NCBI GenBank assembly: GCA_045544295.1
Contig: JAZPYU010000165.1
Coordinates: 1-33,276 of the forward strand
Direction of reading: 5' to 3'
Length of the DNA stretch: 33,276 nucleotides
From: Ructibacterium sp.
GTDB taxonomy: Bacteria > Bacillota > Clostridia > Monoglobales > Monoglobaceae
The notes below the pieces were generated by a model. That model made no database searches. It saw only the letters and a program-made list of their open reading frames with translations, and was not told the origin of the DNA. The position numbers were made by a program, and so were the translations under genes. How positions within the stretch are numbered: the stretch's first letter is position 1; each line of letters begins with the position of its first letter. Positions 1-33,276 of the stretch are shown piece by piece.

Positions 1-381
1 GACGGCAATGGCCACGTTGGTTGCGGTATGGGAAAAGCAGCAGAAATTCCGGATGCAATCCGCAAGGGAATTGATGATGCAAAGAAGAATATGATTACCG
101 TTCCCATGGTAAAAACTACCATTCCTCACGAGATTATCGGTGAGTATGGCGCAGGTCGCGTTCTCTTAAAGCCGGCAGCAGAAGGTACCGGTGTTATCGC
201 CGGCGGTCCCGCCCGTGCGGTACTGGAACTGGCAGGTATCAGAGATATCCGTACCAAGTGCTTACGCAGTAACAACCCCAAGAACGTTGTTGCCGCTACC
301 ATCGAGGGTCTGGCATCTCTCAAGAGTGTAGAAGAGGTTGCTCAGCTCAGAGGGAAGAAGCCGGAAGAAATCCTCGGCTAA
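1..381 (+). CDS. rpsE: 30S ribosomal protein S5 (5'-truncated by window edge)
   Basis: Frame is open from base 1 ([22 protein letters not shown]...); contains the S5 motif [12 protein letters not shown]; lies upstream of L30/L15/secY. Confidence 0.98.
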
Positions 382-412
382 ATAAAATTAGTTCAGGACA
401 GGAGGGTTATCC

Positions 413-589
413 TTGGCAAATATTAAGGTTACACTGAAAAAGAGTACCATTGGATGCAAGAAAGACCAGATTGCAACTGTTGAAGCCCTGGGTCTTAAAA
501 AGATCGGACAAACAGTAGAGAAAGTTGATACCCCGCAGATTCGCGGTATGATTTTCAAGGTAAAGCACCTGGTAGAAGTATCCGAATAA
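413..589 (+). CDS. rpmD: 50S ribosomal protein L30
   Basis: Not in the ORF track. TTG start after GGAGG; translates to [58 protein letters not shown]; canonical position. Confidence 0.96.
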
Positions 590-662
590 TTTTAAACCGG
601 CATTGGACCGGTCCTCGTAAGATACGAGGTATTATCTTAAAAGAAAAGGAGGAGGTGTACGC

Positions 663-1103
663 ATGAAACTCCATGAATTATCTCCGAGCGAAGGCTCCAA
701 GAAGAAAGCATTCAGAGTAGGCCGTGGCCATGCAAGTGGTAACGGTAAAACCAGCGGTAAGGGACACAAGGGTCAGAATGCCCGCAGCGGCGGTGGTGTT
801 CGTCCCGGTTTCGAAGGTGGCCAGATGCCCATCTACAGACGGCTTCCTAAGCGTGGTTTTAACAATATTTTTGCAAAGAAGTATGTTTCTATCAATGTTG
901 AGGACTTGAACAGACTGGAGGCTGGTACCGAGGTAACAGCAGAGGCTTTGAAAGAGGCTGGAATCATCTCCAAGATTTGTGACGGCGTTGTTGTTTTGGG
1001 CCGTGGCGAAGTTGAAAAGAAATTTACTGTAAAAGCAAAAAGATTCAGTAAAACTGCTGCCGAGAAGATCGAGGCTGCAGGTGGAAAGGCTGAGGTGATC
1101 TAA
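663..1103 (+). CDS. rplO: 50S ribosomal protein L15
   Basis: [21 protein letters not shown] and GFEGGQMP motifs. Confidence 0.98.
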
Positions 1104-1105
1104 GT

Positions 1106-2386
1106 ATGTTCGATACAATCAGAAATGCATGGAAGATTGTCGATCTGCGTAAAAAACTCATCTACACCTTTGTATTATTGGTAATTTTCCGTTTAGGTTC
1201 TTGCATCCCGGTTCCTCTTTTGGACCCGGCACAAATGAAGGAACTTTTCACTGCGGATAATTCTATGTTCGGCTTTTTGAACATGGTATCCGGTGGTGCA
1301 TTTCAGAATGCCACCATCTTTGCTATGAGCATTACGCCGTACATTAACTCGTCCATTATTATGCAACTTCTCTGTGTAGCAATTCCTGCATTGGAACGTT
1401 TGCAGAAAGAGGGCGAAGAGGGCAGAAAGAAGATAGGTCAGATGATGCGTTACGGTACGGTTGTACTGGCGTTGATTCAGGCAGTAGGTCTTTACTTCCT
1501 GCTCAAATCCTACAGTGCAGTAACCAACCCCGGTTTCACCACTGCTTTGGTTGTTGTTACGACCTTTACCGCAGGTACCGCGTTCTTGATGTGGTTGGGT
1601 GAACAGATTACAGAGAAGGGTGTCGGCAATGGTATTTCTTTGATTATCTTTGCCGGTATCGTTTCCAGATTGCCTTCTATGGCAACTTCTCTCTGGGCCG
1701 GTGTTAAAGGTGGCGGCCTTAACTGGATTGGCGTTGTAGCCCTTTTGGTTTTGGCTGTTGCAGTTGTTGGCTTTGTGGTTCTGATGAACGAAGCAGAACG
1801 GAGAATCCCGGTACAATACGCAAAGCGTGTAGTTGGCAGAAAGATGTATGGCGGTCAGAGTTCTCATATTCCGATTAAGATTGCTTCTGCCGGCGTTATC
1901 CCTGTCATCTTTGCAATGTCCATTATGTCCTTCCCCGGCACCATTGCAAGTTTCTTTGGTGTAAAAGCGGGCGATCCTGGTTTCTGGGGTGGTTTCTTAC
2001 GGGTATTTTCCAGTACGTCTTGGGTATATGCAGCACTTTATTTCTTGCTGATTATCTTCTTTACCTATTTCTATACTGCTATGCAGTTTAATCCCATAGA
2101 AATTGCGAACAATATGAAGAAAAACGGCGGATTTATTCCTGGTATTCGTCCCGGACGTCCTACCACAGAATATATTTCTAAGATATTGAATAAACTTACC
2201 TTAGCAGGTGCAATTTTCTTAGGTTTGATTGCAGTTCTTCCAATCTTTATGAATATGTTCCTGGCAATTGGCAACTTTGCTATCGGCGGTACATCCTTGC
2301 TGATCGTAGTTGGTGTTGCATTGGAAACCGTGAAGGAACTGGAATCTCAAATGCTGATGCGGCATTACAAAGGATTCTTAGAATAG
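1106..2386 (+). CDS. secY: Preprotein translocase subunit SecY
   Basis: Multi-TM protein with SITPYINSSII, GVGNGISLIIF, IPGIRPG and GGTSLLIVV motifs. Confidence 0.98.
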   Translation: MFDTIRNAWKIVDLRKKLIYTFVLLVIFRLGSCIPVPLLDPAQMKELFTADNSMFGFLNMVSGGAFQNATIFAMSITPYINSSIIMQLLCVAIPALERLQKEGEEGRKKIGQMMRYGTVVLALIQAVGLYFLLKSYSAVTNPGFTTALVVVTTFTAGTAFLMWLGEQITEKGVGNGISLIIFAGIVSRLPSMATSLWAGVKGGGLNWIGVVALLVLAVAVVGFVVLMNEAERRIPVQYAKRVVGRKMYGGQSSHIPIKIASAGVIPVIFAMSIMSFPGTIASFFGVKAGDPGFWGGFLRVFSSTSWVYAALYFLLIIFFTYFYTAMQFNPIEIANNMKKNGGFIPGIRPGRPTTEYISKILNKLTLAGAIFLGLIAVLPIFMNMFLAIGNFAIGGTSLLIVVGVALETVKELESQMLMRHYKGFLE

Positions 2387-2525
2387 AATACAATGATGCA
2401 CAGGCTTTGTGCAATGATGGAAGAGTAGGAGACGATGATGCACCAGCACAAGCGGTTCCTACTCTGTCCATTTTTTTAGTAAAAATCAAAGAATCATTGG
2501 TATGACAGGAAAGGATATAGGAATT

Positions 2526-3158
2526 ATGAGACTGATATTATTAGCAGCTCCCGGCGCAGGGAAAGGCACACAGGCTGAAAAGTTAAGTGAGCACTTTGGT
2601 ATTCCTACCATCTCAACAGGCGCAATTCTTCGCCATAATATTCAGGAAGGCACAGAACTTGGCAAACTGGCACAGCAGTATATCGATCAGGGCAACTTTG
2701 TACCTGATGATGTGATGATCGAGGTAATGAAGGAACGTCTCTCTCGGGAAGACTGTAAAAACGGTTTTATCCTGGACGGTTTCCCCAGAACCTTGGCACA
2801 GGCAGAAGCCTTAGATACCAGTAGTATTGCCATTGATACAGTGCTTAATCTTGAAGTGCCGGACGAAGATATCATTAAACGTCTTGCGGGTCGTTTGGAA
2901 TGTAAAGAATGTGCGGTAACCTTCCACAAAGAATACAGAAAACCGGCAAAGGATGGCATCTGCGACAACTGTGGTGGGGAACTGACCACCCGTGCCGATG
3001 ATAATCCCGAAACGGTGAAGAGCCGTTTGGAGATTTATCATACCCGTACAGAACCGCTTCTTCAGTACTATATCCAAAAGGGTATTTTAAAAACCGTTCA
3101 GGGTAGAGACGAGATTGCGGCAACCACCAAAGAGGTTCTGCGGGTTCTGGAGGGCTAA
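2526..3158 (+). CDS. adk: Adenylate kinase (Zn-binding LID type)
   Basis: PGAGKGTQA, STGAILR, LDGFPRT, CxxC-x16-CxxC LID, RADD; start placed at ATG 2526 (MRLILL). Confidence 0.96.
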   Translation: MRLILLAAPGAGKGTQAEKLSEHFGIPTISTGAILRHNIQEGTELGKLAQQYIDQGNFVPDDVMIEVMKERLSREDCKNGFILDGFPRTLAQAEALDTSSIAIDTVLNLEVPDEDIIKRLAGRLECKECAVTFHKEYRKPAKDGICDNCGGELTTRADDNPETVKSRLEIYHTRTEPLLQYYIQKGILKTVQGRDEIAATTKEVLRVLEG

Positions 3159-3163
3159 GGAAG

Positions 3164-3925
3164 ATGGTTGCGCTAAAATCCAAGTCCGAAATCGAAAAAA
3201 TGAAAAAAGCAGGTGCCGTTACATACGGAGCCCTTTGTGCAGTCCGTGATGCCGTTCGTCCCGGTGTTACCACCAAGGAACTGGATGCGGTAGCGGAACG
3301 TTATATTAAATCTCAGGGCTGTACCTGTTCCTTTAAAGGATATGGTGGCTTTCCCGGTAGCGTTTGTGCCAGCGTCAATGACGAAATCATCCACGGCATT
3401 CCCGGCAATCGGGTACTTGATGAGGGTGATATCATCAGCATTGATGTGGGAGCGTGTTATCAGGGCTACCACGGTGATGCTTGTCGAACCTTTGGTGTAG
3501 GCAACATTTCTAAGGAAGCAGAGCGGTTGATTGCGGTTACGCGGCAAAGTTTTTTTGAGGCAATTCAGTACGCCAAAGAGGGGTATCGGATCTCGGATAT
3601 CTCCCGGGCGGTGCAGGAATATGTAGAAGCCAATGGCTTTTCTGTTCTTCGGAACTACTGTGGCCACGGCATCGGCGCTTCCCTTCACGAAGACCCAGAG
3701 GTCCCCAACTATGTTGGCGGCAGTCGTGGGATTCGTATTCGTCCCGGTATGTGTCTGGCAATTGAACCTATGGTTTGTCAGGGCGGAAAAGAATACTATG
3801 TGGATGATACAGAGTGGACAGTGCTCACCCGTGACGGGAAATTGTCTGCCCATTACGAGAACAGCGTTTTGGTTACCAACGGCGAACCGTTTTTGCTTAC
3901 TATGCCGGATGGTATAGAGGTTTAA
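3164..3925 (+). CDS. map: Methionine aminopeptidase type I
   Basis: SVNDEIIHGIP, GHGIG..LHEDP, AIEPM and SAHYE motifs; follows adk. Confidence 0.96.
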   Translation: MVALKSKSEIEKMKKAGAVTYGALCAVRDAVRPGVTTKELDAVAERYIKSQGCTCSFKGYGGFPGSVCASVNDEIIHGIPGNRVLDEGDIISIDVGACYQGYHGDACRTFGVGNISKEAERLIAVTRQSFFEAIQYAKEGYRISDISRAVQEYVEANGFSVLRNYCGHGIGASLHEDPEVPNYVGGSRGIRIRPGMCLAIEPMVCQGGKEYYVDDTEWTVLTRDGKLSAHYENSVLVTNGEPFLLTMPDGIEV

Positions 3926-3929
3926 CATT

Positions 3930-4193
3930 GTGATGAAGGAAAAGAAAATCCCTGTGGGTGCTTTGGTGCAATCGGTTGCTGGTCATGATGCAGGCGAACT
4001 CTTTCTGGTGGTGCGCCGTGAGGAAGGCTTTGTATGGGTCTGCAACGGGAAGAATCGAAAAGCAACCCACTGTAAAAAGAAAAATATAAAACATATCACA
4101 GATACAGGTTTAGTTTGCGAATGGGTGTCTCAGCATCCGGAACGCATCAACAACACTTCTGTGAAGAAAGCCATAAAGGATAACAGGAGGTGA
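3930..4193 (+). CDS. KOW-domain RNA-binding protein (L14e-like)
   Basis: [10 protein letters not shown]...GKNRK...KKKNIKH; the usual gene between map and infA in Firmicutes. Confidence 0.85.
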
Positions 4194-4200
4194 AAATGCT

Positions 4201-4419
4201 ATGTCAAAAGAAGATGTTTTGGAAGTAGAGGGTACCGTGCTGGAAGCATTACCCAACGCGATGTTTAAAGTAGAGTTAGAAAATGGTCACCAGATTCTGG
4301 CACATATCTCCGGAAAACTGCGGATGCACTTCATCCGGATTTTGCCGGGCGATAAAGTAACGGTGGAGATTTCTCCCTATGACTTGACCAAGGGCAGAAT
4401 CACCTGGCGTGCAAAATAA
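4201..4419 (+). CDS. infA: Translation initiation factor IF-1
   Basis: [35 protein letters not shown]. Confidence 0.98.
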
Positions 4420-4433
4420 AAAAGACATAAGAT

Positions 4434-4463
4434 GGCGGCAGAACGATGCCGCCTTTTGTGTTT
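4434..4463 (+). terminator. Intrinsic terminator after infA
   Basis: GGCGGCA-gaacga-TGCCGCC followed by TTTTGTGTTT. Confidence 0.7.
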
Positions 4464-4478
4464 ACGGGGGAGGATATT

Positions 4479-5528
4479 ATGAAAAAAGGTCTTTTGGTTT
4501 TGGTGTTATTGTTATTCCTTAGTGGATGTAGTAATATTCCCACTTCGGTAAAACCTGTTCCTACTGAAAATCCCGCAAAAACGGTAACCGTTTCCTGTGC
4601 GGGGGATTGTACTTTGGGTACCGATGTTTCCTTTGGCGGCAGAACCTTGCCGGTGGAAGTGGAGGCACAAGGAGGAGATTATGGTTGGTTTTTCCGGAAC
4701 GTGTTGCCGATTTTTGAACAGGATGATTTGACGATCGTCAATATGGAAGGCTCCCTAACCACCCGTGGAACCAGGCAGGAGAAAACCTATGCTTTCCGTG
4801 GTGATCCGGCGTATGTGAATATTCTCACAGAAGGCAGTGTGGAAGCGGCAACCCTGGCCAATAACCATAGTCTGGACTATGGCGAAGTCGGTTTAGAAGA
4901 TACCAAAACAGCCTTGGATGATGCTGGTATCCTTTGGTTTGAAAACTTAGAAACGGTGGTAACGACTGTCAATGGAGTGAAAGTAGGGCTGATTGGCTTA
5001 TATGATTTAAACGGCTCTGGCCTCAGGAATATCTCTGTTGCAATGGAACAAGTGAAAAGTCAGGGTGCTGAACTGGTGATCGTTCAGGTACATTGGGGAA
5101 TTGAACGAGAGGGTATTCCCACCGACCGGCAAAGAGAGGTGGGATATGCTGCCATTGATGCAGGCGCAGATTTGGTGATTGGCCATCACCCCCATGTTCT
5201 GCAAGGGGTAGAAGAATATAAGGGAAAGATGATTGCTTATAGCCTTGGCAACTTCTGCTTTGGCGGTAACCAAAACCCTACGGATAAAGATACAATGATT
5301 TATCAGCAGACCTTTTATGTAGACAATGGCGTGGTACTATCCAAACAGGATTATCAGATTTATCCTTGCAGTATTTCTTCCGAAAGTGGCAGAAATAATT
5401 ATCAGCCAACCCCCCTGATTGGCGAAGAGGGTAATCGTGTAAAAGCAAGAATTCAGACATTAACTGATCAAATCGGCGGTCCGTCCCTAACCTTTGCAAA
5501 GGAAGAACAAGAAAACTTGGCAAAATAG
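4479..5528 (+). CDS. CapA/PGA_cap-family metallophosphatase-like lipoprotein
   Basis: Signal peptide with lipobox LSGC; AGD, VNMEG, LANNHSLDYG, HWG, GHHPH and YSLGNF motifs; ATG 4479 after GGAGG. Confidence 0.9.
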   Translation: MKKGLLVLVLLLFLSGCSNIPTSVKPVPTENPAKTVTVSCAGDCTLGTDVSFGGRTLPVEVEAQGGDYGWFFRNVLPIFEQDDLTIVNMEGSLTTRGTRQEKTYAFRGDPAYVNILTEGSVEAATLANNHSLDYGEVGLEDTKTALDDAGILWFENLETVVTTVNGVKVGLIGLYDLNGSGLRNISVAMEQVKSQGAELVIVQVHWGIEREGIPTDRQREVGYAAIDAGADLVIGHHPHVLQGVEEYKGKMIAYSLGNFCFGGNQNPTDKDTMIYQQTFYVDNGVVLSKQDYQIYPCSISSESGRNNYQPTPLIGEEGNRVKARIQTLTDQIGGPSLTFAKEEQENLAK

Positions 5529-5584
5529 ACAATTTGCAGGGTGAATTTTCAGGAATTCTTTTACATATCCGGACAAGAAAAGAA

Positions 5585-5613
5585 TTGACAACTTGACAAT
5601 TCTGTGATATCAT
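5585..5613 (+). promoter_or_regulatory. Sigma-A promoter for the rpmJ-alpha operon
   Basis: TTGACA(5585)-17 bp-TATCAT(5608) with extended -10 TG. Confidence 0.7.
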
Positions 5614-5680
5614 ATAATGGTTCGCTTAATGGGTGAAAGTTGCCCCTTGGCGGCAAGAACAAACTTAGGAGGTGAAGGAA

Positions 5681-5794
5681 ATGAAAGTACAACCTTCCGT
5701 AAAACCTATTTGTGAAAAATGTAAAATTATTAAAAGAAAAGGCAGAGTAATGGTAATTTGTGAAAATCCCCGCCACAAGCAGAAGCAGGGTTAA
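5681..5794 (+). CDS. rpmJ: 50S ribosomal protein L36 (Zn-ribbon type)
   Basis: Not in the ORF track; [37 protein letters not shown] after AGGAGG. Confidence 0.97.
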
Positions 5795-5913
5795 TCGCAA
5801 AACCGGAGCAGGGTCAGGCTTATAACCCAAAATTTTCTATAAGCTGACGCCGCATATGCGGGTGAAATTCTGCTCCACTGTTTTTTCCAAAAATTCAATG
5901 GAGGTGAAATTTT

Positions 5914-6279
5914 ATGGCACGTATCGCAGGCGTAGATTTGCCGAACGACAAGAGAGTTGAGATTGGTCTTACCTATATCTTTGGTATCGGTCTTTCTACT
6001 TCCAAAAAAATCCTGGCAGCAACCGGAGTAAATCCGGACACCAGAGTGCGCGATCTTTCCGAGGACGAAGTTTCTAAACTGAGAGCTGAAATCGACCACT
6101 ACAACGTGGAAGGTGACTTGCGTAGAGACATCGCTCTTGATATTAAGCGCTTAATGGAAATCAACTGCTACAGAGGGCTGCGTCACAGAAAGGGATTGCC
6201 GGTTCGTGGACAACGTTCCAAGACCAATGCAAGAACCAGAAAAGGCCCCAAAAAGACCATTGCAAACAAGAAGAAATAA
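5914..6279 (+). CDS. rpsM: 30S ribosomal protein S13
   Basis: [10 protein letters not shown]...[26 protein letters not shown]. Confidence 0.98.
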
Positions 6280-6389
6280 GAATTTTGCTATGGCGTCGTC
6301 GCATATGGTTGCGGCATAAGAAATTTGAATTTTCTTTCGGGCTTTGTTGCCCGTCAGATATCCGTTATTTTTAGGAGGTGAAAGATACA

Positions 6390-6782
6390 ATGGCAAAGGC
6401 AGTAAAAAGAACACGCCGCCGTAGAGAGAGAAAGAATATCGAGCGGGGTGCAGCACATATTAAATCTACATTTAATAATACCATTGTTACGATTACAGAC
6501 GTAGCCGGAAATGCGATTTCTTGGGCATCCGCCGGCGGCCTCGGTTTCAGAGGTTCTAAAAAGAGCACTCCTTTTGCAGCACAGATGGCAGCAGAGACTG
6601 CAGCAAAGGCAGCAATGGAGCATGGCTTAAAGTATGTTGAAGTTTACGTGAAAGGCCCGGGTTCCGGCCGTGAAGCAGCAATCCGTGCATTGCAGGTTGC
6701 AGGCCTCGAAGTAAACATGATTAAGGACGTTACACCGATTCCTCACAACGGTTGCAGACCGCCGAAGAGAAGACGCGTGTAA
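6390..6782 (+). CDS. rpsK: 30S ribosomal protein S11
   Basis: [39 protein letters not shown]; start ATG 6390 (GTG 6378 overlaps the RBS). Confidence 0.97.
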
Positions 6783-6814
6783 TGGTTTGAGATTGTTAAA
6801 AGGAGGTAAAACAC

Positions 6815-7408
6815 ATGGCTAAAAATACCCAGCCTGTTCTGAAAAGATGCAGAACTCTCGGCATTGAGCCCGGTTTTATGGGAATTCATAAGACTTCTAA
6901 CAGAGATCCGCAGAAGAACAGAAGAAAAAAGTCTGAATACGGTCAGCAGTTAAACGAAAAGCAAAAGTTGAGATTCGTTTACGGCGTATTGGAAAAACAA
7001 TTCCATAAATATTATTTAATGGCTACCAAGAGAGACGGCGTTACCGGTGAAATGCTCCTGCAAATTCTGGAGTCCCGTCTGGATAACGTTGTTTACCGTC
7101 TTGGTCTGGCTAACACCAGAAGAGAAGCAAGACAACTTGTTAACCATGCACACTTCACTGTAAATGGTAAGAAGATCAACATTCCTTCTTATCTGGTAAA
7201 GGTTGGCGACGTAATCTCTGTAAGAGAGAAGAGCCGCAGCAACGGTAAGTTTACCCAACTCAAAGAAACTCTTGGCGATGTTATCGTTCCCAAGTGGCTG
7301 GATATGAATAAGGACACCTTAGAGGGTAAAGTAATCGCCCTGGCTGAGCGTGAAGATATTGATATTCCGGTAGAAGAACATATGATCGTCGAGTTCTACA
7401 GCAAGTAA
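6815..7408 (+). CDS. rpsD: 30S ribosomal protein S4
   Basis: SEYGQQLNEKQK, LESRLDNVVYRLG, ARQLVNH, IVEFYSK. Confidence 0.97.
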   Translation: MAKNTQPVLKRCRTLGIEPGFMGIHKTSNRDPQKNRRKKSEYGQQLNEKQKLRFVYGVLEKQFHKYYLMATKRDGVTGEMLLQILESRLDNVVYRLGLANTRREARQLVNHAHFTVNGKKINIPSYLVKVGDVISVREKSRSNGKFTQLKETLGDVIVPKWLDMNKDTLEGKVIALAEREDIDIPVEEHMIVEFYSK

Positions 7409-7453
7409 TAATTTGCCGTAAGGCCCAGCGAAAAATATTTAGGAGGGCTGACA

Positions 7454-8401
7454 ATGATTGAAATCGAAAAGCCAAGAATTGAATGCTTAGAAGCATCCGA
7501 AGATAATAAATATGGCAAATTTGTTGTTGAGCCTCTGGAAAGAGGTTATGGCACAACGTTTGGCAACTCTCTCAGAAGAATGTTGCTGTCTTCCCTGCCG
7601 GGTGTGGCTGCAACATCTGTAAAGATTGATGGCGTTCTTCATGAATTTTCCACCATTCCCGGTGTAAAAGAAGATGTAACCGAAATCATTCTAAACATCA
7701 AGCAGTTGGCAATCAAATTACACGGCGATACTCCCAAAACGGTTTATATCAGCCAAGAGGGTGCCGGTGAAATTTGCGCAGGGGATATCAAGCATGATTC
7801 CGATGTAGAAATCATCAACGAAGACCTGCACATTGCAACTCTGAGTGAGGATGCAAAACTCTTTATGGAAATTACCTTAGACAGAGGCCGTGGATATGTG
7901 TCCGCAGACCGGAATAAGCAGATTCTGCAACCGGTGATTGGCGTTATCGCTACTGACTCTATCTACACTCCGGTTCAAAAGGTAAACTATACCGTAGAGA
8001 ATACTCGTGTTGGCAATATTACCGACTATGACAAACTGGTTTTGGAAGTATGGACCAATGGTACCATCACTCCTGCCGAAGCGGTTTCTTTGGCGGCGAA
8101 GATTGTTAGCGAGCATATGAACCTGTTTATCGACCTTTCCGATGAAGCAAAGAACACCGAGATTATGGTCGAGAAGGAAGAAAGCAAGAAAGAAAAGGTT
8201 CTGGAAACAACCATCGAAGAACTGGATCTGTCTGTTCGTTCCTACAACTGCTTAAAGCGTGCAGGTATCAATACGGTACAAGATTTGACCACACGTTCTG
8301 AGAACGATATGATGAAGGTGAGAAACCTTGGTCGCAAATCCCTGGAAGAGGTTATTGCAAAGTTAGACGGTATGGGTCTTTCTTTGGCAAATGAAGACTA
8401 A
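7454..8401 (+). CDS. rpoA: RNA polymerase alpha subunit
   Basis: [17 protein letters not shown] and [14 protein letters not shown] motifs. Confidence 0.98.
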
Positions 8402-8434
8402 TTCCTTTAAGAAATAAGAAAATGAGGTGATAAA

Positions 8435-8779
8435 ATGGCACACCAGAGAAAACTTGGCAGACCGACCGACCAGAGACGTGCAATGCTGAGATCTATGACT
8501 ACTTCTTTCCTGGAAAGCGGCAGAATTGAAACTACCGTTACCCGTGCAAAGGAAATTCGTAGAATCGCAGAGAAAATGGTTACCCTCGGCAAAGCCAATA
8601 CACTTCACACCAAGAGACAGGCGCTCAGTTACATTACCAAGCGCGATGTTGTGGTAAAGTTGTTTGATGAAATCGCTCCGAAGTACGCAGAGAGAAACGG
8701 TGGCTACACCCGGATTATCAAGATTGGTCCGCGTCGTGGCGACGCCGCTGAAATGGCAATTCTGGAGTTTGTTGATTAA
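8435..8779 (+). CDS. rplQ: 50S ribosomal protein L17
   Basis: [34 protein letters not shown]. Confidence 0.98.
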
Positions 8780-8792
8780 TCAAAATCAAATC

Positions 8793-8825
8793 AAAAACGG
8801 CATTTCCATAGGAATGCCGTTTTTT
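8793..8825 (+). terminator. Terminator of the alpha operon
   Basis: AAAAACGGCATT...AATGCCGTTTTTT. Confidence 0.85.
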
Positions 8826-8862
8826 GTATGCCTATTATTGTAGGGGATGGGTTACCAAAGCA

Positions 8863-8887
8863 TAAAAAGAAAACCGCCATAGGCGGT
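8863..8887 (-). terminator. Terminator of the ROK gene
   Basis: ACCGCC-tat-GGCGGT followed by TTTCTTTTT on the minus strand. Confidence 0.7.
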
Positions 8888-8932
8888 CTTCTTCCAAACT
8901 TTTTCACTATTACCTATTACTTATTCCATGCA

Positions 8933-9874
8933 TTATAACGCTGATGCCAATGCCGCACCAATGATGCCGGCTTCGTTAAAGAGGGTAGCAATTTTCAATT
9001 CTGTCTTAGATGCTTCGTGACAGAAGGTGTTAGTTTTCATATATTCCTTGATGGGATTTAACAGATAATCCCCTTCCCGGCTAATACCGCCACCGATTAC
9101 AATCATATTCGGCTGGAAAATGTTAATCATAGAAGAAATACCATCTGCTACATATTCGAGGTATTGGTCTACCACTTTTTGTGCTGCCGCATCTCCGGCT
9201 TTTGCTGCATCAAAAGCGGTTCTGCCACTGACTTTGCCGGCTTCTTTGACATACTGAACCATCAAACTATCCGGAGTTTCTTCTATTGCGGCTCTGGTCT
9301 GGTTAATCAAAGCGGTGACGGAAGCGTAGGCTTCCCAACAACCCTTTCTGCCACAGCCACAGGGAATGCCGTTGTAAACCAAGGAAAAGTGTCCTAATTC
9401 TCCTGCCGTTCCGTTGGCACCACGGAAAATCTTTTTGTCAAGAACAATCCCACCGCCAACGCCGGTGCCCAAAGTAACCGCCAGGAAAGAATTTGCCTTG
9501 CCACCGGTTGCCATAAATTCGCCATAGGCTGCGGCGTTCGCATCGTTCTCTAATTGAACAGGAATGTTGGGGAAATAAGAACGAAGTTCCTCTACCAAAG
9601 GAGCGTTTTCAAATTTTAGGTTATAAGCAACTAAAACCAAACCGTTCTTTGTGTCAATGGCGCCGGGAGAACCAATGCCAATACCCTTGATATCTGCCAT
9701 AGTAAAGCCGGCATCTTTGACAATTTCTTCGCAGAGTTCTGCCATATCTTTTACAATTTCCTGATAGGGACGGGGTGCGTTGGTGGGACGGGAAGATTGT
9801 TTTAAAATTTCTAACTTTTCCGTTACCAACCCAACGGCAATGTTGGTGCCGCCTAAATCAATACCTATATACAT
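8933..9874 (-). CDS. ROK-family sugar kinase (glucokinase-like)
   Basis: IGIDLGGT, ENDANAAA, LGTGVGGG, GELGH and CGCGRKGCWE; no N-terminal HTH; start MYIG at 9874 after GGAGG. Confidence 0.92.
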   Translation of the reverse strand: MYIGIDLGGTNIAVGLVTEKLEILKQSSRPTNAPRPYQEIVKDMAELCEEIVKDAGFTMADIKGIGIGSPGAIDTKNGLVLVAYNLKFENAPLVEELRSYFPNIPVQLENDANAAAYGEFMATGGKANSFLAVTLGTGVGGGIVLDKKIFRGANGTAGELGHFSLVYNGIPCGCGRKGCWEAYASVTALINQTRAAIEETPDSLMVQYVKEAGKVSGRTAFDAAKAGDAAAQKVVDQYLEYVADGISSMINIFQPNMIVIGGGISREGDYLLNPIKEYMKTNTFCHEASKTELKIATLFNEAGIIGAALASAL

Positions 9875-9907
9875 AAAAATGCCTCCAAATATCAAAAATT
9901 TTCCTTT

Positions 9908-9936
9908 ATTATAACTTTTTTTTCAGTTTTTGTAAA
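9908..9936 (-). promoter_or_regulatory. Sigma-A promoter of the ROK gene
   Basis: Minus strand TTTACA-17 bp-TATAAT. Confidence 0.65.
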
Positions 9937-10045
9937 CCCTATACGCTGATTTTTTAAAAAAATGTAAATCATAGTTTGCGAAAAAAAGTACATAATTTGC
10001 AAAAATTGCCTTATACTAAAAAGAAAAACAAAACGAGGTGATAGG

Positions 10046-10744
10046 GTGCTTAATGTGGTTTTGCGGACCGCTGTTGTTTATTTTTTTGTGGTGTTGACGT
10101 TAAGGCTTATGGGAAAACGTCAAATCGGGGAGTTAGAAGCCTCGGAACTGGTAGTAACCATCATTATCTCAGAAATCGCTGCAATGCCTATCACCGATTT
10201 GGGCGTTCCTTTGGCAAGCAGTATTTTGGCAATCCTGATTTTAATGGTGTTGGAAATTTTACTTTCCTACCTTGCCTATCGGAATGTTCATATCCGGAGT
10301 TTGGTTTATGGCAAACCAAGTATTTTTTATCAAAATGGGAAAATGGACCAAAAAGAAATGAAACGACAACGGTTTAACGTGGCAGACCTGATGGAAGAAC
10401 TACGGAACAACGGTGCGGTAAGTTTAAAAGAAGTGGATTTTGTTTTGATGGAACCAAACGGCAAAGTCAGTGTAATCCTGAAATCCGAACATAGCCCGGT
10501 GACACCCACTGATATGCGGATACAATCCTCGCCCGTACGGATGAGTTATGTGATTGTGGATAACGGGAATTTGATTCGTGGTAATATGAAACGTTTGGGA
10601 TTGGATGACAGGTGGCTGAAAGATATCTTGGAGAAAAAGAAATTAAAAAGTGTCCGGGAAGTTTTTTATTTAAGTATGGAAGAGGAGACCGGGCAAATGG
10701 TATTACTTCCAAAAGATAAAAAGACAGGGAGGGAGAAAATGTGA
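10046..10744 (+). CDS. DUF421 (YetF-like) membrane protein
   Basis: LRLMGKRQIGEL, three TM segments, LMEELR...EPNGKVSV. Confidence 0.88.
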   Translation: MLNVVLRTAVVYFFVVLTLRLMGKRQIGELEASELVVTIIISEIAAMPITDLGVPLASSILAILILMVLEILLSYLAYRNVHIRSLVYGKPSIFYQNGKMDQKEMKRQRFNVADLMEELRNNGAVSLKEVDFVLMEPNGKVSVILKSEHSPVTPTDMRIQSSPVRMSYVIVDNGNLIRGNMKRLGLDDRWLKDILEKKKLKSVREVFYLSMEEETGQMVLLPKDKKTGREKM

Positions 10745-11121
10745 GCCGTATGTTGGTAACCGTTTGTATTTTGGTGCTCTGTTTGGGGTTTGTAGGTCTG
10801 CATACCTATAAAATCTTGGAACTGAATGACGATATGGAAGACCTTTGCGAAGACGTGGAACACGCGTTTATGATAGAAGATTGGCAAGAAATCAGAAAAG
10901 GACTTTCTAAAATTGAAAAAAGGTGGGATAAGGATCGTTTTTGGGCGTGTCTTACCATTGATACGGAGCAGATAGAAACCATTGAAATCTCCTTAAAGCA
11001 AAGCGTAGAATATGCCAAAATCCAGGCAAAGGAAGATTTTATCGGGGAGTTTGTGATGTTCCGGATGAATTTAGACCATCTGCCCCATCAGGAGGGTTTC
11101 AGTATCGAGGAACTTCTATAA
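10741..11121 (+). CDS. DUF4363-like protein
   Basis: N-terminal TM plus helical W..W pattern; overlaps the DUF421 stop, a common clostridial gene pair. Confidence 0.7.
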   Translation: MSRMLVTVCILVLCLGFVGLHTYKILELNDDMEDLCEDVEHAFMIEDWQEIRKGLSKIEKRWDKDRFWACLTIDTEQIETIEISLKQSVEYAKIQAKEDFIGEFVMFRMNLDHLPHQEGFSIEELL

Positions 11122-11140
11122 GGTTCTCTTCTCTTTAACC

Positions 11141-11169
11141 TTGACAATGGCTGCCGAATGTGCTATGGT
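11141..11169 (+). promoter_or_regulatory. Sigma-A promoter of the DUF523 gene
   Basis: TTGACA-17 bp-TATGGT with extended TG. Confidence 0.6.
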
Positions 11170-11199
11170 AACGGTAGTTTTTCGATGAGGAGAAGATAT

Positions 11200-11643
11200 A
11201 TGAAGATACTCATGAGTGCTTGTTTGCTGGGGGTTGGCTGTCGGTATGATGCGACGGAAAAACCCTTGCCCAAAGAAACCATAGAAGAATTAAAAAAGAA
11301 GTTTACCTTAATCCCGGTCTGCCCGGAACAGTTGGGCGGCCTTTCCACACCCAGAAATCCATCGGAGCGGGTAGGGGAAAAGGTCATTTCCATAACCGGC
11401 GAAGACGTTACTTTCCAATATGAAAAAGGCGGAAGGGAAGCCTTGAAAATTGCCCAAGAACTTGACTGTAACATAGCCATTTTAAAAGAAAAAAGTCCCT
11501 CTTGCGGAAGTGGGCTTATCTATGACGGAAACTTTATGAAACAACTGATTTTAGGAGACGGAGTAACCACGGAACTTTTCAAGAAAAATCAAATCAAAGT
11601 CCTTGGCGAAAGCCAAATAGAAGAATTACTTGCAGAAAAATAA
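11200..11643 (+). CDS. DUF523 / 2-thiouracil desulfurase (TudS-like) Fe-S protein
   Basis: SACLLG..CRYD, PVCPEQLGGL.TPR, LKEKSPSCG, GDGVT; ATG 11200 after GAGGAG. Confidence 0.88.
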   Translation: MKILMSACLLGVGCRYDATEKPLPKETIEELKKKFTLIPVCPEQLGGLSTPRNPSERVGEKVISITGEDVTFQYEKGGREALKIAQELDCNIAILKEKSPSCGSGLIYDGNFMKQLILGDGVTTELFKKNQIKVLGESQIEELLAEK

Positions 11644-11667
11644 CGGGGTGTGCGCAGCCCGTTTTTT
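11642..11667 (+). terminator. Terminator after the DUF523 gene
   Basis: AACGGG...CCCGTT followed by a T run. Confidence 0.6.
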
Positions 11668-11781
11668 CTATGGCAAAAAGAAGGGTGAAAAAGGGTGAAA
11701 ATTTGGCAAAAAAAGTATAGATTTTTTCGGAAACCTATGATATATTATAAATGGTAAAGTTTTGTTTCAAGGAGGGAAACT

Positions 11782-12231
11782 ATGGCAGAGCGAAAACAAG
11801 TGGAAATTTTTACCGATGGTGCTTGTAGCGGTAATCCTGGACCGGGCGGTTACGGCGTGATTTTGCGCTATGGAAAGCACGAAAAAGAAATTTCCGGCGG
11901 TGCTCCGGATACCACCAATAACCGGATGGAACTGTCTGCCGTCATTGCAGGGCTTTCTGCCCTGACGGAACCTTGTGACGTAACTCTGTATAGTGACTCT
12001 AAGTATTTCATTGATGCCATAGAGCAAGGCTGGGCAGAAAAATGGAAAGCCCAAGGGTGGATGCGGACCAAGAAAGACAAAGCATTAAACCCGGATTTAT
12101 GGGAAGAAGTGCTCTCTTTGATGAAAAAACATCAAGTAACGTTGGTTTGGGTCAAAGGCCACGCCGGACATCCGGAAAACGAGCGGTGTGACAAATTGGC
12201 AGTAGCAGAGTCCAGACGCTTTGCAGAATAA
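11782..12231 (+). CDS. rnhA: Ribonuclease HI
   Basis: [42 protein letters not shown]. Confidence 0.97.
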
Positions 12232-12296
12232 ATTTTACAAAAATTACAGATGATCTACTTTTCATAGATTCTACTGTAAAGAAAGGTAGCGATAGT

Positions 12297-13481
12297 ATGG
12301 AAAAACGTATCTACGTTGACAATGCAGCCACCACCCAGGTGGCGCCGGAAGTGTTTGCGGCAATGATTCCCCACTTCTGTGAAAATTATGGAAACCCTTC
12401 CAGTATCTACGAGGAAGGACAGACGGCAAAAGCCGCTATCGAAAAGGCAAGAGAACAGGTGGCAACTGCCATCGGTGCCGAAGCCAAGGAAATTTACTTC
12501 ACCGGTTCCGGTAGCGAGGCGGACAACTGGGCGCTCCGGTCTGTGGCAAAAAGCCTGAAAGAAAAGGGCAACCACATCATCACCACGGCGGTAGAACATC
12601 ACGCTATTTTGCACACTTGTCAGGATTTGGAAAAAGAGGGTTTTGAAGTAACCTATTTGCCGGTGGATAATATGGGCAGGGTTTCTCCTGCTGATGTGAA
12701 AGCCGCAATCAAAGATACCACCATCTTGATTACGGTGATGTATGCCAATAACGAAATCGGCACCATTATGCCGATTCGTGAAATTGGTGCCATTGCCAAA
12801 GAGGCAGGGGTCATCTTTCATACCGATGCAGTACAGGCGGTAGGTATGGTACCGATTGATGTGAAAGAGAATCATATCGATATGCTTTCCCTGACCGGTC
12901 ATAAATTCCATGGCCCCAAGGGTAGCGGTGCTCTTTATGTCCGCAAAGGCGTAAAACTTCGTTCCTTTATCACCGGCGGCGGTCAGGAACGGAACCGTCG
13001 TGCCGGCACCGAGAACGTGCCCGGTATCGTAGGATTGGGTAAGGCGATTGAACTTGCCACCCGTGATATCCCAAGAAAAGCGGCATATCTGAAAATTTTA
13101 AGAGACCGGTATATTGAAAGAGTGTTAGAATTGGTTCCTCACGCCTGGCTGAACGGTGATCCGGAAAACCGGCTTCCCGGCAATGCCAACATCTCCTTCT
13201 CTTTTATTGAGGGCGAGGGTTTGCTTTTGTTCCTGAATATGAAAGGCATCTCCGCATCCAGCGGTAGTGCTTGTACCTCCGGGTCATTAGACCCCTCCCA
13301 CGTACTTTTGGCGATTGGGTTAAAGCACGAAGAGGCACACGGCTCTTTGCGTGTAAGTTTTGATACCAGTAATACACCGGAAGAGGTAGAGTATATTGCC
13401 AAGTCTGTGGCAGAAATTGTAGACAGACTTCGGCAGATGTCCCCGCTTTATGAGGACTATCTGAAACAGCAGAACCAATAG
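12297..13481 (+). CDS. iscS: Cysteine desulfurase IscS/NifS
   Basis: [31 protein letters not shown]. Confidence 0.95.
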
Positions 13482-13495
13482 AAAGGAAGACGGTT

Positions 13496-13948
13496 ATGTA
13501 TAGTGAAAAAGTAATGGACCATTTCAGCAACCCCCGTAACGTAGGGGAAATTAGCGATGCCAATGCAGTGGGCGAGGTAGGAAACCCTCAATGCGGCGAT
13601 ATTATGAAAATTTATATGAAGATTAACGAAGACACCAAGGTGATTGAAGATGTTAAATTCAAGACCTTTGGTTGCGGTGCTGCCATTGCCACCAGTTCTA
13701 TGGCAACCGAGTTGGTAAAGGGAAAGACGGTAGATGAGGCGCTTTCTATGACCAATCAGGCGGTGGTAGAGGCGTTGGACGGACTTCCTCCTGTGAAACT
13801 TCATTGCTCTGTATTGGCAGAAGAAGCGGTGCAATCCGCCATTGCCAACTACTATGAAAGAAAAGGGGAAGCGGCACCTGCCGGTATTAAATGTTCCGGC
13901 TGTTGTGAAGCGTGTCATCACCATCACGATATTGGGGACGAGGACTAA
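13496..13948 (+). CDS. iscU: Fe-S scaffold IscU/NifU-N
   Basis: DHFSNPRNVG, CGD, FGCGAAIA, PPVKLHCS. Confidence 0.94.
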   Translation: MYSEKVMDHFSNPRNVGEISDANAVGEVGNPQCGDIMKIYMKINEDTKVIEDVKFKTFGCGAAIATSSMATELVKGKTVDEALSMTNQAVVEALDGLPPVKLHCSVLAEEAVQSAIANYYERKGEAAPAGIKCSGCCEACHHHHDIGDED

Positions 13949-14991
13949 TGCGGGTCGCTATTGGAATGTCCGGCGGTGTGGATAGTAGTGTTGCGGCGGC
14001 GGTCTTACAAGAGCAAGGCTATGAAGTGATTGGCATTACCATGCGCCTTTGGGATAAAGAGGGTGACGATGGTGCCAGGGATGCTAAAATTGTGTCAGAC
14101 TTTTTAGGGATAGAACATCACGTGATTGATTTTCGTCAGGAATTTTCCGATTTGGTGGTGGACTATTTTACCAAAGAATATTTGTCCGGCAGAACCCCCA
14201 ACCCCTGCATTGCCTGTAACCGGCATTTAAAGTTTGAGGCATTGCGGAAAAAAGCGTTGGAACTGGGCGCCCAAAAGATTGCAACCGGTCACTATGCAAG
14301 GATTTTCAGGGATGAAAAAACCGGCAGATATCTTTTGCAAAAAGGTTTGGCAGATACCAAGGACCAAACCTATGTGCTATATTCCCTGTCTCAAAAGCAG
14401 TTGGGTATGACCTTAATGCCTTTGGGTGACTTTACGGACAAAAATGCAGTTCGCCAAAAGGCAGAGGAATTGGGCATTCCCATCTTCAACAAGCCGGACA
14501 GTATGGAAATCTGTTTTGTTCCGGATCAGGACTATGCAAAATTCATTAGGGAGCGGGTGGGAAGTTTGCCACCTGTGGGTGATTTTGTAGATAGAGAGGG
14601 CAACGTGTTGGGTCAGCACCGTGGCATTGTCCATTATACGGTGGGGCAACGAAAGGGTTTGGGTATCGCCTTTGGAAAGCCAATGTTTGTTCTTTCTATT
14701 GACCCTATGAAAAATCAGATTGTTTTAGGAGAAAGCGGCACGGAATTTTCCTATTCTCTCCTTGCCACAGACCCTAATTTTATTCCCTTTCCTACCTTGG
14801 AAGAACCCATCAAAGTCTGTGCCAAAGTGCGGTATAGTGCCAAACCGGCACCGGCAACGGTTTTTCCGGCGGGGGATTTGTTGCGGATAGAATTTGAAAC
14901 TCCCCAACGTGCCATTACCCCGGGACAAGCCGTGGTGTTTTATCAGCCGGATGGGGATTTGGTTTTAGGCGGTGCTACCATTTTAAAATAA
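13948..14991 (+). CDS. mnmA: tRNA 2-thiouridylase MnmA
   Basis: MSGGVDSS, TPNPCIACN, ATGHY, KDQTY, DSMEICF, YTVGQRKG, TPGQ; ATG 13948 overlaps the iscU stop. Confidence 0.96.
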   Translation: MRVAIGMSGGVDSSVAAAVLQEQGYEVIGITMRLWDKEGDDGARDAKIVSDFLGIEHHVIDFRQEFSDLVVDYFTKEYLSGRTPNPCIACNRHLKFEALRKKALELGAQKIATGHYARIFRDEKTGRYLLQKGLADTKDQTYVLYSLSQKQLGMTLMPLGDFTDKNAVRQKAEELGIPIFNKPDSMEICFVPDQDYAKFIRERVGSLPPVGDFVDREGNVLGQHRGIVHYTVGQRKGLGIAFGKPMFVLSIDPMKNQIVLGESGTEFSYSLLATDPNFIPFPTLEEPIKVCAKVRYSAKPAPATVFPAGDLLRIEFETPQRAITPGQAVVFYQPDGDLVLGGATILK

Positions 14992-15009
14992 AAGACAGGG
15001 GCGAAGAAA

Positions 15010-17349
15010 ATGACCTTTTGGGAAATACGTGAAAAAATTCTTGCCAAAGAATATCCGGGTCTTAACCCCAGACAATTAGAGGCGGTACTTCATACAGAGG
15101 GACCGCTTTTGGTATTGGCAGGGGCAGGTTCCGGCAAGACCACGGTAATTGTACATAAAATTGCACATTTGATCCGGTTTGGGAAATGCAAAGTGGAGCC
15201 CCCTGCACTCTCCAATCAGGACTTAGAAATTATGCAGTGGTATGCAGATGGGGAACTGGACGAACTGCCGGAACATCTCTCTGCCCACCTGACAGGGGAA
15301 CCGGTGGCACCCTGGCAGATTTTAGCCATTACCTTTACCAATAAGGCGGCTGGAGAACTGAAAGACCGTTTGATTGCAAGACTGGGCGAACGTGGCGGTG
15401 ATATCTTTGCCAGTACCTTTCACTCCGCTTGTGTTAAGTTCCTTCGTCGGGATGCGGAAAAGATTGGTTATGAGAAAAACTTCACCATCTATGACACCGC
15501 AGACCAACAAACTTTGATGAAAACCTGTATCAAAGACTTAGAGGTGGATGATAAAAAATATCCGCCCAAAGCGGTACTGTCCCTTATCAGTAATGCCAAA
15601 GATAAATTGATTGACCCCGTGGAATATGCTAAACTTCATGCAGGGGATTTTTATCTTTCTACCGTGGCGGAACTGTATGAAAAGTATCAGAAAAAATTAA
15701 AACTCAATAATGCCATGGACTTTGACGATTTGATTGTGAACACCGTACGGCTTTTGGAAGAATGCCCTGATGTTCTTTCCTATTACCAAAACCGGTTCCG
15801 TTATATTTTGGTGGATGAGTATCAGGATACCAACCATGCCCAGTACCGATTGGTCAGCCTTTTGGCAAAGTCCCACCAAAACCTTTGTGTGGTAGGTGAT
15901 GACGACCAAAGTATCTATAAATTCCGTGGTGCCGATATTCAGAACATCTTAGGTTTTGAGGAAGAATTCTCTTCCTGCCGGGTGATTAAGTTAGAAGAAA
16001 ACTATCGGTCTACCCAAAATATCTTAGATGCGGCAAACAGCGTCATTGACCATAACAGCGGCAGAAAAGGGAAAAATCTCTGGACGGCTTCCGGCAGGGG
16101 CGAAAAGATTGAACTTTATGCTGCCCTCAACGAACACGGAGAGGCGTATCACATTGCAGACAGTATCCGGAATTTAGACAATAGTTTTAACGATACGGTG
16201 ATTTTATATCGGATGAATGCTATGTCCCGTGTGGTGGAAGATGCGCTCCTTCGGTCTGCCATCCCTTATAAGGTGGTAGGGGGCCTCAGGTTCTATGACC
16301 GGAAAGAAATCAAGGATTTGACTTCTTATCTCCGGCTTATTCAAAACCATGGTGATAATGTGGCGCTCCGCAGAATTATCAACGAGCCGAAACGTGGCAT
16401 TGGTGCCACCACCGTAGATAAGGTAGAAGCACTCTCGGTGGGTGAGGGACTGACGATGTTTGAGGTCTGTCAAAAGGCAGAATTGTTTGAGGAAGTTTCC
16501 GGCAAGACCGCAGAAAAACTGATGGCATTTGCCAAGATGATTTTAGACTTGCGCAAAGAATTGGACGAGGGTATGGGTCTGGAACTCTTTACCAAACTGG
16601 TGATGGAAAAGACCGGAATGCTTACGGCGCTCAAACAGGAAAAAACGGTGGAAAACCAAACCCGCCTTGAAAACTTAGACGAATTTATCTCTATGGTACA
16701 GGAATCTGTGAAAAAAGATGCTACCCTGACCTTAGAGCAAATGTTAGAGGATATTTCTCTTATTTCCGATATTGATAACTATGATGAAGCCCAGGAAACG
16801 GTGACATTGATGACCCTTCACAGTGCCAAAGGTCTGGAATTCCCCAATGTATTTTTAATGGGAATGGAAGAAGGGGTATTTCCGGGGATGCGTTCTTTTG
16901 GGGACGAGGAAGAAATCGAGGAAGAACGTCGGCTTTGCTATGTGGGTATCACCCGTGCCAAGAAACGGTTGTTCTTAACCCGTGCGCAAAGCAGAACCTT
17001 GTTTGGTTCTACCAAGTATAATCCCCCCTCAAGATTTTTAGATGAAATCCCACCGGAACTTTTAGAGCAAAAAGAAGAAAGACTTAAAACCCCGGTGACG
17101 GTGGATTTCCAGATTACAACCCCTGCCAAGGGTTTTGGTACCAGTGCATACTTAGAACAAAAAGAAGAAAAGAAACCGGCGCCCGCCAACCTTGCCTATG
17201 CAGTCGGCGACAAAGTCAAGCACCGGAAGTTTGGCATCGGTACCGTAGTGGCAGCCCAAAGTATGGGTGCAGATGTTCTTCTTAGAATTCAGTTTGAAGA
17301 GGGGGAGAAGAAACTTCTTGCTGCCTATGCCCCCATCGAAAAGGTGTAG
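15010..17349 (+). CDS. pcrA: ATP-dependent DNA helicase PcrA/UvrD
   Basis: AGAGSGKT, TFTNKAA, DEYQD, VGDDDQSIY, NYRS, TLHSAKGLEF, EERRLCYVGITRA and a C-terminal Tudor-like VKHRKFG. Confidence 0.95.
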   Translation: MTFWEIREKILAKEYPGLNPRQLEAVLHTEGPLLVLAGAGSGKTTVIVHKIAHLIRFGKCKVEPPALSNQDLEIMQWYADGELDELPEHLSAHLTGEPVAPWQILAITFTNKAAGELKDRLIARLGERGGDIFASTFHSACVKFLRRDAEKIGYEKNFTIYDTADQQTLMKTCIKDLEVDDKKYPPKAVLSLISNAKDKLIDPVEYAKLHAGDFYLSTVAELYEKYQKKLKLNNAMDFDDLIVNTVRLLEECPDVLSYYQNRFRYILVDEYQDTNHAQYRLVSLLAKSHQNLCVVGDDDQSIYKFRGADIQNILGFEEEFSSCRVIKLEENYRSTQNILDAANSVIDHNSGRKGKNLWTASGRGEKIELYAALNEHGEAYHIADSIRNLDNSFNDTVILYRMNAMSRVVEDALLRSAIPYKVVGGLRFYDRKEIKDLTSYLRLIQNHGDNVALRRIINEPKRGIGATTVDKVEALSVGEGLTMFEVCQKAELFEEVSGKTAEKLMAFAKMILDLRKELDEGMGLELFTKLVMEKTGMLTALKQEKTVENQTRLENLDEFISMVQESVKKDATLTLEQMLEDISLISDIDNYDEAQETVTLMTLHSAKGLEFPNVFLMGMEEGVFPGMRSFGDEEEIEEERRLCYVGITRAKKRLFLTRAQSRTLFGSTKYNPPSRFLDEIPPELLEQKEERLKTPVTVDFQITTPAKGFGTSAYLEQKEEKKPAPANLAYAVGDKVKHRKFGIGTVVAAQSMGADVLLRIQFEEGEKKLLAAYAPIEKV

Positions 17350-17410
17350 GGTCGTGCTTGAAAATTGGCGAACTTTGCCCGTCACATCGCCTTCCTTGGT
17401 CGGTTACCTT

Positions 17411-17658
17411 GTAGGGTTCGGCCTCCCGGACGAACCGCGACCTCGAAGGAAATGACCATAACGGGACGTCGTTCTCGCGTTGGGCAAATATACCGGTGGC
17501 ATATTTGTAGCGGAAAATGAGATGCGACAGCATCGGCTTTTAGGAAACGGGAAGCGTTTCTACAAAAAATGTTACGCCGTCCCCTACGAATTTTTTGCGC
17601 ACTTTGTTTGATGTAAAATTGAAAATGGAAATTGTAGGGTCGATTCACGAATCGCCCG
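17411..17658. repeat. Cluster of GTAG-type REP-like palindromes
   Basis: GTAGGGTTCG..CGAACCG (17411-17437); a split minus-strand copy (17462-17471 and 17574-17587); GTAGGGTCGATTCACGAATCGCCCG (17634-17658). Confidence 0.75.
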
Positions 17659-17677
17659 TGAATAAGGAGGTGCCAAT

Positions 17678-18421
17678 ATGTATCATATCCTTGCTAAAAC
17701 CTATGACCAAATGCAGGAGATAGACTATCCCCAATTTGTAGATTACTATCAGGAACTTTTCAAGAAATTTAACTGTAATCCGGAACTGGTTTTAGATTTG
17801 GGTTGCGGCACCGGGAACATTACCTTAGAAATGGCAAATCGAGGCTATGATATGATAGGCCTTGATGCTTCTATGGAAATGTTGGAAGTCGCTCAGGAAA
17901 AAGCAAGAGAGCAGGGCAAAGACATCCTTTTTCTTAATCAGGATATGTCTGCCTTTGAACTTTATGGCACGGTGGGTGCCATGGTTTGTGCCTTGGACGG
18001 AGTAAATTACCTGACCGAAGACGGGCAACTCAAAGAGATGTTAAGTCTTCTTCATTGCTACTTAGACCCGGGCGGACTTTTCATTTTTGATTTAAATACC
18101 GAGTATAAGTTTAGGCATATCTTAGACGGCAAAACCTTTGTCTATGATACCGAGGAAGCCTATTGTGCATGGAGCAATGAATATGACGAGGAAGAAAAAA
18201 TCTGTTATTTTGATTTGAACTTTTTCTTCCAGAATCAGGACGGCACTTATCAAAGGCAGGATGAATACCAGGAAGAACGTGCCTATGGCGTTGAAGAAAT
18301 CAAAAAAACCATAGCGGAATGTAACCTGACCTGCCTTGGCATCTTTGATAATCTGAGTTTGGAACCGGCAAAAGAGAATTCCGAACGGATTTTTGTGGTA
18401 GTCAAAAGAGAAAAACAGTAG
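17678..18421 (+). CDS. Class I SAM-dependent methyltransferase
   Basis: VLDLGCGTG, GLDAS.EML, QDM, LDPGGLFIFD. Confidence 0.92.
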   Translation: MYHILAKTYDQMQEIDYPQFVDYYQELFKKFNCNPELVLDLGCGTGNITLEMANRGYDMIGLDASMEMLEVAQEKAREQGKDILFLNQDMSAFELYGTVGAMVCALDGVNYLTEDGQLKEMLSLLHCYLDPGGLFIFDLNTEYKFRHILDGKTFVYDTEEAYCAWSNEYDEEEKICYFDLNFFFQNQDGTYQRQDEYQEERAYGVEEIKKTIAECNLTCLGIFDNLSLEPAKENSERIFVVVKREKQ

Positions 18422-18457
18422 TAAATAACAATTTTATGAAAGAGAGGAGGAAAAGAA

Positions 18458-18895
18458 ATGAAGAAATTTTTTGATGAATTTAAGGCGTTTATCTCTCGGG
18501 GCAATGTGATGGACCTGGCTGTCGGCGTTATCATCGGCGGTGCGTTCCAGAAAATCGTCACCTCTTTGGTTGGCGATATCATTACTCCCTTGCTTGGTAT
18601 CTTTGGCAGCAGAGACTTTTCGGATATGGTTTGGGTTATCCGGGAAGCGGTAGACGAAGACCCCGGTCTTGCTGTGAAGTATGGTGCTTTTATTACCGCC
18701 GTGATTGATTTTGTGATTATGGCATTTATCATCTTCCTGCTGATTAAAGGCATTAACCGTCTGACCAGCCTTGCCAAGAAACCAGAACCGGAAGTCGAAG
18801 AGGCACCTACCACCAAACAATGCCCCTATTGTTGCAGCGAAGTTGCCATCGAGGCAACCCGTTGCCCCCATTGTACCTCTGAACTGGGTGCATAA
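18458..18895 (+). CDS. mscL: Large-conductance mechanosensitive channel with C-terminal Cys cluster
   Basis: EFKAFISRGNVMDLAVGVIIGGAF..IV.SLV.DII.P and YGAFITAVIDF. Confidence 0.95.
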   Translation: MKKFFDEFKAFISRGNVMDLAVGVIIGGAFQKIVTSLVGDIITPLLGIFGSRDFSDMVWVIREAVDEDPGLAVKYGAFITAVIDFVIMAFIIFLLIKGINRLTSLAKKPEPEVEEAPTTKQCPYCCSEVAIEATRCPHCTSELGA

Positions 18896-18915
18896 TTTTT
18901 GAAGGAGGTTTTTCT

Positions 18916-19368
18916 ATGAACCAAATAGCAATGAATGACGCGATGTCGATAGGAATTATTGGCGCTGGTGCGGCGATATACACAATCTTCCTTGTTGCCA
19001 TTGCAGTTATGGTAGTTGTAGCGCTTTGGAAAATCTTTGAAAAATCCGGTGAACAAGGATGGAAATCCTTAATTCCTGTCTATTCCAGTTATCTGATTTA
19101 TAAGATTGCCTGGGATAGAAGAGCCTTCTGGATTACTATGCTGTTAGGATTGCTTTCCAGCGTTCTTATGGGGATTCCTATGATTGGACCGGCGTTAGGT
19201 GTTATCGGTGCACTTTTAGCGGGATTGCTGGAAGTTGTCTGCACGGTGAAACTCGCTAAGGCATTTGAACACGGTGGTTGGTTCGCGTTAGGTTTGATTT
19301 TGTTAAGTCCTATCTTCATTTTGATTTTGGCCTTTGATAAGTCTGAATATATAGGACCGCAACAATAA
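18916..19368 (+). CDS. DUF5684-like membrane protein
   Basis: WKIFEKSGEQGWKSLIPVY...LAKAF..GGWFALGLILL.PIF..ILAF. Confidence 0.75.
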   Translation: MNQIAMNDAMSIGIIGAGAAIYTIFLVAIAVMVVVALWKIFEKSGEQGWKSLIPVYSSYLIYKIAWDRRAFWITMLLGLLSSVLMGIPMIGPALGVIGALLAGLLEVVCTVKLAKAFEHGGWFALGLILLSPIFILILAFDKSEYIGPQQ

Positions 19369-19405
19369 AAAATGACCTTTAGGCAGATGCCTAAAGGTCA
19401 TTTTT
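19368..19405 (+). terminator. Strong, possibly bidirectional terminator
   Basis: Perfect inverted repeat AAAAATGACCTTTAGGCA-ga-TGCCTAAAGGTCATTTTT. Confidence 0.88.
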
Positions 19406-19482
19406 CTATTATTTCCCGTTTTTGATGCTATATTTCCGGGATGGATAAAAAATCCCTCCGTCATTTTTTTGTTATCTTTCTA

Positions 19483-19511
19483 TTGAAAATCAAAAGATGC
19501 TGTGCTATAAT
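19483..19511 (+). promoter_or_regulatory. Sigma-A promoter
   Basis: TTGAAA(19483)-17 bp-TATAAT(19506) with extended TG. Confidence 0.75.
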
Positions 19512-19539
19512 GAATTTAATTGCAAAGCAATTAAATTCA

Positions 19540-19717
19540 GCGATATAAATTCCTTACGGAATTTGCGATATACCTTGCGGTGCGATATATCCTGACGGAT
19601 GCGATATGTCCCTTCGGGACGAGAAAAAGGAATTTATATCATATCGCAACCGAATAAAATGAGGTTATATCGCATTTGAGAAACAAATATATCGCACGAA
19701 CGAAGTGAGTATATCGC
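19540..19717. repeat. Structured GCGATAT x4 / ATATCGC x4 repeat element
   Basis: GCGATAT at 19540, 19565, 19582 and 19601; ATATCGC at 19641, 19667, 19689 and 19711; the spacers are hairpins. Confidence 0.9.
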
Positions 19718-19722
19718 CAAAA

Positions 19723-19756
19723 AGTTGGCATCTAAATTGTGCACGAATTCTATAAT
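19723..19756 (+). repeat. 34-bp direct repeat, copy A
   Basis: AGTTGGCATCTAAATTGTGCACGAATTCTATAAT; 28/34 identical to 22341-22374 by hand alignment. Confidence 0.8.
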
Positions 19757-19774
19757 AAAATCGCCTTACGACTT

Positions 19775-19824
19775 GTAGGGGATATTCACGAATGTCCAGC
19801 GGGCGGTTCGTGACCCGCCCCTAC
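19775..19824. repeat. Inverted REP doublet (REPIN-like)
   Basis: GTAGGGGATATTCACGAATGTCC on + facing GTAGGGGCGGGTCACGAACCGCCCG on -. Confidence 0.8.
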
Positions 19825-20010
19825 GATGTACTTTGCACGCTAAAAACGAATTTAATTTAGCTAATCCAAAGGAGTTATTGAACTATGGAGCGTAGTGAAA
19901 CATTCTAAAGGCTCGACTGCAAGGTATCAAGAAGTCTGTGATATAAATAAATTTTTTATACATAAACACGAAAAAATAAAATCAATATATAAAAACAGGG
20001 TGGTACGAAA

Positions 20011-21141
20011 ATGGGTAACAGTATTAACTATTCATACGAAAAACTTAAAAAATTCTGCATAGATGCATTTGAGAAGTTCGGCTTTTCAAAAGAGGAAAGC
20101 GACATTATCACAGATGTGCTTCTGACTAGCGACTTATATGGTATCGAATCCCACGGAATGCAGAGACTTGTTCGTTATCATAAGGGAATTGAAAAAGGTC
20201 TTATTAAGGTAGATGCAAAGCCGGAGATTGTGTTTGAGACTCCTGTATCAGCAGTTATTGAGGGTAATGACGGCATGGGTCAGCTTTTGGGATACAAAGC
20301 TATGAATATAGCTATCGAAAAGGCTAAGCAGACCGGTATGGCGATTGTTACGGTGAGAAATTCAAATCACTATGGTATTGCCGGATACTATGCCAAAATG
20401 GCATGTAAAGAAGGACTTATCGGTATGTCTATGACAAACTCCGAAGCGATCATGGTCCCGACCTTTGGCAGAAAAGCTATGTTGGGAAGCAACCCAATCG
20501 CAATCGCTATGCCGGCAGAGCCTTACGATTTCTTCTTTGATGCATCAACAACCGTTGTAACACGTGGTAAATTGGAAATCTATAATAAATTGGGAAAACC
20601 GCTTCCTGAAGGCTGGGCCCTGGGCGCTAACGGAAAAGGGAGCTCGGATGCGGCAGACGTACTTAAAAATATAGTTGCAAAAGCAGGCGGCGGAATTGTA
20701 CCGCTTGGCGGTGAAATTGAACAAAGCGGAAGCCACAAGGGCTACGGGTACGGTATGTTCTGCGAAATTTTTACATCTATCCTGTCAATGGGTATTACAT
20801 CAAATCATACACATATCGGCGGCAAGGGTGGCACCTGTCATGGGTTTATCGCTATCAATCCTGCAGTATTTGGTGATGCAGATGAAATTCGTGAGCACCT
20901 TTCAACGCTTCTTTGTGAACTTCGTGAATCACCAAAAGCTGAGGGACAGGAACGCATCTATACTCACGGCGAAAAGGAAGTGTTTGCATATAAGGACAGA
21001 ATGGAGAACGGAATTGATGTAAATATCAATACTGTTGCAGAAATGGTTGACCTTTGCAAATATCTTGAGATGGACGTTTGCGAATATCTTGGTGAAGAAG
21101 CAGAAAAACTTACACTTACACAGAGTACATACGATATGTGA
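20011..21141 (+). CDS. Ldh_2-family (malate/L-lactate/sulfolactate-type) oxidoreductase
   Basis: SDLYGIESHG..RL, RNSNHYG.AGYY, GSNPIAIAMP, HKGYGYG. Confidence 0.9.
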   Translation: MGNSINYSYEKLKKFCIDAFEKFGFSKEESDIITDVLLTSDLYGIESHGMQRLVRYHKGIEKGLIKVDAKPEIVFETPVSAVIEGNDGMGQLLGYKAMNIAIEKAKQTGMAIVTVRNSNHYGIAGYYAKMACKEGLIGMSMTNSEAIMVPTFGRKAMLGSNPIAIAMPAEPYDFFFDASTTVVTRGKLEIYNKLGKPLPEGWALGANGKGSSDAADVLKNIVAKAGGGIVPLGGEIEQSGSHKGYGYGMFCEIFTSILSMGITSNHTHIGGKGGTCHGFIAINPAVFGDADEIREHLSTLLCELRESPKAEGQERIYTHGEKEVFAYKDRMENGIDVNINTVAEMVDLCKYLEMDVCEYLGEEAEKLTLTQSTYDM

Positions 21142-21155
21142 CAGGAGGAATAACA

Positions 21156-22328
21156 GTGGATATTAAAAAAGAAGCGCTAAAAAAACATGAGGAATGGCAA
21201 GGGAAAATTGAGGTTATATCAAGAGCCTCTGTTAAAAGCAGAGAACAGTTATCTCTTGCATATACCCCGGGTGTTGCGGAGCCTTGTCTTGTCATTCAAA
21301 AGGATATAAATAAATCCTATGAATTGACTCGCAGACATAACTTAGTTGCTGTTATAACCGATGGTTCTGCAGTTTTAGGGCTTGGCGACATTGGCCCTGA
21401 GGCGGGTATGCCGGTTATGGAGGGGAAGTGTGCATTATTTAAGGAATTTGCAGATGTTGATGCATTCCCCTTGTGTATAAAGACTCAGGATGTTGACGAA
21501 CTTGTAAGAACGATTTATCTGCTCTCTGGGTCATTTGGCGGAATCAATCTTGAGGATATTGCGGCACCGAGATGTTTTGAAGTCGAAAAACGTTTGAGAG
21601 AAATCTGTGACATTCCGGTATTCCACGACGACCAGCACGGAACGGCAATTGTTGTTGCGGCTGCCATGATTAACGCATTAAAGGTTGTTAAGAAAAATAT
21701 CGAAGATATTAAAGTCGTTATCAATGGAGCAGGAAGTGCCGGAACTGCAATCGGTATGCATCTTATGAAGATTGGTGTTAAAAATCTTATTATGGTTGAC
21801 AGGTTTGGTATCATTTGTGAAGGTATGGATGGTTTGACTGATGCCCACAAGGAACTTTCAAAGATTACAAACCGCAAAAAGTTACAGGGAAGTCTCTCTG
21901 ATGCAATGAAAGGTGCAGACGTGTTCATTGGAGTTTCTGCACCCAATATTGTCTCTGCTGATATGGTAAGCACAATGAACGAAGGCGCTATAATTTTTGC
22001 TATGGCAAACCCTGTTCCGGAAATTCTTCCGGATGTTGCGAAAGAGGGAGGGGCGGTAGTTGTCGGAACAGGTCGTTCAGATTACCCTAATCAGATTAAC
22101 AATGTGGTTGCATTCCCGGGGATTTTCAGAGGTGCTTTGGACGTTCGTGCAAGTGACATCAATGACGAAATGAAACTGGCAGCATCTTATGCTATTGCAG
22201 GACTTGTTTCAGATGAGGAACTCAACGCAGATTACATATTACCAATGGCTTTCGATGAGAGAATTGGTAAGACCGTAGCGGCTGCCGTTGCAGATGCAGC
22301 AAGAAAGAGCGGTGTTGCAAGAATATAA
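21156..22328 (+). CDS. NAD(P)-dependent malic enzyme (MaeB N-terminal/YtsJ type)
   Basis: AYTPGVA, TDGSAVLGLGDIG, PVMEGK, GINLEDI, HDDQHGT, GAGSAG, GRSDYPNQINN; GTG 21156 after GGAGG. Confidence 0.95.
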   Translation: MDIKKEALKKHEEWQGKIEVISRASVKSREQLSLAYTPGVAEPCLVIQKDINKSYELTRRHNLVAVITDGSAVLGLGDIGPEAGMPVMEGKCALFKEFADVDAFPLCIKTQDVDELVRTIYLLSGSFGGINLEDIAAPRCFEVEKRLREICDIPVFHDDQHGTAIVVAAAMINALKVVKKNIEDIKVVINGAGSAGTAIGMHLMKIGVKNLIMVDRFGIICEGMDGLTDAHKELSKITNRKKLQGSLSDAMKGADVFIGVSAPNIVSADMVSTMNEGAIIFAMANPVPEILPDVAKEGGAVVVGTGRSDYPNQINNVVAFPGIFRGALDVRASDINDEMKLAASYAIAGLVSDEELNADYILPMAFDERIGKTVAAAVADAARKSGVARI

Positions 22329-22340
22329 AAACAAAAAATC

Positions 22341-22374
22341 AGTTGTTATCTAAAATGTACACGGATTTTATAAT
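22341..22374 (+). repeat. 34-bp direct repeat, copy B
   Basis: AGTTGTTATCTAAAATGTACACGGATTTTATAAT. Confidence 0.8.
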
Positions 22375-22553
22375 GAGTTTGCAAAGCAAACCCAGTGAAT
22401 TGCACCCATAGGTGTATGATATAGGCAATTCCATTCATATTGCGACAGCACCAGATCATAGCGGTACGCCAATTTATGGCAGAGGTGTTATCCATTCATT
22501 TTTTGACCTTATTTGATAGGAGCATAGTGTGGATGTCAAAAAGGAGAAATATT

Positions 22554-23057
22554 ATGAACAGAGAAAAATTCAAGTATAGCGTGGTATTTTTAATAGCGTT
22601 TCTCTTCATACCTATTTGTGCAAGTGCTAACATGGTTTGGCCATCTTTATATATTGCAGAAGGTATGAGAAGTTGGTATGTTATATTGATTGGTCTTGTC
22701 ATAGAGGTAGTATTTGTGAAGTGTTGTATCAAAGCAACCTATCCGAAATCAGTTTTGATTGCATTTGTTATGAATTTAGTGTCTACGGTTTTAGGGGTTG
22801 TTGCAATACCGCTGAGTGGTCTTATAGGCGAAGTTTTTATGATTCCTTTTGGCACAGGAACATTTCATCCTACCCATTGGTTGATGAGTTATGTGTTTGC
22901 TATACTTTCCAATGTACTTATTGAGGGACTAACTGTAAAACTTATTTTTAAATATCGATTTAAGAAAATGTTTTGGTGGCTTTGTGCAGTTAATGCAATT
23001 AGCATTATCGTTTGCATTTTATTTCACGGAATCGCAATGCAAAATATAAAGATTTAG
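22554..23057 (+). CDS. Hypothetical multi-TM membrane protein
   Basis: ATG 22554 after AAGGAG; about 5 hydrophobic segments; internal repeat pattern (IE...K...A..N..S) twice. Confidence 0.7.
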   Translation: MNREKFKYSVVFLIAFLFIPICASANMVWPSLYIAEGMRSWYVILIGLVIEVVFVKCCIKATYPKSVLIAFVMNLVSTVLGVVAIPLSGLIGEVFMIPFGTGTFHPTHWLMSYVFAILSNVLIEGLTVKLIFKYRFKKMFWWLCAVNAISIIVCILFHGIAMQNIKI

Positions 23058-23097
23058 TTGTTAAGTATAAAAATCAATATGAGAGAGTGTGTTTGTT

Positions 23098-24060
23098 ATG
23101 GCATTGGTGGATATGTCCATAGAAAAATTGTATGAATATCAGGGGAGTTCTCCTTGCCCCAAGGACTTTGACGAGTATTGGGAAACCGCCCTTTTAGAAG
23201 TGAGAAACTTAGACCCGAAAGCAGAGTTTATCAAAAAAGATTTTCCGTCTAAAATTGCGGATATGTACGACCTTTATTTTACCGGCACCAAAGGTGCCAG
23301 AATTCATGCCCGGATGGCGGTACCCAAGCAGATAGAAGGCAAAGCACCTGCAACCCTGCTTTTCCATGGTCTGGGTGGTTATTGCGGTGATTGGTGCGGA
23401 GCCCTTCTCCGTCAGGCGTCTCAGGGGCATGTGGCTGTGGCGATGGATGTTCGTGGTCAGGGCGGCCTTTCCGAAGATGCTGGTGGTGTGGGCGGTAACA
23501 CCCAAATGAGCCCGTTTATGAGAGGTATTGACGGAGATAAGCACGACCTTTTGATGCGGGACGTGTACTTAGATACCGTGCAACTTGCTAAAATTGTCAT
23601 GGGCATTGACTATGTAGACGAAACCCGTGTGGCAAGTGCCGGCGGTTCTCAGGGGGGATGCCTGAGTATTATCTGTGCTTGTCTGGTACCGGAAATTAAA
23701 AAATGTGCAGCGTCCTATCCATACCTTTCTGACTTTAAACGAGTGATGAATATGGATTTAAATATCAACGCCTATGATGGATTAAAGCAGTATTTCCGGA
23801 ACTATGACCCCACCCACGCAAGGGAAGATGCCATTTTTGAGCGGTTGGGTTATATTGATATTCAGAACTTTGCCAAGTGGATGCGAGGGGAACTTTTGAT
23901 GTTCACCGGAATGATGGACAATATCTGCCCGCCCTCTACCCAGTTTGCAATGTATAACAAGGTGACGTCTAAAAAGAATGTAATCTTTTATCCGGAGTTC
24001 GGCCACGAAGCACTTCGGGGTGCAGAAGATACTGTCTTTACCTTTTTAAGCGATTTATAA
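23098..24060 (+). CDS. CE7 acetylxylan esterase / cephalosporin-C deacetylase
   Basis: P.DFDEYW, FHG, RGQ, GGSQGG nucleophile elbow, D.ICPPSTQFA.YN, GHE. Confidence 0.92.
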   Translation: MALVDMSIEKLYEYQGSSPCPKDFDEYWETALLEVRNLDPKAEFIKKDFPSKIADMYDLYFTGTKGARIHARMAVPKQIEGKAPATLLFHGLGGYCGDWCGALLRQASQGHVAVAMDVRGQGGLSEDAGGVGGNTQMSPFMRGIDGDKHDLLMRDVYLDTVQLAKIVMGIDYVDETRVASAGGSQGGCLSIICACLVPEIKKCAASYPYLSDFKRVMNMDLNINAYDGLKQYFRNYDPTHAREDAIFERLGYIDIQNFAKWMRGELLMFTGMMDNICPPSTQFAMYNKVTSKKNVIFYPEFGHEALRGAEDTVFTFLSDL

Positions 24061-24138
24061 GATAAAAGTTCCAAAGCCTTTCGTATAGTTTTGGGTTTCA
24101 GGTAAAAACTAAAACCATCTGATACGGGAGGTTTTTTT

Positions 24139-25545
24139 ATGGAACAACAAGAAAAAAAGAAAATACTTTGGTACACCTTAGCGTTGATGGCGTTTGCCAC
24201 AGTCTGGGGGTTTGGAAATGTCATCAACGGCTTTGCGGTCTATGGCGGTCTTCGGTCCATTGTACCATGGGTGTTGGTGTTTGTGTTGTACTTTTTGCCC
24301 TATGCCTTGATGGTGGGGGAGTTAGGCTCTGCCTTTCCAAAGGCAGAGGGAGGCGTCAGCGCCTGGATTGGGGAAACCATGGGTGCCCGTATGGCTTTTT
24401 ATGCCGGTTGGACCTACTGGATTGTCCATATGCCCTATATCTCCCAAAAACCAACTGCGACACTCATTGCCGCAGGTTGGGCACTGTTTGGAGATGGCAG
24501 AGTCAGTCAAATCGATCCGGTCTATTTGCAATTAGGTAGTTTGGTGATTTTCTTGGGTGCGCTTTTTCTGGCAAGCCGTGGCGTTTTTTGGATTAAGCGG
24601 ATTGCTTCTGTGGCAGGAACGTCCATGTTTTTACTGTCTTTGTTATTTATTCTTTTGATGATTGCGGCACCCACGTTGACCAATCATCCGGATCTTGCCA
24701 ATATCTCCTTTTCAGCGGCAGACTTTCGTCCCGCTTTTGGTATAGATTTTTGGATGAATTTGTCTATCCTGATTTTAGCGGTAGGGGGATGCGAGAAGAT
24801 TTCCCCTTATGTCAATCAAATGAAAGACCCAAGTAAAGGGTTCCCTCGGGGAATGATTGCCCTCGCTGTCATGGTAATGATTTGTGCCATTTTAGGGACC
24901 ATTGCCTTGGGAATGTTGGTGGATTCTACGGCAATTCCTGATGATTTTATGACCAATGGCGCCTATTTTGCCTTTCAGAAAGCCGGAGAATTTTATGGAC
25001 TTGGCAATACGCTGATGATTATTTATGCGGCGGCATTTTTTATTGGGCAGATTGCGGTGATTGTCCTCTCGGTGGATGCACCGCTAAGGATGTTATTGGA
25101 TACCGGAGACCCCAAATATATTCCACCTGCCTTATTAAAGAAAAACCGTTATGGCAGTTACCAAAACGGATACCTTTTGATTGGGGTATTGGTTAGTATC
25201 TTGATTTTATTGCCGGCGTTTGGCATCGGCAGTGTGAATGAGTTGGTGCGGTACCTCATCCGCTTAAATGCCATTTGTATGCCACTGAGATATCTTTGGG
25301 TTTTTGCCGCCTATATCGGGATGCGGAAAGCCAAGGAGCCATATCATCCCGCATACCGGTTTGTGAAAAACCGGCATCTTGGAATGGCGATAGGTATCTG
25401 GTGTTTTGGATTGACCGCCTTTTCCTGCGGGAGCGGGATTTTTAATGCGGAAACGGGATTTCAACTAATGATGAATATTTTAACTCCTTTTCTCCTATTG
25501 GGATTGGGTGTGATTCTGCCTTTCCTTGCCGGTGGCAGAAAATAG
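24139..25545 (+). CDS. APC-superfamily amino acid permease (YjeM/GadC-like)
   Basis: About 12 TM segments; VWGFGNV, PYALMVGELGS, EGGVSAW, GGCE. Confidence 0.88.
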   Translation: MEQQEKKKILWYTLALMAFATVWGFGNVINGFAVYGGLRSIVPWVLVFVLYFLPYALMVGELGSAFPKAEGGVSAWIGETMGARMAFYAGWTYWIVHMPYISQKPTATLIAAGWALFGDGRVSQIDPVYLQLGSLVIFLGALFLASRGVFWIKRIASVAGTSMFLLSLLFILLMIAAPTLTNHPDLANISFSAADFRPAFGIDFWMNLSILILAVGGCEKISPYVNQMKDPSKGFPRGMIALAVMVMICAILGTIALGMLVDSTAIPDDFMTNGAYFAFQKAGEFYGLGNTLMIIYAAAFFIGQIAVIVLSVDAPLRMLLDTGDPKYIPPALLKKNRYGSYQNGYLLIGVLVSILILLPAFGIGSVNELVRYLIRLNAICMPLRYLWVFAAYIGMRKAKEPYHPAYRFVKNRHLGMAIGIWCFGLTAFSCGSGIFNAETGFQLMMNILTPFLLLGLGVILPFLAGGRK

Positions 25546-25559
25546 AAAGGAGCATTTAA

Positions 25560-26867
25560 GTGGAAAACGTGAACGAAAAATTATTGGATTTTATCCGCCG
25601 TTGTCCCAGTAGTTTTCATACGGTGCAGACGGTGGCAGAACGGTTGGAGGAGGAAGGATATTGTCCTTTGCAAGAATGTAGCACCTGGGAACTGGTTCCC
25701 GGTGGGAAGTATTATCTTACCCGTAACCGTTCCTCCCTTCTTGCCTTTCGGGTACCCCAAGGAAAGATGCAGGGCGTTTTGCTCACTGCCAGCCATGGGG
25801 AGTCTCCGGCGTTTAAAGTAAAGCCGGATCCGGAAATGGCGGTGGAGTCTGCTTATCTGAAACTCAATACAGAGAAATACGGCGGAATGCTCTATACCAG
25901 TTGGCTGGACCGCCCTTTGTCGGTGGCGGGCCGGATTGTGGTAAAAACAAAAGACGGTATCGAAACCCGTCTTGTTAATGTAGATAGGGATTTGTTGGTC
26001 ATTCCAAACCTTGCCATTCATATGAACCGCAGTGCCAATGAGGGGCTTAATCTCAATCCCCAAAAAGATTTGCTCCCCTTGTTTTCGGATGAAACAGAGA
26101 AAGGTGGTTTTTGGGAACTGATTGCTAAAACTGCCGGCATTACCAAAGAGGATATTTTAGGTAGCGACCTGTTTGTGTACTGTCGCTCCCAAGGAACTAT
26201 CTGGGGTAAGAACGGGGAATTTATCTCCTCTCCCAGACTGGATGACTTACAATGCGTTTATGGAACCTTAGAGGGATTTCTCCGGGCAGAGGAAAAACAA
26301 TCTATGCCGGTGTATTGTGTCTTTGATAATGAGGAAGTGGGTTCCGGAACCAAGCAAGGTGCCCAGTCTACCTTTTTGCCGGATACCTTGCGCAGAATCT
26401 GTATGGCGCTTTCCATAGATGAAGAAAAGTACCTGCAAATGCTTTCCTCCAGTTTTATGCTCTCTGCTGATAATGGCCACGGCCTGCATCCAAACTATCC
26501 GGAAAAGACAGACCCTACAAACAGACCCAAACTGGGCGGTGGTATTTTACTGAAATATAACGCCAACCAAAACTACACCACCGATGGCGTTTCGGAGGCG
26601 GTGGTGGTTGCCATTTGCGAAAAGGCGGGGGTTCCGGTACAAAAATATGTAAATCCCAGCGATGTTCCCGGCGGTTCTACCTTAGGAAATCTTTCTGCCC
26701 GGAAAGTATCCATCAACACGGCCGATATTGGGCTTGCACAACTTTCCATGCATTCTGCGTGGGAGACGGCAAGTAGCAAAGATACCACGTATCTGATAGA
26801 GGCAATCCGCGCTTTTTACAGCACGGATTTGGTGGCAAAAACGGACGGTAGCCTGTCCTTTCTATGA
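25560..26867 (+). CDS. M18-family (aspartyl) aminopeptidase
   Basis: YGG....WLDRPLS.AGR, PNLAIH, RLDD, FDNEEVGS, SADNGH..HPNY, GGSTLG, SMHS. Confidence 0.93.
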   Translation: MENVNEKLLDFIRRCPSSFHTVQTVAERLEEEGYCPLQECSTWELVPGGKYYLTRNRSSLLAFRVPQGKMQGVLLTASHGESPAFKVKPDPEMAVESAYLKLNTEKYGGMLYTSWLDRPLSVAGRIVVKTKDGIETRLVNVDRDLLVIPNLAIHMNRSANEGLNLNPQKDLLPLFSDETEKGGFWELIAKTAGITKEDILGSDLFVYCRSQGTIWGKNGEFISSPRLDDLQCVYGTLEGFLRAEEKQSMPVYCVFDNEEVGSGTKQGAQSTFLPDTLRRICMALSIDEEKYLQMLSSSFMLSADNGHGLHPNYPEKTDPTNRPKLGGGILLKYNANQNYTTDGVSEAVVVAICEKAGVPVQKYVNPSDVPGGSTLGNLSARKVSINTADIGLAQLSMHSAWETASSKDTTYLIEAIRAFYSTDLVAKTDGSLSFL

Positions 26868-26895
26868 ACATTTTATTAAAAAATGATTGCAAAAG

Positions 26896-26924
26896 TTGAA
26901 AAGAAACTTTTTTTGTGATATACT
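26896..26924 (+). promoter_or_regulatory. Sigma-A promoter
   Basis: TTGAAA-17 bp-TATACT with extended TG. Confidence 0.65.
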
Positions 26925-26971
26925 GTCTTTGTAGTGGTCTGTGTTCGTGCAGAAAAGTTGAGGTGATTTTT

Positions 26972-28351
26972 ATGAAACGGATCCTGATGATTTTATTGGC
27001 GATCAGCGTGCTTTTGTCCGGTTTGTTTTTGCCGGCATATGCTTATGAACCAAGTTTTTGGGCAGAAGATGCGGTAAACGGAGCCATGCGCCTTAGCATT
27101 ATCTCTGATATATATGCAACGAAGTCTTATCAAAATCCGATTTCCCGTGGTGATTTTGTGAACGTTGCGGTAAACCTTTATGCAACCATCACGGCGGAGA
27201 ATGTGTCTACCCATTCCAGAAATCCTTTTACCGATACCAGTGACCCGTTCCCCAATATGGCCTATTATGCCGGCCTTGTCAGCGGTGATGGGGAGGGGCA
27301 TTTCTTCCCGTTGGGTACGTTAACCCGTCAGGAAATGTGTAAGATTATTACCGGACTTTTGGATTCTGCCGGTGTGCTTGGCCCTTACTTCCCGTCAGAA
27401 CACGTTTTTGATGGTGTGGGTGATGCGAATGAGATTGCATCCTGGGCAAAAAATCACGTGGCCTTTATGCTGGATAATAATTTGATGGCGGGGGATGAAA
27501 AAGGTTACTTCCACCCGACAGAGCCTGTAACCAGAGAAGAAGCGGCAATCATTGCCTATCGTTGTTTCATTCGCTACGGACGGGATTTTGACGGAGAAAT
27601 CAAAACATCCCTTAGACAGACCAAAGATGCCAAAGGCAATACCATTCAGACTTTGGTGAAGACCATTACATTGAAAAATGGTGCAACGGTTGCTCTTGCC
27701 AATGCCAATAACCCGGATTCTCAGGGCGGTTCTTCCGGAAACAGCGGCATCTCCGGTGTTGCACCAAGCGGTACGCCTCTTGCCGTCAAGGGTGAGGATG
27801 GACTGTATCGTTTAAAAACTTATTCAGAGACCTTAGCCTCCGGTGAGGCAGATGAAAAAGAAGCCCGCATCTTCGGGGATGGTCCCAAATATACCTCTGC
27901 CACAGAAGCGGACGCCCATATGAGTGAAGTTACCGTCAAAGTCTGGAAGATGGACAAAGATGAAAAATATGTTCCTTCCACTTTAACCTTCCGGATTAAC
28001 ACCGTGCTGAAAGATGATGTCATTGCTATTTTTGATGAGATTTATAATGCACCGGTGAAAGCACCGCTGAAAGATGTCAATGCCTATGCATGGCGGAACG
28101 CCATGTCCAGCGGAACCTATTCCGACCATAACTATGGCACCGCTATTGACTTAAATTATAATGAAAACTATTGTATCTATGCCAGCGGCACCGTGGTGGG
28201 AACCTTCTATGACCCCGCAAACTCGGTATATTCTTTCCCCAAAGACGGGGTCGTGGTACAGACCTTTGCAAAATACGGTTGGCTCTGGGGCGGCAACGCT
28301 TGGGTCAGCGGCACCGTAGACCATATGCATTTCAGTTATTTAGGTAAATAA
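26972..28351 (+). CDS. Secreted SLH-domain protein with C-terminal M15 peptidase domain
   Basis: Signal peptide; three SLH-like repeats (ISRGDF, LTRQEM, VTREEA); G/S linker; SDHNYGTAID (SxHxxGxAxD) and WGG.W...DHMHF. Confidence 0.85.
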   Translation: MKRILMILLAISVLLSGLFLPAYAYEPSFWAEDAVNGAMRLSIISDIYATKSYQNPISRGDFVNVAVNLYATITAENVSTHSRNPFTDTSDPFPNMAYYAGLVSGDGEGHFFPLGTLTRQEMCKIITGLLDSAGVLGPYFPSEHVFDGVGDANEIASWAKNHVAFMLDNNLMAGDEKGYFHPTEPVTREEAAIIAYRCFIRYGRDFDGEIKTSLRQTKDAKGNTIQTLVKTITLKNGATVALANANNPDSQGGSSGNSGISGVAPSGTPLAVKGEDGLYRLKTYSETLASGEADEKEARIFGDGPKYTSATEADAHMSEVTVKVWKMDKDEKYVPSTLTFRINTVLKDDVIAIFDEIYNAPVKAPLKDVNAYAWRNAMSSGTYSDHNYGTAIDLNYNENYCIYASGTVVGTFYDPANSVYSFPKDGVVVQTFAKYGWLWGGNAWVSGTVDHMHFSYLGK

Positions 28352-28355
28352 TACT

Positions 28356-28387
28356 AAAAAAGCACTTGCAATTGCAAGTGCTTTTTT
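28356..28387. terminator. Bidirectional terminator between the SLH gene and tRNA-Arg
   Basis: Palindrome AAAAAAGCACTTGCAATTGCAAGTGCTTTTTT. Confidence 0.85.
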
Positions 28388-28389
28388 CT

Positions 28390-28466
<77 letters not shown>

Positions 28467-28485
28467 ATATTGAAACAACTATTGC

Positions 28486-28514
28486 ATTATAGCACGTTCT
28501 TTAAGAAAAAGCAA
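28486..28514 (-). promoter_or_regulatory. Promoter of tRNA-Arg
   Basis: Minus strand TTGCTT-17 bp-TATAAT with extended TG. Confidence 0.7.
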
Positions 28515-28532
28515 GACTTTTTTGAAAAAAAT

Positions 28533-28835
28533 TTAAAACAGTTGTTCAAATAGGAAAACCGCACCACAAGCCGCCGCCGCAACCGCTAAAAGACTCTTTT
28601 CCTTGTACGCAAGAAAAGAACCGACCAAAAGCCCTGCCATGGCAGAACCCATACTGTCAGTAGCATAGAGGATATCCGGCAGGGTCATCGCCCCTAAAAC
28701 TGCATAGGGAACGTATTTTAAAAAGGAACGGATATAAATATTCGTGATATCTTTCCGGAACAAAGTAAGAGGCAATGCCCTGATAATATAAGTGACCAGC
28801 GCCATCACAGCAATGGATAAAACTAATCGTTGCAC
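28533..28835 (-). CDS. azlD: AzlD-family branched-chain amino acid exporter small subunit
   Basis: GTG 28835 after GAGGAGG; VTYIIRALP...FLKYVPYAVLGAM; overlaps azlC. Confidence 0.88.
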   Translation of the reverse strand: MQRLVLSIAVMALVTYIIRALPLTLFRKDITNIYIRSFLKYVPYAVLGAMTLPDILYATDSMGSAMAGLLVGSFLAYKEKSLLAVAAAACGAVFLFEQLF

Positions 28836-29548
28836 AAGGTTTCCTCCTCTCTTTCCGGGAAGAAAGCGGCACCCAGCGTTGCCGCAACCACCGAACAGAT
28901 AATAATCACAAACCCGCCGGAAACCTGATTGAGGCCGGGTACCCAACGGAACAAACAACTAAGGACCACCGCCAGAGCGGTAACAAAAAAGATGGGAAAA
29001 CTCTTTTTGGCAGGAGGAATGATAATGGCAAGAAACATCCCGTAAATGGCAACGCCCAAAGCGGATTGGATTCCGGCAGGAAGAATGCTCCCTGCCACAG
29101 CCCCTAAAATGGTTCCCAGGGACCAACCAAGATAAGGGGCGGTAATCAATCCTGCCATATAACGTCTGCCAATCTTCCCGGGCTTTGTGGAGGCCACGGC
29201 GAAAACTTCATCGGTAATACCAAAAGAGATAAAGAGTCGGGACAGGGTACCGATTCCTTTTTGCAGTTTTTGAGAAAGGGAGAGGGACATCAGGGCATAA
29301 CGAATGTTGATAACCAGTTGGGTCAGGGCAATTTCCAAATACCCTGCCATTGCCATAATGGTCTGGATACCCGCCACCTGCCCGGCAGAGGTTAAGTTTG
29401 TCATAGAAATCACAATAGCCACCCAAATGGGAATACCCGCCGATACTGCCATAACCCCAAAAGAAAAGGAGACAGAAAGATAGCCAAGCCCAATGGGAAT
29501 TCCATCTTGAAACCCTTGGCCATAGCGGTTAATAAGCGTATCTTTCAT
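28823..29548 (-). CDS. azlC: AzlC-family permease
   Basis: GIPIGLGY, SAGQ, INIRY, FGITDEVF, W..GT..G. Confidence 0.92.
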   Translation of the reverse strand: MKDTLINRYGQGFQDGIPIGLGYLSVSFSFGVMAVSAGIPIWVAIVISMTNLTSAGQVAGIQTIMAMAGYLEIALTQLVINIRYALMSLSLSQKLQKGIGTLSRLFISFGITDEVFAVASTKPGKIGRRYMAGLITAPYLGWSLGTILGAVAGSILPAGIQSALGVAIYGMFLAIIIPPAKKSFPIFFVTALAVVLSCLFRWVPGLNQVSGGFVIIICSVVAATLGAAFFPEREEETLCND

Positions 29549-29664
29549 TTCTTTCTCCTTTCTTTTTGTTAAGACAAAATTCGTATGTTTTCACGAAATT
29601 TCCTCACAAATAATGTAATATGTCAACAAATTGTAATTTCTTTGTAATTTTTTGTTTTTTTCTA

Positions 29665-29693
29665 TTTACAAAATCGTAATATTATGCTATAAT
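29665..29693 (+). promoter_or_regulatory. veg promoter
   Basis: TTTACA-17 bp-TATAAT with extended TG. Confidence 0.75.
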
Positions 29694-29726
29694 AAATCCA
29701 TTGAATGAAAAGGGGTGTCCGGTACA

Positions 29727-29987
29727 ATGGTTCAGAACGATTTGGTAAAGATTAAGTCTGATTTGGCAGATAATATAGGAAGTAAGGTTCGCCTTACTGC
29801 TAAGAAAGGCAGAAAGCAAGTGGTGACCCGTGAAGGTGTTATTGAAGGTACATATCCCAGTATTTTTATTGTAAAACTGGACACGCCGGATGATTTCCTT
29901 GCCAATGACCGTAGAGTTTCTTACAGTTATGCAGACGTATTAACCAAATCGGTAGAATTGATTATCTGTGACCCCACCGAAGAATAA
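29727..29987 (+). CDS. veg: Veg-family protein
   Basis: IG.KV.L.AKKGRK...REG..EGTYPSIF.V...RVSYSYADVLT. Confidence 0.93.
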   Translation: MVQNDLVKIKSDLADNIGSKVRLTAKKGRKQVVTREGVIEGTYPSIFIVKLDTPDDFLANDRRVSYSYADVLTKSVELIICDPTEE

Positions 29988-30165
29988 ATACAAAAGACTT
30001 CTCTTGGGCGGTTGACCTAAGGGAAAAATCGGTTTTGAAATGTGATTTTCCATAAATACGGCAGCAAAAAATTTCGGAATACGTCATATTTCCGGAATTT
30101 TTTTCTTTTCCAAACAGTCATTATACACCCGTCTGCGGGAAAAAGCAAGAGGAAAGGAAAAACTC

Positions 30166-30194
30166 TTGACAAATGCAGGGTTTTGTGGTAGAAT
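30166..30194 (+). promoter_or_regulatory. Sigma-A promoter of the rimP-nusA-infB operon
   Basis: TTGACA-17 bp-TAGAAT with extended TG. Confidence 0.8.
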
Positions 30195-30220
30195 ATCCCC
30201 GTAAAGTTGATATTGGGCAT

Positions 30221-30252
30221 AAGAGTGAGGTTCCACCTCACTCTTTCTATTT
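30221..30252 (+). promoter_or_regulatory. rimP (ylxS) leader attenuator hairpin
   Basis: AAGAGTGAGG-ttcca-CCTCACTCTT plus TCTATTT just upstream of rimP, resembling the known GAGTG..CACTC rimP leader. Confidence 0.75.
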
Positions 30253-30266
30253 AAAGGAGGGTAGAT

Positions 30267-30728
30267 ATGGCATATTCTAAGGTAGAGCAGGCGGTGCTTC
30301 TTTTGGCGGCGCCCATTGCAGAAAAAGAGGGATGTTTCCTCTATGATGTGGAATATTTAAAAGAGGGCGGCATCTGGTTCTTGCGTGTCTATGCGGATAA
30401 AGACGGCGGAATTTCTTTGGATGAGTGTGAGGTCATCAGCCGTGCCCTCAGCGAGGAACTTGACAAAAATGACCCCATTGACCGGAACTATTATTTAGAG
30501 GTATCTTCTCCCGGTATTGAGAGAAAACTGAAAACCAAGGAACATTTTGACCGGTATATAGGAGAAACCATTGACCTTGGTCTTTACAAAGCCATTGCCG
30601 GCAGCAAGCAACTGACGGGAACCTTAGTTGCCTTTGACGGGCAGGACATTACGGTGGAAGTAAACGGAGAAGAAATCATCATTCCCCAAAAAGATACCAC
30701 CGTTGTCCATTTACATTTTGAATTTTAA
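30267..30728 (+). CDS. rimP: Ribosome maturation factor RimP
   Basis: LRVYAD..GGISLDECE.ISR and YYLEVSSPGIER. Confidence 0.96.
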   Translation: MAYSKVEQAVLLLAAPIAEKEGCFLYDVEYLKEGGIWFLRVYADKDGGISLDECEVISRALSEELDKNDPIDRNYYLEVSSPGIERKLKTKEHFDRYIGETIDLGLYKAIAGSKQLTGTLVAFDGQDITVEVNGEEIIIPQKDTTVVHLHFEF

Positions 30729-30763
30729 TAAACCATTTCATATAGAAAGGATTGATTAGAAAA

Positions 30764-31834
30764 ATGAGTTCTGAATTATTTGAATCATTAGAATTGTTAG
30801 AAGAAGAGAAAGGTATCAGCCGTGACGTGATTTTAGATGCCCTGGAAAATGCATTGATTTCTGCGTATCGGAAACACTATGGTGCAGCCCAGGATGTTAG
30901 CGTGATTTTTGACGAGAAAACCGGCGGTATCCGGATGATTGCCCGGAAAGAGGTTGTCAAAGAGGTAGAGGATAAAGAAACCCAGATTACCTTAGAAGAG
31001 GCAAAACTGATTAACAGCAAGTACAAGGTAGGGGACATTGCAGAATTTGAGGCAACTCCTGCATCTTTCGGCCGTATTGCAGCACAGACTGCCCGTCAGG
31101 TGGTATTCCAGAGAATGCACGAGGCGGAAAGAGAAAAAATGGTCAGCGAATATTCTGACAGAGAGAACGATATTGCCAGTGCGGTGGTACGTCGGATTGA
31201 ACGCCGTAACGTAATGCTGGAAATCGAGAATGCAGAATCTGTTCTGATGCCTAACGAACAAGTTCGTGCCGATAACTACAAAGTAGGAGAACGTTATAAG
31301 GTTTTCGTGGTAGAAGTGGCGGACTCTGTCAAAGGGGTTCATCTAGTAGTTTCCCGTTCTCATCCGGGATTGGTGCGTCGTCTTTTAGAGTTGGAAGTAC
31401 CGGAAATTGATGAGGGTATCATTGAAATTAAAGCCCTCTCCCGTGAGGCGGGTTCCAGAAGTAAGATTGCCGTACATTCCAATAAGGAAAAGATTGACCC
31501 GGTAGGTACCTGTATCGGACCTAAGGGTATGCGTGTGCAGGAAGTTATTCGGGAACTTCGTGGTGAAAAAATTGATATTATCAAATACAGCGACAATCCG
31601 GCAGAATATGTTTCCAACGCCCTGAGCCCTGCCGACGTTCTTTCCATTGAGGTGGACGAGGATAACCGGATTTGCCGGGTGTTGGTTCCTGCAAGCCAAC
31701 TTTCTCTTGCCATCGGCAGAGAGGGGCAAAACGTTCGTCTGGCTGCCCGTCTTACCGGCTGGAAGATTGATTTAAGTGCAGCGCCGGAAGGTATGGAAAA
31801 AGTAGCAGAAGAAGAGGTAGCAGAAGAAGAATGA
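30764..31834 (+). CDS. nusA: Transcription termination factor NusA
   Basis: FGRIAAQTARQ, EVPEI, REAGSRSKIAV, LSLAIGREGQNVRLAARLTGWKID; start ATG 30764. Confidence 0.97.
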   Translation: MSSELFESLELLEEEKGISRDVILDALENALISAYRKHYGAAQDVSVIFDEKTGGIRMIARKEVVKEVEDKETQITLEEAKLINSKYKVGDIAEFEATPASFGRIAAQTARQVVFQRMHEAEREKMVSEYSDRENDIASAVVRRIERRNVMLEIENAESVLMPNEQVRADNYKVGERYKVFVVEVADSVKGVHLVVSRSHPGLVRRLLELEVPEIDEGIIEIKALSREAGSRSKIAVHSNKEKIDPVGTCIGPKGMRVQEVIRELRGEKIDIIKYSDNPAEYVSNALSPADVLSIEVDEDNRICRVLVPASQLSLAIGREGQNVRLAARLTGWKIDLSAAPEGMEKVAEEEVAEEE

Positions 31835-32088
31835 AACCGCTGAGAATGTGTATGGTTTGCCGTAATCGGGCAGAAAAAGAGGCGTTGGTTCGGATGGTAA
31901 AAAAGCCGGACGGGCGTATTGCTCTTGATGTAGAGGGAAAGATGCCGGGCAGAGGTGCATATCTTTGTAAAAAGAAAGAATGTATAGAGGTCGCCCAGAA
32001 AAAGCGGGCATTGGAACGGGCTTTTTCTCAGAAAATAGAACCGGAAGTCTATGACGCTTTGTGGGAGGTAACGGCAGATGAATGCTAA
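31831..32088 (+). CDS. ylxR: YlxR (RnpM) family protein
   Basis: PLRMCMVCR...GRGAYLC...C; canonical position. Confidence 0.93.
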   Translation: MKPLRMCMVCRNRAEKEALVRMVKKPDGRIALDVEGKMPGRGAYLCKKKECIEVAQKKRALERAFSQKIEPEVYDALWEVTADEC

Positions 32089-32374
32089 ATTCTGCGGAAT
32101 GTTGGGGCTTGCTATGCGGGCGGGGAACCTTGCCCTTGGCGAAGGCAAAGCATCCGATGTTGTCCGGGACGGAAAGTGTGAACTTTTACTTCTGGTAACC
32201 GATGCCGGTCCCAACACCGAAAAAAGGTTTTTGAATATGGCACAGTTTTATCAGGTTTTGGTTCTTCGCCCTTGTGGGAGAGAGGAACTGAGCGGTGCGA
32301 TAGGAAAACCCGCAGTTGTAGTGGCGGTTACCGATAACGGTTTTGCCAAGCAGTTACAAGCCTTGGCGGAATAA
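32078..32374 (+). CDS. ylxQ: L7Ae-family RNA-binding protein YlxQ
   Basis: LGLAMRAG.L..GE, DAGPNT.K, ELSGAIGK, VAVTD.GFA. Confidence 0.9.
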   Translation: MNAKFCGMLGLAMRAGNLALGEGKASDVVRDGKCELLLLVTDAGPNTEKRFLNMAQFYQVLVLRPCGREELSGAIGKPAVVVAVTDNGFAKQLQALAE

Positions 32375-32413
32375 AATTATTTTGACAGAAATTGCGAAAG
32401 GAGTGTATCGAAT

Positions 32414-33276
32414 ATGGAAAAAATCAGAGGATATGAACTTTCCAAAGCCTTTGGATTTCCCAGCAAGGAAATCGTAAAGGTGTTACATGATTATGGGGTA
32501 TCTGACAAAAATCATATGAGTGCCCTGACCGAGTATGAATTGGATGTAATTTTCGAATACTATACCCAGAAAAATCAGGTGGCTGATTTTTCAATGTATG
32601 ACCCTAAGCCGGAAGAAGTTGCGGTGGAAGAAAAACCCGTAAAAAAGGCAAAGAAATCGGAAGAAACGGGGATTGAAACAGAGGTAACCCCGGCAGAACC
32701 TCAGGAAATCGGCAGAAAGACCAGAACGGTGGACACCCGTGTCAGCACGGTGGACTTGGACCGCTTGGATGATGAAAAAATGGAAGAGTTAATCCCGGAG
32801 AACGTGCGGGATGCCGGCGGTGCCAAAAAGCAAAAGATTAACCAGAAGAAGAAGCAACAACAGGGAAAACAGCAGGGCGAAAAGAATAAAATGATGCAGG
32901 AAGAACTGCTGAAAAAGACCGAGAAGAAGAAAAAGGAAGAAAAAATCCATATCTTAATTCCGGAAGAAATTACAGTAGGAGAATTGGCAGAACGGATGCG
33001 GAAACCTGCTACTGAAATCATCAAAAAGTTGATGCTTTTGGGAATTATGGCGTCTGTCAACGAAAGCCTGGATTTTGATACTGCATCTTTGATTGCAGAA
33101 GAAATGGGCTGTACCTTTGAAAAGGAAATCATCTTAACCGATGAAGAAAAACTTTTCCAGGATGTAGAGGATGCGCCGGAAACCTTAAAACCCCGTGACC
33201 CGGTGGTTGTGGTTATGGGTCACGTTGACCATGGTAAAACTTCGTTGCTTGACACCATCCGTAACACCAATGTTAC
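32414..33276 (+). CDS. infB: Translation initiation factor IF-2 (3'-truncated by window edge)
   Basis: Not in the ORF track (no stop in window). MEKIRGYELSK...IPEEITVGELAE...RDPVVVVMGHVDHGKTSLLD in one frame. Confidence 0.97.
   Translation, partial: MEKIRGYELSKAFGFPSKEIVKVLHDYGVSDKNHMSALTEYELDVIFEYYTQKNQVADFSMYDPKPEEVAVEEKPVKKAKKSEETGIETEVTPAEPQEIGRKTRTVDTRVSTVDLDRLDDEKMEELIPENVRDAGGAKKQKINQKKKQQQGKQQGEKNKMMQEELLKKTEKKKKEEKIHILIPEEITVGELAERMRKPATEIIKKLMLLGIMASVNESLDFDTASLIAEEMGCTFEKEIILTDEEKLFQDVEDAPETLKPRDPVVVVMGHVDHGKTSLLDTIRNTNV

Follow-up and report, generated by a model that had tools for sequence, protein, structure and literature searches.

The array at positions 19,540 to 19,717 of the window, the window being the whole 33,276-nt stretch of Ructibacterium sp. 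DNA that was analysed, is a member of a dispersed family of two-armed repeat elements. The copies lie in many genomic contexts, their stems covary and their loops are strand-asymmetric. They are linked to genes of the protein family PF05635, are absent from some of the corresponding sites in related phages and interchange with tandem arrays of 7-mers at one site. It is proposed that the array is a solo copy of a mobile PF05635 module in which extruded DNA hairpins line up heptamers for a protein ring, a reading judged as likely to be right as wrong. The array and its neighbouring features are as follows:

19483..19511, plus strand: sigma-70-like promoter (TTGAAA-17-TATAAT, extended -10), 11 of 12 matches, assigned purely by consensus match
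19511..19539, no strand: leading 13-bp hairpin (TG...CA) that abuts the first heptamer; its first base is the last base of the -10 box
19540..19620, minus strand: left arm, four GCGATAT heptamers with a perfect short hairpin after each
19621..19640, no strand: linker of 20 nt
19641..19717, plus strand: right arm, four ATATCGC heptamers and three hairpin spacers (tandem GA/GA; AAA, AGAAA and GAA loops)
19725..19756, plus strand: GCATCTA...TATAAT 'joint' motif, common after arrays in this genome; second copy at 22343-22374
19757..19925, plus strand: decayed second array, GCTAAAT class, by local alignment to locus L211
19775-19824: GTAG-type REP-like hairpin that splits the decayed GCTAAAT array; many copies in the genome
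22375..22450, plus strand: third array, also decayed, of the ATGAATT class; it follows the second joint motif directly and was assigned by a weaker local alignment to locus L254

The eight heptamers (GCGATAT starting at 19540, 19565, 19582 and 19601; ATATCGC starting at 19641, 19667, 19689 and 19711), the fourth left hairpin, the 20-nt linker, the loops and the tandem GA/GA pairs all lie where the initial annotation had placed them, and the six inter-heptamer spacers are indeed all closed by Watson-Crick pairs at the repeat edges. On the minus strand the left-arm loops read GTAA, GCAA, GTCA and GAA. The window contains 11 heptamers against 2.88 expected, a number reached in 0 of 100 shuffles, and eight of the 11 fall inside the 178 nt. 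The earlier rejection of a CRISPR array stands on repeat length, as the repeats are of 7 nt and the spacers self-complementary whereas CRISPR direct repeats measure 23-47 bp and are separated by unique spacers (PMC1933234, in the part available).

Two further parts, both absent from the initial annotation, belong to the element. The first is the hairpin at 19511-19539, which abuts the first heptamer; at least six pairs form a stem here in 109 of 130 homologues compared with 60 of 249 control positions. The second is a segment of the linker, 19627-19640, that is perfectly complementary to 19542-19555 over 14 bp and contains a second copy of the first hairpin's 3' arm. The helix formed by the linker is 99.5% paired with three covarying pairs, and its complementarity amounts to 12.2 nt against 10.2 with shuffled partners (maximum 11.0); shared descent or gene conversion could contribute to this covariation. 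By eye, the repeat of the 3' arm is also seen in GCTAAAT-class and tandem-type arrays.

Rfam at its gathering cut-off (50 bits) leaves the element unmatched, the sole match in the window being a tRNA. To this extent the claim that it has no named family holds; below the cut-off each arm resembles Gut-1 (RF01706), the left arm on the plus strand with 27.5 bits (E 0.004) and the right arm on the minus strand with 17.3 bits. In the portion of the main text and tables available, Gut-1 is a single orphan non-coding RNA from the gut (Weinberg et al. 2010, PMC2864571). The likeness lies in a short conserved linker motif that alternates with covarying hairpins, in the gut bacterial hosts and in the match of both arms to the model. 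The element has the three covarying hairpins and short conserved linkers that define Gut-1, but its linker motif differs from the Rfam consensus (GCGATAT rather than the GTGAAAT type) and neither arm reaches 50 bits. Unlike the model it comprises two arms, a leading hairpin, a linker and a link to PF05635, and its loops favour the opposite strand, and DNA.

The suggestion of a dispersed, non-autonomous element with two equivalent arms is borne out by copies and homologues in many contexts. The genome of origin yields 15 RF01706 matches at E<=1, which represent at least six heptamer types and frequently form convergent pairs, as well as a full-length paralogue (84%) on contig C49 in a different gene context; in four of five loci scanned, Gut-1-like units stand right behind tRNA genes. 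A DNA search returned matches in 15 of 41 genomes, this one included, and a search with the class pattern found at least 125 loci elsewhere; among the matches listed, all 80 titled loci are Clostridia-type MAGs. Across 160 sampled Clostridia there are at least 150 Gut-1 hits (lower bounds, with the best 50 candidates scored per genome), with at least 26 convergent pairs, one tandem pair and no divergent pair among the matches listed. At least 23 of the 46 hits above the cut-off in these genomes lie within a convergent pair, and therefore what is catalogued as Gut-1 is often one arm of a two-armed element. In four gut metagenomes, contigs pile up on 19506-19760 and 19826-19896 and depth is zero at 19000-19469.

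The promoter at 19483..19511 is probably a host promoter behind which the element sits. In the orthologous locus of genome G014 (L166) it occupies the same position and is followed directly by a permease leader, the whole 4.56 kb (19511-24076) that begins with the array being missing. Since G014 lacks this entire stretch and the other seven ortholog loci examined have different downstream genes, no base-exact empty site is available for the window copy. The 4.56 kb consists of three units, each starting after a TATAAT, such that this hexamer stands on both sides of the window unit. It encodes an Ldh_2 dehydrogenase, a malic enzyme, an uncharacterised ORF and an esterase-like ORF. The location of the array between a strong promoter and the ORF at 20011 would suit an operator array that regulates the downstream dehydrogenase and malic-enzyme genes. 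This reading, already disfavoured, is scarcely credible: near-identical copies lie beside unrelated genes, tRNAs and phage head genes, and the heptamer periods range from 14 to 28 bp without helical phase.

Within the same region, GCATCTA was considered as a universal right end of the element and discarded, as it occurs after 3 of 44 solo elements (control 0 of 89) and after 5 of 89 PF05635 genes (control 2 of 86); L308 carries it three times without an array. In L259, L262, L286, L293, L308 and the window, GCATCTA is followed by about 18 variable bases whose end resembles the insertion context, TATAAT after promoters and CCA plus a terminator after tRNAs. L308 has four copies of one GCATCTA variant between ORFs, in the manner of cassette joints, and the TTATGT present in some copies is reminiscent of a XerD arm. 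In contig C92 of genome G000 (7851-8977), what we take to be a barnase/barstar-like pair has an ATGAAAT array on one side and a joint motif on the other. A 205-aa hydrophobic ORF at 22440-23057 of the window has no Pfam or NCBIfam match and may in fact begin only after the decayed third array. A further GTAG-type REP-like hairpin is found at 17631-17658.

The counts that follow for ladder, loop strand and rung mismatches derive from elements with a strict order of four heptamers, linker, ATATC and four inverted heptamers, an order shown by 51 of 118 arms with enough flank, or 51 of 131 distinct left arms. The spacer hairpins are under selection, as had been supposed. In a 37-sequence alignment (32 of the 51 parsed elements, namely those on the plus strand minus L111 and L115, and five others, two of these five being slightly mis-trimmed) every spacer helix shows changes on both sides and is 92.6-100% paired. 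Spacers closed at their edges number 148 of 153 on the left, where the first hairpin was imposed by the search pattern, and 144 of 153 on the right, versus about 35 after shuffling; counting unique spacers, closure is seen in 79 of 84 for the unforced second and third left hairpins and in 127 of 136 for the right arm. The predicted stability of the whole fold also withstood comparison with shuffled sequences (z -5.2 to -6.0 on both strands, as RNA and as DNA, with 0 of 200 shuffles as stable), z-scores of a size that inverted repeats alone also produce.

The chain of three perfect four-way junctions, which the initial annotation had placed at the centre of its interpretation, fares less well. 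It can be drawn without unpaired junction bases, and that part of the claim stands, but it is not the predicted minimum. As RNA, the drawn structure reaches -47.2 kcal/mol and the minimum -57.4, a difference that is not decisive as nearest-neighbour models handle junction energies roughly; the mean pair probability is 0.98 for the heptamer ladder and 0.18 for the spacer hairpins. A register-specific chain is not supported, with 6 of 55 deviating rungs compensated and equal scores for nested and parallel registers of the ladder (155 versus 155). Five of the seven pairs in each rung are invariant and therefore contribute no covariation signal, what there is being limited to the class-defining first base, and, depending on the rung, 3-9 of the 37 sequences leave position 1 unpaired. 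Some copies have a missing or truncated right arm or a linker insert of 70-130 nt. That one strand forms a functional junction chain, for instance as a resolvase or recombinase substrate, would fit the agreement in heptamer class between the two arms (47 of 51), the presence of three or more inverted heptamers in 89 of 115 elements with enough flank, and the excess of convergent over divergent RF01706 pairs (26 versus none among those listed); on balance it is very improbable. The linker inserts are of two recurrent kinds and were observed in L011, L012, L044, L064 and L282.

Loops of 3-4 nt closed by G..A occur on the ATATCG-type strand rather than the other in a ratio of 59 to 1 in left arms (38 versus 1 of 75; 21 versus 0 of 29) and of 30 to 0 of 61 in right arms, and six other heptamer classes behave alike (left 29 versus 1 of 47, right 17 versus 0 of 42). 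These counts agree with the earlier proposal that, in each arm, the strand with ATATCGC has loops suited to single-stranded DNA. GNRA loops are fewer than GNA triloops and GNYA tetraloops, and the GCGATAT class has no UNCG loop. Mini-hairpins with GNA and GNNA loops are far more stable as DNA than as RNA and occur at single-stranded origins and in the N4 promoter (PMC13037366, in the part available). Overall, loop types and strand asymmetry favour DNA as the working polymer, without proving it. The right arm is compatible with RNA as well, as it carries 11 G-T wobbles versus 2 A-C on the plus strand, and 34 tandem GA pairs versus 0.

The element might work as RNA, as part of a 5' leader or intercistronic transcript in which the arms form the ladder, or in which the right arm binds a PF05635 ring near the ribosome-binding site and brings about translational autoregulation or RNase III-type processing like that of rRNA intervening sequences, with solo copies as leftovers. 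A strong promoter lies directly upstream, the ORF upstream is directed towards the left arm in 39 of 56 cases (70% against a baseline of 46-50%) and all eight of eight adjacent tRNAs are co-oriented with the element. The ladder is predicted with near certainty in RNA, the covarying linker could act as a switch, and in the related protein Avd all five protomers take part in binding an RNA stem-loop (10.1101/2023.10.23.563531, in the part available). Against this, the stable-loop motifs of the left arm are of the DNA type and lie on the strand opposite to the upstream promoter, which is the untranscribed one, rung mismatches on the plus strand show no wobble bias (12 G-T versus 13 A-C) and the linker form has a pair probability of 0.0 in the full-length fold. 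An RNA function is thus rather unlikely, although it is the strongest of the competing explanations considered for the window copy.

The candidate partner of the element is the PF05635 protein, an Avd-like four-helix bundle. Among the matches listed, the closest homologues of the window copy, L010 and L031 (88%), are followed immediately by an ORF for a four-helix bundle that scores above the cut-off of TIGR02436 and has as homologue PDB 2RLD (five chains, E 1.9e-22). In 11 of 72 elements a PF05635 gene immediately follows the array, and in 2 of 79 such a gene lies within 500 nt upstream. With 12 of 88 loci (564 ORFs) it is the commonest neighbouring family, the next real families being found in at most five loci and a cluster of eight loci consisting of ORFs read off the element or a tRNA. 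At the genome level PF05635 is present in 27 of 31 Gut-1-positive and 28 of 129 other genomes, an association inflated by kinship as the genomes are related and the counts not independent. The start codon of the gene lies 11-18 nt after the last heptamer in six of seven cases, a spacing that the RNA reading can also claim.

Viewed from the protein, arrays of 7-mers accompany 69 of 86 PF05635 genes (the best 90 hits minus one duplicate and three with short flanks), 27 of them hairpin-spaced and upstream and 41 tandem, with controls at 0 and 2 of 86 and 2 and 2 of 150; the tandem arrays frequently form an inverted pair around the gene. In a quick tree, from which one misplaced row and the proteins below 85 aa were dropped, the heptamer class follows the protein clade, and the clades span host families; G137 was omitted from the analysis. 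As arm and gene are physically linked, such tracking is expected from co-inheritance alone. The window copy lacks the gene, as do 61 of 72 elements, and the single PF05635 gene found in the genome of origin (82.6% complete) belongs to another clade and stands behind a GTGAAGT-class array. One query of viral contigs found no close relatives of the protein. PF05635 resembles Avd (PMC10053308) and has been reported in cas loci (PMC3936711), both sources in the part available. Literature that joins Gut-1, heptamer arrays and PF05635 was not found in a search whose scope excluded most subscription journals; Gut-1 is a known orphan motif, and its system with PF05635 is apparently undescribed. At L196 and L197 the PF05635 genes are flanked by repeats with a period of about 11 nt rather than 7.

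In the mechanism proposed here each arm would fold its short hairpins on a different DNA strand. The hairpins may be extruded during transcription or replication, giving locally single-stranded or cruciform DNA, and once folded would bring the heptamers into one continuous row on which the predicted five-subunit ring could land. Each subunit of the ring would bind roughly a single heptamer, on the strand that carries ATATCGC. Together, ring and arms would constitute a minimal mobile module in which the ring serves as an adaptor, and host recombination or repair enzymes would copy the module to gene junctions such as stop codons, tRNA ends and -10 boxes. The heptamer ladder would be a by-product of having two inverted arms, and for the window copy the protein would have to come in trans. 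Two points weigh against this scheme: four heptamers per arm do not match five subunits, and a strand that holds both arms is predicted to bury the heptamers in the ladder. A mobilising enzyme was not found in the 88 loci or by co-occurrence across genomes.

Mobility itself is most visible in related phages. After the capsid gene an array is present in L280 and L281 and absent in L282 and L276; the L281 array starts at the stop codon, where L282 and L276 run straight into the next gene. After a portal-like gene the site is likewise filled in L280 and L281 and empty in L282. Before the capsid gene the array is of the GCGATAT class in L276 and of the TCGATAT class in L282, and L280 has a two-armed array of tandem 7-mers. 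Hairpin-spaced and tandem arrays hence occupy one and the same site, which would be expected were the heptamers brought together by hairpin extrusion. The L276 copy lies between direct repeats of 18 nt; the phage empty sites are too diverged to give base-exact ends of the element. In the IMG/VR contigs L279-L281, L276 and L277/L282 the phage head operons bear arrays at several gene junctions, starting at stop codons, and in L281 the two array types, hairpin-spaced and tandem, are next to each other. No PF05635 gene was seen in the fetched stretches of these operons. Of the 11 hits of the pattern in viral contigs, two or three (L278, L283, L285) lack hairpins and match by chance. A rule that would place the leading hairpin exactly at the stop codon was dropped, as it is true of three phage copies and the offsets scatter in 52 chromosomal cases.

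Such empty sites, together with the inverted two-arm build, the many copies, the direct repeat around the L276 copy and the TATAAT on both sides of the window unit, could also be those of a MITE- or REPIN-like passenger that is moved by a transposase, HUH nuclease or reverse transcriptase (RT) encoded elsewhere in the genome, with PF05635 as a frequent cargo. The placement immediately 3' of a hairpin is reminiscent of the way group IIC introns choose their targets, which speaks for the same reading. However, no transposase, integrase or RT family recurs among the 564 ORFs of the 88 loci (one integrase-like pair occurs in two loci), and the arrays flank PF05635 genes in two different builds. 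In 80 genomes RT is present in 4 of 15 Gut-1-positive and 30 of 65 other genomes and Y1 transposase in 7 of 15 and 43 of 65, on which grounds retro-mobility and RAYT mobility were rejected, compared with 13 of 15 and 15 of 65 for PF05635. The genome of origin, at 82.6% completeness, contains no RT and one weak, partial Y1 transposase hit (C52). A passenger of this kind is consequently improbable, and the PF05635 module is preferred.

On comparison with known systems the element falls outside Gut-1, intervening sequences (IVS) of 23S rRNA, REP, MITE and diversity-generating retroelements (DGR) on at least one defining feature each. It works most like an IVS-type PF05635 module. ORF-bearing 23S rRNA IVS encode PF05635/S23p, have inverted repeats able to form a long stem, are sporadic and moved horizontally (PMC4990558, in the part available). 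In contrast to these the element is not inside an rRNA gene, its 20-nt linker contains no ORF, the gene of its relatives follows both arms instead of lying between them, and its arms consist of hairpin-spaced heptamers. The available text of PMC4990558 never mentions tandem repeats.

REP and REPIN sequences are dispersed intergenic palindromes, arranged as inverted doublets near stop codons and read as single-stranded DNA. The element shares with the REP/REPIN-RAYT system its dispersal, intergenic palindromes, inverted doublets and proximity to stop codons but has neither a GTAG-type foot nor a linked or co-occurring Y1 transposase. The terminal inverted repeats of MITEs have a counterpart in the two inverted arms, outside which the leading hairpin lies, and clustering and a motif screen revealed no transposase-bearing autonomous partner with the same ends within about 4 kb at the 88 loci. 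The Avd protein of DGRs forms a pentamer, and flipped bases are read in the crevices where its protomers adjoin (10.1101/2023.10.23.563531, in the part available); the element differs from DGRs, which pair RT with Avd, in that RT is neither found in its own genome nor enriched. Intergenic TAACTGA heptamer repeats have a 7-nt period, lie upstream of start codons and show apparent horizontal transfer with no mechanism known (PMC4679880, in the part available). They are plain tandem repeats, unlike the element, and the main text of PMC4679880 mentions neither a helix bundle nor an intervening sequence, IVS, pentamer or S23.

A wider generalisation can be offered tentatively, and is clearly less secure than the module reading itself. 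Here the element would represent an undescribed, minimal mobile class devoid of a transposase, whose ring reads 7-nt units on single DNA strands, be they tandem repeats or heptamers joined up by the extrusion of mini-hairpins, with a clade-specific heptamer; Gut-1 would be an arm modelled on the wrong strand, and 23S IVS and many heptamer repeats would be products of the class. The orphan motif Gut-1 and the orphan but very widespread family PF05635/TIGR02436 share one cheap test. If the ring binds the heptamer of its clade, a catalogued 'ncRNA' would be reassigned, a cause would be offered for unexplained bacterial heptamer repeats and a route of spread without a known transposase would be indicated. 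The phage comparison adds that a single site can be filled by either hairpin-spaced or tandem arrays. The copy in the window is solo, and any effect on its host is putative.

Several loci show further arrangements. In L286 (G166:C100, 386-2760) two near-identical terminator-plus-array units stand in direct orientation 2.1 kb apart and enclose two lipoprotein-like ORFs. L287, L300, L309 and L310 carry a GC-rich palindromic module between a tRNA and an apparent repeat of the tRNA 3' end, before the terminator and the array. In L186 (G228:C30) and L195 (G159:C19) a PF05635 gene with tandem 7-mer arms seemingly splits a long ORF, which presumably resembles the BREX methyltransferase PglX.
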